From an uncultured Actinomycetes bacterium (GTDB lineage: Bacteria; Actinomycetota; UBA4738; HRBIN12), in contig CAVPIB010000001.1 of the NCBI GenBank assembly GCA_963704885.1, forward strand, positions 128,001-192,000: DNA of 64,000 nucleotides, written 5' to 3'. Below the pieces are notes generated by a model that worked only from the letters and a program-made list of their open reading frames with translations, made no database searches and was not told the DNA's origin. Shown piece after piece: positions 1-64,000 of this stretch. The position numbers and the translations under genes are program-made. Numbering within the stretch: position 1 is the first letter of the stretch; every line of letters begins with the position of its first letter.

Positions 1-180
1 GCCGCGTACATGCTCTTCGAGGACGACAGCGATACGGCGTGGCTGTTCGCTGTGTTCAAGGACAAGGAGTCCTACGACCGAAACGCCGACGACCCGGCAC
101 AGCACGAGCGATACGTGGCGTACCGCGCCCTCATGGAAGACGATCCGGAGTGGCACGACGGAGAGATCAGGACCGACTGA
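1..180 (+). CDS. 3' end of a small protein, probably ABM/dimeric alpha-beta barrel-like (truncated by window edge)
   Basis: Frame 1 is open from base 1: AAYMLFEDDSDTAWLFAVFKDKESYDRNADDPAQHERYVAYRALMEDDPEWHDGEIRTD-stop. GC3-rich codons. Not in the ORF track. Confidence 0.55.
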   Translation, partial: AAYMLFEDDSDTAWLFAVFKDKESYDRNADDPAQHERYVAYRALMEDDPEWHDGEIRTD

Positions 181-1394
181 GTCGCGGCCTGCGCATACGA
201 ACCGCACGCGCGGCGGTCTGGCTCACAGCTTTCCTCAGTCTGGCCGCGGCGTGTTCGCGCCCTGGTCCATCCGCGTCGACGCCCACGTCGCCTACCGCGA
301 CCTCCAGCTCGGCGCCTACCTCCACAGCACCGCCGCCGCCCACTTGGCGAGCGATGCCGAAAGCGCCGATCGTCGGCCGGATAGCGGCCAACGTCGTGTG
401 GACCGGCGATGAAGTGATCGTGTGGGGTGGCGTCTCCCGAGGGCGGAGCATCGAAGCGGTCGGAGACGGCGCCATCTATGACCCGGCCGATGACTCCTGG
501 CGAGAGATGATGCCCGCACCATCCGGCGTGCTGGGCGGTGGTGGATACGCGGCGGCCTGGACCGGTGAAGTCGCGCTGTTCTGGGCCGGCAACTCGCCGG
601 ACGGGCCGGCCGGGGGCGCCGTGTACGACCCCGCGACCGACAGCTGGGAGCGCCTGCCGAACGGACCGAGACCGCTTGGGCCCCGCGAGGGCTACGTCTC
701 CGTCTGGACCGGCAGGGAACTCCTCATCATCGCCGGAACCCTCGGCGATGGGTTCGTCTACCCGGTGGCCGCGGCCGTGGATCCGACCCAAGGCTCATGG
801 CGGCTCCTCAACGCGCTCGACGACTTCCCCGGACTCATCGCGTCTGGCGCGGTGTGGGACGGGCAGCGCGTGTTCGTGGCGGGATCGCTGTACCTGTGCC
901 CGGAGCAGGGATCGGGATGCACGGATCAGCGGGCGATCCTTCTGGCCTACGACCCTGCTTCCGACCAGGTCGATGAGATCGACCTGACGGACGCGACCCT
1001 CCGCTCGTCGTTCGTGCCCGTGGGCTGGGACGGGAACGAGGTCGTGCTAGCGACGAGCGAGGGCGCCAGTCTCGGGGTCAGGTTCTTCAACCCAGCGACC
1101 GATGGGTGGCGATCGGGAGCCGAAGCGCCCTGCGGGTTCGATCCGGCCGGCTACGGACAAACCGCCTGGCTCGGCGATCGCTATGTGACCCCTTGCGGCA
1201 AGGACCGACTGCAGATCTACGACGCCGGCTCGGACTCGTGGGAGGTCGTCGTGGCCGGCACCTCACCCTTCAACTCGTGGGAGGGGAGCGCCATCGTTTG
1301 GACCGGCACCGACCTGGTGGTGTGGAGCGGGACCGTCGCCCGCACCGGGAACCCCACCCCGAACAACGGCAGCGTGATCACGCTCGGCCCCTGA
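177..1394 (+). CDS. Kelch-repeat beta-propeller lipoprotein
   Basis: Lipobox LSLAAAC, Pro/Ser/Thr linker, repeated VWTG.E.I.WGG and YDPA.DSW Kelch motifs. Start uncertain; a CTG at 177 overlaps the upstream TGA. Confidence 0.75.
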   Translation: MSRGLRIRTARAAVWLTAFLSLAAACSRPGPSASTPTSPTATSSSAPTSTAPPPPTWRAMPKAPIVGRIAANVVWTGDEVIVWGGVSRGRSIEAVGDGAIYDPADDSWREMMPAPSGVLGGGGYAAAWTGEVALFWAGNSPDGPAGGAVYDPATDSWERLPNGPRPLGPREGYVSVWTGRELLIIAGTLGDGFVYPVAAAVDPTQGSWRLLNALDDFPGLIASGAVWDGQRVFVAGSLYLCPEQGSGCTDQRAILLAYDPASDQVDEIDLTDATLRSSFVPVGWDGNEVVLATSEGASLGVRFFNPATDGWRSGAEAPCGFDPAGYGQTAWLGDRYVTPCGKDRLQIYDAGSDSWEVVVAGTSPFNSWEGSAIVWTGTDLVVWSGTVARTGNPTPNNGSVITLGP

Positions 1395-1448
1395 TCGAGC
1401 GACGCTACGCGACCGGACAGTCCCAGGCCGGACGACCGCTTTGCGAGC

Positions 1449-1805
1449 TCACTCGCACTTCGCGCGAGCTTTGACGACCGTCCGAAGGAGCAGCAGCGCC
1501 GCGATCGCGACGAGCTGTCCGCCCAAGATCGCGCGGTTCACGTCGATCGCCGGACGCCACACGACATCGTCGTCCTTCATGAGGAAGACTCCGAACGGCC
1601 TCGCACTCAACCCGAATCCGGTGCCCGTGCCGCCCTCGCCTCCTGGACCCTCTCCTCCTCCGCCGCCTCCGGCTCCTTGCACGCGAGCCGCCGGTATCAC
1701 CGTCATACCGTTCTTCTCGTACGGCTCACCGAACACGCGCCGAACGGTCATCGACTCCTCGAACCGCCCGATGGTGTCAACAAGATCCATCTCCTTGGTG
1801 TCCAT
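1449..1805 (-). CDS. GerW/YtfJ family protein
   Basis: VRRVFGEPYEKNGMTVIPAARV, Gly-rich GGGGG.G...GFG, ARPFGV and a C-terminal TM segment; GGAGG SD upstream of ATG 1805. Confidence 0.75.
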   Translation of the reverse strand: MDTKEMDLVDTIGRFEESMTVRRVFGEPYEKNGMTVIPAARVQGAGGGGGGEGPGGEGGTGTGFGLSARPFGVFLMKDDDVVWRPAIDVNRAILGGQLVAIAALLLLRTVVKARAKCE

Positions 1806-1909
1806 CTCTTCCCCTCCTTCCGCAGACATACAAGCGGCAGGAACTCGGCGCGCGTAGGGCACCCTGGCCTGGATCCTTCGGGACGCCTCATCGTGGGTAC
1901 GACAGCTCG

Positions 1910-2323
1910 TCAGATCGCTCGCATCCGGTTGTTGCGGGCGTTGTGCTCCAGCTCGGCCAGGCCCAGCGCCTCCAACAACGGCGGGAGGTACATACCGAAG
2001 CGACCCCTGAGGCCCTTCTTCACGCCGTACCAGCCCCCGACAGGGTTGTCTGCCGAGCGTCCCCATGCCTCGACGGTTCCTTCGGCTGCCGCTTTCTGCT
2101 CGTCCGCACTGCCGAGAGGCATCCAGTTGCCATGCTCCTTGAGCATGGCGCTCAGATCCTCGATGCACCGCAGCTGATAGCCGAGCGTCGTCTTGCCCAC
2201 CTGGCACACGAGCGTGGGTGGATCCGCAGCCTCGTCCTTCCACATCTCGAACTCCGAGCTCCCCGGCGGCGTCTTCAGCACCCACGGGTCTTCGCGCGTC
2301 CCCGATCCCTTGACAGCAGCCAT
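1910..2323 (-). CDS. DUF6855-like conserved hypothetical protein
   Basis: GTREDPWVLKTPPG, LGSADEQK, NPVGGWYG.KKGLRGRFGMY motifs recognised from memory; GGAAGGAG SD. Confidence 0.7.
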   Translation of the reverse strand: MAAVKGSGTREDPWVLKTPPGSSEFEMWKDEAADPPTLVCQVGKTTLGYQLRCIEDLSAMLKEHGNWMPLGSADEQKAAAEGTVEAWGRSADNPVGGWYGVKKGLRGRFGMYLPPLLEALGLAELEHNARNNRMRAI

Positions 2324-2390
2324 CGTCACTCCTTCCGTCCCCCTGAACCGTTACGGATGATAGGAGAGCTGACGCGGCAGTATGTGTGGC

Positions 2391-3260
2391 GTGCGTGACA
2401 CCGTTCGCCTAGACGCCCAGCCACCGTTCGCCGCCGCCCCTCTCATGAGGTTCCTATCCGACCGTGCGACCCCCGGCGTCGAGGGGTTCGACGGCGTCAC
2501 CTTCCGGCGTTCGATCCGAACCCACGGCGATCGCGCGGTCGTGGTCGGACTGACGCCAAACCCCACGCGTTCCCACGTGATGCTGGAGGCGGAGATCGAC
2601 GACCCGACCGAGCTGGCCGATGCGGTTCGGGCGTCGCGCCGCCTGCTCGACCTTGACGCGGATCCCGTCTCGATCGACGCCGTCCTGTCGACCGACCCGA
2701 CGCTGGAACCGTTGGTACGCGCCGCGCCGGGTTTGCGGCTGCCCGGGGCGATCGACGGGTTCGAGCTTGCGGTGCGCGCGATCTTGGGACAGCAGATCTC
2801 CGTCCGCGCCGCCCGTACCCTGGCCGGGCGCATCGTGATCCGAGCCGGGACCGAGTTGGATCGCGATCGGGCGATCGAAGGCGTGACGCATCTGTTCCCG
2901 ACGCCGGAGCAGGTAGGCGCCGCCTCACTCGAGGGGCTGGGTATCACCCGAAGGCGCGTGGAGACCATCCGCCGTCTGGCCGAGCTGGTGACGGTCGGCG
3001 ACCTGGTGCTCGCAGAGCGGTCCGACCGCGAGGCGGGCCGCGAGGCGTTGCTCGCGGTGCCGGGCATCGGCCCCTGGACCGTCGCCTACATCTCGATGCG
3101 TGCGCTTCGCGATCCCGATGCTTTCCCTGCGAGCGACCTCGGGGTTCGTGAAGGCTTCCAAAGGCTGGGGCTACCCACCACGGCGTCGGCCATCGCTGAG
3201 TACGCCGAGCGATGGCGGCCCTTCCGGGCCTACGCCGTGATGCACCTTTGGAACAGCTAA
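2391..3260 (+). CDS. alkA: DNA-3-methyladenine glycosylase II (AlkA N-terminal + HhH-GPD)
   Basis: FELAVRAILGQQISV, HhH motif PGIGPWT, DPDAFPASDLG, WRPFRAYA. Confidence 0.9.
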   Translation: MRDTVRLDAQPPFAAAPLMRFLSDRATPGVEGFDGVTFRRSIRTHGDRAVVVGLTPNPTRSHVMLEAEIDDPTELADAVRASRRLLDLDADPVSIDAVLSTDPTLEPLVRAAPGLRLPGAIDGFELAVRAILGQQISVRAARTLAGRIVIRAGTELDRDRAIEGVTHLFPTPEQVGAASLEGLGITRRRVETIRRLAELVTVGDLVLAERSDREAGREALLAVPGIGPWTVAYISMRALRDPDAFPASDLGVREGFQRLGLPTTASAIAEYAERWRPFRAYAVMHLWNS

Positions 3261-3339
3261 GCACTTGGCGGAAAGCCCGCCGAGGGCCCCCCCGCGCGCT
3301 CGCCGTTACCATGGCTTCCGGTCCACGAAGGAGGCTCGC

Positions 3340-3906
3340 GTGTCCGCCACGTCCACCATGCTCGCTTTGGGTACGGAGGCACCCGACTTCGCCCTCCCCG
3401 ACGTCACGACCGGTGAGATCGTCCGTCGCACCGACTTCGCGGGGGCGGATGCCTTGCTCGTCATGTTCATCTGCCGTCACTGTCCGTACGTCGCCCACGT
3501 TCGGCCGGCGCTCGCGCAACTCGGCCGCGATCACCTGGACTCAGACCTCGCGATCGTCGCGATCAGCGCGAACGACCCACAGACGTATCCAGAAGACGCA
3601 CCCGGGAGCCTGGCGGAGGAGGCTCGAGAGGCCGGCTATGCCTTTCCCTACCTCTTCGACGAGACCCAAGAAGTGGCGAAGGCATACACCGCCGCGTGCA
3701 CGCCCGACTTCTTCCTGTTCGATGCCGACATGCGCCTCGCCTACCGAGGACAGATGGACTCGAGCCGGCCGGGGAACGGCGTGCCCGTCACAGCTGAGGA
3801 CCTGCGAGCCGCCATCGAAGCTGTGCTCGCCGGCGTGCCCGTCGATCCCGATCAACGGCCTAGCGTCGGCTGCAGCATCAAGTGGCGCCTCGGCAACGAG
3901 CCGTGA
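3340..3906 (+). CDS. Thioredoxin-fold AhpC/TSA family protein
   Basis: APDFALPD, FICRHCPYV, ACTPDFFLFD, GCSIKW; AAGGAGG SD before GTG. Confidence 0.9.
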   Translation: MSATSTMLALGTEAPDFALPDVTTGEIVRRTDFAGADALLVMFICRHCPYVAHVRPALAQLGRDHLDSDLAIVAISANDPQTYPEDAPGSLAEEAREAGYAFPYLFDETQEVAKAYTAACTPDFFLFDADMRLAYRGQMDSSRPGNGVPVTAEDLRAAIEAVLAGVPVDPDQRPSVGCSIKWRLGNEP

Positions 3907-4862
3907 TGAGGATGGACGAGCGCATCCTTGGTTCGGGCGGTCCATCCGTGGGAGCGGTCGGCCTGGGATGCATGCCCATGAACTGGGCGTACAGCGGTGA
4001 GACCTCTGAGGACGAGGCGTTCCGCGCCATCCACCGGGCGATCGACCTGGGCGTAACCCTGCTTGACACCGCCGACGTCTACGGCCCGTTCACCAACGAA
4101 GACCTGGTGGGACGCGCGCTGGAAGGACGCCGCGACCAAGTGGTACTGGCGACCAAGGTCGGTCTGACGGTCGGGCCCAACGGCGGCTATCCGCTGTCCA
4201 ACGCAGGCCGCCCGGAGCACATCCGTTCCGCGATCGACGGGTCGCTCCAGCGTTTGCGAACCGAGGTGGTCGATCTGTACCAGCTGCATCGGATCGATCC
4301 GGCCGTTCCGCTCGAGGAGTCCTGGGGAGCCATGGCCGAGCTGGTCCAGGCCGGCAAGGTGCGAGCGCTCGGGCTATCCGAGGCCAACGTCGACGAGATC
4401 CGGCGGGCTCAGGCGATCCACCCGGTGGCGAGCGTGCAATCGGAGCTGTCGCTTTGGACACGCGATCACCTGGCCGAGGTCATCCCCTGGTGCGCCGCGA
4501 ACGGCGTAGCCTTCATCCCTTTCTCGCCACTGGGTCGAGGGTTCCTCACCGGCGCGATCACCGCTGCGTCGTTCGACGATGTCGATTTCCGCGCCAAGAA
4601 CCCGCGGTTCAGCCAGGCGTCGATAGACGCGAACCTAGCGATCGTTGAGCAGATCCGCGCGGTTGCCGACCGACACCGCGCTACGCCGGCGCAGATCGCG
4701 ATCGCCTGGACCCTGGCGCAGGGCCCCCACGTGATCCCGATCCCTGGGACCCGGCGGATGCGCTATGTGGAGGAGAACGCAGCGGCGGCGGCCATCCGGC
4801 TCACGGACCAGGATCTGACGGAGCTGGACTCGCTCCCGGAGGCCGCCGGCAGCCGGTACTGA
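3906..4862 (+). CDS. Aldo/keto reductase
   Basis: GLGCM, DTADVYG, LATK, DLYQLHR, PIPGT motifs. Confidence 0.93.
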   Translation: MRMDERILGSGGPSVGAVGLGCMPMNWAYSGETSEDEAFRAIHRAIDLGVTLLDTADVYGPFTNEDLVGRALEGRRDQVVLATKVGLTVGPNGGYPLSNAGRPEHIRSAIDGSLQRLRTEVVDLYQLHRIDPAVPLEESWGAMAELVQAGKVRALGLSEANVDEIRRAQAIHPVASVQSELSLWTRDHLAEVIPWCAANGVAFIPFSPLGRGFLTGAITAASFDDVDFRAKNPRFSQASIDANLAIVEQIRAVADRHRATPAQIAIAWTLAQGPHVIPIPGTRRMRYVEENAAAAAIRLTDQDLTELDSLPEAAGSRY

Positions 4863-4868
4863 GCACGA

Positions 4869-5972
4869 TCAGGTCGCCGACCTGATCGGGGTCGGCGTCA
4901 CGGCCTCTTCGGCATCCGGGCTCGCGACCACGTAGCGCGGGAACCGTATGACGAACGAGGTCCCGATCCCGGGTCGGCTCCGAACCTTCACGGAACCCCC
5001 GTGTGCCTCGACGATCGCTTCCACGATCGCCAGACCGAGTCCCGTTCCCCCGCTCCTGCGGCCTCGGTCGGGCTCTCTGCGCGAGAACCTCTCGAACACA
5101 TGGGGGAGATCCTCGGCCTCGATGCCTCGGCCTTCGTCGGCCACCTCGAGGGCGAGCGCGGAGCCCTCCACCCTCGCGCCGAGCGTGATCCGGTCCCCGA
5201 CCTCCGTGGCGTTCACGGCGTTCTCGATCAACGCGTCGAGAGCCGCCTCCATCCGATCGCGATCGGCCGTGACCGATCCCGGAGCATCCAGGACCGTGAC
5301 CCACTCGCGCGCCACCGCGGGTCCCCACCGCCGGACGGTGTCGGTCACGAGAGGCTCGACCGGGACGTCTTTGAACAACAGGAACCCCGGATGATCGGCG
5401 CCGGCCAGGGTGAGCAACCGATCTGAGAGCTTCGAGAGCCGGCCGAGTTCATCGAGGATCACGTCGACGTCGCGGGCCGTCTGCCCCCTGCCGTCGACGG
5501 CGGCCTTGATCAGCTCAGCATGCCCGCGCGCCACCGTGATCGGCGTCCGCAGCTCGTGAGACGCATCGCGCACGAACTCCCGCTGCCGGTCGAGCACGCG
5601 ATGCTCGGTCTCAGCGGCCCGTTCCGCTTCCTCGACCGCCCGCTGACGCCGCTCCGCGTGCCAGGCCATGACCAGGAACATCGCGGCCATGAGCGGTACC
5701 TCGGTGACCTCCTCCAGGCCCTTGTCTCCTTGCACCACCACCCAAACGAGCGCCGCGCCCGTGGTTGCGATCACGGCGCCCAACACGAGCGCGGTCGTCG
5801 TTCGACGCCACACCCGGAACCCGTACAGCAGCGTCAGGCTCACCCATATGAAGTGGAACGGCACCGTCTCCCAACCGGTGATCGCGAAGATGGCGACTAC
5901 GTTCAGAGCGCCGAAGACGCCCCAGGCGATCTCCAGCCAGTACCTACGCAGCGTTGAACCGATACCCGACAT
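4869..5972 (-). CDS. Sensor histidine kinase (multi-TM N-terminus, HisKA + HATPase_c)
   Basis: H-box ASHELRTPIT, N-box ENAV, G1 DEGRGI, F-box FERF, G2 GTGLGL. Confidence 0.92.
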   Translation of the reverse strand: MSGIGSTLRRYWLEIAWGVFGALNVVAIFAITGWETVPFHFIWVSLTLLYGFRVWRRTTTALVLGAVIATTGAALVWVVVQGDKGLEEVTEVPLMAAMFLVMAWHAERRQRAVEEAERAAETEHRVLDRQREFVRDASHELRTPITVARGHAELIKAAVDGRGQTARDVDVILDELGRLSKLSDRLLTLAGADHPGFLLFKDVPVEPLVTDTVRRWGPAVAREWVTVLDAPGSVTADRDRMEAALDALIENAVNATEVGDRITLGARVEGSALALEVADEGRGIEAEDLPHVFERFSRREPDRGRRSGGTGLGLAIVEAIVEAHGGSVKVRSRPGIGTSFVIRFPRYVVASPDAEEAVTPTPIRSAT

Positions 5973-6609
5973 TGCGCACCGTCTCGATCAGCTCGGCACC
6001 GAGCTTGCTCCGCAAGCGCCCGATGCACACGTCCACAACGTTGCTACCCGGATCGAAGTCGAATCCCCAAACGTCAGCCAGGAGCCGGGCCCGCGAACAG
6101 ACGTCACCCTCGCGGCGCATCAGGTGCTCCAACAAGGCGCACTCACGCTCCGTCAGGGCGATCGGCCCTGAACCCGCATCTGCGACCCGCCTCAGGCGGT
6201 CGAGGACCACGTCGCCCACCCTCAGAAAGCGCTCCTCCGGCCCCGACGCCGCCTGACGCAGTCGCGCCCGGACCCGGGCCACCAGCTCGGCCAACGCGAA
6301 CGGCTTGGAGAGGTAGTCAGAGGCGCCCAGCTCCAGGCATTGGACCTTCTCCTTCACGTCGGAAAGAGCGGAGAGGACCAGCACGCGTTGCTGCGGTCGC
6401 TCCTCGATCAGCCGCTTGAGGACGGTGACCCCGTCCATCCCTGGCAGGAGCAGGTCTAGGACGACAAGCTCGTAGCGGCCGGTCCTGGCGAGGTCGAATC
6501 CACGGACTCCGTCGGGCGCGCCGTCCACCAGGAACCCGTCGGCCGTGAGCGCCCGGGCGATGAAGCTCACGATCCGCGGCTCGTCGTCCACCACGAGGAC
6601 CCTGGTCAT
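5944..6609 (-). CDS. OmpR/PhoB family response regulator
   Basis: VLVVDDE, LDLLLPGMDG, DYLSKPF, winged helix ending IETVRNVGYRF. Confidence 0.95.
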   Translation of the reverse strand: MTRVLVVDDEPRIVSFIARALTADGFLVDGAPDGVRGFDLARTGRYELVVLDLLLPGMDGVTVLKRLIEERPQQRVLVLSALSDVKEKVQCLELGASDYLSKPFALAELVARVRARLRQAASGPEERFLRVGDVVLDRLRRVADAGSGPIALTERECALLEHLMRREGDVCSRARLLADVWGFDFDPGSNVVDVCIGRLRSKLGAELIETVRNVGYRFNAA

Positions 6610-6651
6610 GAGGCGAATCCTAGGTCCGGAGGGGCGTTGAGACCAGGGGTC

Positions 6652-6722
6652 ATGACGGAACCGTCATCCGTGTACGTATTCCCGATGACGGCTGGATGAC
6701 GGTTTCGTGATACGGCCGTCAT
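6652..6722. promoter_or_regulatory. Cluster of five ATGACGG/CCGTCAT heptamers, candidate response-regulator binding sites
   Basis: ATGACGG at 6652, 6685 and 6696 (last two 11 bp apart); CCGTCAT at 6661 and 6716; lies between the divergent regulator and cupredoxin genes. Confidence 0.6.
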
Positions 6723-6803
6723 GCGGGCCCTTCACGCATGGAGCGCTCACTAGGTTCACGAAGGCAGATCTCAAGAGGTCCAGATCTCAAGTAAGGGGGA
6801 TCC

Positions 6804-7250
6804 ATGATCAAGCGTCTGTTCTTGGCGGTCGCGATCGTCGCGCTCGTCGTTCCGGCTTGCAGTAGTGACGACGATGGCGGCGGCGCGGGTGGCACGGTAG
6901 GCGTGACGCTACAGGAGTTCTCGATCGCAACTGACACGGGAACACTGGGTGCCGGCGACGTGGTCTTCGAGGCCACGAACGATGGCCCCGATGACGTGCA
7001 CGAGTTCGTGGTCTTCCGAACCGACCTCGGCGCGGCAGACCTTCCAACCGATGAGACCGGCGCCGTCGTCGAGACGGGCGACGGTGTGGAGCTCATCGGG
7101 GAGATCGAGGACATCGCGGTCGGGGACAGCCAGAGCGTGACCCTGGCGTTGGAAGCTGGCAACTACGTCTTCATCTGCAATATCTGGGACGAGAGCGAGC
7201 AGGAATCCCACTACCAAGAGGGGATGCGCTCGACCTTCACGGTTACCTGA
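6804..7250 (+). CDS. Cupredoxin (blue-copper, sulfocyanin/auracyanin-like) lipoprotein
   Basis: Lipobox VVPAC; type-1 copper ligands HEFVV ... CNIWDESEQESHYQEGM. Confidence 0.8.
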   Translation: MIKRLFLAVAIVALVVPACSSDDDGGGAGGTVGVTLQEFSIATDTGTLGAGDVVFEATNDGPDDVHEFVVFRTDLGAADLPTDETGAVVETGDGVELIGEIEDIAVGDSQSVTLALEAGNYVFICNIWDESEQESHYQEGMRSTFTVT

Positions 7251-7335
7251 TCAGAGGGCAGGCCGTCATTCCCGCCATGCACCAACGCGCCTGACGTCCG
7301 TCCAGGTCGGCGTCGGCTCCGCATACTGGGGACCC

Positions 7336-8145
7336 ATGGAGCTGAAGCCTGCGGCGGAGGTCGTACGGATCGACGACGCTACTATCACGATCGCGTCGAC
7401 CGTGATCCTTGGGCCGGTATCGCTGACGGTCCACTCCGGCGAGTGGTGGGTGGTGTTGGGGCCTAACGGCTCCGGCAAGACCACTCTGCTCGACCTGGCC
7501 GGCGCCCTCCGTCACCCCACGTCGGGAACCGTTGAGGTCTTGGGCTCCCGGCTGGGGACCACTGACGTGCGCGCGCTCCGATCGCGGATCGGCTTCGTCG
7601 GGCACCACGTCGCCGACGCCATCCCGTCGCACCTGTCGGCCATCGACATCGTGCTCACTGGCAAGCGTTCAACCCTTGTCCCGTGGATGCAGCCCTTCGA
7701 CGAGGAGGACCGACTCGCGGCAGCGGAGCTGCTGGAGCGGGTGGGTTGTACGCCGATGGCCGAGCGGTCTTTGGCCTCGTGTAGCCAGGGAGAACGTCAG
7801 CGGGTGATGCTCGCCCGGGCGCTCTTCGGCCGACCGGAGCTTCTTCTGCTAGACGAACCCATGGCGGGCCTTGATCTGCCTGGACGCGAGCTGCTGCTGG
7901 ACGCGCTCTCTACCACCGCCGACGCGGCCCCGCCCACGATCTTGGTTACCCACCACCTGGAGGAGATCCCCGCAACCACGACCCACGCGGCGCTCTTGCG
8001 CGCGGGAAAGGCCGTGGCCGTCGGTGAGATCCAGGCGGTGCTTACCGACGAGCGAGTCTCCGCGTGTTTCGGGATCCCGGTCTCGGTCTCCTCGTCGCAG
8101 GGCCGCTGGCGTGGACAAGCGGACCGAGCGTCGGCCAACAGCTAG
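7336..8145 (+). CDS. ABC transporter ATP-binding protein (ModF/YlmA-like, stand-alone)
   Basis: GPNGSGKT, CSQGE signature, LLLLDEP, VTHHLEEIP. Confidence 0.9.
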   Translation: MELKPAAEVVRIDDATITIASTVILGPVSLTVHSGEWWVVLGPNGSGKTTLLDLAGALRHPTSGTVEVLGSRLGTTDVRALRSRIGFVGHHVADAIPSHLSAIDIVLTGKRSTLVPWMQPFDEEDRLAAAELLERVGCTPMAERSLASCSQGERQRVMLARALFGRPELLLLDEPMAGLDLPGRELLLDALSTTADAAPPTILVTHHLEEIPATTTHAALLRAGKAVAVGEIQAVLTDERVSACFGIPVSVSSSQGRWRGQADRASANS

Positions 8146-8158
8146 CATCGCGATCGAC

Positions 8159-8539
8159 ATGGGGTGGGATGACGACGAGCGGTATCGACGTGGACGCGAG
8201 AGGTTCCTCGAGGTCCACGATCCGAAGGCACTCCGCTCGGTGGAGGGGCTGGACGACCTCGGGCGGCTGATCATCGAGACCGTCTACGGCGACGTCTACT
8301 CCCGACCGGGCCTGTCAACGCGGGACAGGGAGCTGGCCGCCGTGGCGTCGCTCGTTGCGCTCGGCCGTTCCTCGCAACTCCCCGCACACCTGCGCGCGGC
8401 GCTGCGAGCGGGGGTCACCGAGGAGGAGCTACGCGAGGTGATCCTCCAGACCGCGACGCTCGCGGGCTTCCCGCCCGCCATGAACGCCATGTCCACCCTG
8501 CGGACGATCCTGGCCGGCAAGGAACCGACGGAGGACTAG
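8159..8539 (+). CDS. Carboxymuconolactone decarboxylase family protein
   Basis: YGDVYSRPGLSTRDRELA, HLRAALRAGVTEEELREV, AGFP. Confidence 0.88.
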   Translation: MGWDDDERYRRGRERFLEVHDPKALRSVEGLDDLGRLIIETVYGDVYSRPGLSTRDRELAAVASLVALGRSSQLPAHLRAALRAGVTEEELREVILQTATLAGFPPAMNAMSTLRTILAGKEPTED

Positions 8540-9450
8540 GTAGCAGCGGTCGAGGGCCGAAGGATCCCCGCGCTACCGAGCGACGGGCTGTACCGGAGGT
8601 CCGCCGGCGTGAACTGGACGGCGACGTCTCTCAAGGCTCCCCACGGATCGACACCCAGGGAGGGCCAGCCGTGGATGGCCAAGATCTGGTCGCGGAAGCG
8701 AACGGTGGAGCCTAGGAGCTCCTCATCGGTCACCGGGATCGGCGGGGCGACCTCTTCGTGGGTCGAGGGCGACCCAAGGATGGCAGAGGCAGGCGAGTCC
8801 ACCCGAGCGAACGATGCGATCAGCGGGTCGAGGTCCCTCGGCGCCGCCAACACTGCCTGCTGCGATGGATCGGCAAGGCCCGCCGCCCAGTCCCAGAGGA
8901 TGGCATCGCCTCCCGCCTGTAGGAGCGCCAGACGATCCGGCTTTGGAGCGGTCATCGGTGAGGAGAACAGAACCTCGATCGTGGCGTCTGCTCCCCCCGC
9001 GGCGTAGCAGCGTCTGACGAACTCGGCGTCGCTGATCAGTCTCGCTTCGCCGACTGCGAGTCTCGACACGACGGTCGCGGCTCGATCCAGGACGGCCACC
9101 AACAGCTGACGAAGCGTCGCCTCGTGCAACGGAAGACGCCGCATCAACCCGAGCATCGCGAGCATCACGACCGGCTCGTGCACCCAGTTGGGGCCGTCCG
9201 TCGCGAAGCGACGGGCGGCAGAGACGACGGGGGCGATGTCGGTCGTTCTGGTGGGCCGACGGACGTCGGCGAAGACGCTTTGGGCGAGCCCCGCCTTCAG
9301 CGGAGCCAGGCGGACACCGGAGACGGTGGTCGACACCACCGTCTCCGGATCCACCACGATCGCGGTGCGGTCGACGTCGCACTCGTCGAACCGGCGGATG
9401 GCCCACGGCACCCACCCTTTGCCCTGGAACATCACGACGTCCCCCGGCAT
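8536..9450 (-). CDS. Hypothetical protein resembling a permuted papain-like NlpC/P60 (YiiX/YebB-type) domain with catalytic residues lost
   Basis: PGDVVMFQG..W..WAIRRFD...DRTAIV (the family has SHxxI) and LISDAEFVRRCY (the family has CSExV..xY); C-terminal FTPADL. Confidence 0.5.
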   Translation of the reverse strand: MPGDVVMFQGKGWVPWAIRRFDECDVDRTAIVVDPETVVSTTVSGVRLAPLKAGLAQSVFADVRRPTRTTDIAPVVSAARRFATDGPNWVHEPVVMLAMLGLMRRLPLHEATLRQLLVAVLDRAATVVSRLAVGEARLISDAEFVRRCYAAGGADATIEVLFSSPMTAPKPDRLALLQAGGDAILWDWAAGLADPSQQAVLAAPRDLDPLIASFARVDSPASAILGSPSTHEEVAPPIPVTDEELLGSTVRFRDQILAIHGWPSLGVDPWGALRDVAVQFTPADLRYSPSLGSAGILRPSTAAT

Positions 9451-9542
9451 GGGGTGGTCCGGCGCCTCATGTATGGGCCGGTCCGGATCGGTCTCGCTCG
9501 GACTCCCCGAAAGGGCTCCCGAGATCTCGCCTGGGTCCTGTT

Positions 9543-9641
9543 TCAGTGCCTAGGCCACTCTGCGGTGCCGGCGATCATCAGTGCCACAGCCGCGCCTGCG
9601 TACAGCAGTCGCCTCAACGTGGATCGCAGCTTCCCTCCCAT
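9543..9641 (-). CDS. 32-aa secreted propeptide MGGKLRSTLRRLLYAGAAVALMIAGTAEWPRH (candidate signalling-peptide precursor)
   Basis: AAGGAGG SD 9 nt before ATG; basic n-region, hydrophobic h-region, short polar tail; divergent from an HTH-TPR regulator. Confidence 0.7.
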   Translation of the reverse strand: MGGKLRSTLRRLLYAGAAVALMIAGTAEWPRH

Positions 9642-9692
9642 GGTTCCGGACCTCCTTCTCCGGGCGGAGGAGTTCCGCCCAGGTAACTCGGG

Positions 9693-9721
9693 ACTTAACC
9701 TTGGGGGTCTATAACTGTCAA
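9693..9721 (-). promoter_or_regulatory. Candidate promoter of the propeptide gene
   Basis: Minus strand TTGACA-N17-TTAAGT: perfect -35 with imperfect -10. Confidence 0.45.
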
Positions 9722-9828
9722 GCATCGCGTCACGGCGTGCCCTCATCTGGGCGGGTGGCTGGGGTGGCTGATTCGTGCTTGCCTTGACTCGGGGCTAGAC
9801 TCCGCCGCGACAGGTTGTCCAACGAACG

Positions 9829-11121
9829 ATGATGGGAGGGAGAGCCTTGCTCGGAACCAGGATGAAGCGGCTGCGGCTAGTTAGGGGCATGACCCAGAAG
9901 GAGCTGGCCGATCCGAAGTACAGCTACGCCTACGTGAGCACGATCGAGGCCGGGCGGCGCAACCCCTCCAAGGAGGCGATCGAACACTTCGCCTCGAAGC
10001 TGGGGATCACGGCCGACGAGCTGGCCACCGGCACCCCCGCGGACCTTGGCCCTCGGTTGGAGCTCAGACTCCACGAGGCGCGCGTCGCTATGTCCGAGGG
10101 CCACCTCGACCAGGCCGCCGATGAGCTGGCCGCGATAGCCAAGGAGGCCAAGCGCTACCACCTCGTTCGAGTGATGGCCAAGACCGAGGAGGGCCTGGGT
10201 CTGGCGTGCGAACGCCGGGCAGAGCCGGAGGCGGCACTGGAGCACTACCAGCGCTCCGAGGAGCTCCTCCGCGACGAGCCAGCCACCGAGTGGGTGGATG
10301 CGGTAGCGGGCATGGCTCGCAGCTTCGAGGCCATGGGGGACGTCCGTTACGCCATCTTCATACTGGAGAGCCTGCTCGATCGTCTGGACCGCGCCCGGCT
10401 GCGCGACCCCGATGCCCTGGCCAGACTGCACTCGTCCCTGGTGTTCGCGTATCTGGACGCCGGCATCCATCGGAAGGCCGCAGAATCCGCAGCAGAACTG
10501 GAGGCTCTGGCCCCCCGGATGCAAGACCCGATCCGGATCGCCCAGATGCACATGAACGTGGCGCGGCTGTTCCTGCAGGACGGGCGCATCAACGACGCGG
10601 AGCGATCCCTCCGCCGCGCCGAGGACGCCTATCGACACCTCAATCTCCGCACGGAGATGGGCGGCGCACACCTGGCTCTGGGCTACGTCGCCAGCCGGGA
10701 GGGCGACCTGTCGAAGGCACGCTTCGAGCTCGAACATGCGATCGACATCTTCGAAGACACCGCCAACGAACTGGACCTGGCAAGCGCGCTGAACGAGCTT
10801 GCCAGGGTGGAGCGCCTGGAGGGGTCCTCGGATCGAGCTCGATCGCATCTGGAGCGGTCGCTGTCATTGTTGGGTGGGCGCGACACTCCGGTCGTGGCGG
10901 GTTCGCATCGTGAACTCGGCCTCGCGTTGGCGGACCTCGATCCTGTGGACGCGGAGAAGCACCTCCGAGTGGCGATCGAGCTCTACGATCGCTCGGGGCA
11001 GTCGTTCGAGATCGCACTCACCTATCGCGCTCTCGGCGACCTGTTGAACGACGGAGGCGAAGGCGACGCCGCGTCCGAGGCCTACCGGACCGGGATCATG
11101 GCGCTCGAGCCCACGGTGTAG
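9829..11121 (+). CDS. XRE-family HTH + tetratricopeptide-repeat transcriptional regulator (PlcR/NprR-like architecture)
   Basis: LGTRMKRLRLVRGMTQKELA...YVSTIEAGRRNPS HTH followed by several TPR-like helical repeats; alternative TTG start at 9847 after GGAGGG. Confidence 0.88.
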   Translation: MMGGRALLGTRMKRLRLVRGMTQKELADPKYSYAYVSTIEAGRRNPSKEAIEHFASKLGITADELATGTPADLGPRLELRLHEARVAMSEGHLDQAADELAAIAKEAKRYHLVRVMAKTEEGLGLACERRAEPEAALEHYQRSEELLRDEPATEWVDAVAGMARSFEAMGDVRYAIFILESLLDRLDRARLRDPDALARLHSSLVFAYLDAGIHRKAAESAAELEALAPRMQDPIRIAQMHMNVARLFLQDGRINDAERSLRRAEDAYRHLNLRTEMGGAHLALGYVASREGDLSKARFELEHAIDIFEDTANELDLASALNELARVERLEGSSDRARSHLERSLSLLGGRDTPVVAGSHRELGLALADLDPVDAEKHLRVAIELYDRSGQSFEIALTYRALGDLLNDGGEGDAASEAYRTGIMALEPTV

Positions 11122-11134
11122 GTCGGAACGAGCG

Positions 11135-12994
11135 TCAGCGGGGCGCTGCCTGCCTGGCAGATTCCACGACCTCCGCCGCCAGGTCGAAGCGGCCGAACTG
11201 AGGCATGAGATAGATCCCGGCGACATCCACTTGGCTGAGCTGGGCGATCAGCTCTCCAGCCATGGCGAGCCCCTCGCGCTCCGCCTGGTCGCCCGCGGCG
11301 GCCAGCCGCTCCCGCACGGGCCCGGGGATCACGATCCCCGGCACCTCGTTGTGAAGGAACTCGGCGTGCCTGGCGGTCACGAGCGGCAGCACTCCGGCCA
11401 GCAGCGGGGTCGTGAGCGGTGCGCCCGTCACTCGTTCGTAGGTCTCGCGCAAGCGCCCGATCGCATGGGTCTCGTACACCGGCTGCGACAGGAGGAACCG
11501 AGCGCCGGCCGCGATCTTCTTCTCTAGCAGGCGACACTCGCGGTCCAGATCCCGGGCGTTGGGCGCGACGGCCGCCCCCGCGAAGAACGAGGTGGGCTCG
11601 CCGATAGAGGTTCCCCCACGGTCTCGCCCCAGGTTGAAGCCCTGGTTGACGAGCGCCAACAGCCCCGTGGCAGTCACATCGACGTTGTTCGACCCCTGGG
11701 GGAAATCGCCGATCGACACCGGATCGCCCACGCACACGAACAGGTTGCGGATGCCGAGCGCAGCAGCGCCGAGCAGGTCGCCCTGCAGCCGGAGGAGGTT
11801 CCGGCCGCGCGTTGGGAAGTGAAGCACCGTCTCCACACCGACGCGTTCCTGGATCAACCGGCAAGCGGCCCAGGCGCTCATCCGCATCTTCGCCATCGGA
11901 CTGTCGGCCACGTCGATCACGTCGGCCCCCGCTGTCGCAAGCGTCTCGGCCCCGGCCACCAGCGTGCCGATGTCGAATGACCGTGGCGGCTCCACCTCGA
12001 CCGCGATCACGAACCGGCCGGCCGCAAGGCACGCCTCAAGTGCCGTGGGCGTGGCTGCGGGACGGGACGGGTTTCCGGTCTCATAGGGCGTCGTCGCGAT
12101 CGCGATCGCCGGGGCGACGCCTCTACCCTCGAGCGCACTCGCGATCGCTGTGGTGTGCGCCGGGCCCGTCCCACAGCATCCGCCGATCACCGCGGCGCCC
12201 TGGTCCGCGAACGCCACCGCGTGCTCGGCCACGTACTCCGGTGTGGCGGGATACACGAAGCGTCCGCCGACCTGCGCCGGTCCCCCGGCGTTGGGACGCG
12301 CCACGAGGGGGATATCGCCCGCCACGGCTCGCATGGCGCGGATCACGCGGAGCAACTGCGCCGGACCCTCACCGCAGTTCGCGCCCAGACCGTCCACGCC
12401 CATGGCTAACAGAGAAGACGCGACGTGCTCTGGGGAAGAGCCTAGTAGCGTTCGATCGTCCTTCGTGAAGGTGGCGGTCACCACGACCGCGACATCCGGG
12501 TCGGCATCGCGCGCGGCCGCCACCGCCTGCTCCATCTCCCGCAGATCGCTCTGGGTCTCGATCACGAATAGGTCCACGCCTTCTGAGGCAAGGGCCGCCG
12601 CCTGTTCCCGGTATGCGGCGAACGCGACCTCGGGCCGGACCCGGCCGTAGGGGGCCAGCCGCACGCCGAGCGGTCCCATCGATCCCGCAACGAACTTGGC
12701 GCCGCTCTTCCGGGCCACCCGAACCCCCGCGCGGTTCAACTCCTCGACGCGTACGTCCAGGCCGTGCGGCTCCAGCCGGAAGCGGTTCGTCCCGAACGTG
12801 TTCGCAAGCACCAGCTGGGCGCCGGCATCCACGAAACCACGATGGATACCCAGCACGCGACCGGCATCCTCGACGCTCAACAGCTCCATGCAGGCGCCCA
12901 CCGGAGCCCCGGAGTCGATCAGCGCGGTACCCATGCCCCCGTCTGCGATCAGCGGGCGTCCTGCGAGCAAGGTTCGGAGCGCGGCGCCGTCCAT
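11135..12994 (-). CDS. yitJ: Bifunctional homocysteine S-methyltransferase / methylenetetrahydrofolate reductase
   Basis: DGGMGT, GANCG, PNAG, IGGCCGTGP followed by an MTHFR domain (DSPMA, RGRNLLRLQGDLLG, LSQPVY, HNEVPG). Confidence 0.92.
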   Translation of the reverse strand: MDGAALRTLLAGRPLIADGGMGTALIDSGAPVGACMELLSVEDAGRVLGIHRGFVDAGAQLVLANTFGTNRFRLEPHGLDVRVEELNRAGVRVARKSGAKFVAGSMGPLGVRLAPYGRVRPEVAFAAYREQAAALASEGVDLFVIETQSDLREMEQAVAAARDADPDVAVVVTATFTKDDRTLLGSSPEHVASSLLAMGVDGLGANCGEGPAQLLRVIRAMRAVAGDIPLVARPNAGGPAQVGGRFVYPATPEYVAEHAVAFADQGAAVIGGCCGTGPAHTTAIASALEGRGVAPAIAIATTPYETGNPSRPAATPTALEACLAAGRFVIAVEVEPPRSFDIGTLVAGAETLATAGADVIDVADSPMAKMRMSAWAACRLIQERVGVETVLHFPTRGRNLLRLQGDLLGAAALGIRNLFVCVGDPVSIGDFPQGSNNVDVTATGLLALVNQGFNLGRDRGGTSIGEPTSFFAGAAVAPNARDLDRECRLLEKKIAAGARFLLSQPVYETHAIGRLRETYERVTGAPLTTPLLAGVLPLVTARHAEFLHNEVPGIVIPGPVRERLAAAGDQAEREGLAMAGELIAQLSQVDVAGIYLMPQFGRFDLAAEVVESARQAAPR

Positions 12995-13044
12995 CCCCGC
13001 AGTTTAGGGAGGTGGGCGTGGGCGTCGCGTGACATCGTTCAACC

Positions 13045-13890
13045 ATGACGGGTGACGACATCCAAAGGGCACGGGCGCGCCGCTGGTGGCAGTCGGGCAG
13101 ACCGCTCGGGCGGATCGACCGCGCGGGTCGGTTCGTGAACGACGTCGGGTTCGCGTTGCTGTTCCCCAAGGCGAGCATCGAGCTGCCCTCCCTGTGGGAG
13201 GCGACGACCGACCGGCCCATCCACACCGCCGAGAGCGACTGGGGTCCCGACATGGAGAAGGTCTGGACGTGGAAGGACGAGCTCCCGCGTCGCGGCCTGT
13301 GCTGGTACGGCGAGTTCGTGCGGGGACGCAAGTCGTTCCTGTCGCAGTCACTCTTGAACGACCTGTACCCGCGCAGCGGCAGCCCCGACGACTTCGGGGA
13401 GGTGAGCTTCTCCCACGACGCGCGGCGGATCGCGCGGATCCTGCTGACCTCGGGGCCACAACCCACGGCCGCTCTCAGGGAGGCGCTGGACGTCGAGGGC
13501 CGGGCGGGCGCTGAGCGATTCTCTCGAGCCGTTGGCGAGCTGGGCCGCGCGCTGGTCATAACCAACTTCGGCACGGAGGACGAGGGCGGAGGATGGCCAA
13601 GCGCCGTCCTGGAGCTGACCACCAGGGCCTTCCCTATCCCCCCGAAACGCGACCCCGAGGTCTCCCGACTGAACGTCGCGCGGACCTTCCTGGACACCAT
13701 GATCACGGCCCAGCCGAACCATCTGGGCAACGCCTTCCACATCGGCGCCGCGGCAGCACGCGCGTCCTTCGAGGATCTGGTCGCGCTCGGCGAAGCCGAG
13801 CGCGACGGCCCCGGTTACCGGCTGGTGCCTACATCGACGGCCGCGAACCGCAGCCGGCGATCGGTCACGACCTCGTCCACCACGCCGTAG
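13045..13890 (+). CDS. AlkZ/YcaQ-related winged-helix protein
   Basis: [41 protein letters not shown] pattern; overlaps the 3' end of clpP by 76 nt. Confidence 0.55.
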
Positions 13891-14447
13891 GCCTTCGCCT
13901 CCTCGGCCGTAAGGATGAAGTCCCGGTCGGTGTCCGCTCGCACCTTCTCGAGCGGCTGGCCGGTGTGCTCGGCCAGGATCTCCTCCTGGCGGCGGCGCTG
14001 ACGCACAATCTCCTGCGCGTGGATCTCGATGTCGGTGGACTGTCCCTCGACGCCACCGTGCGGCTGATGCAGCAGCACACGCGCGTTGGGGAGCGCGTAC
14101 CGCTTGCCCGGCGCACCGGAGGCGAGGAGCGTCGCCCCCGCCGACGCCGCCTGCCCCATGCACCAGGTGGCCACGTCGGGACGGATCGCCTGCATGGTGT
14201 CGTAGATCGCGAGCATCGCCGTCGCCGCACCGCCGGGCGAGTTGATGTACATGGCGATGTCCTTGTCCGGATCCTCGGCCTCCAAGAAGAGCAGCTGCGC
14301 CACGATCAGGTTGGCCACGTCGTCGTCCAGCACGCTGCCGAAGAACACCACGCGTTCGCGCAGCAGCCGAGAGTAGATGTCGAACGACCGCTCGCCGCGA
14401 TCCGTCGCCTCGACCACCGTGGGCACCAGCACCCGGGGTTCCCGCAT
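13815..14447 (-). CDS. clpP: ATP-dependent Clp protease proteolytic subunit
   Basis: [28 protein letters not shown], catalytic GQAAS, LLHQP, DTDRD. Confidence 0.95.
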
Positions 14448-14469
14448 CGTCGCCACCCCCCGGTAAGAT

Positions 14470-14522
14470 GCAACCGAACGGTTGCCGGTCGAGCCTAGCA
14501 GTTCGGCAACCCAACGGTTGCC
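14470..14522. promoter_or_regulatory. Two GCAACC-N4-GGTTGC palindromes, probable ArsR operator
   Basis: gcaaccgaacggttgc at 14470-14485 and ggcaacccaacggttgcc at 14505-14522, directly upstream of the SRPBCC-ArsR operon. Confidence 0.7.
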
Positions 14523-14537
14523 AAGGGAGACCACGCG

Positions 14538-14911
14538 GATGAGCCGATCCGACGCGAGGTGACGATCGTAGCCGCGCCCCGGGACGTGTGGGACGCGATC
14601 ACCGGACCGGCGGAGCTGGCCGCTTGGTTCGACGCCGAGACCCAGATCGACCTTCGGCTCGGCGGCGCCGTCCGCTTCACCTGGCCCGACGGCATCGAGC
14701 GCCGGGGCTGATCGTGGATCTGGACGCCCCTCGCCGGCTGGCGTGGCGATGGCGCGAACTCCGATCGACGGACGACGGCCTGACCACATCCGACGCGACC
14801 GTCGTCGAGTTCCTGGTCGAGGCCGACGGAGAGGGTTCCCGCGTCACGGTCACGGAATCACCCGGTGTGCTGGCCGCGGATCCACCGGCGTTGGCGGAGT
14901 CGCGGCTATGA
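14538..14911 (+). pseudogene. SRPBCC/AHA1-domain protein, frameshifted (sequence error or pseudogene)
   Basis: Segments [12 protein letters not shown] / [16 protein letters not shown]...[11 protein letters not shown] / [16 protein letters not shown]...SRVTVTES lie in three frames; no intact start codon. Confidence 0.75.
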
Positions 14912-15243
14912 CGACCGGACGGCCGCATGACGCAGACGCGGTCTTCCAGGCGTTGTCCGACGCCACGCGGCGCGACGTCATGCGATTACTGTCCGAAGGC
15001 GGTCCATCCACCGTGGGCGAGCTCGCGGCCGGACTTCCCGTGACGCGTCAGGCCGTGGCAAAGCATCTGGTGGTGCTGGCTGACGCCGGGTTGGTTTCGG
15101 CGTCGGGCGACACGCGCAGGCGACACTACCGGCTGACGCCGCAACCGCTCAGCGACGCCATGGGCTGGATTGTCGACGTCGGCGGTGAGTGGGACGAGCG
15201 TTTGGGTGCCCTCAAGCGCCACGTGGAGCGCGACCGATCGTGA
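14908..15243 (+). CDS. ArsR/SmtB family transcriptional regulator
   Basis: VFQALSDATRR, TRQAVAKHLVVLADAGLV, WDERLGALK. Confidence 0.9.
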   Translation: MTTGRPHDADAVFQALSDATRRDVMRLLSEGGPSTVGELAAGLPVTRQAVAKHLVVLADAGLVSASGDTRRRHYRLTPQPLSDAMGWIVDVGGEWDERLGALKRHVERDRS

Positions 15244-15397
15244 TACTGGCCCGAACGCATAGGAGTGGACCCCCCGTTGGCCTGGGTTGTGGGTGATGTC
15301 ACGCTCAGCGGCTCGGTCGGGAGCGTTGCCGAAACCCGCAGCACCCAACCTATCTGGGGCAAGAAGTGTCCAGGAAACTTGACGCGGAACAGTTCGA

Positions 15398-15754
15398 TCA
15401 GATTTCACGCAGATCGAGCAGATTCCGAGCGGTCGCAATCTCGTTTTCGAAGAGGCGCGCCATGCCTTCCAGCTCATCACTGGAACCTTCCTCCCATTCG
15501 GTGGTCAGAACTCCCCTCTCCCCCTTCTTGCCCTTTGGCCTTATGGCGTAGCGGATGAGTGTGCCGCCCCGATCCAGCAAGAAGCCCCGATCTTCATTCG
15601 AGTCTTCTGGCCACCTCACGATCGCAGCCATGTCGGTCGGCGACCAACCCCGTCGGACGAGTTCAGCCCGCAAACCCACCCAGCCGGGGCCCGGTGAGGT
15701 TCGGAAGCTCTTGGTCAGCTCCGTGATTGCACTCTCAAGTGAGTCCTGCGTCAT
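15398..15754 (-). CDS. Candidate immunity protein of the RHS toxin
   Basis: 118-aa ORF whose ATG overlaps the toxin stop codon (ATGA); atypical codon usage; no family recognised. Confidence 0.65.
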   Translation of the reverse strand: MTQDSLESAITELTKSFRTSPGPGWVGLRAELVRRGWSPTDMAAIVRWPEDSNEDRGFLLDRGGTLIRYAIRPKGKKGERGVLTTEWEEGSSDELEGMARLFENEIATARNLLDLREI

Positions 15755-18700
15755 CCCGGAATCCAATCACCAGGACTCCAGGATATCGGCGATCCCGGGT
15801 AGCTTGTGATGAGCTCACCCGACAGGGTTGTGATGACCGCGTAGAGCGACGTCGGGAGGCCAGTCGCGTTCCAAACGCCAATCTCGGACGCAGCGGAGAC
15901 TGCTCTCACGCAGGCCGTGTTGTCAGGCACAGCGATTGCTGACTGTGCCTCTATGACCAGTAGTTCCCACGGGACTCCGTCGAAGAAGACGCTCTTGCCA
16001 GCTGAGTTTGCCCCAGTCGATGTATGGTTGCGCTTCACGTGGGCGCGCGCGATATTGCCGATGTGTATGTAGCCCTGTGTGCAACCTGAATCTGCAGGTC
16101 GAGGTCGCGCCGGGTGGCTTTCTACTGCGTCCAAGAGGGCAGATGCCGCCCAGATTGTCAGCCCAGCAAGAGCCGCGGACCCCAACCTCTTGATCAGACC
16201 CCAGTCGTCGAGAAGCTCGTCAAGGCACCCCGGGACCGATGAGCAGTCGAGCACGAGGCTGAGCAGCGCCATCGCAACTAGGCCGACAGACACGATCGCG
16301 ACGCCGATGCATATCCCCATCGCTACGGGCCCCAGCGCGCACAAACCGGGGATCGCCCTGATGACGGCGATCAGCATGGCACCGATCGCCGGCCAAGCCG
16401 CAGAACCCGGGAGCGGGATGGCGACGGCCTCCTTCCCTGATGGATCGACCCAGGTGGCCGGGTCGTTGTTCGCGTACGCATAGAGGTTGTAGCCGAGACT
16501 TCCAGCGCCCGCGGGACGCTTCGTGTCCGATTGCAGGAACCGTCCGAGCGCCGGATCGAGCGTGCGAGCCCGCAGGTAGATGCCCCCGGTCGCATCGGTC
16601 GGCTCCCCGGTGAAGCCGAAGCCGATTGCCGTCCCCGACTGGGACCGCGTGGCGCCGAAGAGTTCGTAGGTCTTCGACCCAACGACCGACCCCGACGCGT
16701 TCGTGACCACGCGTACCGAGCCAAGCGCGTCCGTCAACGGGTAAAGGTCTCCCCCGCCGGTCGCCTCGATCAGGCCGTCGGCGTGCAGGTACGAGCGGCT
16801 CCCGTCGTCCACCACCATCGGCAGCCCGCCTTCGCGATCGACGAGGTAGTCGACAGGTGTCGAGTCGACCTCGGAGCCGACGCGAACGCCGTCACCGTCG
16901 TAAGTGTGGGTAGCGTCGTGGCCGTTCGCGGCCGACGTGACGAGCCGGTTCCCGTAGTCGTAGCTGTATTCGTCGGTCCCGAGATCGGTCAGGTTCCCTG
17001 CGTCGTCGGAGGTCGCCGACGTCGCCCCGACGCTCACGATCCTTCCCGCGTCGTCGTACGTGTAGGTGGTGGTGACCGAGTCGCGGGTTTCGGTGAGCCG
17101 GTTGCCGGCGTCGTCGTAGGTATAGGTGACCTCCTCGCTGTCCGCGTACTCCACGGCAATGAGCTGGCCCAGGTCGTCGTGCGTGTAGGTCTCGGTCCCG
17201 GCCTGCGTCGTCATCGAGGTTCGCATGCCGCGTTCGTCGTACGTGTAGTCGAAGGAGGCGAGCGTCGCCGCGTCCTTCACATGGTCGATCGATGAGATCC
17301 TGCCCGCGTCGTCGTAGGTGTAGGTGGACACCACCCCGTTCGGCCGGTCGATCTCGATGCGTCTTCCGTCCTCGTCGTAGGAGAACGTCGTCTCGTCGTT
17401 CGATGGGTCGGTGACCGAGTCGAGCTGGCCCGCGAGGTCGTAGCCGTAGCCGATCTCCCGGCCGCCGGGAAGCGTCATCGACGTTCGGCGGCCGGCCTCG
17501 TCCCAGTCGTAGGCGATCGTCCCGGCCGGCGCCGCGACCGAGCTCATCTGACCGGCGTCGTCGTAGGCCCAAGTCGTCGTCCCGGTGTCGTCGACCATCG
17601 AGGTCCGCCGCCCCGCGTCGTCGTAAGCGTAGGTGACATCTCCGCCGGGGAATGCGACCGAGGTGGGCAGGCCCCGCTCGTCGTAGGTCCAGGCCGTCTC
17701 GACTCCGCGGCCGTCGGTCCGCTCCACGAGCTGGCCGCGATCGTCGTAGACGAACGAGGTTACGTTGGAGAGCGGATCCGTGACGCTCGCCCGGTTGCCC
17801 AGGGCGTCGTACGAGTAGGTCCAGGTCTCCTCGTTGGGGTCCGTGAGGCTCGTGAGCTGGCCGGCGCCGTCGTAGCCGAACCCCACGACGCCTGAGAGCG
17901 CATCGGTGAGCGAGGTCATCCGCCCGGCCGCGTCGTAGGCATAGGTGGTGGCGTTGGAGAGCGGATCGGTCTCGGTGATGAGCCGCCCGGCGTCGTCGTA
18001 GGCGTACGTGGAGACGTTGGAGAGCGGGTCGGTGACGCTCGTGCGGTTCCCCATGTCGTCGTAGGCGTAGGTGGTCTCGGCGCCGGAGGGGAGCAGGACG
18101 GAGACCAGCCGTCCTGCGAGGTCATAGCCGTAGGTCGTTTCGTTCTCCAGGCCATCGGCGGTCGCGACGAGCTGCCCAGCGTCGTCGAACGTCGAGGTCG
18201 TCGTCCGCCCGGTCGGATCCGTGGTCTCGACGGTTCGGCCGACGGCGTCGAGGGTGTAGGTCGTGGTGTTGTCAGAGCGGGTCGGTGACCCCGACGAGCC
18301 GGCCGGCGTCGTCGTAGGCAGTAGGACGGTCGTGTTGGAGAGCGGATCGGTACCGGTCAGTCTTCCGGCCCGCGTCGTCGTAGGTGTAGGAGGTGGTGTT
18401 GGACAGCGGATCGGTCACGGCGACGAGCTGGTTCGCCTCGTCGTAGGTGCTCACCGTCGAGTTCTCGAGGGCGTCGGTCGTCGTGGTGAGGTTCCCGGCC
18501 TCGTCGTAGGTGTAGCCGACGGTCGCGGCGTTCGGCAGCGTCGCCGAGGTGAGGCGTCCCGCGTCGTCGTAGGCGTAGGTCGTCTCGCGGTCGATCGCGT
18601 CGGTCTCGGAGACCAGGCGCCCGGCTTCGTCGTAGGCCCAGCTCGTGGTGTTCGAAAGCGGGTCGGTCTCGGAGATGAGCCGGCCGGCGTCGTCGTAGGC

Positions 18701-21700
18701 CCAGGACGTCGTGTGGGACAGCGGATCAGTCATCGAGGTCATCCGAGCGTTGTCGTCGTAGGTGTAGGTCGACGTGTTGTTGTTGGCGTCGGTCTTGGCC
18801 TCGACGAGTCCGCGTTCGTCGTAGTCCCAGAGCGTCTCGGCGCCGGTGGGATCGGTGACCCGGATCAGGTGTCCGACCGCGTCGTATAGGAACTCGGTAT
18901 CGCGATCCAGGGGATCCCTGATCAGGATCAGCCGGCCGAGGAGGTCGTAGAAGTACGTCGTCGTCGCATCGAGCGGGTCGGTCTCGGTCTTCAGATGCCC
19001 GGCACCGTCGTAGGTGTAGGTCCAGGTGTGTGCGAGTGGGTCGGTCTCGGTGAGCTTGTGACCTCCGTCGTCGTAGGTGTAGGTCCAGGTGTTCTCCAAC
19101 GGATCGGTCTTCGTGAGCATGTTGCCGTCGGCGTCGTAGGTGAACGTCGTCTCCCGCTCCAGCGGGTCGGTCGAGGAGATGAGGTTCCCGTCGCCGTCGT
19201 AGGCGAGCGTCGTCGTGTTGCCGTTGCCGTCGGTCACCGTCGTCGGCAGATGCTTGGCGTTGTAGGTGAACGAGACGGGGTTCGCGAGCGGGTCCAGGGC
19301 CTCGAGCAGGTCCCCGTCGTCATCGAAGTCGAAGTCCCACTCGTTGAACTCGGGATCGATGACTGCGTCCAGGTTCCCGACGCCGTCGTAGACGTAGGAG
19401 ATCACGTGATCCGTCGGATCGACCGCGGCCTGGGTGCGGTGAAACCCGTCGAAGTAGAAAGTGGACTCCCCGCCCTCGGGATCGGTGACGAGCGTCGCGC
19501 CTTTCCCGGGGGTGTCGTAGGAGAGTTCGATCGTGTGATCGGCGGCGTCTGTCTGCGATACGACCCGGCCGAAGTCGTCGTAGACGTTGGCGACGACCTG
19601 GTTCTGCTCTTGGTCAGTGACTGTTGCGAGGCGGTGATGGTCGTAGGTGTAGGTGCGCTCGCCGTCCTCGGGGTCAGTCACCGAGACGAGGTCGTCCGAG
19701 CCGTCGTAGGCGTAGGTGTAGACCGCATCGAGCGGGTCCGTGACGGTGAGGAGACGCCCGGAGCTGTAGGTGAGGGTGATGCTCCGATCCCCCGGCGCCT
19801 CGACGCTACTGAGCAGGCCCCCGCCGTCGTAGGAGAGGGCGATCTCGTTGCCGTTCAGATCCTCGATCGAATCCAGGCGCCCGGCCGAGGTGAACCGGTA
19901 GATCTGGTTGTTCTTCGTGGTGAGCGTGAACTCCCCGCCGGTCTCTTCCACGAGCGCCGAGTGCACGCGCGGATCGGCAACGCGGTACGTTCCGTTCGTC
20001 TGGTGGAGGAACCCCTCCTCCCGGCCCTGGCCGAAGACGACCGCGACGTCGCTCCCAGAGAACTCGAGATGCGTGTCGTAGGTGTGTGACCAGCGGTAAC
20101 CGAGCGTCCCGAGATGATCGGAGTGGGCGTTGTAGTAGCGGGTGAAGGCGAGCGGCGCCGTGCCGGGGAGCGAGAGGTCCTGCTCCGCGAAGGCGACCGA
20201 GCCGGTCGTGGTGTCGATACCCATCCCCACCCTGCTGGAGAACGGTTCGGAGAGCCGCTGGCGGGCGACGTTGTCGCCCAGCGAATACATGCGCCCCAGA
20301 CCGGGGATCTTGATGATGAAGCGCCCCCGATCGCCCATGAAGTCGCTCACGGGCAGACGTTCGGTCACGTATCCGGTCGGGTCGTTCGACGCGGTCGAGA
20401 GGATCACCCAACTCTGGGACTGATCGTTCTCCCAGGTCACCGACGTGCTCCCCGCACCGGAGCCAGCCCCGATGTCGTAGGCGAGCGTGAACCAGCGGGT
20501 CTGGACGTACGTCGTGTCGACGATCCCTGGGGAGATCCAGGCCGAGCGGATGTAGGACGTGGCGTCGACCGGCGTCGTGACGTAGCTCCCATGGGTGTCT
20601 TCGCCCACCGCGATCCCTCCGGTGCCCGTGACCGCCCAACCCGGCAATACGGAGGTGACCAGACCGGCATCGTCGACGTTCAACCCCGGGCCGGACCACG
20701 GTCGGATACGGAGCTTCACCGTCTCCCCGGTATGCGCCCCGATCCCGTACGTGAGCGTCGTCCACGTCGACCCGATGGACGTGTAGTCGAGCTGATCAAC
20801 GGTCTCGAAGCTCGTCCCCGTCAGGACCTCGACGAAGAAGTACTCCGAGGAGCTCGTCTTGGAGCGCACCCGGAGTGAGATGTTCTGCGCGTCATCGGCG
20901 ACCTCGACCGCGCCTGAGATCAGGTTCCCGTTGGTGGAGACGTAGTGGCCCCCGGCACCGTCGCTGATGCGTTCGGCGGATGCCGGTACCGACCAGTCGG
21001 GGATCTCCTCGAGCTGGACCCCGATGTCATCCGCGTGGATCGTGCCGGTGATCTGTGTCACCCTTACCTTGATGTCCTCGCCTAGGTACGGTGAGATATC
21101 GAAGCGCACGTCTTCCCATGCGGACGTGGAGGCGTAACCGATCTTCACATCCGTGTAGGTCGAGTAGTTCGGCCCCACGGCTACCTTGATCCGGTACTGA
21201 GGGCTGCCGCCCGTGCCCTTGATCTGCACGCTGCCCTGTTGAGCCATCTCATCGACGGCGAAGGCCTCGGTCGTGACGGTGATCGAAGTAGAGATGCTCA
21301 CATAGTGGTCTCCCTGACCGTCGACCTCGCGGCGGAAGTTGCCCGCGAGAACGTGACCCGGGAAGACCTCCTGGATCGAAACATCGTCGACCCCGACCTC
21401 GCCTGAATACCGGGAGAACTTGAGCTTGATCTGCTGGTCTTGGTACGCGCTGACATCCACGTATGAGGTCGACCAATACCCGCACTGGTAGCAGCTGTCG
21501 TCCTTCAGGAGCGTCGAGGTCGAGAATCCGGTGCCGGAGAGGGCATAGACCCGGACCCAGCTGTAGCTGGACGTGGTCACGTAGTTCACGTTGTAGACGA
21601 TCGCCTGCGCGTCCGAGTCGATGTCGAGCGCAGAGCTCGTCAGCGTGTCGCTCGAGCCGAGCTTCGCCCAGTCGTCGCCGTTGTCGGTCTGGATCGAGGG

Positions 21701-22105
21701 GTCGCTCGTGATCGTCCAGCCGCTGAAGGTTCCAGTCTCGAAGTCTGCGTTGGAAGGCGTGTCTTGGGTCACCGGGTCGTCCTCGAGATCGAAGTTCTCC
21801 CGAGGGGTGCCGACCTCCTCCGAGGCGGCCTCGAAATCGGCGTTCGAGGCCGAAGCTAGTGCCTCGGTTTTCCCATCGAACGTGTGATTCAACGGATACG
21901 CAGGTTCGGCATCTGAGAGGGTCGGCGGGTCTGCCTTCGCCTCCGGGGTCAAACCTGGCAGGAATGACCCTCGCGGAACCGCTTGCAGGACAAGCGCAAC
22001 CGCCGTGAGACACAGGATAATGGCGATGCGGCGATGCTTCGGCTGGTGTATCGGTCGGTCGGTTCCTCCGTTCCGATCGGGGCCGCCAGACCGGAAATCA
22101 GTCAT
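15751..22105 (-). CDS. Secreted RHS/YD-repeat polymorphic toxin (about 2,100 aa; frame interrupted at 18272-18360)
   Basis: Signal peptide, jelly-roll-like repeats (NADFETGTFSGW), DUF6531-like block, long YD repeats, RHS core (FGFTGE...YLRARTLDPALGRFLQSD...NLYAYANNDPATWVDPSG), variable C-terminus. YD repeats run on across the indels. Confidence 0.9.
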
Positions 22106-22212
22106 CGTCGCATCCTCCCGCGGGGAAGCCCGATGATGAGTGACGGACGTTACTCCTGGCTTCACGCAAAGGCAAGCTCACCGTCACGCCGGAAGACCAC
22201 GTGCTCGGGGGG

Positions 22213-22926
22213 TTAGGCGCGCGGCGCCGGAATCCCCTCGATCCGCTCGCCTTGTCCGAACCGGCGCTCCCCGTCCGGTCGGACCAACGTGACGGCGCCC
22301 TCGCCCAGGACCCGCCAGCCGTCGCCGGACCAGGCGGCAGCCGTACGTTCATCGATACCGGCGAGCACGACCTTCTCGGACGGACGACCTGCTAAGGCCG
22401 ATCCGATCCACGACCGTCCGAACGTCCCGAAATGTGGCAGGACGGCGAGCCCGGGCACCAGGCCGAGCGCGTCGAGGTAGGTGCGATCATGGTCGCCGGG
22501 GAAGCGACTCCGGGTGAGCGTCCAGCTCCCCATGGCCATGGCCCCCGCGCTCGATCCCGCGAGCGCGGCACCGGCCAGCCACGCACCCATGATCGCCTCC
22601 CACACCGGCGATCCACGCAGGACGTTGGCCACGATCCCGGGATCGCCCCCGACCAGGTAGAAGAACCGACCTTCCGCCGCCCGGGCGGCCACCTCCTCGG
22701 ATCGCGCCTGCTTCGCCGTTCGAACCGGCAGCTCCTCCACGTCCAGTCCGAAGCGGGCGAACCAATCGCGGGCGTGTGTGACCGCGAGCTCGGGGCGGTG
22801 CCGAGCGGCGGCCGTGGCCACGATGTACGCCGGTCCGTCACCCGCTGCCGCTGCGAGCAACTCGTCCTGCGGTTCATTGCCGGGGTTCAGCTCGTCACCA
22901 CCGACCAATGCGAGAGGTCCGGCCAT
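22213..22926 (-). CDS. Peptidase S51 / cyanophycinase-like protein
   Basis: LALVGG, YLVGGDP, nucleophile GSSAGA, VLPHF, GIDERTA. Confidence 0.85.
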   Translation of the reverse strand: MAGPLALVGGDELNPGNEPQDELLAAAAGDGPAYIVATAAARHRPELAVTHARDWFARFGLDVEELPVRTAKQARSEEVAARAAEGRFFYLVGGDPGIVANVLRGSPVWEAIMGAWLAGAALAGSSAGAMAMGSWTLTRSRFPGDHDRTYLDALGLVPGLAVLPHFGTFGRSWIGSALAGRPSEKVVLAGIDERTAAAWSGDGWRVLGEGAVTLVRPDGERRFGQGERIEGIPAPRA

Positions 22927-22976
22927 GTCGGCAGCCTACGCCGGGGTCTCCCGAACGACCCGACTATGCTGGTCGC

Positions 22977-23846
22977 ATGTCCCTGTACGAGATGACCTCG
23001 AAGATCTCGTTCGCGGCGCCGGTCATGATCGGCGCGTTCGACGGGTGGATCGATGCATCGGGCGCATCGACGAGCGCGGCAACGACGCTCGGAAACCGCG
23101 GCGATGTGATCGCGCGGTTCGACACGGACGCTCTGTACGACTACCGCGCCCGCAGGCCGGCACTCGACGTGATCGACGGGACCCTCACGCGGCTCGAATG
23201 GCCCGAGCTCACGCTGCGGAGCATGGAATCGGGCGGGCGACACCTGTTGATCTTGACGGGTCCCGAGCCCGACTTCCGGTGGCGCCAGCTGGGCACCGAT
23301 GTCTTGGACCTGTGCTTGCGCGCAGGGGTCGTCCAATGGGCGAGTCTGGGCGCGCTCCCGGCAGCGGTTCCGCATACCCGGCCGGTACCTGTACTCGCGA
23401 CGGCATCGGCCCCGGATCTGCTCCAAGATGACGAGGTCCAGGGTCCAGCAGGTTTGCTCCGGGTCCCCGGCGCCGCGCTCAGCACGATCGAGATGGCAGT
23501 GAGCGGCACCGGGATACCCTCGGTCGGGTTCTACGCGCAGGTGCCTCACTACGTCGGAGGGCCATACGCCTCGGCATCGATCGCGTTGCTAGAGCACCTG
23601 GGACGCCACCTCGGCGTCGACCTCCCCCTAGGAGCGCTGGTCACCGAAGCTCAGGAGCAGCGCGATCGCCTGGATGCCGCCGTTGCCGAGGATGCGGATG
23701 CCGCAGGCTACCTGCAGCGGCTCGAGACGATCGCTGGCGACGAGCGCATACCGTCGGGTGACGAGCTCGCCTCGGAGATCGAGCGATTCCTCTCAGAGAC
23801 CGGCCGTGATGCCGGGGACGAGGGCGGGTCCTTCGAGGGGCGCTGA
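22977..23846 (+). CDS. PAC2 family (proteasome assembly chaperone-like) protein
   Basis: AFDGWIDA, DYRARRP, GPEPDFRW, VPHTRP, QVPHYV, ELASEIERFL. Confidence 0.9.
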   Translation: MSLYEMTSKISFAAPVMIGAFDGWIDASGASTSAATTLGNRGDVIARFDTDALYDYRARRPALDVIDGTLTRLEWPELTLRSMESGGRHLLILTGPEPDFRWRQLGTDVLDLCLRAGVVQWASLGALPAAVPHTRPVPVLATASAPDLLQDDEVQGPAGLLRVPGAALSTIEMAVSGTGIPSVGFYAQVPHYVGGPYASASIALLEHLGRHLGVDLPLGALVTEAQEQRDRLDAAVAEDADAAGYLQRLETIAGDERIPSGDELASEIERFLSETGRDAGDEGGSFEGR

Positions 23847-23867
23847 CGCTGGAGCGCGGTTGTTCCT

Positions 23868-25136
23868 TCAGCGATCGGTGACGACGGCCAGCACCGCATC
23901 AACAGCATCTTCGTAGCTCGTAACGCATCGCCCATGATCGACCAGCTCGCGCCAGATCTGCGTGGCGCGCCCCCCCGTGAAATCGCGCTCCGTGATCGGC
24001 ATCGTGTCCAACAGGACCATCGACCGGCCGCTCATGGCCGACTCCAGCGCCAGCTCGAGGTTCCGCACGTTCCCCGGCCCGAAGGGGACGTCGCAGACGA
24101 CGATGACATCGGCCGCGGCGGCCAGCCCTCGCCAGGTTATTGCGCTCTCGTCATCGATGACCGCGAACGCAGGAACAGACACACGCTCCAGGTCCAGGCG
24201 TTCGGCAACCACGTCGTCGGTGTCCGTTCCGTGGAGGACGCCGGCGGTTACTTGCACGCCTCGCTCCGCGAGCAGCCGGAACAGCGGCGCCGCGCGACCG
24301 GCGCCGCCGACCACCAGCGCCCGCACCGCGATCGCGGCGACGGCCGTCTCGGGTGGACCCACCGAGACGGCGGGTCGCCCGGTCGCGGGATTCGTGACGA
24401 CGTCGGCGGTGACGCCGTACACCGTCCGGAGGAGCTCGACGGTCACGACCTCCTCGGGACGTCCCTCCGCAACGATCGAACCATCGGACATCGCCACCAG
24501 GCGGTCGCAGGCAGCGACCGCCAGGGTGAGATCGTGTAAGACAGCAAGCACAGCGGTTCCCCGCGATGCGGCCAACTCGCGCATCAACTGGTGCAGCTCG
24601 ATCACATGGCGGATATCGAGGTGGGTCGTCGGCTCATCCAGCAGCAGGACCGGCGTCTCCTGGGCCAACGCCTGTGCGAGCACCACCCGTCGACGCTCAC
24701 CGCCCGAGAGCTCGGATATCGAGCGATCCGCCAGATGCTGCACGGCAACGGCTTCCATCGCCTCGCGTACGGACCTCCAGTCCTGCTCCGAACCCGATCC
24801 CCATCGGGAGAGGTAAGGGGTGCGCCCCATCAGCACGAACTCGAGCACGGAGATCGCGAACGCCGGCAGCACGTCCTGCGGGACCACCGCGACCATCCTG
24901 GCGGCCTCGCGGCCGCTCATCGCGTACGGATCGCGCGCGGCCACGCGGACCTCGCCCGCGGTGGGAGGCAGGGTCCTCGACACCACACGGACGAGGGTGG
25001 TCTTTCCACATCCGTTCGGTCCGACCAGCCCAACGACCTCGCCGGCGCTCGCCGAGACGTCGATCCCGTGCAACACCTCTGTCGAGCCATACGCAGCGCG
25101 CACACCCCGCAGCTCCAGCGTGGCCTCAAGCACCAC
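23868..25136 (-). CDS. btuD: Cobalamin ABC transporter ATP-binding protein with C-terminal extension
   Basis: GPNGCGKT, LSGGE, LLLDEPT, VLHDL; last gene of the riboswitch-led operon. Confidence 0.85.
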   Translation of the reverse strand: MVLEATLELRGVRAAYGSTEVLHGIDVSASAGEVVGLVGPNGCGKTTLVRVVSRTLPPTAGEVRVAARDPYAMSGREAARMVAVVPQDVLPAFAISVLEFVLMGRTPYLSRWGSGSEQDWRSVREAMEAVAVQHLADRSISELSGGERRRVVLAQALAQETPVLLLDEPTTHLDIRHVIELHQLMRELAASRGTAVLAVLHDLTLAVAACDRLVAMSDGSIVAEGRPEEVVTVELLRTVYGVTADVVTNPATGRPAVSVGPPETAVAAIAVRALVVGGAGRAAPLFRLLAERGVQVTAGVLHGTDTDDVVAERLDLERVSVPAFAVIDDESAITWRGLAAAADVIVVCDVPFGPGNVRNLELALESAMSGRSMVLLDTMPITERDFTGGRATQIWRELVDHGRCVTSYEDAVDAVLAVVTDR

Positions 25137-26172
25137 GGAGGCTCCTCCCTTGCTCCCGCCGGAGCAGCCAGAGGAAGAACGGCGCGCCGATCAGGGCCGT
25201 GACGACGCCTAGCGGCAGCTCTTCGGGCTCCACGGCGACGCGTGCGATCAGGTCGGCCAGCACCATGAAGATGGCTCCGCCGAGCAGCACCGCAGGCAGC
25301 AGCCGACGATGATCGGCTCCGACGAACAGGCGTAAGACGTGCGGCGTCATCAATCCGACGAAGCCGATCACGCCGGCCACCGAGACGGCGGCGGCGGCGA
25401 GCAGTGCCCCTACCGCGATCGCGCGCCGCTTGAATATCGCAACGTCTACCCCGAGCTGCGCCGCTCGCTCTTCGCCGAGTGCCATGAGGTTCATGTCACG
25501 TACCAGGAAGACGGCGGCGGCGATGCCGATCACGAGGAAAGGAACGACGGCTCCCACGGAGTTCCAACCCCTGGCGCTCAATCCACCCAGGAGCCAGAAG
25601 TAGATGCTCCTTATCTGCTCACCCGAGAACGACATCACAAGTGACATCACGCTCGAGATCGCTGCGGCAACAGCGATGCCCGCGAGAAGGAGCGTCGCCA
25701 CCTGCACCGCGGGACCGATCCGGGCCAAGCGGTAGACCAGGAACGCGGTGACGAGCGCGCCGGCGAAGGCGGCGGCCGACACCAGGAGGCCACCCGCCGC
25801 AGCCCCTGCGCCGGCCACGATCACGACGATGGCGGCCAAGGCCGCGCCGGACGACACACCGATGATGGCCGGATCGGCGAGCGGATTGCGGAACAACCCC
25901 TGAAACATCATCCCGGACGCGCCCAGGCCGGCGCCCACCAGTACAGCCAGGAGCACCCGCGGCAACCGGAGTTGCAGGACGATGACCTCGGCCGCCCGTG
26001 AGACGCCGTCCGGCTCCTGGATTAGATACAGCTTCCAGGCGAAGATCCGAAGCGTCGACCACGGGGGGATCCACACGGCGCCCACGGCCACCGATACGAG
26101 CACCGAACCGACGAGGACGAGCGACAGCACGACCATGACATGGCGGTACCGTCGCGCGCCCGGGAGCGGCAT
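25126..26172 (-). CDS. btuC: Cobalamin ABC transporter permease (FecCD/BtuC)
   Basis: LRLPR, FRNPLADP, LGEERAAQLG, IGFVGL, ELPLG. Confidence 0.92.
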   Translation of the reverse strand: MPLPGARRYRHVMVVLSLVLVGSVLVSVAVGAVWIPPWSTLRIFAWKLYLIQEPDGVSRAAEVIVLQLRLPRVLLAVLVGAGLGASGMMFQGLFRNPLADPAIIGVSSGAALAAIVVIVAGAGAAAGGLLVSAAAFAGALVTAFLVYRLARIGPAVQVATLLLAGIAVAAAISSVMSLVMSFSGEQIRSIYFWLLGGLSARGWNSVGAVVPFLVIGIAAAVFLVRDMNLMALGEERAAQLGVDVAIFKRRAIAVGALLAAAAVSVAGVIGFVGLMTPHVLRLFVGADHRRLLPAVLLGGAIFMVLADLIARVAVEPEELPLGVVTALIGAPFFLWLLRREQGRSLRGA

Positions 26173-27119
26173 CAGCCCGACGGGTGCAGAGCGGCTTCCA
26201 GCGCCTCGAGCCCCTCGATGACCCGCGGACCCGGTCGCGTGATCAGGTCTGAGTCCACCATCACCACGGCGCCGGAGGCCACGGCGGGGATCGCCTCGAA
26301 CCCGGGACGGCTAGCCACCGCCTCGGCGCTCTTCGCGGATTCCGGTGTCGCGACGTACACGTCCACCCGACCCGCGATCAGCTTCTCCACCGACCACGTC
26401 GGGTAGTCACTCTTCGCGTTCGCCGTCGCGGGATCGCAGCCGGCCCGCTCGAGCAGGTCGTAGATGAACGTTTCGGGACCGATGGTCGTGAGGGGAGGGA
26501 AGTACACCTCGAAGAAGCATGAGACCGGGCCGCCGGCGTCGGTCACCGCCGCCGTGACGGCATCCGCTCGTGCCTGCATGTCCGAGGTCAGCGCGTCGGC
26601 CGCCTCGGTCGCTCCGGTGATGCGGCCCAAGGAACGGATGTCGTCGAGGAGATCGGGCAGGTCGGTCGCGTTCAACGTGACCACGGGAACGTCCAGGTCG
26701 CGCAGCCGCTGCTTCCACTGATCCCCGCCCGAGATCGTCAGGAACAGATCCGGCTGGATCGACACGACCTCCTCGATGTTGGGATCGACCCCGAATTCAC
26801 CCGCACCGCCGATCTCCGGCACTTCCTCAGCGGCAGCCGGGTAGTCGTCGTAGCTGCCCGACACTCCTACCAGGCGATCGCCGAGTCCGAGCGCATAGAC
26901 CGTCTCCGTCATGGAGGGGGCGAAGGTCACGATGCGCTGCGGCGGTGATTCGATGGTGACCTGTTGACCGTCGTCATCGGTGATGGTGATCGGGAAAGCA
27001 CTTGTCGAGTCCGATGAAGGGGAACTCGAGGCGGTCGCCCCACCGCCTGCAGTCGAACCTGAGCAGGCCGTCAGGAAGAGCAATGCGGCGGCGATGCCAC
27101 CGACAGATCGAGCACGCAT
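26172..27119 (-). CDS. btuF: Cobalamin ABC transporter substrate-binding lipoprotein
   Basis: Lipobox LTAC, FPITITDD, PQRIVT.APS.TE, TRPGPR. Confidence 0.9.
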   Translation of the reverse strand: MRARSVGGIAAALLFLTACSGSTAGGGATASSSPSSDSTSAFPITITDDDGQQVTIESPPQRIVTFAPSMTETVYALGLGDRLVGVSGSYDDYPAAAEEVPEIGGAGEFGVDPNIEEVVSIQPDLFLTISGGDQWKQRLRDLDVPVVTLNATDLPDLLDDIRSLGRITGATEAADALTSDMQARADAVTAAVTDAGGPVSCFFEVYFPPLTTIGPETFIYDLLERAGCDPATANAKSDYPTWSVEKLIAGRVDVYVATPESAKSAEAVASRPGFEAIPAVASGAVVMVDSDLITRPGPRVIEGLEALEAALHPSG

Positions 27120-27155
27120 CCGAGCGTCTCCTTTCGTGCGAAGGTGAACGCCTCC

Positions 27156-27303
27156 AGCGTGCGGTCCGATCTCCTGACTCCCGGATCCTCGCTCCCCCGA
27201 CCCCTTCCCAGGCACTAGGCCCAGTGGGCTACTGTCGGGATCGCTCCCCGGTCACAGTGGCGCGACCGTGCCGGATTCTCACCGGCTTCCCTTCGCGCAC
27301 GCT
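27156..27303 (-). ncRNA. Cobalamin (B12) riboswitch
   Basis: Minus strand AGGGAAGCCGGTGAGAATCCGGCACGGTCGCGCCACTGT...CCACTGGG...GGGAAGG...GAGTCAGGAGA; P1 AGCGTGCG/CGCACGCT; upstream of btuF. Confidence 0.93.
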
Positions 27304-27359
27304 TGAAGCTATGCGGTTGCGCGGAGTGTACCGCCGGGCTCGACCGGTAGCATCGTCGG

Positions 27360-28025
27360 ATGGCCGAGGCCCCCACCGAACGAACGCGCCTGCATCGCCA
27401 CCCGGAGCGCGGCGACCACGACCGCGCGACGATCCATGCGATCTTGGACGAAGCTCTGATCTGCCACCTGGCATGGGTGGGACCCGATGGGGAACCGCGG
27501 ATCATCCCCACGATCCACGCCCGAGACGGCAACACCCTCTACATCCACGGCTCACAGGCGAGTCGGACGCTCCGGGCGATCCGCGCGGGCGCGTGTGTTT
27601 GCGTGGAGGCGACGATCCTGGACGGTCTGGTGCTCGCCCGTTCGACGCCGATGCACTCCATGAACTACAGATCCGTCGTGGTGTTCGGCGCGCCACGCGA
27701 GGTGACCGATCGCGCCGAGATGGACCTGGCGCAGCGCGTCCTCGTCGAACATGTGATCCCCGGCCGGACCGCCGACGCGCGCATGCCCACGGACAAGGAG
27801 TTCAAAGAGACCGCGATCTTCGCCATCTCGCTCGATGAGGCCTCGGCGAAGATCCGCACCGGCGGTCCCGGTGACCCGGACGAAGATCTGTCGCTACCGG
27901 TTTGGGCCGGCGTGCTCCCATTGCGTCTCGCGACCGGCGAGCCGGAGCCCGACGATCGACTCGGGCCCGGCATCGACACCCCGGACTACGTGACGGGATA
28001 CCGTCGCGGCGGCCCGACGATGTGA
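27360..28025 (+). CDS. Pyridoxamine 5'-phosphate oxidase-like flavin-binding protein
   Basis: ILDEALICHL, LYIHGS, DGLVLARS..HSMNYRS, SAKIRTG, VWAGVLP. Confidence 0.9.
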   Translation: MAEAPTERTRLHRHPERGDHDRATIHAILDEALICHLAWVGPDGEPRIIPTIHARDGNTLYIHGSQASRTLRAIRAGACVCVEATILDGLVLARSTPMHSMNYRSVVVFGAPREVTDRAEMDLAQRVLVEHVIPGRTADARMPTDKEFKETAIFAISLDEASAKIRTGGPGDPDEDLSLPVWAGVLPLRLATGEPEPDDRLGPGIDTPDYVTGYRRGGPTM

Positions 28026-29245
28026 GCTCGCCCGAGCCGGCCGCACGTCCCACTCTCCGGCAGAACCTGCGGGGACTCCCTCGGCCGGTGTGGATCCTGT
28101 TCGCCGGGGCGTTCGTCAACAGGCTGGGCACGTTCGTCCTGCCCTTCATCACGCTTTATCTCACTAGCCGCGGCTATTCGGTGCCGCAGGCCGGACTGGG
28201 TCTGGCGGCATACGGGCTGGGAGCGATCGGCGCCCAGGGCGTCGGCGGCTTGCTGGCCGACCGGCTGGGCCGGCGGAACACGATCGCGCTGTCGATGTTC
28301 GGCGGCGCCGCGCTGACCCTCTCCCTGGTCTGGGTAGATGGTCTGCTCCCGATCGTTGTCGTGGTGACGCTGCTCGGCTTCGTCGCGGAGCTGTACCGAC
28401 CCGCGTCGAGCGCGCTGCTCACCGATCTGATCCGGCCGGAAGCGCGCGTGGCCGCGTTCAGCGCCAACCGACTGGCCTTGAACATCGGGTTCGCGGCCGG
28501 CCTCACGCTCGGCGGCCTGTTGGCGGCACGCTCGTACCATCTGCTGTTCATAGGCGACGCCGTGACGTCGGCGGCCTTCGGGGTGATAGCGCTGGTGGCG
28601 CTCCCCCACGGCACCAGGACCACCAGGCACGAGGAGCGCCACCTAACCGGCGCCGGTCGCTCCATGGCGGCGGATCGGGGCTTCCTCCTGTTCCTGGCCG
28701 CGGTGTTCATGACGGCCGTCGTCTACATGCAGAACGCCAGCACTTTCGCCTTGCACGTGGTCGACTTGGGTTACTCCACGAAGGTGTACGGGCTGCTGCA
28801 GGCGATGAACGGCGTGCTGGTCACGCTGCTCGAGTTGCCGATCAGCTCTTGGACCCAGCACCGACCCCGCACACGCATGATCGCCCTCGGCGCGGTGCTC
28901 GTGGGCCTGGGCTTCGCTGAGCTCGCATTCGTGAAGGCTCTCCCCGGATTGTTGATCATGGTGATGATCTGGACGCTCGGCGAGATCGTGGAATCGCCGG
29001 CAACGTCGGCCTTCGTGGCCGATCGGGCCCCCGAGCACGCCAGGGGTCGCTACCAGGGAGCTCTAGGCATGATGTACGCGTGCGCCGCGGTCGTCGGCCC
29101 GCTCGCGGGAACGTCGATCTACCACCTGAGCCCGAACGCGCTGTGGGTCGCGTGCGGGGTGGCGGGGTTCGCCAGCGCGGCGCTCGCGCTTCGGGCTGGG
29201 CACCACTCCGCCCCGGAGTTGACGACGGCTCGACATCGCGGTTAG
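28022..29245 (+). CDS. MFS transporter
   Basis: About 12 TM segments; GGLLADRLGRR, APEHARGRYQG. Confidence 0.9.
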   Translation: MSSPEPAARPTLRQNLRGLPRPVWILFAGAFVNRLGTFVLPFITLYLTSRGYSVPQAGLGLAAYGLGAIGAQGVGGLLADRLGRRNTIALSMFGGAALTLSLVWVDGLLPIVVVVTLLGFVAELYRPASSALLTDLIRPEARVAAFSANRLALNIGFAAGLTLGGLLAARSYHLLFIGDAVTSAAFGVIALVALPHGTRTTRHEERHLTGAGRSMAADRGFLLFLAAVFMTAVVYMQNASTFALHVVDLGYSTKVYGLLQAMNGVLVTLLELPISSWTQHRPRTRMIALGAVLVGLGFAELAFVKALPGLLIMVMIWTLGEIVESPATSAFVADRAPEHARGRYQGALGMMYACAAVVGPLAGTSIYHLSPNALWVACGVAGFASAALALRAGHHSAPELTTARHRG

Positions 29246-29246
29246 A

Positions 29247-29263
29247 TATATCGAAGCGATATA
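29247..29263. promoter_or_regulatory. TATATCG-N3-CGATATA palindrome, probable PadR operator of padR-ino1
   Basis: Perfect AT-rich inverted repeat about 60 nt upstream of the PadR gene. Confidence 0.7.
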
Positions 29264-29320
29264 CGCGAGCGGCTTTTCCCGCCGCGTGACATCCTCCAAC
29301 GAAGGAGTACGAGAGCTCAC

Positions 29321-29905
29321 ATGCTTGAACTCGCGATCCTCGGCTTACTCAAGGAGCAACCCATGCACGGCTACCAGCTATCCCGGGAGCTCGGAGAATC
29401 GCTGGGCGGGTTCTGGCGGGTCAGCTACGGCTCGCTCTACCCATCGCTCCGTCGTCTGGAGAAGGAGGGCGCCGTCGAGAGCGTCCCCAGCGACCAGGGT
29501 GGACGACGGAAGAACGTCTACCGCATCACCGAGAAGGGCGAGAAGATCTTCTTCGAGCTGCTTCAGGAGACGCCGCACGACAACTCCACCGAGGACACCC
29601 GTTTCCGCGTGCGCCTCGCCTTCTTCAAGTACCTGCCGCCCGAGACGCGGATCCGCCTGTTGGAACGGCGACGCGCATCGCTCGAGGATCGGCTCTCCAC
29701 CATCAAGGACTCGTTGCGCGCCACGCGCGAGCGGGTCGACGACTACACGCTCGCCCTCATGGAACACGGGCAGAGCGCCACCGAATCCGACATCGCGTGG
29801 CTCGACGGCTTGATCCAGGCCGAGCGCCACCGCACGGCAGACATCCCGGGGGGGACGAAGCGTATAGACCCAGCGACGCTTCGCAGGAAGGAGCGCGCCT
29901 CATGA
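29321..29905 (+). CDS. PadR family transcriptional regulator (Rv0047c-like)
   Basis: LELAILGLL...[25 protein letters not shown]; this family sits upstream of ino1 in actinobacteria. Confidence 0.92.
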
Positions 29906-31023
29906 GCAAGGTTCGTTTGGCCATCGTCGGCGTGGGCAACTGCGCCTCGTCCCTGGTGCAGGGGCTCGAGTACTACAAGGACGCGAACCCCGAGGACCGC
30001 GTGCCGGGCCTGATGCACGTGGACCTCGGCGGCTACCACGTCGGTGACGTGGAGGTCGTGGCGGCGTTCGACGTCGACGCTAAGAAGGTCGGCAGGGACG
30101 TGTCCGAGGCGATCTTCTCCGAGCCGAACAACACGATCCGGTTCGCGGACGACGTTCCCCCGACGGGCGTCATGGTGCAGCGCGGGCACACGTTAGACGG
30201 CCTGGGCACCTACTACCGCGAGACGATCCAGGAGTCGGAGCAGGAGCCCGTCGACGTGGCGCGGGTGCTGCGCGACGCGGAGGCCGACGTGGTCGTGAGC
30301 TACCTTCCGGTCGGCTCTGAGCAAGCTGCTAGGCACTACGCGCAGGGCGCGATCGACGCCGGCGTCGGATATGTGAACTGCCTGCCGGCCTTCATCGCCT
30401 CCGAGGGCGAGTGGGCGAAGAAGTTCGGCGACGCAGGTGTGCCGATCATCGGCGATGACATCAAGAGCCAGGTCGGCGCGACCATCACGCACAGGGTCCT
30501 GACGAAGCTGTTCGAAGATCGCGGCGTGAAACTCAACCGGACCTACCAGCTGAACTTCGGCGGCAACATGGACTTCATGAACATGCTGGAGCGCGATCGG
30601 CTGACCTCGAAGAAGATCTCGAAGACGCAGTCGGTGCAATCCCAGCTCCGCAGGGAGCTGAACAAGGAGAACATCCACATCGGACCGTCTGACTACGTTC
30701 CGTGGCTCGAGGACCGCAAATGGGCGCAGATCCGTCTGGAGGGCCAGTCGTTCGGCGACGTGCCACTCATCATCGAGATGAAGCTCGAGGTGTGGGACAG
30801 TCCGAACTCGGCCGGCATCGTGATCGATGCGGTGCGCTGCGTGAAGCTGGCGCTCGACCGCAAGATCGCCGGTCCGCTGATCGGACCCAGCGCCTACTTC
30901 ATGAAGTCGCCGCCGGTGCAGTTCTCAGACGACGCGGCGCGAGAGATGGTCGAGGAGTTCATCCAAGGGGTGGGCGAGTCCGCCACCGCCGACTGGACGG
31001 CCTTCTTCGACGTCAGAGCGTAG
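29902..31023 (+). CDS. ino1: Inositol-3-phosphate synthase
   Basis: [51 protein letters not shown]. Confidence 0.97.
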
Positions 31024-31028
31024 GATCG

Positions 31029-31053
31029 ACCCCAGGACCATCTGGTCCGGGGT
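31029..31053 (+). terminator. GC-rich hairpin after ino1
   Basis: ACCCC(A)GGACCA-TC-TGGTCCGGGGT just after the stop codon; no U-tract. Confidence 0.45.
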
Positions 31054-31088
31054 GCGACCGGACTACACGGATCAACGTCGGGATCGAG

Positions 31089-31105
31089 GGGCCTTGACAA
31101 GGCCC
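31089..31105. promoter_or_regulatory. Palindrome GGGCCTTG-A-CAAGGCCC centred on a TTGACA -35 box
   Basis: TTGACA at 31094-31099 lies inside a perfect 8-bp inverted repeat about 30 nt before the ATG at 31129. Confidence 0.45.
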
Positions 31106-31128
31106 TCCCCGGAAGCCTAGGTCTTCCC

Positions 31129-32340
31129 ATGATGTCGTCGCGAGTGAAGTCGAGAGTATGGCGCACCCTCTCGATCGTGGCGGTCATGACGCTTTCGGCC
31201 TCCTGTGCCAACAACCCAGAGAAGGCCAGCGAGGTCGCTCCCAACCGGAGTAGAGATCGGAACGTCGCTACCAGCACGAGCAGCTTCCTGCCGCCCGCCC
31301 CGTTCGTCACCGATGGATCACTTCTATCCCAAGCGGAACAGGCGTCGGTCAGTCATGAAGTGGCCGCGCCGCTCATGGGCTGGCTGTCGCCTTTGGCGGT
31401 GACGTCGAATGACGGGCAAAGCCTGTTCTACAACTCGTTCGATTGGCTGAAGTCGGTCGATTGGTCGGAGTCGTTCTCAGCGCAGGGCATCGAAACGGGC
31501 GATGCGCTCGGCGTTCCCTCGGTTCGCCGACTGGATCTCTTATCGGGCGGAGATACTCTGGTGGCCGAGGGCGCCTTCTCGGTAGCGTTGCGATCTGACG
31601 GCGCTCTCGCCTGGTTCCAGGGGGACGGATCCGCCTATCGGGCAAACACCCCCTTCGTCGGACGTCTCGTCGTGGACTTAGGTGGTGGTAAGACGGAGGC
31701 GTGGACCGACTCGGGGCGCTATGTAGCAGTGGCCTGGGCTGGAGACACGCTCCTGGCCTACCAGGAGCTCGAGGGCGAGACTCATGACCTTCTCGCTATC
31801 GACGGGCCCAACGACGCACGGGTTCTCCTCCAGGGCGCCGATCTTGTTGCTCTCGATCCGGATGGAACTCAAGCCTTCGTTGCTACTGCGAGCTACCCTC
31901 CGACTGCTTCCATCGTGGACGTTTCTTCGGGAAAGGAGATCGCCTCTCTCGATCTCACCGTCGCAACCGACGGAAACTCTGGTCTTGCCGCTGAACGATT
32001 GGCCTACGCTGGATCCTGGCTGGGCAACTCAGTTGTAGCCGAGTCGGCCGGCGGCCTCACCGTCTTCTCTGTCTCTAGTGGGGTCATCGCGGTGAAACGG
32101 ATCCTCCAGTTCCCCGTGGGCGAGTATCCCTTTCCCCCACACGAACCGAGGTTCGTCGGCGACGAGGAAACGATCGTCCTTTGGCTGCCTGTTCCTGGTC
32201 ACGGAGGCAAGGCCGAAGGTCGTGAGTACGTGTACGCACTCTGCGACGTCAGCAGCCTCGACTGCCAGGTGAGCGCAGAGCTCGGGGACAAGATCCTGAA
32301 CGCTGCCTTCAACCCGAGTCGTCCGGGCGGCGCTGAATGA
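31129..32340 (+). CDS. Hypothetical lipoprotein, probable beta-propeller
   Basis: Lipobox LSASC; beta-rich blade-like segments (ALRSDG.LAW, ALDPDGTQAFV); more A/T-ending codons than its neighbours. Confidence 0.65.
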   Translation: MMSSRVKSRVWRTLSIVAVMTLSASCANNPEKASEVAPNRSRDRNVATSTSSFLPPAPFVTDGSLLSQAEQASVSHEVAAPLMGWLSPLAVTSNDGQSLFYNSFDWLKSVDWSESFSAQGIETGDALGVPSVRRLDLLSGGDTLVAEGAFSVALRSDGALAWFQGDGSAYRANTPFVGRLVVDLGGGKTEAWTDSGRYVAVAWAGDTLLAYQELEGETHDLLAIDGPNDARVLLQGADLVALDPDGTQAFVATASYPPTASIVDVSSGKEIASLDLTVATDGNSGLAAERLAYAGSWLGNSVVAESAGGLTVFSVSSGVIAVKRILQFPVGEYPFPPHEPRFVGDEETIVLWLPVPGHGGKAEGREYVYALCDVSSLDCQVSAELGDKILNAAFNPSRPGGAE

Positions 32341-32996
32341 GGCGGCAACTGCTCCGTCATCGTCAGCCGCGTTCCCTGCTGATCCTGGCTGGCGTGTTAC
32401 TGGCCTCCTCTTTCCTCAACATCCCGCAGGCCATCGCCGCTCGACCCTGTGCGTACTTCGACTTCGACCGCGGCACGAACATCAACTCGACACTCACCTG
32501 GAAGTACGTGAACACGTTCGGGCAATGCACTCTGTCCCATAGCTACCGAGCAGGATCAGGCGACACGACGGATCCTTGTCAGACCAATCACGGGTGGCTG
32601 CCCACTGGCTGGTACGATCTCGCGCCCTCCTACCACCAAAACACCTATTCAGGGTCCGCGATCTGGGGTCGAGTCTGGCGGTTGCAGGACAAGGCATGTT
32701 CCGCTGGGACGTTGCGGACTGAGCTCTTCATCCACTCTGAGCAGACATCGAGCAACGGTCAGGTCTGCACGAGCAGTCCAGACGATCCGCAATGCTGGGA
32801 TGTCACGGCAGCTCCAGGTGGGAGTACTGCAAGTAACGACTACTACTCCAACGGGTGCATCAAGGTCCGCCGGCCAAGCCCCGAGACGAGCGGCATCGCG
32901 GATGATGTATCCAGCATCCATTCAGATTGGCACAACCTCGGTGCCGGCAGCGGCCACGGCGTCGCCTACACGAGTGCGCTCTACGTCCACAACTAG
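32337..32996 (+). CDS. Secreted L,D-transpeptidase-fold (Tlde1/DUF2778-like) protein
   Basis: Signal peptide ending AIA; YRAGSG, GWLPTGWY, RTELFIHS...YYSNGCIKV His/Cys dyad; ATGA overlap with the upstream gene. Confidence 0.7.
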   Translation: MRRQLLRHRQPRSLLILAGVLLASSFLNIPQAIAARPCAYFDFDRGTNINSTLTWKYVNTFGQCTLSHSYRAGSGDTTDPCQTNHGWLPTGWYDLAPSYHQNTYSGSAIWGRVWRLQDKACSAGTLRTELFIHSEQTSSNGQVCTSSPDDPQCWDVTAAPGGSTASNDYYSNGCIKVRRPSPETSGIADDVSSIHSDWHNLGAGSGHGVAYTSALYVHN

Positions 32997-33176
32997 CACT
33001 TGACGCAGCCGCCCCAACGAGTCGGGTCATTCAGCTCCTGCGGTGCGATCTGCACCGTCGCTCGATAGCTGAGGGTAGGCGCCGATCTGAACTGTGGCGT
33101 GCGTGGATCTTCGCGTCTGGTGCTGTGCGCGAATGTGCAAGAGCTCGTTCGACCGACAGGTCATACGATGCCAACC

Positions 33177-34664
33177 ATGGCGCAGCCGGGAACACTCGAA
33201 CGCACTCGGGGCGCTCTTCGCAGTCCCGACTTCAGGAGACTGCTCTGGATACGGCTGCTCGGTCAGTTCGGCGACGGACTCTTCCAGGTGTCGCTGATCG
33301 CGTCGATCGTATTCTCTCCGGACGAGAGGAGCACCACGGCGGGCTTGTTCAAAGCCACCATGGTCGTGGCGCTTCCCTACTCGGTGATCGGTCCGTTCAC
33401 GGGCGTCTTCATCGACCGGTGGCGGCGCCGTAGGATCCTCACGATCGCGCCACTGATCAAGGCCGCTCTGGTCTGGCTGGTGCTGTTCGACGCGGTGCGG
33501 TTGCCGGTCCCGTTCTATGTCGGAGCCCTGCTCGTACTGTCCGTGAACCGGTTCCACCTGGCCACGGCGCAGGCGGTCGTCCCCAGACTGGTCCCCGCCC
33601 AGGACCTGCTGATGGCCAACTCGATCGCGACGGTGGGCGGCACCGTAGCCCTGCTCTCGGGGATATTCCTGGGCGGGAAGGTTGCCGACGCCTTCGGCTC
33701 GTTGGCGACCGTTGCCGGTGCAGGAGCGCTCTGGATGATCGTCTCGATCATCGGCTCGAGGATCGGCTCCGACCTGGCTCCGCACACCCTGCCCGAAGAT
33801 CCGGAGCTCCTCCACCACGAACTGAGGCGCGTGGCCTCGGAGTTCCGTGACGGCATCTCCCGCCTGTGGCACGCACCTCGCGCGGTGGGACCCATCACCT
33901 CGATAACGCTCGACCAGATCGGGCAGGGTGTGATGCTCACACTCTCGTTGGTGGTGTTCCGGGATCGGTTCGGAGGCGGCGTGGGCTCGTTCTCCAACCT
34001 GATCGGGGCAGGCGGCGTCGGCGTGTTCCTGGGGATACTCACGATCGGCCCGCTCGAGGACCGTTTCGCCAAGGAGCGGATCGTGTCCGGAGCCTTCCTG
34101 ATCGGAGGCGTGGCCGTGCTCGCCGTCTCGTTCGTTATCACCGCATGGAGCGTCCTGCTTGCAAGCTTCGCCGTGGGGCTAACGTTCGCCTGGAAGAAGA
34201 TCCCCATCGACACCATGGTCCAGGAGGCCCTGCCAGACGGGTTCCGAGGCCGCGTATTCGCCGCCTACGACGTCGCCTACAACATGGCGCGACTGATCGC
34301 CTCTGCGATCGCGATCCCGTTGCTTCCACTCTTGGGCGTGGGCGGCTCGCTCGCAGTGATCGGGATCGTGTTCCTGCTGTGGGCGCCCGTGCTTCCCAGA
34401 TGGATCGGCCGAACGCCGGCGCTCGTGATCCGCTTCCACGAGGGAGCCAAGGCTGAGGAGTGGCCGAGAGCTGTCGTCTGGGGCGGGGTAGAGGAGCCGG
34501 TCGACGTGGTGCGTTCCTGGCGGGAGGAACGTGACGGCGTGCGTCTGGCGCGCTTCCGACTGGCGCTGCAGGACGGCTCGCTCTTGGACGTGGTGAAGAC
34601 CGAGCCCGACGGCGACTGGAAGATCGACCGGGAGGCCGAGGACGGGGCGGCGGCGCACGCCTAG
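33177..34664 (+). CDS. MFS transporter (Rv0037c-like) with an extra C-terminal soluble domain
   Basis: LLGQFGDGLFQ, LPYSVIGPFTGVFIDRWRRR, DTMVQ...FRGRVFAAYD; TACGAT -10 just before ATG 33177. Confidence 0.88.
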   Translation: MAQPGTLERTRGALRSPDFRRLLWIRLLGQFGDGLFQVSLIASIVFSPDERSTTAGLFKATMVVALPYSVIGPFTGVFIDRWRRRRILTIAPLIKAALVWLVLFDAVRLPVPFYVGALLVLSVNRFHLATAQAVVPRLVPAQDLLMANSIATVGGTVALLSGIFLGGKVADAFGSLATVAGAGALWMIVSIIGSRIGSDLAPHTLPEDPELLHHELRRVASEFRDGISRLWHAPRAVGPITSITLDQIGQGVMLTLSLVVFRDRFGGGVGSFSNLIGAGGVGVFLGILTIGPLEDRFAKERIVSGAFLIGGVAVLAVSFVITAWSVLLASFAVGLTFAWKKIPIDTMVQEALPDGFRGRVFAAYDVAYNMARLIASAIAIPLLPLLGVGGSLAVIGIVFLLWAPVLPRWIGRTPALVIRFHEGAKAEEWPRAVVWGGVEEPVDVVRSWREERDGVRLARFRLALQDGSLLDVVKTEPDGDWKIDREAEDGAAAHA

Positions 34665-34688
34665 ACGCAAGATGGTTGACGCGCGAGC

Positions 34689-35972
34689 TTAGGTACTCAG
34701 CGGCGACACCAGCTCGGCCTCGGCGAACGCCTCGACCGGCCGGCCCTCTGTCATCCGCTGCCACCACAACGCACCGGCGCCGGCGAGGCACGCGGCGATA
34801 GCGCCCATCGCGAATCCCGCTCGGGCGCCCGATAGCTCGGCCAGCCATCCGACGATGATCGCGCCCACGGGGGTGCTTCCCAGGAAGACCATGCCGTATA
34901 GGGCCATCACCCGGCCTCTCATCTCAGACCGGGATGCCAGCTGCAGCATGGAGTTGCCGGTGATGATGAAGACCATGATCGTGAGGCCGAGCGGCACCAT
35001 GGACGCGTAGGCCGACAGGAGGGTGGGGGCTATGGCCGTGAGCGCCAAAGCGGCCCCCGATGCGAGCGCGAAGATCCCCAGACGTTGCAGGTTCGGAGCC
35101 TTGCCTCGTGCGCTTGCCCGGTTCGCCATGACGAGTGCGCCGACGAACGAGCCCAGCCCGGCGAGGGCGGACATGATCCCGAACGTCTCGGCGGTGCCGT
35201 CGAACGTCTGCTTGGCCAGCAGAGGTACCAGCACGGCGAAGTTGAACGACAGGGTGAAGACGATCGTCATCACCAGCAGCGGCCGGCGGAGCTCGGGGGA
35301 CTCCCACACGTAACGGAACCCCTCGCTGATGCCGGCACGATCTCCTGACGCACGCTCCTGCGGATGGAGGTCGCGGGTCCGCATGGCCAGCAACGCGCCG
35401 ATCACCGCGATGTAGGAGATCCCGTCCAGCAGGAAGCACAGGGCCGTTCCGCCCGCCGCGATCAGGATGCCCGCGAGCGCCGGACCCAGGATCCGCGTCC
35501 CCGTGAACACCGCGCCGTTCAGGCTGACCGCGTTCGTCAGGTCCTTCTCACCGACCAGCTCCATGAAGAAGCTCTGTCGCGTGGGGTTGTCGAGGGCCGT
35601 CACGATGCCGGCTCCCAACGAGAGCGTGTAGACCATCCAGAGCTGGACGACGTCGGTCTGCACCAGCGCGAACAGCGTGAGCGCGAGCACCGCGTACGCG
35701 ATCTGGGTGCCGACCAGGATCCTCCGTTTGTCGAACCGGTCGGCCATCAGGCCGCCGAAGGCCCCGACCAGCAGGATCGGCAGGAACGTGAGCGCCGTGT
35801 TCACGCCCAGGGCCACCCCGCTCTTCGTGATCGTGAGCACCAGCCAGGCCGAGGCCGTGGCGTTCACCCAGGTTCCGGTGACCGAAACGAGCTGTCCGAT
35901 GAAGTAGAGGCGGAAGTTCCTGTTACTCATCGAATGGAACGTGCGGTGCATGGCCAGGCCGACGCGGGTCAC
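34689..35972 (-). CDS. MFS transporter (MFS_3 type)
   Basis: NRNFRLYFIGQLVS..GTW, GLMADRFDKRR, DNPTRQSF, MRGRVMALY. Confidence 0.92.
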   Translation of the reverse strand: MTRVGLAMHRTFHSMSNRNFRLYFIGQLVSVTGTWVNATASAWLVLTITKSGVALGVNTALTFLPILLVGAFGGLMADRFDKRRILVGTQIAYAVLALTLFALVQTDVVQLWMVYTLSLGAGIVTALDNPTRQSFFMELVGEKDLTNAVSLNGAVFTGTRILGPALAGILIAAGGTALCFLLDGISYIAVIGALLAMRTRDLHPQERASGDRAGISEGFRYVWESPELRRPLLVMTIVFTLSFNFAVLVPLLAKQTFDGTAETFGIMSALAGLGSFVGALVMANRASARGKAPNLQRLGIFALASGAALALTAIAPTLLSAYASMVPLGLTIMVFIITGNSMLQLASRSEMRGRVMALYGMVFLGSTPVGAIIVGWLAELSGARAGFAMGAIAACLAGAGALWWQRMTEGRPVEAFAEAELVSPLST

Positions 35973-36412
35973 GACTTGACCTCCATCAGCCGCTCCAATA
36001 TGCCGACCGCGCGCGCGAGAGTGGCCTGGTCCTCGGCGGGAAGGCGCTTGATCCGCTTGGCCAGGAACTCATCCTTCCGTCGACGTGCCCGATGCAGCAC
36101 GCGTCGCCCATTCGCCGATAGCTGGAGCCAGACGAGCCGCCCGTCGAGCGGATCGGACGTGCGCACGACGAGGTCCTTGGCCGCCAGTACACCTATCAGG
36201 CGTGTCGCTGTGGGTTTGCGCACCTGTTCGTGAGCCGCCAGGTCGCTGGCCGTCAATGGGCCGTGCCGTTCCACGGTGGCGATCGCCGACAGGAGCGTGG
36301 GTGTGACGCTCACGTCGGCTTCTCGGCGGAGCCTGCGCGCCAGCCGGGTCACGCCGATACGCAGCCGTGAGGCGAGCTCGGCCAGGTCGACGGTGGGCGG
36401 CGCGGTGGGCAT
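35969..36412 (-). CDS. MarR family transcriptional regulator
   Basis: RLARRLRR, LAAHEQVRKPTATR, DPLDGR. Confidence 0.9.
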   Translation of the reverse strand: MPTAPPTVDLAELASRLRIGVTRLARRLRREADVSVTPTLLSAIATVERHGPLTASDLAAHEQVRKPTATRLIGVLAAKDLVVRTSDPLDGRLVWLQLSANGRRVLHRARRRKDEFLAKRIKRLPAEDQATLARAVGILERLMEVKS

Positions 36413-36420
36413 ACCTCGAT

Positions 36421-36443
36421 GATAGTTCACTAGGCTAACTATC
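36421..36443. promoter_or_regulatory. GATAGTT-N9-AACTATC palindrome, probable MarR operator
   Basis: Inverted repeat immediately upstream of the marR start codon. Confidence 0.65.
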
Positions 36444-36509
36444 GTCACGGAGCCCTCTTCGACACGGATGGCGGCCTGCCCTCAGCTAGAGGACTAAGGT
36501 GGGAGCGAG

Positions 36510-37124
36510 ATGTCGCACGCCGCCCATCCGCCCCCCGGCCGGAGGCGCCCCCTGATGATCGCGGGCGTGATCGGAGCCGCGCTGCTGGCCCTCACGGCAG
36601 GGATGTTGCTCGCCAACCCCGGCGGCGGGGGCGAGGGCTCGCCGAGCGCCGCGGCCACGTCGAACGGCTCGGGCGCCCCTTCGCCCGCCCCCGCAGAGAC
36701 GCCCTCGCCCACCCAGACCCCCTCGCCACCACCACCGGCTCTGCCCGATGGCCGCCATTTCGTGTACGTGAAGAAGCTCAGTGGCACACCCCCGACGGCG
36801 ACCATGAAGTTCGATCTGGCGGAGTTCCTCACCGGGGAGGAGGCCGCTCAGGCCGCGGCCGAGCATGGCGACGAGTCGCCACCTCCGAACGACTACTACA
36901 TCGTGAACGACAACCCGAAGTTGAGGACCATGCCCCTCGCGCCCGGTGTGACCATCAGGGCGATCGACTGGACGAACTGCTGCGAGTTGACCGACGTGCC
37001 CTACACGGATTGGGCCGCCTCGCTCAAGACGCCGACCGATGCTCTGCACGGGACGGCGACCCAGTACTGGATCGAGGTGGCCGACGGCGTGATCGTGGCG
37101 ATCGAGGAACAGTACCTTCCCTGA
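36510..37124 (+). CDS. Membrane-anchored exported hypothetical protein
   Basis: N-terminal TM, Pro/Ser linker, compact domain ending IEEQYLP; coding-like GC3. Confidence 0.75.
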   Translation: MSHAAHPPPGRRRPLMIAGVIGAALLALTAGMLLANPGGGGEGSPSAAATSNGSGAPSPAPAETPSPTQTPSPPPPALPDGRHFVYVKKLSGTPPTATMKFDLAEFLTGEEAAQAAAEHGDESPPPNDYYIVNDNPKLRTMPLAPGVTIRAIDWTNCCELTDVPYTDWAASLKTPTDALHGTATQYWIEVADGVIVAIEEQYLP

Positions 37125-37167
37125 GCGGGTCGTAGGTACCCGGCCAGGTCGGGCGTAGGGTCGTTCC

Positions 37168-37374
37168 GTGGATCACTCCACCCATGAGCCGGGAACCGTG
37201 GCGGACTGTCCCGAGTGCCGAACGATCTCTTACGAGCCTGCCTGGTACAAGGCGCTGCGCGAAGAGCGCCTATCGGGTCAACGTCCCGTCGTGATCCCTG
37301 ACCTGCCGGCACGGCCCGACCTGGAGGTCGTGCTGCCAGATCTCGAACACCTCGGTCTGGACGACGAGGAGTAG
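37168..37374 (+). CDS. Small hypothetical protein with His and CxxC
   Basis: TAGGGT -10 six nt before GTG (leaderless pattern); fills the intergenic space. Confidence 0.6.
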   Translation: MDHSTHEPGTVADCPECRTISYEPAWYKALREERLSGQRPVVIPDLPARPDLEVVLPDLEHLGLDDEE

Positions 37375-37428
37375 GCCGACGATCTGCCTTCGCCTGAACA
37401 TCCGTGCACGACGCGCCTAGGCCGTCGT

Positions 37429-37995
37429 CTAGATGAACAGCGAGACGGACGCTTCCTTCATCTCGAGGAGAGCGGTGGCGGCGCCGATCGGCTCCTCGAG
37501 CCCGTCGATCAGATCGTCGGCGGTGAGACCCATCAGATCCATGGTCATCTGACAAGGGATGAGCCGCACGCCGAGATCGCGCGCGGTCTCCAGCAGCTCC
37601 ACCGGTTGCGGTGTGCCGTAGTCCTTCGCGAGCTTCTTCATCATGGCGTCGCCCGCACCGGCGAAATGCAGCTTGGAGAGCTTGGCTTTGGCCGGGTTGC
37701 CGGGGTTCATGATCGACAGACCCTTCTGCATCCAGTTGTCCCCGGTGACGCGCACGCCGTCCTTCACGAGCGCGAAGAGCCCCCAGAACGTGAAGAAGAC
37801 GCTGACCTCCATCCCGCTCGCGGCGGCCGTGGTCGACAGGATCAGCGTCGGCCAGATGCGATCGAGGTCGCCGCCCCAGGCGATGATCGTCAGCTTGTTC
37901 TTCTGTTCGATGCGCTTGCCTTGGGCTTGTTCCAGCGCCTCCAGGCGTGCGTACAGATCCGCCAGTTCCAGCTCGGTCGCGGTCGTCGCGCCCAT
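37429..37995 (-). CDS. DsrE/DsrF/DrsH-like (DsrE2-type) sulfur relay protein
   Basis: GDLD, AAASGMEVSVFFTFWGL, LSKLHFAGAG, CQMTMDLMG. Confidence 0.9.
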   Translation of the reverse strand: MGATTATELELADLYARLEALEQAQGKRIEQKNKLTIIAWGGDLDRIWPTLILSTTAAASGMEVSVFFTFWGLFALVKDGVRVTGDNWMQKGLSIMNPGNPAKAKLSKLHFAGAGDAMMKKLAKDYGTPQPVELLETARDLGVRLIPCQMTMDLMGLTADDLIDGLEEPIGAATALLEMKEASVSLFI

Positions 37996-37997
37996 GT

Positions 37998-38231
37998 TCA
38001 GGCTTTCCTGACCACGTACCGAAACGTCCCGTCGTCGAGGGTCTCGGCCTCCAGCAGCTCGTTGCCGCTGATCGTGGACCAGCTGGGGACGTCGGAGCGC
38101 GAACCGGGGTCGGTGGCGAGCAACTCGAGCAGGTCGCCGTGCTCGGCGTCTTTCAGCGCCTTGGCCAGCGTGACTAGCGGTCCAGGGCACGACTGGCCTT
38201 TGGCGTCGACGGTGCGGGTTATGACATCCAT
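37998..38231 (-). CDS. tusA: TusA family sulfurtransferase
   Basis: VDAKGQSCPGP, LATDPGS..DVPSW. Confidence 0.92.
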   Translation of the reverse strand: MDVITRTVDAKGQSCPGPLVTLAKALKDAEHGDLLELLATDPGSRSDVPSWSTISGNELLEAETLDDGTFRYVVRKA

Positions 38232-38297
38232 CAGGAGGAACCTCCAGGAGGGTCGAGTGAGGGGTAGTGCGGGCGGCGCGCGGGTGCGAGGCCGTCC

Positions 38298-38369
38298 CTA
38301 TCGGCGGGGACAGCAGATGCGGTCGGGGATCATGGCCGCCACGGTGCCGAGTTCGCGTGTGCAGATCAT
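38298..38369 (-). CDS. 23-aa Cys-containing leader peptide MICTRELGTVAAMIPDRICCPRR
   Basis: Lies between a consensus promoter and tusA; has tandem Cys codons near its 3' end; below the ORF-track cutoff. Confidence 0.65.
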   Translation of the reverse strand: MICTRELGTVAAMIPDRICCPRR

Positions 38370-38382
38370 TTGCAGGTGCAAC

Positions 38383-38411
38383 AGCCTACCGGGACTCGCC
38401 GTATCGGACAA
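38383..38411 (-). promoter_or_regulatory. Sigma-70-type promoter of leader peptide-tusA-dsrE
   Basis: Minus strand TTGTCC-N17-TAGGCT. Confidence 0.65.
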
Positions 38412-38438
38412 GCCCGAAAGGGATAAAGGGCTCTGACG

Positions 38439-39299
38439 CTATCCGGAGGGCAGAGCGGGGGTCGAAAGACAGCCGCTCGAGCTCCCCAGCACCCGAAGTC
38501 CCTCCAGATCTCCCGGACCGAGGTCGGTCACGCCGCCGCCCGAGGGTTCCATCAGCTCGCCCTGCGCCTTGAAGTGGCCCAGACCCAACACGTGCGCCAG
38601 CTCGTGCAGAACGACCGGCCCCTGCGATCCCGGCGACGCGAAGCCCGGGGGATTCGGATCCGCCGCATTGATCGCCACGACTCCGCTCACGTAGATGTTC
38701 TCTCCTGAGTTGGGGGCGAGCGGCCCCGCCACACCGGCCGCTTCCTGCCCGTCCACCACGAACTTGATGCTGCTGGTCCGAGGATCGACCCACCCGATCA
38801 GCACCGGCGCCCAGCGATCGCCGTAGCGCTCCGGTTGATACACATCACGATCGAGTGTGGGCGACTCGTCGCTCAAACCCTCGTAGACGAACGCGATCCC
38901 GGTGGCATCGGTCAGCCGCAGTGCGGCGTCCTGAACGTCCCGCAAGGAGCCGGCCGGCGCCGCCCCCAGGTTGACCACGTAGTGGATCGCCTCACACGGG
39001 TTCCAGCGGACCGGATCGCCGGCGTGGGACGCCATGAAGGTGAACTCCTTGCTCTTGCCGCGCGCCTCCCATGCCCGCAGCGCCGGAGCGATCGCCGTCC
39101 CCAGCAGGATGACGCTCGCGAGCACGAGGGAGACCACTCCCGCGACCCGCGAACGAGTGGGCGAACGGAAGAAGTCCCGCCCCAGCGCGTGATCGGGAAC
39201 ATCCGGGAACGTGTCGACCAGATCAGGACGGACGGGGGGTGGCAGCGGTTGCCGTACGTCGGACGGGGGGTGCTGCATCTCCTTAAGGTCGGCTCGCAT
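38439..39299 (-). CDS. Matrixin-like (metzincin) membrane-anchored metalloprotease
   Basis: PVRWNPC, HELAHVLGLGH, Met-turn ELM, LGPGDLEGL. Confidence 0.88.
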   Translation of the reverse strand: MRADLKEMQHPPSDVRQPLPPPVRPDLVDTFPDVPDHALGRDFFRSPTRSRVAGVVSLVLASVILLGTAIAPALRAWEARGKSKEFTFMASHAGDPVRWNPCEAIHYVVNLGAAPAGSLRDVQDAALRLTDATGIAFVYEGLSDESPTLDRDVYQPERYGDRWAPVLIGWVDPRTSSIKFVVDGQEAAGVAGPLAPNSGENIYVSGVVAINAADPNPPGFASPGSQGPVVLHELAHVLGLGHFKAQGELMEPSGGGVTDLGPGDLEGLRVLGSSSGCLSTPALPSG

Positions 39300-39349
39300 C
39301 GGCCCGAACCTTATCCGGCAGGTCGGTGGGTGGGAGATAGGCTACGTCG

Positions 39350-39775
39350 CTACACGCGGTGGCGGCGCTCCTTCGGCCAGTAGACGATGACGATCTTGAC
39401 CTTCAGCTCATCCCTCCGCACCGGCCCGAACTGCCTGCTGTCGGTCGAAGCCTCGGCGAAGTCCCCCTCGACCCACCACTCGTCCGCACCGAGCAGGCGG
39501 TCCCCAGGATGATCGCCGGGGGCTGCGGTGATCCGCTTGACCATCTCGTAGCCGGGCCGCCCGGGGTGCTCAACCACCACCACGTCACCGACGCTGGGGT
39601 GGCGGAGCGGGACGGCGATCGCCCAGTCACCCGGCGCCAGGGTCGGAGCCATGCTCCCGCCCTCGATCGCGACACGCGACGGACGCCACCGTACGCACAC
39701 CCATACGACGCCCAGTGCGAAAACGAGGCCAGCGCCCCAGAACAGTTTCCTACCCCGGTGGTAGGTTTCGCCCAT
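39350..39775 (-). CDS. sodX: Nickel-SOD maturation protease (S26 family)
   Basis: GGSMAPTLAPGD, VKR, WVEGD, STDSRQFGPV; divergent from sodN; start uncertain. Confidence 0.88.
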   Translation of the reverse strand: MGETYHRGRKLFWGAGLVFALGVVWVCVRWRPSRVAIEGGSMAPTLAPGDWAIAVPLRHPSVGDVVVVEHPGRPGYEMVKRITAAPGDHPGDRLLGADEWWVEGDFAEASTDSRQFGPVRRDELKVKIVIVYWPKERRHRV

Positions 39776-39797
39776 CGGCTCATCCGAAGGAGGTGGC

Positions 39798-40196
39798 ATG
39801 TCCATGCTGGAAGCTTTGCTGAAGCCGGCCCGTACCGTCCACGCCCACTGCGATCTTCCGTGCGGCGTCTACGATCCGGCCCAGGCGCGCATCGAGGCAG
39901 AATCGGTGAAGGCCTGCCAGGAGAAGTTCGCGGGCTCCGACGACCCGGTTTTCCGTGAGCGCGCGATCGCGATCAAGGAAGAGCGCGCCACGATGGTCAA
40001 GGAGCACCTGTGGGTGCTGTGGACCGACTACTTCAAGCCCGAGCACCTCGAGCGCTTCCCTGATCTGCACGACAAGTTCTGGAACGCCACCAAGCTCGCC
40101 GGCGCCTCTAAGAAGAGCGAGGACCCGGCGCAGGGCCAGGAGCTCCTGAACGCGATCGACGAGATCTCGAAGATCTTCTGGGAGACGAAGTCCTAA
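39798..40196 (+). CDS. sodN: Nickel superoxide dismutase
   Basis: Ni-hook HCDLPCGVYDPA after a short leader; LWTDYFK; IFWETK. Confidence 0.97.
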   Translation: MSMLEALLKPARTVHAHCDLPCGVYDPAQARIEAESVKACQEKFAGSDDPVFRERAIAIKEERATMVKEHLWVLWTDYFKPEHLERFPDLHDKFWNATKLAGASKKSEDPAQGQELLNAIDEISKIFWETKS

Positions 40197-40219
40197 GCGC
40201 GACGGGTCGTTGAACCACC

Positions 40220-40245
40220 GAGGCCGGGGCTCAAGCCCCGGCCTC
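40220..40245 (+). terminator. Intrinsic terminator after sodN
   Basis: 11-bp stem GAGGCCGGGGC-TCAA-GCCCCGGCCTC followed by TTCCGTT. Confidence 0.75.
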
Positions 40246-40564
40246 TTCCGTTGCCGGATGGTGGAGGAACGGCGGACGGGCGGGGCCGTCGGATCCCTAC
40301 CCGTCCGCACGATCAGCCAGACCGCTATGAACCAGACCTATAGGCCCAGACCGCCAGGCCGATGAAAGAGGACCCGGCGGGGCGGGGTGGGTCTGGCGGC
40401 ACCCCGCCACCGCCAAGTCTCGCTATAGGAATCGGCGATATGACCGACCCCGCCGCAGTGACCGAACGGCCCCAGTTTCCCGGCCAAAGGGCGGATACGG
40501 GTCGCGTGGTCCGGGGACACCGGTCGGTCCGTCCGACGGCATCCGGCTGTTACGCTCGCGCCTC

Positions 40565-41539
40565 GTGAAGGACATCGGACTGGTCGGCGTGCCGTTCTCG
40601 GGCAAGTCCACGCTCTTCACCGCCCTCACGCGAGCCGGCTCCCACGGAGGTCAGGCGAACGTGGCCGTGGTCCCCGTCCCAGACCCCCGCCTGGCCGTGC
40701 TGACCCAGATGGAGCGGTCGAAGAAGACCGTTGCGGCGCAGGTCCGGTTCGTCGATGTACCCGGTGGGACCTCGTCGGCGCAGGGGATCGCGAAGCTCCG
40801 CGAGTCCGATGCGCTGGCGCTCGTGATCCGGTGTTTCGGGGCGGACGCGACCCCCGCCGAGGAGCTCGCGAACGTGCGCGCCGACCTGCTGCTGGCCGAC
40901 ATGACCGTGGTGGACAGCGCTCTGCAGAAGGCCGAGAAACGCGCGAAGGGCAAGGTTACGGACGAGGTCGCGGCGCTGCGGGCGGCCCATGCGGCGTTGG
41001 AGGCCGAGACCCCGTTGCGCGAAGCCCGGTTGGACGATGCGGTCGTGAACGAACTGCGGGGCCTGGCTCCGCTCACGCTGAAACCCGAGATCGTGATCGC
41101 GAACCTGGAGGAGGGAGCGCAGGTTCCCGCCGAGCTCGGCGATGCCGTCGGGGTGTTCGCGTCGATCGAGGCCGAGACGGCGGAGATGGATCCCGATGAG
41201 GCGCGCGCGCTGCTCGAGGAGTTCGGCGTGGAGGAGCCGGGCCTGGAGAAGGTGATCGCGGCGTGCTATCGCGCGCTCGACCTGATCACGTTCCTCACGA
41301 CGGGCGAGGACGAGACGCGCGCGTGGGAGGTGCGACGCGGTGCGCACGCACCCGAGGCGGCGGGCGTGATCCACACGGACCTGCAGCGCGGGTTCATCCG
41401 CGCCGAGGTGATCGGCTACGACGACCTGGTCGCCGCGGGATCCATGGAGGCCGCCAAGGCCGCCGGCAAGATCCGCGTGGAGGGCAAGGACTACGAGGTC
41501 CGCGAAGGCGACATCCTCCACGTCCGGTTCGCGGTCTAG
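40565..41539 (+). CDS. ychF: YchF/Obg-like ATPase with TGS domain (short, divergent)
   Basis: GVPFSGKSTLF, VPDPRL, FLTTGEDETRAW, AAGVIHTDLQRGFIRAEV, EGKDYEVREGD. Confidence 0.88.
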   Translation: MKDIGLVGVPFSGKSTLFTALTRAGSHGGQANVAVVPVPDPRLAVLTQMERSKKTVAAQVRFVDVPGGTSSAQGIAKLRESDALALVIRCFGADATPAEELANVRADLLLADMTVVDSALQKAEKRAKGKVTDEVAALRAAHAALEAETPLREARLDDAVVNELRGLAPLTLKPEIVIANLEEGAQVPAELGDAVGVFASIEAETAEMDPDEARALLEEFGVEEPGLEKVIAACYRALDLITFLTTGEDETRAWEVRRGAHAPEAAGVIHTDLQRGFIRAEVIGYDDLVAAGSMEAAKAAGKIRVEGKDYEVREGDILHVRFAV

Positions 41540-43252
41540 CTCCTGCTACGGTTCCCGGTCGGCGACTACTCTTCGATCAAGGCAACGATGGTCTCGTCGA
41601 GCTGCTCTGGACACGGTACGGCTCGCACCTGACCTCCGCCGTACCGGCGTCTGGGAAGTTGGCGGATAGGAGGCCCGACGGTCCCGTGCTCGACTGGGCC
41701 AGCCGCGAGCGTGAACGTCCGGATGGACGCCTTCGGCGAGGTGATGCGAGCGCGCAGGCTGCTTCGCCGACGAGTGTTCCCTCAGACCAACTGATGTCGC
41801 CTACGACGCGACGGTTCGACGCAAGGTTGAAGAAGACGTAGCGGCCGTCGTTCACGAAGAGCATCCCTGGACGCACCGAGCTTCGGCGGTGATCGGTGTT
41901 CCACCTTCGACCTGATGTTCCTGCCTGAGAACGGCCGACGGTTCGAGAGCCGCGAAGCCGAACGCGTGCAATCCCACAACCTCTCCTCCCTCGCCCATCA
42001 GGATCATCGCGCACTGGGCCTGCCAGGACACGTGATCACTCGTCGAGCTGAACGCGATATCGCACGATCGCCAGTCGGCCCAGCTTCGCCAGTTCCGGAG
42101 GAGGTCTCTACCTCGAGTCGAAGTGAGGGAGAGTTCCCCCGCTGGGACGAGACCGCTCGAAGCCGGCGAAGGAGCGGGACGATCGACGATCTCGATCGGC
42201 AGCCAGAATTGGGCTTGCGCGTCGTCCCACGTCGCGTCGACCGCGAGCGAGGTATCTCCCGGCAGGGAGGTCGAACGACGCTCCCGCGCTGGTGAGGTCG
42301 AGCTGCAAAGGACTCGCCGACCGGCGGACCGAAGTTCATTGTCTGCCCGCATAGCGCCAAGCGACGTGGTGGGTGGAGCGTCGTAGAGCGGAGCGGCGCT
42401 CCCCGCACCACCCGGACCACGTCGGCGTCGGTGAACGTGGGAGTCGCAGCATCTGCGAAACCGCTGCCGTTGTCGAACGTCCAGGAGTGCGTGCCGAGGG
42501 TCGCGGGGAACTTCGTACCTCCCACCGTGAACGACAGCTGCGGCGCTTGCAGGATCCGTCTCGTCGAACGTCAACACGGCGGCTTCTTCAACGGGCACGA
42601 CCTCGAAGAGGGCGGTGAAGGTCGCCGTTCCCTCATCCCAGACGCCGGTCAGTTCGATGACGTACTGCCCCGGGTTCCGAAGGGAGGATCGCAGACCCGT
42701 CCGACAGGTCGAGCACTGCTGCGGGGCGAGTCGATGGAGATCCCGTTCCGGATGGTCGCCGACGCCGAGGTCGCGTCGCCTGCACCACGAGGCGCGTTCC
42801 GGCCGGCACGCCGAAGTCGAGGTTGTACAAGGGTTGGTTGAATCCGTCGACCGGGATGTCCGGCCAGCCGGTCATCCCTTGGGTCGGGATCTCGGTCGCT
42901 TGCTCTCCGAGGCGGAACACGGCGGTCGGCAGATGGAGTTCCGTCGCCGTCGATGGCTCAGTCGGGGCGCGCAGGGTTACCACCAGATCTCCCGGACCGG
43001 GAGCGGTCGTCGAGCCGTCACCGTCTCCCACGGACACGCAGCCGGGTCGGACTGAGCACGTTCCACGCGAACGCCCCGGCTGCGATGAACACGACGAAGG
43101 CGACGACGCCCGCGACCACCCGTTGGCGGCGCCGAGGGAGCACAGCTTCCTCTTCACGGCCCGCTCGGTCCTTCGCTCGCTCGCTGCCAGAGCCCCGGAG
43201 TGGGAGATGCCTCTCGCAACCTCCGCAGTTCGCTCTGCCAGCGTTCAGGCAT
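41536..43252 (-). pseudogene. Anti-sigma-like single-pass membrane protein with a large extracellular part, multiply frameshifted (3' end approximate)
   Basis: Starts MPERWQSELRRL overlapping the sigma stop; TM RVVAGVVAFVVFIAAGAFAW; beta-rich segments alternate among frames. Confidence 0.55.
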
Positions 43253-43721
43253 CGTCGACCTCCCCGGCGCCGAGCAGCTCTCGGAGCCGCTTGCGGCCTC
43301 GATGGATGTGCACGCGAACGGTCGGCGCCACGATGCCTATCCGGCGCGCAACCTCCTCGACGGTCAAGCCTTCTTCGAACCGCAGGACGATCACCGCGCG
43401 CTGGTTCGGCGACAGACGGCGGAGCGCAGTCTAGAAGCTCACCCAAGCTCCGGCGGCTCGATGGTGGCATCGTGCAGCCTCTGCTCGCCTGCCGTCCCGA
43501 CGCATCTCTTCGGACGCGATCCGGAACGCCGTGCGGTAGATCCAAGCGAGTGGGTCGCGGATCCCACGCTTGTACGCGATCGCTCGCGCGAACGCTTCGG
43601 CCACGGCTTCGTCCGCCATCTCACGACGGCCGCCTGAGTATGCGTAGATCGCCCGCCAGAGACCCGGCCCATCGTCACGGAACAAGCGTTCGAAGTCGTG
43701 GGTCCGCTCGTGGGAAGCCAT
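43245..43721 (-). pseudogene. ECF sigma-70 factor, frameshifted near 43430-43480
   Basis: Region 2 (ADEAVAEAFARA...PLAWIYRTAFR) and region 4 (LSPNQRAVIVLRFEEGLTVEEVA...TVRVHIHRGRKRL) are in different frames. Confidence 0.8.
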
Positions 43722-43839
43722 GCCTGATTTCACAGACTCCAGGTTCGCCAGCATGGTCGCAACATCCACGGATCCCACCTCTCACACGACAGAGGCCGGG
43801 GAAGGGCCTGGCGTTTACATGCGAGTAGCATCTCCCGCG

Positions 43840-44229
43840 ATGGCCGACACGTACCGGATCGGCGAAGCGGCAGACATCCTCGGCGTGCGCGTGGAGACGC
43901 TGCGACGTTGGGAACGCGCCGGCAAGCTGAAGACCGAGCGGACGCCCGGTTCTCAGCGGTTGGTGCCGGCGTCCGAGGTCGCGCGCCTGCTCACCGAGAC
44001 CCATGGTCGAGGGCCGATCGCAGCCGGCAGCGCCCGCAACCGGTTCCGAGGCATCATCACCGAGATCAAGACCGACAAGCTCTCGGCGACGGTCGAGATC
44101 CAGGCCGGTCCCCACCGGATCCTGGCCTTCATCACCCGCGAGGCAGTCGACCAGTTGGGACTGAAGCCGGGGATGGAAGCCGTGGCCACCGTGAAGGCCA
44201 CGAGCGTGATGGTGAACCTGCCCGACTGA
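43840..44229 (+). CDS. MerR-type HTH + TOBE domain molybdate regulator
   Basis: YRIGEAADILGV..ETLRRW; SARNRFRG...LGLKPGMEAVATVKATSV. Confidence 0.9.
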   Translation: MADTYRIGEAADILGVRVETLRRWERAGKLKTERTPGSQRLVPASEVARLLTETHGRGPIAAGSARNRFRGIITEIKTDKLSATVEIQAGPHRILAFITREAVDQLGLKPGMEAVATVKATSVMVNLPD

Positions 44230-44291
44230 GCTTTCGTCTTTCGTATCACCAGCTTTCCTTGGCTGCATAGCACCTGATATATGCTGCTGGC

Positions 44292-45494
44292 ATGAATGGG
44301 ACGATAGCGATCTCCGCTCCGCCCATCGAGCGTCCGTTCCGCATCTCCGTCGGCGAGGTGGCAGGCGCCGTCGCGGACCTCGGCGTGATGGTCCCGCTCG
44401 CAACGGCGCTCATCCTGGTGAACGGTCTCGACGCGGGATCCGTGTTGGTCTGCGCCGGCCTGCTGGTCGTGGGCGCCGGGCTCGTGTTCCGCGTTCCGTT
44501 CCCGGTGCAACCGCTCAAGGCGCTCACCGCGGTGGCCGTCGCGCAGCAGCTCGCGCCCGGCGTGATCCACGCGGCGGGTCTCGAGATCGCCGGGTTCCTC
44601 CTGTTGCTCTCCGTTCGACACGTTGCCGACGGGATCGCCCGGGTGTTCACCAAGCCGGTCGTTCGCGCGCTCCAGCTGGGCGTGGGCATCCTCTTGCTCA
44701 TCACCGCGATGAAACTGGTCGCTTCACCACCGGAGGTCTTCGCCGGCACCCCACCCACGCCCTGGCCGTGGCTCCTGCTCGCCGGCGCGTTCGCGGGGGT
44801 GATGGCAGCCAGCCTCACACGTCACTACTGGATCGCCATCGCCATCCTGGTGGGTGGCGTCGCAGCGGCTTGGGTAGTGGCCGATCCGAACGTCGGAGGG
44901 CCTGCCTTCACGCTCCCATCGTTCGGCCTGCCGGCCGCCCGAGACTTCGGAACCGCGTTCCTTCTGCTCGTGGTGCCCCAACTGCCCCTCACGTTCGGCA
45001 ACGCCGTGGTGGCGGTCGACGAGCTGGAGCACGAGTACTTCGGAGTCGCTGCGTCGCGTGTGACACCATCGCGGATCTGTCTATCCGCGGGAGCGGGCAA
45101 CCTCGTCTCCGGGGTGCTCGGGGGGATGCCCATGTGCCACGGCGCCGGCGGGCTCACCGCCCACACGCGGCTCGGGGCGCGCACGGCCGGCATGAACATC
45201 GTCCTAGGCGGCGCGTTCCTGGTCCTCGGGTTGTTCTTCGCCGCTCAGGTGCCGGTCCTGCTTGGGCTGCTGCCCGTCTGGGGTCTGGCCGCGTTCCTCG
45301 CATACGCCGGCCTGCGACACGCGTGGCTCGTATCGGACCTCCGCCGCTTCGACCTGCTCGTCGCCGTTATCTGCGGCGCGTTGGGTGCATGGTTCGGCAA
45401 CCTGGCGATCACCGCCGCGCTCGCGTTGCTCGCAGTTCACGGCTCGACACTCCTGCGGAGGTTGCGAGGTCGGGCCGGTACCCTTGTTCGATGA
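44292..45494 (+). CDS. MOT1-family molybdate/sulfate transporter
   Basis: EVAGAVADLG, PFPVQPLKA, PQLPLTFGNAV, GGMPMCHGAGGLTAH. Confidence 0.88.
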   Translation: MNGTIAISAPPIERPFRISVGEVAGAVADLGVMVPLATALILVNGLDAGSVLVCAGLLVVGAGLVFRVPFPVQPLKALTAVAVAQQLAPGVIHAAGLEIAGFLLLLSVRHVADGIARVFTKPVVRALQLGVGILLLITAMKLVASPPEVFAGTPPTPWPWLLLAGAFAGVMAASLTRHYWIAIAILVGGVAAAWVVADPNVGGPAFTLPSFGLPAARDFGTAFLLLVVPQLPLTFGNAVVAVDELEHEYFGVAASRVTPSRICLSAGAGNLVSGVLGGMPMCHGAGGLTAHTRLGARTAGMNIVLGGAFLVLGLFFAAQVPVLLGLLPVWGLAAFLAYAGLRHAWLVSDLRRFDLLVAVICGALGAWFGNLAITAALALLAVHGSTLLRRLRGRAGTLVR

Positions 45495-46141
45495 AGACCG
45501 GCGAACGCCAGTCACTCGAAGCGCCCGAACCCGCATCCCGCAAACCCACGAAGGCCGGCGTGCTCGGGTTCCTGGGCGAACTTCCGGGCCTGATCCTGAT
45601 GGCCTTCCTGCTGGCCATACTGATCCGGACATTCCTGTTCCAGGCGTTCTTCATCCCCAGCCCGTCCATGGAACCGACGCTCATCCAGGGCGACCGGGTG
45701 TTGGTCAACAAGATCCCCTACTACTTCCACGACCCCCGGCGCGGGGACATCGTGGTCTTCGAGAACCCCAACCCGAACGCGATACCCGATCGAGGACTGG
45801 TCGGCGGATTCCTCCATTGGCTCTTCCAAGGCCTGGGCGTAGAGCAACCCGAGAACGAGGACTTCATCAAGCGGGTGATCGGCGTGCCGGGCGATACCGT
45901 GCAGGGCAAGAAGGGGTTCGTTCTCGTGAACGGGGAGAAGATAGACGAGCCCTACCTCACGCAGAAGACCCAGCCGTTCGACGCGGTCACCGTTCCGGAG
46001 GGCAAGCTCTTCGTGATGGGCGACAACCGCGGCAACTCACTCGACTCGAGGTTCACTCTGGGTTTCGTGCCGATCGACAAGGTGATCGGCAAGGCCTTCA
46101 TCAAGATCTGGCCTCCGACACGGTTCGGTTTGCTTCACTAG
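45491..46141 (+). CDS. lepB: Signal peptidase I
   Basis: IPSPSMEPTL, FIKRVIG, MGDNRGNSLDSR. Confidence 0.95.
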   Translation: MKTGERQSLEAPEPASRKPTKAGVLGFLGELPGLILMAFLLAILIRTFLFQAFFIPSPSMEPTLIQGDRVLVNKIPYYFHDPRRGDIVVFENPNPNAIPDRGLVGGFLHWLFQGLGVEQPENEDFIKRVIGVPGDTVQGKKGFVLVNGEKIDEPYLTQKTQPFDAVTVPEGKLFVMGDNRGNSLDSRFTLGFVPIDKVIGKAFIKIWPPTRFGLLH

Positions 46142-46161
46142 TCTGGGTCAGACTAGTGAAG
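46133..46161. repeat. Perfect 13-bp-arm palindrome, core ACTAGTCTG-N3-CAGACTAGT (copy 1)
   Basis: CTTCACTAGTCTG-GGT-CAGACTAGTGAAG at the convergent lepB / P-type ATPase junction. Confidence 0.8.
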
Positions 46162-46166
46162 AGCGG

Positions 46167-48503
46167 CTAGTCGCTGGAGGCCTGCGGTCCGATCGGTCGA
46201 TCCCCGGGAACGAACAGCCGTGCGAACGACCACACGATCGCCGCGATACCGAACGCGGCCAGCCACAAGATGTAGTCCGGCGGATCAAGCGCGAAGAAGG
46301 TCTGCGTGGCAGGGAGCAGGAGCGCCAGTGAGAAGAGCCCGGCCATCGACCAGATCAGAGTCAGGCGGGCGCGGCTGAGCGGCGCCGCGATGATCGACAG
46401 CACCAAGAGTCCGATCCAGGTGAGCACCATGACGGCGCTCGTCCGAGCCTGCTCCAAGGTCACGCCGTCCTGGTCCTTGACCAAGGCGTACGCGAGGAAC
46501 GTAGCGATCGCCGCGAGCGCGCCCGCCGGCACGGCGAACCGCGCCACCCTACCCACGAACCCGGGCCGGAACCGCTCGGTGTTCGGCGCGAGCGCCAGGA
46601 AGAACGACGGGATCCCGATCGTTACCGCGCCGATCAATGTGAGATGCCGCGGCAGGAACGGGAACGCGAACCCCGCCACGCCCACAGCGAGGGAAAGCAG
46701 CATGGCGTAGACGGTCTTGGTGAGGTACAGGCCGGACGTGCGTTCGATATTGCCCAGCACACGCCGACCCTCCGCCACCACGTGCGGTAACGCGTCGAAG
46801 TTAGAATCCAACAGCACGACCTGCGCGACGGCGCGCGTGGCGTCGCTCCCCGAACCCATGGCCACGCCCATGTCTGCCTCCTTCAGCGCGAGCGCGTCGT
46901 TCACGCCGTCGCCCGTCATAGCCACCACGTGCCCTCGGGAACGGAGCGCTGCGACCATGGCGCGCTTCTGGTGCGGCGTCACCCGGCCGAACACGGACGG
47001 ACCCTCGAGCGCGGCTGCCATGCCGGCCTGGTCCTCGGGCAGGATCCGAGCGTCGACGGCATCGGCCGCACCCGGGAGCCCCAGCTGCGACGCGATCGCC
47101 CCGACCGTCCGCGGATCGTCCCCTGAGATCACCTTCACGGCGACGCCTTGCTCTTCGAAGTACCGCAAGGTGCGTTCCGCCTCGGGACGCAGCGAGTCGC
47201 GCAACGTGACCACGGCGGCCGGCCGGATGTCGGCGGGCAGCTCGGCACCGACATCCGTGCCCGGCGCATGCGCCAGTACGAGCACCCGCGCCCCCGAGGA
47301 GGTCGCGTCTTGGACCAGCGCCTGCCCGACGTCATCTCCCCGGAGGAGGACGTCCGCGCCGCCGACGTACCACGACCCGTGCCCGTCGAACGAGGCCGCG
47401 GTCCATTTCCTGGCAGAGGAGAACGGAACCGAACCGACCGGCGACCACCCGGTGGGGGCTGCCGGGAACCGCTCCCGGATCGCGGACATGGTGGCATTCG
47501 GATTCGGATCGTCGGCCGCGATCGCGGCGAGCGCTTGCGCTACGGGCGCCTCCACATCGAGCGGCTCGACGGCGATCACCGACAGTTTCCCCTCTGTAAG
47601 CGTGCCTGTCTTGTCGATGCAGAGCACGTCGATGCGCGCGAGCCCCTCCACCGCCGGCAGCTCCTGCACCAACACGTTGCGTCTGGCCAACCGCACCACG
47701 GCGACGGCGAACGCGATGCTCATCAAGAGCACCAGCCCTTCCGGGACCATCGCCACCGTGCCGGCGACGGCACCGCTCACGGCCACCCGCCAGGAGTCAT
47801 GGTGGCGGATCTGACTGATGAACAGCAGAGCCGCCGTCGGCACTATCGCGATCGTGACCCACCGCAGGATCTGGTCGACGCCCTCCCGCAGCTCCGAACG
47901 GGTGAGCGCGAATCGACGGGCCTCCTCGGCCAGCCGAACCGCATAGGCGTCCGCGCCGACCGCGGTCGCGAGCATCCGGCCGGCGCCGGCCGATACGAAC
48001 GAGCCCGAGAGCGCCGCGTCATCCGGGGTCTTGCGCACGGCGTCCGACTCCCCGGTCAGTAGGGACTCGTCCAGCTCGAGGCCGTCGGAGGAAAGGACCG
48101 TGCCGTCAACCACGACCTGGCCTCCGGGCGCCAGATCGAGCACGTCGTCGAGCACCACGCGATCGACCTCGAGTTCCCGCACGTCGCCGTCGCGCACCAC
48201 GCGAGCCTTGGGCGCGGTGAGCACGGTAAGGGCGTCGAGCGTTCGCTTCGCCCGAAGCTCCTGCACGATGCCGATGCCGGCGTTCGCGATGAGAACGAAA
48301 CCGAAGAGCGCGTCTTGGATCGGACCGACCACCAAGATGACCGCGAGCATCGCGCCGAGCAGCGCGTTGAACCGCGTGAATACGTTGGCGCGCACGATCT
48401 GGCCGACCGTGCGCGTGCGGGTGCGCGGCACCACGTTCACCAGGCCTCGCGCCTCGCGATCGGCCACCTCGCTCGCGGTGAGACCCCGCTCGGGATCCGT
48501 CAT
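46167..48503 (-). CDS. Cation-transporting P-type ATPase (CtpE-like)
   Basis: LTGES, VPEGL, DKTGTLT, ISGD, TGDGVND. Confidence 0.93.
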   Translation of the reverse strand: MTDPERGLTASEVADREARGLVNVVPRTRTRTVGQIVRANVFTRFNALLGAMLAVILVVGPIQDALFGFVLIANAGIGIVQELRAKRTLDALTVLTAPKARVVRDGDVRELEVDRVVLDDVLDLAPGGQVVVDGTVLSSDGLELDESLLTGESDAVRKTPDDAALSGSFVSAGAGRMLATAVGADAYAVRLAEEARRFALTRSELREGVDQILRWVTIAIVPTAALLFISQIRHHDSWRVAVSGAVAGTVAMVPEGLVLLMSIAFAVAVVRLARRNVLVQELPAVEGLARIDVLCIDKTGTLTEGKLSVIAVEPLDVEAPVAQALAAIAADDPNPNATMSAIRERFPAAPTGWSPVGSVPFSSARKWTAASFDGHGSWYVGGADVLLRGDDVGQALVQDATSSGARVLVLAHAPGTDVGAELPADIRPAAVVTLRDSLRPEAERTLRYFEEQGVAVKVISGDDPRTVGAIASQLGLPGAADAVDARILPEDQAGMAAALEGPSVFGRVTPHQKRAMVAALRSRGHVVAMTGDGVNDALALKEADMGVAMGSGSDATRAVAQVVLLDSNFDALPHVVAEGRRVLGNIERTSGLYLTKTVYAMLLSLAVGVAGFAFPFLPRHLTLIGAVTIGIPSFFLALAPNTERFRPGFVGRVARFAVPAGALAAIATFLAYALVKDQDGVTLEQARTSAVMVLTWIGLLVLSIIAAPLSRARLTLIWSMAGLFSLALLLPATQTFFALDPPDYILWLAAFGIAAIVWSFARLFVPGDRPIGPQASSD

Positions 48504-49876
48504 GGTTCGCGTTCGGCGGCCCACGACTCGAGCAGAGCGAACGCCTCGTCCTCGGGGATCGGCCCACGTTCCATACGGAGCTCCATGAGGTAGGCGAGCG
48601 CCTCCCCCACGAGCGGGCCGGGCGCGAGGCCAAGGCGTTCCATGACCTGGCCACCGTCGAGAGGCGGGCGAAGGGCGTCCAGGTTCTCCTCCTCGGCCAG
48701 GCGGGCGATCCGTTCCTCCAGCTCGTCCTGCAGCTCCTCGAGCCTCTTCGCCTTCGCCTCGTTCCGTGTGGTGCAGTCCGCGCGCGTCAGCTGGTTCAGC
48801 CGATCGAGCAACGGACCCGCGTCCCGCACGTAGCGTCGGACCGCGCTGTCGGTCCAGCCGTCGCCGTATCCGTGGAACCGCAGGTGGAGCTCGACGAGGG
48901 TATGGACGTCGTCTATCACGGCGTTCGGGTAGCGCAGCTCCTTCAAACGCGCCTCGGCCATGCGAGCACCTACCACGTCGTGGTGATGGAACTGAACGCC
49001 CTCCGGCGTGATCGATCGTGTCTTGGGCTTCCCGACGTCGTGCAGAAGCGCCGCCAGGCGCAGCACCAGGTCCGTCGGGTCGCAGCGCTCCACCACGGCG
49101 AACGTGTGACGCAGCACATCCTTGTGCTGGTGCACCGGGTCCTGCTCCAGCTGCAGCGCCGAGAGCTCGGGGAGGAACAGATCCGCCAGGCCGGTGTCCA
49201 CGATCAGGGCCAGCCCGACGGGGGCACCGGCGCCGAGGAGCAGCTTGGACAGCTCATCCTGGATGCGCTCGGCGGACACGATCGAAAGACGCTCACGCAT
49301 CTGTGTGATCGCCGTTACCACGCGCGGAGCCGGCTTCACACCGAGCTCCGCCACGAATCGTGCGGCCCGGAGCATCCGTAGGGGATCGTCCGAGAACGCC
49401 ACCTCGGGCTCGAGCGGCGTGTCCAGCTCCTTGGCGGCCAGGTGCTTCACGCCGCCGAACGGGTCGACGAACGCGCCGTCCGGCAACCGCACCGCCATCG
49501 CGTTGATCGTGAAGTCCCGGCGCGACAGATCGGTCTGGATGTCCTTGGCGAAAGTCACCGCAGGTTTGCGGTGCTCCTCCGCGTAGACCTCCTCGCGGAA
49601 CGTGGTGATCTCTAGATGGCGACCATCCTTCATGGCCCCCACCGTGCCGAACCTCACCCCGACCAGGTACTGGCGATCGGACCAACCTCGCAGGACGCGC
49701 GTGACCTGGTGCGGCGCGGCATCGGTTGCGAAGTCCAGGTCGAAGTCTGTGGCCTCCCGGCGCCTGCCCATGATCGCGTCGCGGACGACGCCGCCCACCA
49801 GGTACAGCTGGTGCCCGGCGGCGGCGAACCTCTCGCCCAGCTCTGCGGCCTGGGGGTCGACCTCGATCGTGGTCAT
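48500..49876 (-). CDS. cca: CCA tRNA nucleotidyltransferase (HD domain)
   Basis: LVGGVVRD, DLDFATD, DLSRRDFTINAMA, DDPLRMLRA, LLHDVGKP. Confidence 0.95.
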   Translation of the reverse strand: MTTIEVDPQAAELGERFAAAGHQLYLVGGVVRDAIMGRRREATDFDLDFATDAAPHQVTRVLRGWSDRQYLVGVRFGTVGAMKDGRHLEITTFREEVYAEEHRKPAVTFAKDIQTDLSRRDFTINAMAVRLPDGAFVDPFGGVKHLAAKELDTPLEPEVAFSDDPLRMLRAARFVAELGVKPAPRVVTAITQMRERLSIVSAERIQDELSKLLLGAGAPVGLALIVDTGLADLFLPELSALQLEQDPVHQHKDVLRHTFAVVERCDPTDLVLRLAALLHDVGKPKTRSITPEGVQFHHHDVVGARMAEARLKELRYPNAVIDDVHTLVELHLRFHGYGDGWTDSAVRRYVRDAGPLLDRLNQLTRADCTTRNEAKAKRLEELQDELEERIARLAEEENLDALRPPLDGGQVMERLGLAPGPLVGEALAYLMELRMERGPIPEDEAFALLESWAAEREP

Positions 49877-49931
49877 GACGGCCTCACGATACCCTTCGCC
49901 CTTCGCGAGCCGGGCACGATACCGTGCCGAG

Positions 49932-50303
49932 ATGCCCACATGGCTCGGGTTCATATGGACCGTGCCCAACACGGTGATCGGACTGGTCCTGGGGCTGTTC
50001 ACGTTCCAGGTGCCCCGGCTGGACGGCGCCGTGATCTTCGACAAGACGCCGCGTGGGCTCACCGCGTTGATGCCGCACATGCGCCGCACGGCCATGACGA
50101 TCGGCTTCGTGATCGTTTCCGCGGCTCCGCTCACGGGCACGCTGTCGATTCATGAGCGGCATCACATCAAGCAGTACTGCCTGCTCGGTCCGTTCTTCCT
50201 GCCCGTCTACTTCCTGCTGGCGATCCCCTTCGGCTACCGTCGGCACCCGTTGGAGATCCGAGCGAAGCGCGCCTCCGGAGAGCTGCCCTCGATACCGAGC
50301 TAG
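49932..50303 (+). CDS. Small zincin-like (HExxH) hydrophobic protein
   Basis: W..PNTVIGL, AMTIG, HERHHIKQY..LGPFFLP.Y, HPLE. Confidence 0.7.
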   Translation: MPTWLGFIWTVPNTVIGLVLGLFTFQVPRLDGAVIFDKTPRGLTALMPHMRRTAMTIGFVIVSAAPLTGTLSIHERHHIKQYCLLGPFFLPVYFLLAIPFGYRRHPLEIRAKRASGELPSIPS

Positions 50304-51406
50304 AACATCGCACCGGCGGCGCCGGGCATGGCGGCTCCGCGTTCCATGACCCCCAAGAGCGCCAGGTCGAAGTCGTGAGGGTTCGTGGAGGTGCGTCGCG
50401 CCTCGTCCTCCGTGACCAGCCCTTGCTTGACCAGCTTCACCAGCGCCTGGTCGAACGTCTGCATGCCGTAGTAGTCGCCCTCGGCGATCACCTCGGGGAT
50501 CGAGTCGGTCTCGTCAGGATCGGCGATCCGGTCGAACACGCGGCCGGTGTTGACCAGGACCTCCACCGCAGGCACTCGGCCCTTGCCGTCGGCGCGCGAG
50601 ACGAGCCGTTGCGAGACGATGCCCCGGAGCGATCCTGCGAACGACGTCCGGACCTCGCGCTGCTGTTGCGGCGGGAACAGGTCCAACAGACGGTTGATCG
50701 TCTCCACGCAGTCGATCGTGTGCAAGGTCGAGATGACGAGGTGACCGGTCTCGGCCGCCTGGATCGCTGAGAGGGCCGATTCGGGATCGCGGATCTCTCC
50801 GATGAAGATCACGTCGGGGTCTTGACGGATCACGTGCCGCAGCGCGTTCGCGTAGGAATCGGTGTCGATCCCGATCTCGCGTTGCTGGATGATCGAGAGC
50901 GCGTCGTCGTGGACCACCTCGATGGGGTCTTCCACGGTCACGATGTGCGTGCGACGCGTGGAGTTGATGTGACCGATCATGGACGCGATCGTCGTGGTCT
51001 TGCCGGTCCCGGTCGGTCCCGTGATCAACACTAGACCGCGCGGCGAGTCTGCCAGCGTTCGCATCACCGGCGGCAACCGGAGCTCCTCGAAGGTGGGGAT
51101 CTCCGAGCGAACGCGCCGGATGGCCAGTCCCACCACGCCGCGCTGCCGGAACACGTTCACCCGGAAGCGGCCGACGCCCGCGAGCGTGTAGCCCAGGTCC
51201 GCCTCGCTGTGATCCTCGAATTCCCTCTTCTTGTGCTCCGACATCAGAGCCTGGCCGAACGCCTCGGTATCGGCCGGCGTGAGGGTCGTGTACTGGGTGG
51301 GCTGCAGATCTCCATCGACGCGGACGAAAGGAACGTTGCCGACCTTCAGGTGCAGGTCGCTCGCCCCCCGCTCGACCGTGTGCCGGAGCAGTTCGTTGAT
51401 CTCCAT
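50300..51406 (-). CDS. pilT: PilT/PilU family type IV pilus ATPase
   Basis: ASDLHL, RFRVNVF, GPTGTGKTTT, TVEDPIE, DPDVIFIGEIRD, GHLVISTLH, GMQTFDQ. Confidence 0.93.
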   Translation of the reverse strand: MEINELLRHTVERGASDLHLKVGNVPFVRVDGDLQPTQYTTLTPADTEAFGQALMSEHKKREFEDHSEADLGYTLAGVGRFRVNVFRQRGVVGLAIRRVRSEIPTFEELRLPPVMRTLADSPRGLVLITGPTGTGKTTTIASMIGHINSTRRTHIVTVEDPIEVVHDDALSIIQQREIGIDTDSYANALRHVIRQDPDVIFIGEIRDPESALSAIQAAETGHLVISTLHTIDCVETINRLLDLFPPQQQREVRTSFAGSLRGIVSQRLVSRADGKGRVPAVEVLVNTGRVFDRIADPDETDSIPEVIAEGDYYGMQTFDQALVKLVKQGLVTEDEARRTSTNPHDFDLALLGVMERGAAMPGAAGAMF

Positions 51407-51556
51407 CGGTTCGACTCCCATCACGCCGCGCAGGTGAATGCCGCGGCTCGTCCCGCCTACGGGAGAACCATCGGCACGTTCCTGCGCCGACCGAAGCCTT
51501 AGTTGGGAACCACCCGCGACCAGGCTGGCCGCGCCCGTACGCCTAGAATCGCCGCG

Positions 51557-52057
51557 ATGACCAGCACTCCGAGGGGCGGCAAGCGAGGCGGGTCCACGAA
51601 GGGTGGAGACGCTCCCAGGCGTAGGAAACGCCCGGAGACGCGCACCGAGGTCTCAGCGGGAGGCGTCGTCTACCGTCGAGAGGATGATGCCGTCGAGGTG
51701 GTGCTGGCTGCCCGTCGCACGCGACGAGGGGACCTGGCCTGGGGTCTTGCGAAAGGTGGCATCGAACCCGACGAGTCCAGGGAACAGGCCGCCGTGCGCG
51801 AGGTGCGCGAGGAGACCGGCATCGAGGCCCGGATCGAGGAGTCCCTAGGGGAGACGCGGTACTTCTATGTCTGGGAGGGCGTCCGGGTCCGCAAGACCGT
51901 CCACTTCTTCCTGATGCGCGCGACCGGGGGCGATCCCAGCGACCGCGACGACGAGATGGAGGACGTCCGTTGGTTCCCGTTGGATCGGGCACTCAAGCGC
52001 GCCGCCTATCGCGGTGAGCGCGAAGTCCTGACGCGCGCGGCCGAACATCTCCGATGA
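51557..52057 (+). CDS. NUDIX hydrolase (MutT4-like)
   Basis: EVSAGGVV; Nudix box GGIEPDESREQAAVREVREETGI. Confidence 0.92.
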   Translation: MTSTPRGGKRGGSTKGGDAPRRRKRPETRTEVSAGGVVYRREDDAVEVVLAARRTRRGDLAWGLAKGGIEPDESREQAAVREVREETGIEARIEESLGETRYFYVWEGVRVRKTVHFFLMRATGGDPSDRDDEMEDVRWFPLDRALKRAAYRGEREVLTRAAEHLR

Positions 52058-54078
52058 ATCGACGCTGGGCAGCGGGCGGCCTGACGATCGCACTCTCGCT
52101 CCTGTCGAGCGTCTCGGCAGTTCAGACGGTCCGTGCCCAGGAGGCCTCGAACGTCTCCCTGACGCTCGTGTCCCAAACTCCCTGGGGAACGCTCGAAGAT
52201 CCCGTGATCGAGATCGCCGTCAGAGCCCGCAACGGCAGCGGGGTTTCGCTGGGCGATCTTTCGACCGGGATCACCATCGGCGGCGCCGTTCGTTCCCGCA
52301 GCGTCTACGAGGAAACGCTCACCGGTGGGCCGGGGCTGGCGATCGATGCCACGACCATCTCGCAAGAGGGAACGCTCGATGCCGGCGGCGAACGTCGGTT
52401 CCGGCTTGAGGTCGACCTGTCCGCGGTCGGCGACATCAGCCAGACCGACTCGCTCGTCTATCCGCTCCGGGTGGACCTGAGGAGCGCCGGGACACCGGTT
52501 GCCCTGATCGACGTGCCGATCATCTTCCTGGTCCGCGAACCCGAAGTCCCGCTCCTGCTCTCCACGACGGTCGAGCTGTCCGCGCCCATCGCGTTCGGCC
52601 CCGACGGATCGCTGGCGGATCCGGGGTTCGAGGAAGCCGTAAGGCCCGGCGGCACGCTCGGGGCCCAGGTCGCCGCGCTCCACCGGATGGTCACCGAGGT
52701 GACTCAACCGATCACCCTGGTCATACAGCCATCCCTCCTGGATCAGCTCGAGCGCCTGTCTGACGGATACGAACGCGCAGACGGAACGCAGGTGTCCGCG
52801 GGATCGGGCGCGGCGGCGGAAGCAGAGACGCTCCTGCGATCCCTCCGCGAGACGGTGGCGGTCTCCGTCGTCCAGGTGGTCGCGCTGCCCTTCTCGGGGC
52901 CGACGGTTCCCTCCCTCCTGTCGAGCGGCCTCACGAGTGACCTGGCTGCCCAGCAAGCCCGGGGGATCGAGACGGTTCGAGCGGTGCTCGGCGTTGACCC
53001 GGCATCCACAGTGGCAAGGCCGGCGCTCGGTGCGCTCGATGACGGATCAGTCGCCGCGCTCGCCGCCCTGGGAGCCACCACGATCCTCGGCGACGCAGGC
53101 ACGGTCGAACGGCCCCCTCAGCCGAACGGATTCGCGCCCCCACCTACGGAATCGCTCGCCGTGGGCGGTCAGACGGTCGCCCTGGTGCTCCCCGATCCTG
53201 GCGTGCAGACACTCCTGTCGACCACGGGCTTCCTCGACGATCCGGTTCGTGCGGCGCAGGCGAGCCTGGGCGAACTAGCCGTCATCTGGCGCGAACAGCC
53301 GGTTCCTTCCTCGCCACGAGGTGTGGCCATCTCGCTCCCGAGCGGCCTCCCCGCGAGGTTCTGGGGCGCGTTCCTGGGGCGCTTGGCCGTGGCGCCCTTC
53401 CTCCGCTCCTCAGACGCCGAGGATCTCGTGACGCAGATCCCGCCGGCCGTCGCGCCCATCTCTCTCGCGGCGCCCTCGACCGCCAGGTTCACGCCCGCGT
53501 ACGCCGATGCCATCAAGCGCGAGCGCCGCGACCTCCTGGCGTTCCGTTCGATGCTCGTCGGGGAAAGCTCCCTCCCCGACCGGCTAGCGCGCAACCTGCT
53601 CTTCGCGGAGTCCGCCCAGTACCTGGACAACGAACTCGCCGGGCGAGCATGGATCGACCAGGTGAATCGCGTCACCGAAGGCATCTTCGCGCGGGCCGTC
53701 CCAGACACGAGTCAGGTATTCACGTTCACGTCCGAAACCGGGACGATCCCGCTCCTGATGGGTCAGCCCGCCTCCGTTCCCCTCCGGTTCACGCTCCAAC
53801 TCCGCTCCAACCGCTTCCGGTTCCCAGGCGGGGACCAACAGAGCGTGACGCTGACCGAGCCTGACCAGATCGTCACGTTCGACGCCACGGCCCTCGCGAC
53901 CGGGCAAGGGAAGATCCAGGTGATCGTGCGCGCCCCCTCGGGACGGCCGATCGGACAAACGCAGATGACGGTCCGCTCCACGTCGGTGAACCGCATCGCG
54001 GTCGCCGTCACCGTGCTGGCGGCGCTCATCCTTGTTGGCCTGTGGTCGAGGAGGTTGTTCCGACGTCCAACGGCCTAG
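52054..54078 (+). CDS. DUF6049 family exported membrane-anchored protein (Rv3909-like)
   Basis: Signal peptide, VYPLRV, C-terminal TM; occupies the usual position upstream of murJ. Confidence 0.7.
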   Translation: MNRRWAAGGLTIALSLLSSVSAVQTVRAQEASNVSLTLVSQTPWGTLEDPVIEIAVRARNGSGVSLGDLSTGITIGGAVRSRSVYEETLTGGPGLAIDATTISQEGTLDAGGERRFRLEVDLSAVGDISQTDSLVYPLRVDLRSAGTPVALIDVPIIFLVREPEVPLLLSTTVELSAPIAFGPDGSLADPGFEEAVRPGGTLGAQVAALHRMVTEVTQPITLVIQPSLLDQLERLSDGYERADGTQVSAGSGAAAEAETLLRSLRETVAVSVVQVVALPFSGPTVPSLLSSGLTSDLAAQQARGIETVRAVLGVDPASTVARPALGALDDGSVAALAALGATTILGDAGTVERPPQPNGFAPPPTESLAVGGQTVALVLPDPGVQTLLSTTGFLDDPVRAAQASLGELAVIWREQPVPSSPRGVAISLPSGLPARFWGAFLGRLAVAPFLRSSDAEDLVTQIPPAVAPISLAAPSTARFTPAYADAIKRERRDLLAFRSMLVGESSLPDRLARNLLFAESAQYLDNELAGRAWIDQVNRVTEGIFARAVPDTSQVFTFTSETGTIPLLMGQPASVPLRFTLQLRSNRFRFPGGDQQSVTLTEPDQIVTFDATALATGQGKIQVIVRAPSGRPIGQTQMTVRSTSVNRIAVAVTVLAALILVGLWSRRLFRRPTA

Positions 54079-55727
54079 ACCCCGACCCGATCGACCTGCC
54101 GCCCGAGGATTCTCGCGGCGCTTTCGTTCGGAACACGGCCGTCATGTCTTTGGGCACCACGCTCTCCCGCCTGACCGGGTTCCTACGCTTGTCGGTCCAG
54201 ACGGCCGCACTGGGCGTCACCGTCAGCGCTCTCGGCAACACTTACACGACCGCGAACACAACGCCGAACATCGTCTACGAGTTGGTGCTGGGTGGGATCC
54301 TCACATCGGTCTTCGTTCCGGTGTTCGTGGAGTGGCTGCAGAAGCACGGCCGCGACGAGGCCTGGCTGTTGGCCGACCGCGTGCTCACCATCGCGCTCGT
54401 CGTGCTCGGGACCGTCGCGCTCCTGGGTGCCGTCTTCGCGCCTCAGATCATCCGGCTCTACCTCGTCGCCTCCGACGCGCCCGACAAGGAGCAGCAGGTG
54501 GCGCTGGGGGCGTACTTCTTGCGGTGGTTCATGCCGCAGATCGTCTTCTACGGGATCGGCGCGGTTGCCACCGGCCTGTTGAACGCCGAACGCCGGTTCG
54601 CTGCGCCCATGTTCGCGCCCATCCTCAACAACTTGGTCGTCATCGCTTCGTTCAGCATCTACGCCGTTCTACTGGGTAGCGGCGTGCCGTCCGTTGACGA
54701 CATCACGTTCGCGGAGAAGACCGTTCTCGCGGCGGGGACCACGCTCGGAGTGATCGCCATGACACTCGCCCTGTGGCCCTCGTTGCGTCGCTTGGGTTTC
54801 CGGTGGCGCCTGCGGTTCGACTGGAACCACCCGGGCGTGCGTCGGCTGGGGAAGCTGGCCCTTTGGGTCGTCGTCTACGTGGTGGCGAACCAGGTCGCCT
54901 ACGTGATCATCATCGTCCTGAGTGGACGGTTCCCACCTGGCGGTTACCAGATCTACGCGAGCGCGTTCATCCTGTTCCAGCTCCCGTACGCCATCTTCGC
55001 CGTCTCGATCTTCACCGCTCTGTTGCCGGCGATGTCGAGCCGGTGGGCGGACGACGATCCCACAGGGGTACGAACCCTCTTCTCCCGTGGCTTCCGGGAC
55101 ACGACCGTCATCATCGTCCCCGCGGCGCTCGGCTATCTGGTACTCGCTCTCCCGATCGTCAAGTTGCTACTTCAATACGGGAACGCGGGTCCCGCCGACT
55201 CGGAGGTGATCGCTCGAACGCTCCAGGCTTTCGCCGTCGGGTTGCCGTTCTTCGCCGCGTTCCAACTCTGCACCCGAACCTTCTACGCCATGCAGGACGC
55301 GCGAACACCGGCGCTCGTGAACGTCGCGGCGGCGGTCGTGAATATCGTCGCCGACCTGGCGTTCGTGTTCTGGTTCGGATGGGACGTGCCCGGGCTCGCG
55401 CTCGGCCACGCCACCTCTTACGCGTTCGCGACCGCCGCGTGCCTGATCCTCCTGCGAGGCCGCATAGGCGGCATCGACGGGAGGCGCGTCGTCCGCACGG
55501 TGGTGAGGGTGATCCCGGCCTCCGCGGCCGCGGCGGTGGCCGCGTTCCTAGCCTCCGAAGGGGTGCAGGCGCTACTAGGCTCCGATACGGGAACCCCCGG
55601 GCGGTTCGCTCAGGTGGCGGCGGCGATCGTGGCCGGGTTGCTTGCGTTCGTGGCCTCGGCGCTTATCTTGCGCATCGAGGAGGTCGATGACGTCAAGGAC
55701 GCGGTCCTCAGGAGGTTCCGCGGATGA
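54042..55727 (+). CDS. murJ: Lipid II flippase
   Basis: GTTLSRLTGFLR, ANTTPNIVYEL, PQIVFYG, APILNN, FYAMQDARTP. Confidence 0.95.
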   Translation: MVEEVVPTSNGLDPDPIDLPPEDSRGAFVRNTAVMSLGTTLSRLTGFLRLSVQTAALGVTVSALGNTYTTANTTPNIVYELVLGGILTSVFVPVFVEWLQKHGRDEAWLLADRVLTIALVVLGTVALLGAVFAPQIIRLYLVASDAPDKEQQVALGAYFLRWFMPQIVFYGIGAVATGLLNAERRFAAPMFAPILNNLVVIASFSIYAVLLGSGVPSVDDITFAEKTVLAAGTTLGVIAMTLALWPSLRRLGFRWRLRFDWNHPGVRRLGKLALWVVVYVVANQVAYVIIIVLSGRFPPGGYQIYASAFILFQLPYAIFAVSIFTALLPAMSSRWADDDPTGVRTLFSRGFRDTTVIIVPAALGYLVLALPIVKLLLQYGNAGPADSEVIARTLQAFAVGLPFFAAFQLCTRTFYAMQDARTPALVNVAAAVVNIVADLAFVFWFGWDVPGLALGHATSYAFATAACLILLRGRIGGIDGRRVVRTVVRVIPASAAAAVAAFLASEGVQALLGSDTGTPGRFAQVAAAIVAGLLAFVASALILRIEEVDDVKDAVLRRFRG

Positions 55728-56137
55728 CGAGCATGAAGAACCGGTTCCAGCAGGAAGCGGGCGCCGTCGGCTGGCTGATCGTCATGTGGCTGACGTTCGT
55801 CGTCCTTGTCGGCATGGTCTTGATGGACGCCGGCTCGATAGCGTTCACCAAGTTCCGGCTGGCGGACGTGGCGAGCAGCGCCGCGACCCAGGGGGCCAAC
55901 GCCTACCGGTCGAGTCACGATCCGGCCGGAGCTTGCCAGGCGGCCTCAGACCAGATCGCGACCGAGGATCCCGCCGCCAAACTCGCCATCGCGGGCTGCT
56001 CGGTCGACGTGCGGACCGGGGTCGTGACGATCAAGGTCCGCAAACAAGCCAGCACGATCCTGGCCGGCCGGTTCGGCTTCACCAAGCACTACACGAAGGT
56101 CACCGCAACCGAGTCCAACGGCCCGAGCACGCTGTAG
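55724..56137 (+). CDS. TadE/TadG-like pilin-type membrane protein
   Basis: QEAG/AVGWL prepilin-like N-terminus, TM segment, D.G...LADVASSAATQGA, Cys pair. Confidence 0.55.
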   Translation: MTSMKNRFQQEAGAVGWLIVMWLTFVVLVGMVLMDAGSIAFTKFRLADVASSAATQGANAYRSSHDPAGACQAASDQIATEDPAAKLAIAGCSVDVRTGVVTIKVRKQASTILAGRFGFTKHYTKVTATESNGPSTL

Positions 56138-56147
56138 CGTTCCAAGC

Positions 56148-56753
56148 GTGACGGATCCCGAGAGCGACGAAGACCTCGTCCATCGGTACCTGCAGGGCGA
56201 CGCCCAAGCGTTCACAGAGTTGGTGACGCGACACGAGTCCCGGGTGTACAACGTTGCGCTGCGCGTGCTGGGCGATCCCGACGACGCGCGCGACGCCGCG
56301 CAGGACACGTTCTTGACGGTCGTCAGGAAGCTCTCACAGTTCCGCGGGGACGCGGCGTTCACGACGTGGCTCCACCGCGTCACCGTGAACGCCTGCTACG
56401 ACATCTTGCGGAAGCGCCGCCGCCAGCCGATGCTCCGGCTGGCTCCAGAGGGTGACGAGCCCGTGCCCGAACTCGGACCGCCCGTCGCGGACCACGCAGA
56501 TGCCGCCGTCGGATCGATCGACGTGGCGCGCGCGCTCCAGTTGATCCCAGAGGAGTACCGGGTGGTCCTGGTGCTGGCGGACGTGCAGGACCTGCCGTAC
56601 GAGGAGATCTCGCGGGTGCTGGACGTGCCGATAGGCACCGTCAAGTCGCGGGTCCATCGGGGCCGCATCGCGCTCGGACGGGCTCTAGGGCTGCCCGAAG
56701 AGCCTCCTCGGGAACCCGCCCCCGCCCCCCGGCCGTCGGAGAGAGAGTCATGA
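56148..56753 (+). CDS. sigM: ECF RNA polymerase sigma factor (SigM-like)
   Basis: DARDAAQD, FTTWLHRVTVNACYD, GTVKSRVHRGR; located between murJ and trxB. Confidence 0.85.
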   Translation: MTDPESDEDLVHRYLQGDAQAFTELVTRHESRVYNVALRVLGDPDDARDAAQDTFLTVVRKLSQFRGDAAFTTWLHRVTVNACYDILRKRRRQPMLRLAPEGDEPVPELGPPVADHADAAVGSIDVARALQLIPEEYRVVLVLADVQDLPYEEISRVLDVPIGTVKSRVHRGRIALGRALGLPEEPPREPAPAPRPSERES

Positions 56754-57499
56754 CGCACCCCGAGGAGCACCTCGCCGGATACGTCGATGCAAGCCTGTCA
56801 CCGGATGAGCGGAGGGCCGTCGACGCGCATCTCGCCGATTGCGAGAGATGCCGCCGAGAGGTCGCGGTCGCCGCGGGTGCGAGGGCGGCGCTCGGATCGC
56901 TGGCCGAGGTCCCGGCGCCCTCGGACGTCGCGACGACCGCGCTCCGCGAAGCGGGAGCGGCCAAGCAGACCCGGCCGGCCGACGGCACCCCCGCTTGGTA
57001 CCGCATCGCCGGAGTGGCCGCGGCCGTCGCGGCAGGACTCCTGGTCGTGTCGCTCGTTCTGCCGCGGGTGGGCGACAGCTCGAACGACGCGGCACAGCGT
57101 GAGAGCGGCGGGGCGGGAGGCGAGGACGCCGGGGTGATCGCCGAGGCCGCGGGCTTCCTCGAGATCCAGGACGTGGACTACGACGATGCCTCCCTGTCGT
57201 CGTTCGCTTCCTCGTTCAAGTCGGCCGACGGTGCAGACGGCGCCGCCTCCGCCCCAGAGTCACTGCGACTCGGAACCCCACAGCAGACCCAGAAGGCGTT
57301 GCGCTGCATCGCGAAGTCGGCCCCAGATGAGACCGGAGAGCTGACCCGGCTGATCAAGGCGCGGTTCCAAGGCACCCCGGCCTATCTGGCGGTCTTCCTG
57401 GATGGACCCGGGGCGGGTCAACCGCCCGACGCCGTCTCGATCTGGGTCCTGGCGACCGACGGCTGCGCGATCCTCTCGTACTCCAACGCTCGGCTGTAG
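56750..57499 (+). CDS. zf-HC2 anti-sigma factor
   Basis: H...HLADCERC zinc motif, single TM, translationally coupled to the sigma gene. Confidence 0.88.
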   Translation: MTHPEEHLAGYVDASLSPDERRAVDAHLADCERCRREVAVAAGARAALGSLAEVPAPSDVATTALREAGAAKQTRPADGTPAWYRIAGVAAAVAAGLLVVSLVLPRVGDSSNDAAQRESGGAGGEDAGVIAEAAGFLEIQDVDYDDASLSSFASSFKSADGADGAASAPESLRLGTPQQTQKALRCIAKSAPDETGELTRLIKARFQGTPAYLAVFLDGPGAGQPPDAVSIWVLATDGCAILSYSNARL

Positions 57500-57552
57500 C
57501 CCCGCGCCGGGAATAGGAGGCCGTTCTTGCCTATGGGAGGATTGGACGCGTC

Positions 57553-58485
57553 ATGACCGAGACCCGCAACGTGATCGTGATCGGATCGGGCCCGGCGGGC
57601 TTCACGGCCGCGCTCTACGCCGCTCGCGCGAACCTGGCGCCGCTCGTCCTGAAAGGGCTCGAGGCCGGTGGACAGCTCATGCTCACCACCGACGTCGAGA
57701 ACTACCCGGGCTTCGCCGATGGCATCTTGGGACCCGAGCTCATGGAGCAGATGGAGAAGCAGGCCGAGCGCTTCGGCGCCCAGATCCTGCCCGTCCACGT
57801 GACACGGGTCGACCTGTCCGGCCGTCCGTTCGGCGTTTGGTCCGGAGATCAGGAGTGGCGCGCGGAGACCTTGATCGTGTCGACGGGTGCGAGCGCCAAG
57901 TGGCTGGACGTCCCCGGCGAAGAAAGGCTCCGCGGGCGCGGCGTGAGCGCCTGCGCCACATGCGACGGATTCTTCTTCCGCGATCGCGAGCTGATCGTCG
58001 TCGGCGGCGGTGACACCGCCATGGAGGAGGCAACGTTCCTCACGAAGTTCGCCAGCAAGGTCACCATCGTGCACCGCCGCGACGAGTTCCGCGCGTCACC
58101 GATCATGGTGGATCGGGCGTTGGCGAACCCGAAGATCGAGGTGGTCTGGGACACGGTCGTCGAGGAGATCATCGGAGACGACGCCGTTACGGGCGTTCGG
58201 CTGCGCAACGTGAGGACGGACCATGAGCGCCAGATGAAGACGGACGGCGTCTTCATGGCGATCGGTCACACGCCGAACACGGCGCTCTTCGAGGGGCAGC
58301 TCGAGCTTCAGGGCGGCTACGCCGTGGTGCAGGAGCCCCGTACCCTAACCAGTGTCGAAGGGGTTTTCGCAGCCGGCGACGTCACCGACACCATCTATCG
58401 TCAGGCGGTGACGGCCGCCGGCCAGGGCTGCAAGGCGGCGATCGACGCCGAGCGGTTCCTGGAGGAAGAGGCACACGCGTCCTGA
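57553..58485 (+). CDS. trxB: Thioredoxin-disulfide reductase
   Basis: [33 protein letters not shown]. Confidence 0.97.
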
Positions 58486-58542
58486 GCCGGGAATCCCCCA
58501 GCGGTGAGAAGCGTTCGAGGAACCACCGAGAAGGAGACAGAG

Positions 58543-58872
58543 ATGGCCAACATCGGCAACGTGAACGACACCGACTTCCAGTCCAACGTCTTAGATTCCG
58601 AGACCCCCGTCCTGGTGGACTTCTGGGCAGAGTGGTGCGTCCCGTGCCACATGGTCTCCCCCGTTGTGGAGGAGATCGCCCAGGAGAAGGGCGAGACGCT
58701 CAAGGTCGCCAAGCTCAATATCGACGACAACCCCGACGCAACGCGGACCTACGGCGTGATGAGCATCCCCTCGCTGATCCTGTTCAAGGGCGGCAAGGAG
58801 GTCGCGCGAGTGGTAGGCGCCAAGCCGAAAGACGCGATCTTGCGCGACGTCGAGCCCCACCTGGTCGGCTGA
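58543..58872 (+). CDS. trxA: Thioredoxin
   Basis: VLVDFWAEWCVPC, VMSIP; AAGGAG SD. Confidence 0.95.
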   Translation: MANIGNVNDTDFQSNVLDSETPVLVDFWAEWCVPCHMVSPVVEEIAQEKGETLKVAKLNIDDNPDATRTYGVMSIPSLILFKGGKEVARVVGAKPKDAILRDVEPHLVG

Positions 58873-58935
58873 GCCCAACCCGCTCGAGCGGCGGCGCGGT
58901 TGCCGCCTTCGATGGCGCAGCACAGACTGGTCGGC

Positions 58936-59916
58936 GTGCGAATCTACCGCCTCGGCGACCGGGGTCCCGAGATCCGCGACATCCAACAGCGCCTGGTGGC
59001 GTTCGGTGGACGCGTGGATCAACCCGAACTCGACGGCACGTTCGGACCCTCAACGGAGGCTGCCGTCCGAGCCTTCCAGGCCGAACGCAGCCTTAAGGTC
59101 GACGGGCTGGTGGGTCTGGACACCTGGGGTCAGCTCGTCGAGGCTGGCTACCGGTTGGGTGATCGGACCCTCTACCTGCGTTCTCCGCAGCACCGCGGCG
59201 ACGATGTGCGGGCCCTTCAGCGCAAGCTGAACATCTTGGGCTTCGACGCCGGCAAGGAAGACGGCCTCTTCGGTCCGCGCACCGACCGAGCTCTCCGCGA
59301 GTTCCAGCAGAACGTGGGAGAGGAGCCCGACGGGATCGCCGGGATCGAAGCGCTCGCCACGCTCGAACGCATGCGTCCCTCAGGATCGGGCCCCGGCCGC
59401 GCGATGGTCAGGGAGGAAGAATCCGTTCGGACGATGCGCTCCTCGATCGAGGGGCAGATCGTGGCGATCGATCCCGAGGGGCGGTCGGATGAGGCCCGGC
59501 TGGCTAGCTACGCTGTTGCTTCTGCGCTCGCCGACAGGCTGGTGGCGATGGGAGCCAAGCCGGCGCTCCTTCGCGGTCCCGACGACGATCCGTCCGTATC
59601 GGACCGGGCTCGCTCCGCGAACGAGATGGGTGCTTCGGTATGCGTTTCGCTACAGATACCGATCGCTGGCGCCGAGACGGCGTCGACCTGCATCTACTTC
59701 GGGAACACGACCACCTACTCGCCTGCCGGTAAGCGCCTCGCCGAGCTCGCGGCCGAGGAGTTGGAGCGGGTGCTCGCATGTCCCATCGGCGTAGAACGGC
59801 TCACCGGCGCCATCCTGCGTGAGACTCGCATGCCCGCGGTACAGATCGACACGTCGCAGGCCGACCGGATCGGCCCGGCGATCGCCGCCGCCCTGAGCCG
59901 CTTCTTCGCAGGATAA
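58936..59916 (+). CDS. cwlM: CwlM-like protein: two peptidoglycan-binding domains + degenerate Amidase_3
   Basis: VRAFQ..RSLKVDGLVG, GYRLGDRTLY, GDDVRALQ, LRETRMPAV; zinc ligands missing. Confidence 0.85.
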   Translation: MRIYRLGDRGPEIRDIQQRLVAFGGRVDQPELDGTFGPSTEAAVRAFQAERSLKVDGLVGLDTWGQLVEAGYRLGDRTLYLRSPQHRGDDVRALQRKLNILGFDAGKEDGLFGPRTDRALREFQQNVGEEPDGIAGIEALATLERMRPSGSGPGRAMVREEESVRTMRSSIEGQIVAIDPEGRSDEARLASYAVASALADRLVAMGAKPALLRGPDDDPSVSDRARSANEMGASVCVSLQIPIAGAETASTCIYFGNTTTYSPAGKRLAELAAEELERVLACPIGVERLTGAILRETRMPAVQIDTSQADRIGPAIAAALSRFFAG

Positions 59917-59923
59917 CCGCTGG

Positions 59924-60040
59924 TCAGGGCCGTTTCCGGAGGCGGCCGGCAAGGGTCAGCACCAGTCCGAGGATCGCGCCCATCGCGACGGCTCTGATCG
60001 CCCGTTCCTGTTCGCTGGGCGGTATGGGTTCGGCTGACAC
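59924..60040 (-). CDS. 38-aa single-TM small protein MSAEPIPPSEQERAIRAVAMGAILGLVLTLAGRLRKRP
   Basis: Fills the intergenic gap; CATAGT -10 six nt before GTG; TM segment plus basic tail. Confidence 0.6.
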   Translation of the reverse strand: MSAEPIPPSEQERAIRAVAMGAILGLVLTLAGRLRKRP

Positions 60041-60061
60041 GGTCCGACTATGCTACGCGCC

Positions 60062-61018
60062 GTGCGCTTCTGCCTGATGATCGAGGGCCAGGAGGGCGTC
60101 ACCTGGGACGACTGGCTCGCGCTCGCGCAGACCGCAGAGCGACTGGGGTTCGAGGCGCTCTTCCGCTCCGACCACTACTTCAGTGGGCAGGGCGTGACCG
60201 GCCTCGGCTCGACCGACGCCTGGACCCTTTTGGGCGCCCTGGCGGCGCGAACCGAACGTCTGCGCCTGGGAACACTCGTGTCGCCGGTCACGTTCCGCTC
60301 GCCGGCGGTCCTGGCCAGGTCGGCCGCCACGGTGGATCAGGTCTCCGGGGGTCGCGCCGAGATCGGCATGGGCGCCGGCTGGTGGACCGAGGAACACAGC
60401 CAGTTCGGGTTCCCGTTCCCGCCAACACCCGAGCGGTTCGCGATGCTCGAGGAGCAGTTGGAGGTGGTGGACGGGTTGCTCACGCAGCAGCCGTTCTCAT
60501 TCGAAGGAGCGCATTACGAGCTGGAAGGGGCGGAGCTCCTGCCGCGAACCCTGCAGCGGCCCCGGCCGCCGATCATCCTTGGGGGCACCCGAGTGGGCGC
60601 GTGGATGCAACGGTTGGTGGGGCGCTGGGCCGATGAGTTCAACACGGTCGGGGGCACTCCCATCGAGGTCCGCGAACGCTTCCAACGCGCACGCACCGGT
60701 GTCGAAGCAGCCGGGCGCGAACAGGAGACCCTCGTGACCTCGTTGATGACCTGGTGCTTCGTTGGCGACACCCAAGATGACTACCTCGCGCGGCTGCGGC
60801 GGGCGCACGGATCGGATCCCACGGCCGGAGCGTTCGACGCGTACCGTGCCGACGTGGAGAGCGACTGCATCGTGGGGACTCCCGAGCGCGCCGCCGAGCG
60901 GCTGTCGGAGTACGCGGCAGCAGGGGTCCAGCGCATCATGCTCAACCACGGGCTCTTCGACGACCTGGAAATGCTCGCACTCCTTGCCACGCAGGTCTTC
61001 CCGAACGTCCAGGGATGA
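60062..61018 (+). CDS. LLM class F420-dependent oxidoreductase
   Basis: IEGQEG, FRSDHY, DAWTLL, LGTLVSPVTFR, GMGAGW. Confidence 0.9.
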   Translation: MRFCLMIEGQEGVTWDDWLALAQTAERLGFEALFRSDHYFSGQGVTGLGSTDAWTLLGALAARTERLRLGTLVSPVTFRSPAVLARSAATVDQVSGGRAEIGMGAGWWTEEHSQFGFPFPPTPERFAMLEEQLEVVDGLLTQQPFSFEGAHYELEGAELLPRTLQRPRPPIILGGTRVGAWMQRLVGRWADEFNTVGGTPIEVRERFQRARTGVEAAGREQETLVTSLMTWCFVGDTQDDYLARLRRAHGSDPTAGAFDAYRADVESDCIVGTPERAAERLSEYAAAGVQRIMLNHGLFDDLEMLALLATQVFPNVQG

Positions 61019-61134
61019 GCCGACCTTCATAGCGGACCTCCGAACCTTCTGAGCCAAGCCACCTCTCGGACCCCGAGCAGGCGCGATGCTACGCTTGGTG
61101 TTCGCTCGCACGTCTCATCACGAGCGCCTCCACC

Positions 61135-62361
61135 ATGGCCGAGTTCTCAATCGATCGTTTCGTCGAACTCTACGCGGGTCGGACCGCAGGGATGTCCGCA
61201 TCCGAGGTGCGAGCCCTCTTCGCGGTTGCGTCTCGGCCCGAGGTGGTGTCGTTCGCAGGCGGCATGCCATATGTCGAGGCGCTTCCTTCGCGAGACATCT
61301 TGACCGTGGTCGCGGAGGCTCTCGAGATACACGGCGCCGCGGCGCTCCAGTACTCGGGCGGTCAGGGCCACGTAGCGCTTCGCGAACGCCTCATCCCGGT
61401 GATGGCCGATGAAGGCATCCGGGCCGATCCCGACGACCTGGTTATCACGACCGGCGCCCAGCAAGCACTCGACATGCTGGGCAAGATCTTCATCGATCCC
61501 GGAGATCTGATCGCGGTCGAGGCGCCGGCCTACGTTGGCGCTCTGACGGCGTTCGGCGCCTACGAGCCCCGCTACCTGCAGATCGACCTGGACGACGAAG
61601 GCATGATCGTGGACCGGCTCCAAGAGGCGCTCGTTCGCGGCGAGCGACCGAAGTTCGTCTATACCGTGCCGAACTTCAGCAATCCAGCCGGTGTCACCAT
61701 GTCGCTCTCGCGTCGCGAGCAGCTGGTCGCGCTCTGCCGCGAGGCAGGCATCCCGATCATCGAGGACAACCCGTACGGGCTGCTGCGTTTCGAGGGCGAT
61801 GCTCTCCCAAGCCTGCGGTCGATGGACCCGGAGAACGTCATCTACCTCGGCACCGTGTCGAAGACGTTCTCCCCGGGGGTTCGCGTGGGATGGGCGCTTG
61901 CCGAGCAGAGCGTGATCCAGCGTCTGGTCCTCGCGAAGGAGGCGGCGGATCTGTGCGGCTCCTCGTTCACCATGCTCATGACCGAGCGCTACTTCGCAGG
62001 CGACAGATGGCGGAAGAACCTGACGGCGTTCGTCGACCTGTATCGGTCGCGGCGCGACACGATGCTCGAGTCGCTGCTCGAGCATTTCCCGGCCGACACC
62101 ACGTGGACCCGACCCGCCGGCGGCTTCTACGTGTGGGTCACGCTGCCCGGATGGGTTGACGCGCAAGCGATGTTGGCCGCCGCGGTCGAACGGAGGGTCG
62201 CCTACGTCCCGGGGACGGCCTTCTATCCGGACGGGCGCGGTCGCAACCAGATGCGGCTCGCGTTCTGCCATCCGACCGAGGACCGGATCCGAGACGGGAT
62301 CGGCCGGCTGGGCACGCTGCTCGAAGACGAAGAGCAGCTCTACCGATCGCTTCGACCATGA
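61135..62361 (+). CDS. PLP-dependent class I/II aminotransferase (LysN-like)
   Basis: SFAGGMP, TTGAQQALD, PNFSNPAG, EDNPY, SKTFSPGVRVGW. Confidence 0.93.
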   Translation: MAEFSIDRFVELYAGRTAGMSASEVRALFAVASRPEVVSFAGGMPYVEALPSRDILTVVAEALEIHGAAALQYSGGQGHVALRERLIPVMADEGIRADPDDLVITTGAQQALDMLGKIFIDPGDLIAVEAPAYVGALTAFGAYEPRYLQIDLDDEGMIVDRLQEALVRGERPKFVYTVPNFSNPAGVTMSLSRREQLVALCREAGIPIIEDNPYGLLRFEGDALPSLRSMDPENVIYLGTVSKTFSPGVRVGWALAEQSVIQRLVLAKEAADLCGSSFTMLMTERYFAGDRWRKNLTAFVDLYRSRRDTMLESLLEHFPADTTWTRPAGGFYVWVTLPGWVDAQAMLAAAVERRVAYVPGTAFYPDGRGRNQMRLAFCHPTEDRIRDGIGRLGTLLEDEEQLYRSLRP

Positions 62362-63305
62362 AAGTCGCGGTCATCGCCGGCGGCCGAACGCCCGAGCGAG
62401 ACGTGTCACTGCGATCCGGACATCGCGTGACGAACGCGCTCGCCGAGCGGGGTCACGACTCCTTCCTGCTGGACCCGGGCGAGCTGCCGTTGGTCGAAGC
62501 GCTACAGGAGCGAACCCCAGACATCTGCTACCTGACGCTGCACGGTAAGGAGGGCGAGGATGGCACCGTCCAGCGACTGCTGGATCTGGTTGGGCTCCCT
62601 TACACCGGTACCGAGGCGTACGACTGTGAGGTGGCTTTCGACAAGGTGCTCGCGAAGGACGCGCTCACCCGGGCCGGCGTCCGCACTCCTGATTGGGTCG
62701 TGGTGGAGGGCTGGGCGCTCCGGGATCTGGGCGCCGGCGCCGCCCTCGGCAAGGCGGTGGAGCGAGTCGGTCTGCCCTGCGTGGTGAAGCCGTCCCGCTC
62801 TGGTTCGGCGCTGGGAGTTGGGTTCGTGGAACGCGAGGCCGACCTCCCCGCCGCGGTCATGGCCGCGCTATCGTTCGCGGGAGCTGCCATCGTTGAAGCC
62901 AAGATCGAGGGTTCCGAGCTGGCTGCGGGGATCGTCGGAACGCCGGCGGAGGCGCTGCCGTTGGTCGAGATCGTGCCCAAGAACGGCGTGTACGACTACG
63001 CAGCGCGCTACACGGCGGGGGCTACCGAGTACTTCGCGCCCGCACGGGTGTCGGCCGAGATCGCCGCGGCGTGTATCCACGAGGCGATGCTCGCCGTGGA
63101 CGGCCTGCGATCGCGCGACGTTACCCGGGTCGACCTGATCGTGGACACGAACGGCGCACCCTGGGTGCTGGAGATGAACGTCTCGCCCGGGATGACCGAG
63201 ACGAGCCTGTTGCCGATGGCCGCGCAGGCCGCCGGTTGGTCCCTTGAGGAACTGTGCGAGCGCGTGCTGCGATCGGCGAGCGCGCGATCGCCCCGCTCCT
63301 CCTGA
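62358..63305 (+). CDS. ddl: D-alanine--D-alanine ligase family protein
   Basis: ERDVSLRSG, LHGKEGEDG, VKP.RSGSALG, YDYAARY, EMNVSPGMT. Confidence 0.9.
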   Translation: MKVAVIAGGRTPERDVSLRSGHRVTNALAERGHDSFLLDPGELPLVEALQERTPDICYLTLHGKEGEDGTVQRLLDLVGLPYTGTEAYDCEVAFDKVLAKDALTRAGVRTPDWVVVEGWALRDLGAGAALGKAVERVGLPCVVKPSRSGSALGVGFVEREADLPAAVMAALSFAGAAIVEAKIEGSELAAGIVGTPAEALPLVEIVPKNGVYDYAARYTAGATEYFAPARVSAEIAAACIHEAMLAVDGLRSRDVTRVDLIVDTNGAPWVLEMNVSPGMTETSLLPMAAQAAGWSLEELCERVLRSASARSPRSS

Positions 63306-63314
63306 CCTGCACGT

Positions 63315-63343
63315 TCATACTAGTCTGAGGCAGACTAGTATGA
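63315..63343. repeat. Perfect 13-bp-arm palindrome, core ACTAGTCTG-N3-CAGACTAGT (copy 2)
   Basis: TCATACTAGTCTG-AGG-CAGACTAGTATGA at the convergent ddl / parB junction. Confidence 0.8.
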
Positions 63344-63344
63344 G

Positions 63345-64000
63345 TCAGTCGGGGGCAAGGCCTGGACCAGAGCCGATGATCTCGGAGACGATGCGCTCCA
63401 GATCGTCCGCCGAGCCGAACTCGATCACCACTCGACCTCGCTTCTTCCCCATCTGGATCTGCACCCGGGTCGCGAGCTGCTCCGAGAGGATCTCCTCCAC
63501 CTCGGACAGCGTCGTGTCGCTCGGGGGCTGGTCACCGGCCTTCGGAGCCGACGCCGGCTTCTCGGCCGGTGCTTCGATGTAGCGTCTGACCAGATCCTCG
63601 ACCTCCCGTACGGACAGATCTTCGGCAACGGTCCGCAAGGCGAGCGTCGTTTGGGCCTCGCCGTCGCCGAGTGAGAGCAGCGAACGAGCGTGGCCCGCCT
63701 GGAGCTTCCCGTCGGTGAGCAGCTGCTGGACGTCTATCGGGAGCTGTAGGAGGCGGATCGTGTTCGCGATGTGAGATCGAGAGACGCCGACCCGTTCGGC
63801 CAGTTCCTCCTGCTTCAGACCCAGCTCTTCCAGGAGTTGGCGGAACGCCTCGGCCAGCTCGATCGGGCCCAGATCCTCGCGGTGGATGTTCTCGATGAGG
63901 GCTTCGCGGAGGGTGTCGGCATCGTCCGTGTCGCGCACCACGACGGGCACGGTGGCCAATCCAGCCACACGGGCTGCCCGGAGTCGCCGCTCCCCTGCGA
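63345..64000 (-). CDS. parB: ParB/Spo0J chromosome partitioning protein (5' end outside window)
   Basis: AGERRLRAA, ALIENIHREDL, HTH SRSHIANTIRLL, GHARSLL, LSVREVE. Confidence 0.95.
   Translation of the reverse strand, partial: AGERRLRAARVAGLATVPVVVRDTDDADTLREALIENIHREDLGPIELAEAFRQLLEELGLKQEELAERVGVSRSHIANTIRLLQLPIDVQQLLTDGKLQAGHARSLLSLGDGEAQTTLALRTVAEDLSVREVEDLVRRYIEAPAEKPASAPKAGDQPPSDTTLSEVEEILSEQLATRVQIQMGKKRGRVVIEFGSADDLERIVSEIIGSGPGLAPD

Follow-up and report, generated by a model that had tools for sequence, protein, structure and literature searches.

RRNPP peptide signaling is treated as a speciality of the Bacillota. NprR is accompanied by an adjacent small gene for a Sec-type pre-peptide, the short mature part of which binds in the TPR groove of the receptor. 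The Rap proteins lack an HTH, and their targets are response regulators; the phr genes lie downstream of rap and overlap it, and the Phr precursors carry a pro-region that is cut by extracellular proteases. In streptococci, the Rgg/SHP and ComR/ComS (XIP) systems employ a very short pre-peptide gene, which is divergent in many Rgg/SHP pairs, and a C-terminal ligand. Aromatic residues are important in ComS-type peptides, and SHP and ComS have no classical signal-peptidase site, relying on PptAB and Eep.

We describe here a locus of related design in a 64,000-nt stretch of DNA (the window) from an uncultured Actinomycetes bacterium, in which the gene of an XRE-type HTH and TPR protein is divergent from a gene of 32 codons (Table 1). 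From sequence comparison and structure modeling, we consider it fairly probable that the pair is a two-gene RRNPP-like peptide-signaling module in Actinomycetota. NprR/NprX of the Bacillus cereus group has the same receptor build (N-terminal XRE-type HTH plus 9 TPR, ~420 aa), and here too the tail of the peptide is predicted, by co-folding, to lie in the TPR groove. The locus nevertheless differs from NprR/NprX in several respects: there is no sequence homology beyond the generic HTH and TPR, the peptide gene diverges from the receptor gene instead of following it, the pre-peptide (27-40 aa) would release its mature part by signal peptidase alone and has no pro-region, and the phylum is Actinomycetota. 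With Rap/Phr the locus shares a pentapeptide ligand from a Sec-exported precursor (here predicted), and with PlcR/PapR and AimR/AimP an HTH plus TPR-like receptor with an adjacent Sec-exported pre-peptide. Rgg and ComR are both smaller than the receptor described here and have a different repeat domain and, unlike in SHP and ComS, a canonical A-x-A site is conserved in the peptide.

Sequence and models point to the features by which RRNPP systems are recognized, namely a TPR superhelix, an N-terminal HTH, an adjacent co-inherited small gene, an export and processing signal, and (predicted) groove binding. The receptor homologues lie outside the host range of RRNPP systems, which is Bacillota plus mobile elements: 78 of 80 receptor records are titled Actinomycetota, Actinomycetes, Actinobacteria or Streptomyces, and the other two are an Omnitrophota-labeled bin (L049) and 'Bacterium HR12' (L057).

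Table 1. Features of the locus, in window coordinates
Feature	Position	Strand	Description
304-aa gene	8536-9450	(-)	92 nt downstream of the pre-peptide gene, same strand; conserved in the genus only
Pre-peptide gene	9543-9641	(-)	32 codons plus stop; orthologous ORFs keep start, stop and SD
Shine-Dalgarno AAGGAGG	9651-9657	(-)	9 nt 5' of the pre-peptide ATG
Promoter-region blocks of the pre-peptide gene	9682-9721	(-)	TTGACA 9716-9721, GGTTAAGTC 9692-9700, GTTACC 9682-9687; 7 genus loci
TAGACT, -10-like hexamer (TANNNT)	9796-9801	(+)	Upstream of the receptor gene; putative promoter role
Receptor gene	9829-11121	(+)	430-aa ORF, divergent from the pre-peptide gene; XRE-type HTH (residues 8-66) plus 9 TPR (residues 72-430)
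TPR superhelix	10042-11118	(+)	Residues 72-430; peptide groove predicted from the co-fold interface

Architecture and structural relatives of the receptor

The initial annotation had described the receptor as an HTH-XRE and TPR protein with Asn at repeat positions, and this description holds. Residues 8-66 match HTH_31 (4e-9) and HTH_3 (3e-6), the repeats match TPR_12 (1.7e-13) together with further TPR families, and the Asn residues are N243 and N322, both of which are touched by the peptide in the co-fold considered below. The AlphaFold2 (AF2) model of the protein (pLDDT 93.3) has 5 HTH helices and 18 TPR helices (residues 73-425), and a hydrophobic N-terminal segment is absent from the sequence. 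The true start is probably the TTG at 9847, giving 424 aa, since orthologues begin M-I-G-T-R at this point and GGGAGGGAG (9835-9843) would then act as the Shine-Dalgarno sequence (SD); residue numbers throughout are nevertheless those of the 430-aa ORF.

No RRNPP-specific Pfam or NCBIfam model matched the receptor at E values up to 0.1, and TPR_MalT reached 23.5 bits, under its cut-off of 45. In a profile search of the PDB the only RRNPP protein recovered was PlcR (E 2.7e-10), with a match confined to the HTH (profile positions 3-55). By fold, the top matches are the eukaryotic TPR proteins APC/C subunit (Z 32.0) and APPBP2 (Z 30.4), and the best bacterial ones are Rap (Z 26-27) and NprR (Z 25.5), with MalT domain III at Z 25.3. 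Any 9-TPR superhelix scores high in a fold search. The best bacterial structural matches are peptide-bound Rap structures (8rsv_B, Z 26.9, rmsd 5.5 over 348 aligned residues), further peptide-bound Rap matches being 4i9c_A (Z 26.8) and 4gyo_A (Z 25.6), and Rap-pheromone entries also lead by Foldseek TM-score (TMt 0.66-0.71). Apo NprR (5dbk_A) aligns over 348 of 355 residues with Z 25.5 and rmsd 5.9, and the NprR-NprX complex (4gpk_G) gives Z 22.3. AimR is structurally further off (Z ~21, rmsd 9.2), whilst PlcR is shorter than the receptor and its complex with PapR7 and DNA (3u3w_A) stands at Foldseek rank 50.

Anatomy of the predicted pre-peptide

The product of 9543-9641(-) is MGGKLRSTLRRLLYAGAAVALMIAGTAEWPRH (32 aa; stop codon at 9543-9545). 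It is composed of an n-region with 4 K/R (M1-R11), an uncharged h-region (L12-I23) and the c-region A24-G-T-A27, followed by the predicted mature tail E28-W-P-R-H32, so that 27 of the 32 residues are predicted signal peptide. This agrees with the initial annotation, which had read the product as a signal peptide plus a short polar tail: a scripted von Heijne (-3,-1) rule, applied to 56 distinct peptides of the family, puts the cleavage site directly before EWPRH. The general layout across the family is a basic n-region, an uncharged h-region, an A-G-x-A site and then x-[W/F/Y]-P-x-x. D and E are absent before the cleavage site in 52 of the 56 peptides, and the median number of n-region K/R is 3. 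The tail Pro is invariant and is preceded by an aromatic residue (W43/F12/Y1). Tails are 5 aa long in 36 of the 56, and ORF length ranges from 27 to 40 aa across loci.

No curated family matched the peptides significantly. Stray single-member matches to an N-terminal model of the 'SpoV family signaling peptide' (E 0.0072) and to a Phr N-terminal model (E 0.078) were set aside as signal-peptide likeness below significance. Several of the small ORFs are annotated 'hypothetical protein' by the gene callers of public sources, and the sequencing runs listed for the stretch comprise 8 DNA runs with small shares and 0 RNA runs. Look-alike small ORFs are present elsewhere in the genome (AG.A-HWKV and AAGA-GWRNY), with a histidine kinase and a DUF5317 membrane protein as their neighbors, so that peptides of this form are not confined to TPR receptors; literature searches found no papers on DUF5317.

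A protein of this composition could instead span the membrane once (N-in, C-out) and persist there as a stable protein, merely controlled by the XRE-TPR regulator, in which case the TPR domain would sense something else and there would be no contact between peptide and receptor. The hydrophobic core is of transmembrane length with a Trp at its end, as a plain membrane anchor would show, and the similar ORFs beside the histidine kinase and DUF5317 membrane proteins have no TPR receptor. The pattern of conservation argues the other way: what is conserved is the A-G-x-A site and the 5-residue tail, not the helix, and the small residues that signal peptidase needs are found at position -1 in 56/56 peptides (A53/S2/G1) and, as G/A/V/S, at position -3 in 55/56 (G38/A12/V3/S2/D1). 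Taken with the predicted binding described below, we regard a membrane anchor as unlikely, and we continue with the pre-peptide reading.

Conservation of the gene pair

A short ORF with a strong SD (AAGGAGG), divergent from the XRE-TPR gene, had been proposed in the initial annotation, which suggested, as a check, looking beside homologous receptors for similar ORFs with Trp-containing tails. Both points were borne out, with a small ORF of 27-40 aa bearing a Trp/Phe-Pro tail divergent from the receptor homologue in 56 of the 79 public loci that have upstream DNA. An SD-like purine run likewise precedes the small ORF at the other loci. A second set of relatives, many of whose genomes are common to the 79-locus set, has the ORF in 18 of 19 loci. 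With a strict detector (SD, K/R, a hydrophobic run, [WFY]P and a short tail), the divergent upstream window matched in 53 of 80 homologous loci, set against a background in the same loci of 5 matches in 849,372 strand-nt, or 0.0044 per equal window, an enrichment of ~150-fold. Across 185,579 species genomes, the exact motif A-G-x-A-N-W-P-x-H-stop was found 14 times; 9 of these occurrences are receptor loci and the ORFs of the remaining 5 are not signal-like. Tail classes, which include xWPxH, KWPWG and ...PCC, track receptor clades in a quick IQ-TREE tree from which 4 rows of <300 aa were left out (L080, L088, L095, L100). One first small-ORF match, at L039, was rejected as not signal-like.

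The 23 of 79 loci without the small ORF count against reading the two genes as a pair. In five of these peptide-less genomes a peptide profile search found no WP-type ORF elsewhere, and non-WP look-alikes in one.

The small ORF might also be a chance frame or a non-coding leader, the conserved feature being promoter-region DNA or RNA. Differences at the three codon positions number 200/156/196, with no excess at the third position, and codon pairs comprise 247 non-synonymous and 112 synonymous ones. This pattern fits a fast-evolving signal peptide and not classic purifying selection over the whole ORF. A chance frame is difficult to reconcile with the retention of frame, length, start, stop and SD down to ~30% receptor identity while the DNA diverges, with a protein motif that is kept through synonymous codon changes (Ala27 is encoded by all four synonymous codons across 7 genus orthologues) or with the enrichment given above, and we consider it extremely improbable. 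The comparative sequence data indicate that 9543-9641(-) is a real, conserved gene that is co-inherited with the receptor gene.

Shared promoter region and genomic neighborhood

The initial annotation gave the small gene a TTGACA promoter of its own. The hexamer is indeed present, followed after 17 nt by TTAAGT at 9693-9698, and TTGAC is invariant together with GACTTAAC in 7/7 genus loci, but a simple sigma-70 scan of 8400-11300 called 0 promoter sites (and 0 terminators), the pair being missed because the -10 is weak. The GTTACC block aligns to a GTTACAT block that is kept throughout the xWPxx clade (23 loci), and on the (+) strand ATGTAAC exceeds the 80% line across these loci. The conserved blocks may serve as -35, -10 or operator elements. 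On the receptor side, TTAC[AC]CT occupies the place of TAGACT in other genera. A search for an operator palindrome in 9600-9860 found only short repeats, among them a 10-nt inverted repeat formed by both gene starts and a direct repeat, ACTCGGGRCT, close to both -10-like sites; no palindrome is conserved between loci, in either the 7 genus loci or the 23-locus set.

Neighboring genes were called with a GC3-based ORF caller, as the DNA is GC-rich and has antisense ORFs. No third conserved gene accompanies the pair among 80 loci. The neighbors are unrelated housekeeping genes (IspH, aminotransferase, ADH, luciferase-like oxidoreductase, EamA transporter and similar). In many loci the left neighbor is convergent, in some with overlapping 3' ends, and the small ORF is therefore monocistronic there. 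A co-directional structural gene that is always 3' of the small ORF, as for a leader ORF, was not found. On this comparative evidence the small ORF and the receptor are a module of their own.

The tails could suggest a different function, in which the small ORF would code for a precursor whose peptide is modified or binds metal (RiPP-like or metallophore) and the XRE-TPR protein would be the regulator of the pathway: the invariant aromatic-Pro is followed by a terminal His or, for sister clades, a terminal Cys-Cys (...GGxPCC, PFPxCCG). The 80 loci, however, have no modifying enzyme, dedicated exporter or protease conserved beside the pair, and the N-terminal part of the peptide resembles a Sec signal and not a RiPP leader. 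We consider such a precursor very unlikely.

Within the genus, the pre-peptide gene is followed by the 304-aa gene. Its product weakly resembles YaeF-type permuted papain-like enzymes (NF008552, E 0.0012, far under the cut-off), and homologues with 39-42% identity are found at 6 full-length genus loci (L002-L006, L008), with a further one in L013 (45% over a 130-residue piece). The scan found no terminator-like site here, and the 304-aa gene may be co-transcribed with the pre-peptide gene and may be a target.

Predicted binding of the peptide tail

Three runs of co-folding the pre-peptide with the receptor gave ipSAE values of 0.70, 0.74 and 0.74, against 0.01 for the best of 3 controls. Of 80 solved complexes, 58 reach the mark applied to co-folds, as do 2 of 110 mismatched pairs; these counts hold only roughly here because our own alignments were used. 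The runs have at least 61% of contacts in common, with a partner pLDDT of at least 52. A co-fold had been suggested as a check of the initial annotation, and it places peptide residues 25-32 (GTAEWPRH), and these only, in contact with the receptor, lying along the TPR groove. The residues of the predicted groove include E128, R164, F206, Q239, M242, N243, R246, G279, A283, Y286, D316, S319, N322, E323, V355, G358 and Y386. W29 lies near R246, A283, Y286 and L209, P30 near G279, L282, S319 and D316, and the tail touches N243 and N322. The conserved tail is the part of the peptide that is predicted to bind the TPR groove. The pass may stem from the model's memory of solved RRNPP-peptide complexes.

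Covariation between tail and receptor, likewise suggested at the outset as a check, is seen at two of the predicted contact positions. The set comprises 25 pairs of the 5-residue-tail clade (L084, which has a long branch and an odd make-up, was left out), and its ranks are to be read in the light of tests that were chosen after the table was seen and of kin that are not independent. Column 279, the predicted contact of peptide residue 32, is tied for rank 1 of 430: a last tail residue of H goes with receptor G279 in 20/20 pairs, and last residues of K, S, G, T and T go with A, H, Y, H and Y at this position (5/5, in at least 2 separate clades). Column 358, the predicted contact of residue 28, is at rank 2 of 430 with respect to the first tail residue (N or not). 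For the fourth tail residue no contact column is in the top 12 by mutual information. R319 is replaced by S in the two receptors with E/D-first peptides, which is not an obvious charge match.

These results bear on whether the small protein is simply a membrane anchor. In favor of an anchor, the predicted interface columns show no higher conservation than the remainder of the TPR domain (0.577 vs 0.567, p 0.45). Against it, the co-fold passes its controls with contacts by the tail alone, and columns 279 and 358 covary with the tail.

Proposed mode of action

We propose the following scheme, which we build on the genes and models above. The 32-aa product would be a pre-peptide that is nearly all Sec signal peptide, and signal peptidase I would cleave it after A-G-T-A27 to give the pentapeptide EWPRH outside the cell. 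An oligopeptide permease would re-import EWPRH, and the cytoplasmic XRE-HTH regulator would bind it in the concave groove of its 9-TPR domain. Binding would alter the action of the regulator on the shared 188-nt promoter region, which would serve the receptor gene, the peptide gene and, in the genus, the YaeF-like gene downstream. Export, cleavage and re-import are parts of the scheme that we infer, as are the regulon and whether the regulation is by activation or by repression. The genome encodes 7 SBP_bac_5 (Opp/Dpp-type) genes and 2-3 S26 signal peptidases.

The peptide could bind the receptor without being a diffusible population signal. An uncleaved or membrane-held pre-peptide might tether or titrate the regulator within the cell that makes it, or the released peptide might report to its own cell on the state of secretion or of the envelope. 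Tail binding is predicted whatever the route of the peptide, and the pre-peptide is unusually short, with all but five of its residues in the signal peptide. The N-terminal K/R, on the other hand, should point the tail out of the cell, whereas the receptor is cytoplasmic. The conservation of the signal-peptidase site speaks for release, and Opp-type binding proteins are present. We judge a non-diffusible role to be quite unlikely and retain export, release and re-import as the preferred scheme.

Distribution and significance

The initial annotation knew of no characterized system of this type in Actinomycetota, and our literature searches likewise found no RRNPP-like peptide-receptor system described for the phylum. 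The large survey of Bernard et al. 2023 was limited to Firmicutes and viruses, and Actinomycetota are said there typically to signal with small molecules (PMC10075063).

Relatives of the receptor extend to Streptomyces, with at least 566 species-level records; named strains that carry one include S. coelicoflavus NBRC 15399, S. canus and S. longwoodensis DSM 41677. Divergent from these relatives, at 18 of 20 and at 67 of 80 loci examined, lies a different ORF for a predicted secreted peptide, whose signal peptide is conserved and whose tail varies; the tails differ between subgroups and recur within a subgroup.

A wider reading, which we offer tentatively and rate at somewhat less than an even chance, is that Actinomycetota have their own large family of RRNPP-type receptors (XRE-HTH plus 9 TPR, ~420-460 aa), of separate or anciently shared origin with respect to the Bacillota families. 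Such a family would use minimal pre-peptides matured by signal peptidase alone, would take in hundreds of Streptomyces species as well as uncultured lineages of soil and sediment with the tails xWPxH, KWPWG and ...PCC, and would have as counterparts the related HWKV and GWRNY pre-peptides, whose sensors would lie in the membrane (a MASE9-type histidine kinase and DUF5317). With so many Streptomyces records, and the divergent ORF so frequent in their loci, the idea can be tested directly in strains that grow in culture. Concrete and cheap targets for experiments are the predicted pentapeptide and groove positions 279 and 358, which covary with the tail.

A signal peptide followed by five residues would be the simplest known maturation route for signals of this kind. 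If the large-family reading is true, peptide quorum sensing would be a general actinobacterial trait, alongside the gamma-butyrolactones. Actinomycetota are the phylum that supplies most antibiotics, and a conserved module would give them genetically encoded, easily synthesized signals; the Streptomyces relatives could offer new handles on silent gene clusters or development.

Putative pre-peptide and receptor genes in the window

The initial annotation described a short ORF divergent from an HTH-XRE and TPR protein, and both genes are present: a minus-strand ORF with the product MGGKLRSTLRRLLYAGAAVALMIAGTAEWPRH lies 188 nt from a 430-codon receptor ORF. The strong Shine-Dalgarno sequence ascribed to the small ORF is found as AAGGAGG, 9 nt upstream of the ATG. 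The TTGACA hexamer of the promoter ascribed to it is also present, followed after a 17-nt spacer by TTAAGT; this -10 element is weak, and no promoter was therefore called by a consensus scan. The two arms of a perfect 10-nt inverted repeat (ATGGGAGGGA) coincide with the point where the pre-peptide ORF begins and with the region around the receptor start.

Residues 8-66 of the receptor match HTH_31 and HTH_3, and TPR_12 and other TPR families also match the protein. The AlphaFold2 model (mean pLDDT 93.3, pTM 0.85) comprises a five-helix HTH and 18 more helices, making up nine TPR. Since the receptor orthologues begin M-I-G-T-R and a GGGAGGGAG run precedes an internal TTG, this TTG is probably the true start, giving a protein of 424 aa; residue numbers follow the 430-aa ORF throughout. 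In this genus only, the gene next after the pre-peptide gene is a YaeF-like gene (39-42% identity among full-length matches), a possible candidate target of the regulator. No link to the pair was seen for the other three neighbors in the table.

Features of the window and of related loci
Feature	Locus	Coordinates	Strand	Remarks
Pre-peptide ORF	window	9543-9641	-	
Shine-Dalgarno sequence	window	9651-9657	-	
TTGACA hexamer	window	9716-9721		
Receptor ORF	window	9829-11121	+	probable start TTG 9847
Inverted repeat arms	window	9632-9641; 9832-9841		
YaeF-like gene	window	8536-9450	-	304 aa; no Pfam family; weak NF008552 match, E 0.0012 (YaeF-type permuted papain-like enzymes)
Fused homocysteine S-methyltransferase and MTHFR-like protein	window	11135-12994	-	619 aa
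AlkZ-related protein	window	13045-13890	+	
ABC ATPase	window	7336-8145	+	
Split receptor orthologue	L013 (G004:C8)	125367-126643		
DUF5317 gene directly after pre-peptide ORF	L087	1568-2173	-	E 4e-21 to 2e-27 over the three loci
DUF5317 gene directly after pre-peptide ORF	L090	1552-2115	-	
DUF5317 gene directly after pre-peptide ORF	L093	1672-2178	-	
ORF ending AGGA-HWKV	L114 (G000:C1, about 392.9 kb)	1492-1599	-	window's genome
ORFs ending GWRNY and GWRNG	L115	1498-1587; 1818-1922	+	window's genome
DUF5317 gene alongside	L115	798-1340	-	window's genome
Streptomyces XRE-TPR receptor	L157-L236	701-1957		further loci L136-L156

Occurrence of the small ORF beside receptor homologues

Receptor orthologues fetched from relatives of the genome show 58-71% identity, and more distant ones 28-34%. 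A small divergent ORF with a Shine-Dalgarno sequence adjoins the receptor in 18 of the 19 loci from these relatives that have upstream DNA (L020 has none). Scanning 185,579 species genomes with the receptor alignment yielded 121 relatives, the best 80 of which were kept: 76 uncultured MAGs titled Actinomycetota, Actinomycetes or Actinobacteria, two Streptomyces, one record titled 'Bacterium HR12' (L057) and one bin labelled Omnitrophota (L049). Adjacent small ORFs, which the initial annotation had proposed seeking beside homologues, occur in 56 of the 79 loci with upstream DNA among these best 80 of 121. This count excludes L039 as false, includes L059 and L112, both missed by the second regular expression, and retains L072, whose start is uncertain. 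Two genomes, G008 (L006) and G029 (L019), are flagged as unpublished and enter the relatives' count; the L036 peptide is identical to that of L006 and may come from the unpublished genome, so that L036 possibly adds such a row to the counts and the covariation table (55/78 without it). No conclusion depends on either genome.

A strict detector scored 53 of the 80 divergent windows as carrying the ORF, whereas the rest of those loci, 849,372 strand-nt, gave five matches (0.0044 per window). When all 185,579 species genomes were scanned for DNA encoding exactly A-G-x-A-N-W-P-x-H-stop, 14 matches appeared, nine at receptor loci; the five remaining matches (Planctomycetales, Burkholderiales, Mycolicibacterium, Janthinobacterium and a proteobacterium) were rejected, their ORFs not being signal-like. 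Within the genus the start, stop, length and Shine-Dalgarno sequence are conserved and Ala27 is spelled by all four codons, with no third-position excess among the genus orthologues (200/156/196 differences by codon position). The N-terminal two thirds evolve fast; rapid evolution is usual in signal peptides. Several of the ORFs are annotated by public gene callers, in every case as 'hypothetical protein', and they fall outside all Pfam and NCBIfam families.

Some loci depart from the common arrangement. At L013 the receptor orthologue is split over three overlapping frames beside an intact small ORF, reflecting either a frameshifted gene or assembly errors. The L049 contig comes from a bin bearing the label Candidatus Velamenicoccus archaeovorus, yet its receptor is typically actinobacterial (59% identity) and is accompanied by an NWPKT peptide; the contig is probably mis-binned. 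Nested inside peptide-bearing clades are receptors that have lost the divergent ORF (L046, L048, L050; L057, L058; L071, L073, L074), abutted by a molybdopterin oxidoreductase, an FAD oxidoreductase or, as judged by eye, a cysteine-synthase-like ORF; these may be orphan receptors that only listen.

Anatomy of the peptide family

The 56 distinct peptides are 27-40 aa long (median 32), with a median of three K/R in the n-region and an uncharged core; 52 of the 56 lack D/E before the cleavage site. The core is followed by A-G-x-A, in which the last residue is A53/S2/G1 and that three before the cut G38/A12/V3/S2/D1; judged by sequence, this pattern is what the (-3,-1) rule demands for signal peptidase I. 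After the putative cut come one variable residue (N24, G8, S7, P5, E4, D3 and others), an aromatic (W43/F12/Y1), a Pro present in every peptide and a short C-terminal end, amounting to five residues in 36 of the 56. That the product is instead a plain small membrane protein, a main rival reading, we consider unlikely, the (-3,-1) site being among the features that support an RRNPP-like one.

Tail classes track the receptor tree (a quick tree with four short rows left out), with sister-clade ends including KWPWG, SFPWH, PFPxCCG(G) and xWP plus 12 residues ending GGxPCC. Cys-Cys tails occur as xWP-(12 aa)-GGxPCC, PFPxCCG(G) and HWPKCC, some with a doubled WP motif (NWPLNLIGWPEC), at L064-L070 and L086 (17-residue tails), L059, L076, L093, L096 and L100, and L087 and L090. 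The terminal His or Cys-Cys might signify metal binding, a disulfide or modification.

Predicted contact of tail and receptor

The structural check suggested in the initial annotation was run as a co-fold of the TPR part (residues 72-430) with the whole pre-peptide, each with an alignment of 40. The interface score ipSAE was 0.70, 0.74 and 0.74, against 0.00, 0.01 and 0.00 for controls; the mark is reached by 58/80 solved complexes and 2/110 mismatched pairs, rates only approximate with custom alignments, and a pass may reflect the model's familiarity with similar complexes already solved. The runs share no fewer than 61% of their contacts, and partner pLDDT is at least 52. Only pre-peptide residues 25-32 (GTAEWPRH) contact the receptor in the prediction, running along its groove, with E28 beside S319, N322, E323, V355 and G358; W29 beside R246, A283, Y286, L209 and F206; P30 beside G279, L282, S319, D316 and M242; and H32 beside Q239, M242 and G279. 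The two TPR asparagines singled out earlier, N243 and N322, sit in this predicted interface and are kept in 32/40 and 26/40 receptors, while E323 and A264 are invariant among the 40. Interface columns as a set are no more conserved than the rest (0.577 vs 0.567, p 0.45).

The tails were also expected to covary with the receptor. Among 25 receptor-peptide pairs with a five-residue tail (L084 left out), the last and first tail residues do so with predicted contact columns 279 and 358. A last His accompanies G279 in 20/20 pairs, and last residues K, S, G, T and T accompany A, H, Y, H and Y at 279 (5/5, spread over at least two distinct clades). In mutual information, column 279 ties for first place among 430 columns; it is one of three predicted to touch residue 32. 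Column 358, a predicted contact of residue 28, ranks second of 430 for the first tail residue (N or not): N occurs with W358, E and D with G or R, G with Y or L, and S with E, the exception being first-residue P, which keeps W. For the fourth tail residue no contact column is among the top 12 in the 25 pairs. The tests were framed after the table was seen and kin are non-independent, so this covariation is supportive of peptide-receptor contact and no proof of it. A contact that is non-diffusible and cis-acting is the other main rival, and we judge it quite improbable.

Gene neighborhoods and look-alike peptides

Across the receptor loci no third gene is common to the clades, and the conserved unit is therefore the pair. 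To the left of the small ORF a convergent gene is frequent, leaving the small ORF on its own there. In other loci the left neighbor differs by clade: in this genus it is the YaeF-like gene, at L087, L090 and L093 it encodes a DUF5317 membrane protein, and others encode small proteins of no known kind. The remaining neighbors are ordinary metabolic genes.

The window's genome also holds look-alike ORFs. One, whose product ends in AGGA-HWKV, converges on the gene for a HisKA_3/HATPase sensor kinase bearing a MASE9-like membrane domain, an arrangement that recurs in genome G041 (L120, ending AGSA-HWKL) and may represent a peptide and two-component pair. Two tandem ORFs ending GWRNY and GWRNG each have a conserved block upstream and a GC-rich hairpin downstream, with a DUF5317 gene alongside and an apparent tRNA gene, judged by inspection, after them; this arrangement recurs in G041 (L121, tails KWKV and GWKV). 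DUF5317 is thus linked to these peptides in two independent contexts; a literature search found no paper mentioning it.

The two Streptomyces receptors, 39-40% identical to that of the window, pointed to a genus-wide XRE-TPR gene, present in 90 of the 151 genomes sampled and in at least 566 species-level records. In 18/20 and 67/80 loci the receptor gene is preceded by a divergent small ORF, which encodes a strongly conserved signal peptide ending ...LLAANAGPARA and then mostly a 12-30-residue tail. These tails differ between subgroups and recur inside them (for example ...VADSR, ...TAERH, ...VEAAVR and ...VERTGK); the Streptomyces ORFs have no WP motif, and a literature search found no paper on the gene with its divergent ORF. 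In the ESM Atlas, at least 10 clusters of HTH_3 and TPR_12 proteins (424-478 aa) are all generically named, the commonest phylum being Actinomycetota in nine of the 10 listed and Armatimonadota in one.

Relation to RRNPP systems

The receptor sequence shows generic likeness only: a PDB profile search returned designed and eukaryotic TPR proteins, AfsR and PlcR, the last through its HTH alone. The best Foldseek TM-scores were to peptide-bound Rap (8rtc_A, TMq 0.60, TMt 0.71; 4gyo_B, 0.61 and 0.71), with PlcR-PapR7-DNA at rank 50. The VIA structural comparison was led by eukaryotic APC/C (Z 32.0, rmsd 4.0, 351 aligned) and APPBP2 (Z 30.4), followed by Rap-Phr (Z 26.9 to 25.6), apo NprR (Z 25.5, rmsd 5.9, 348/355; NprR-NprX Z 22.3), MalT domain III (Z 25.3) and AimR (Z about 21). 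The modelled fold fits an RRNPP receptor and does not single one out. NprR has the same architecture (HTH and nine TPR, about 424 aa), the gene arrangement and tiny pre-peptide recall Rgg/SHP, and the pentapeptide recalls Phr. By sequence the pair belongs to no known RRNPP family.

The initial annotation knew of no such system in Actinomycetota, and a literature search returned no paper describing one; supplements may hold candidate lists. Bernard et al. 2023 (PMC10075063) searched 7,974 Firmicutes and 47,982 viral genomes and, in the text available, state that Actinomycetota typically use small molecules. A mycobacterial preprint (10.1101/2024.03.06.583649), in its accessible portion, merely remarks that TPR domains are also found in RRNPP receptors, and that of PMC12224297 has no bearing on the module. 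The pair would fit the working definition in the available text of PMC10075063, a TPR receptor of 250-500 aa with an adjacent SignalP-positive peptide of 10-100 aa.

The RRNPP-like reading is supported, within the reach of computation, by co-occurrence, the (-3,-1) site, the co-fold and covariation. The window's genome encodes seven Opp/Dpp-type binding proteins and 2-3 S26 signal peptidases. In the likeliest mechanism, which we regard as reasonably probable, signal peptidase would mature the small-ORF product to a pentapeptide that would feed an RRNPP-like cycle with the receptor.
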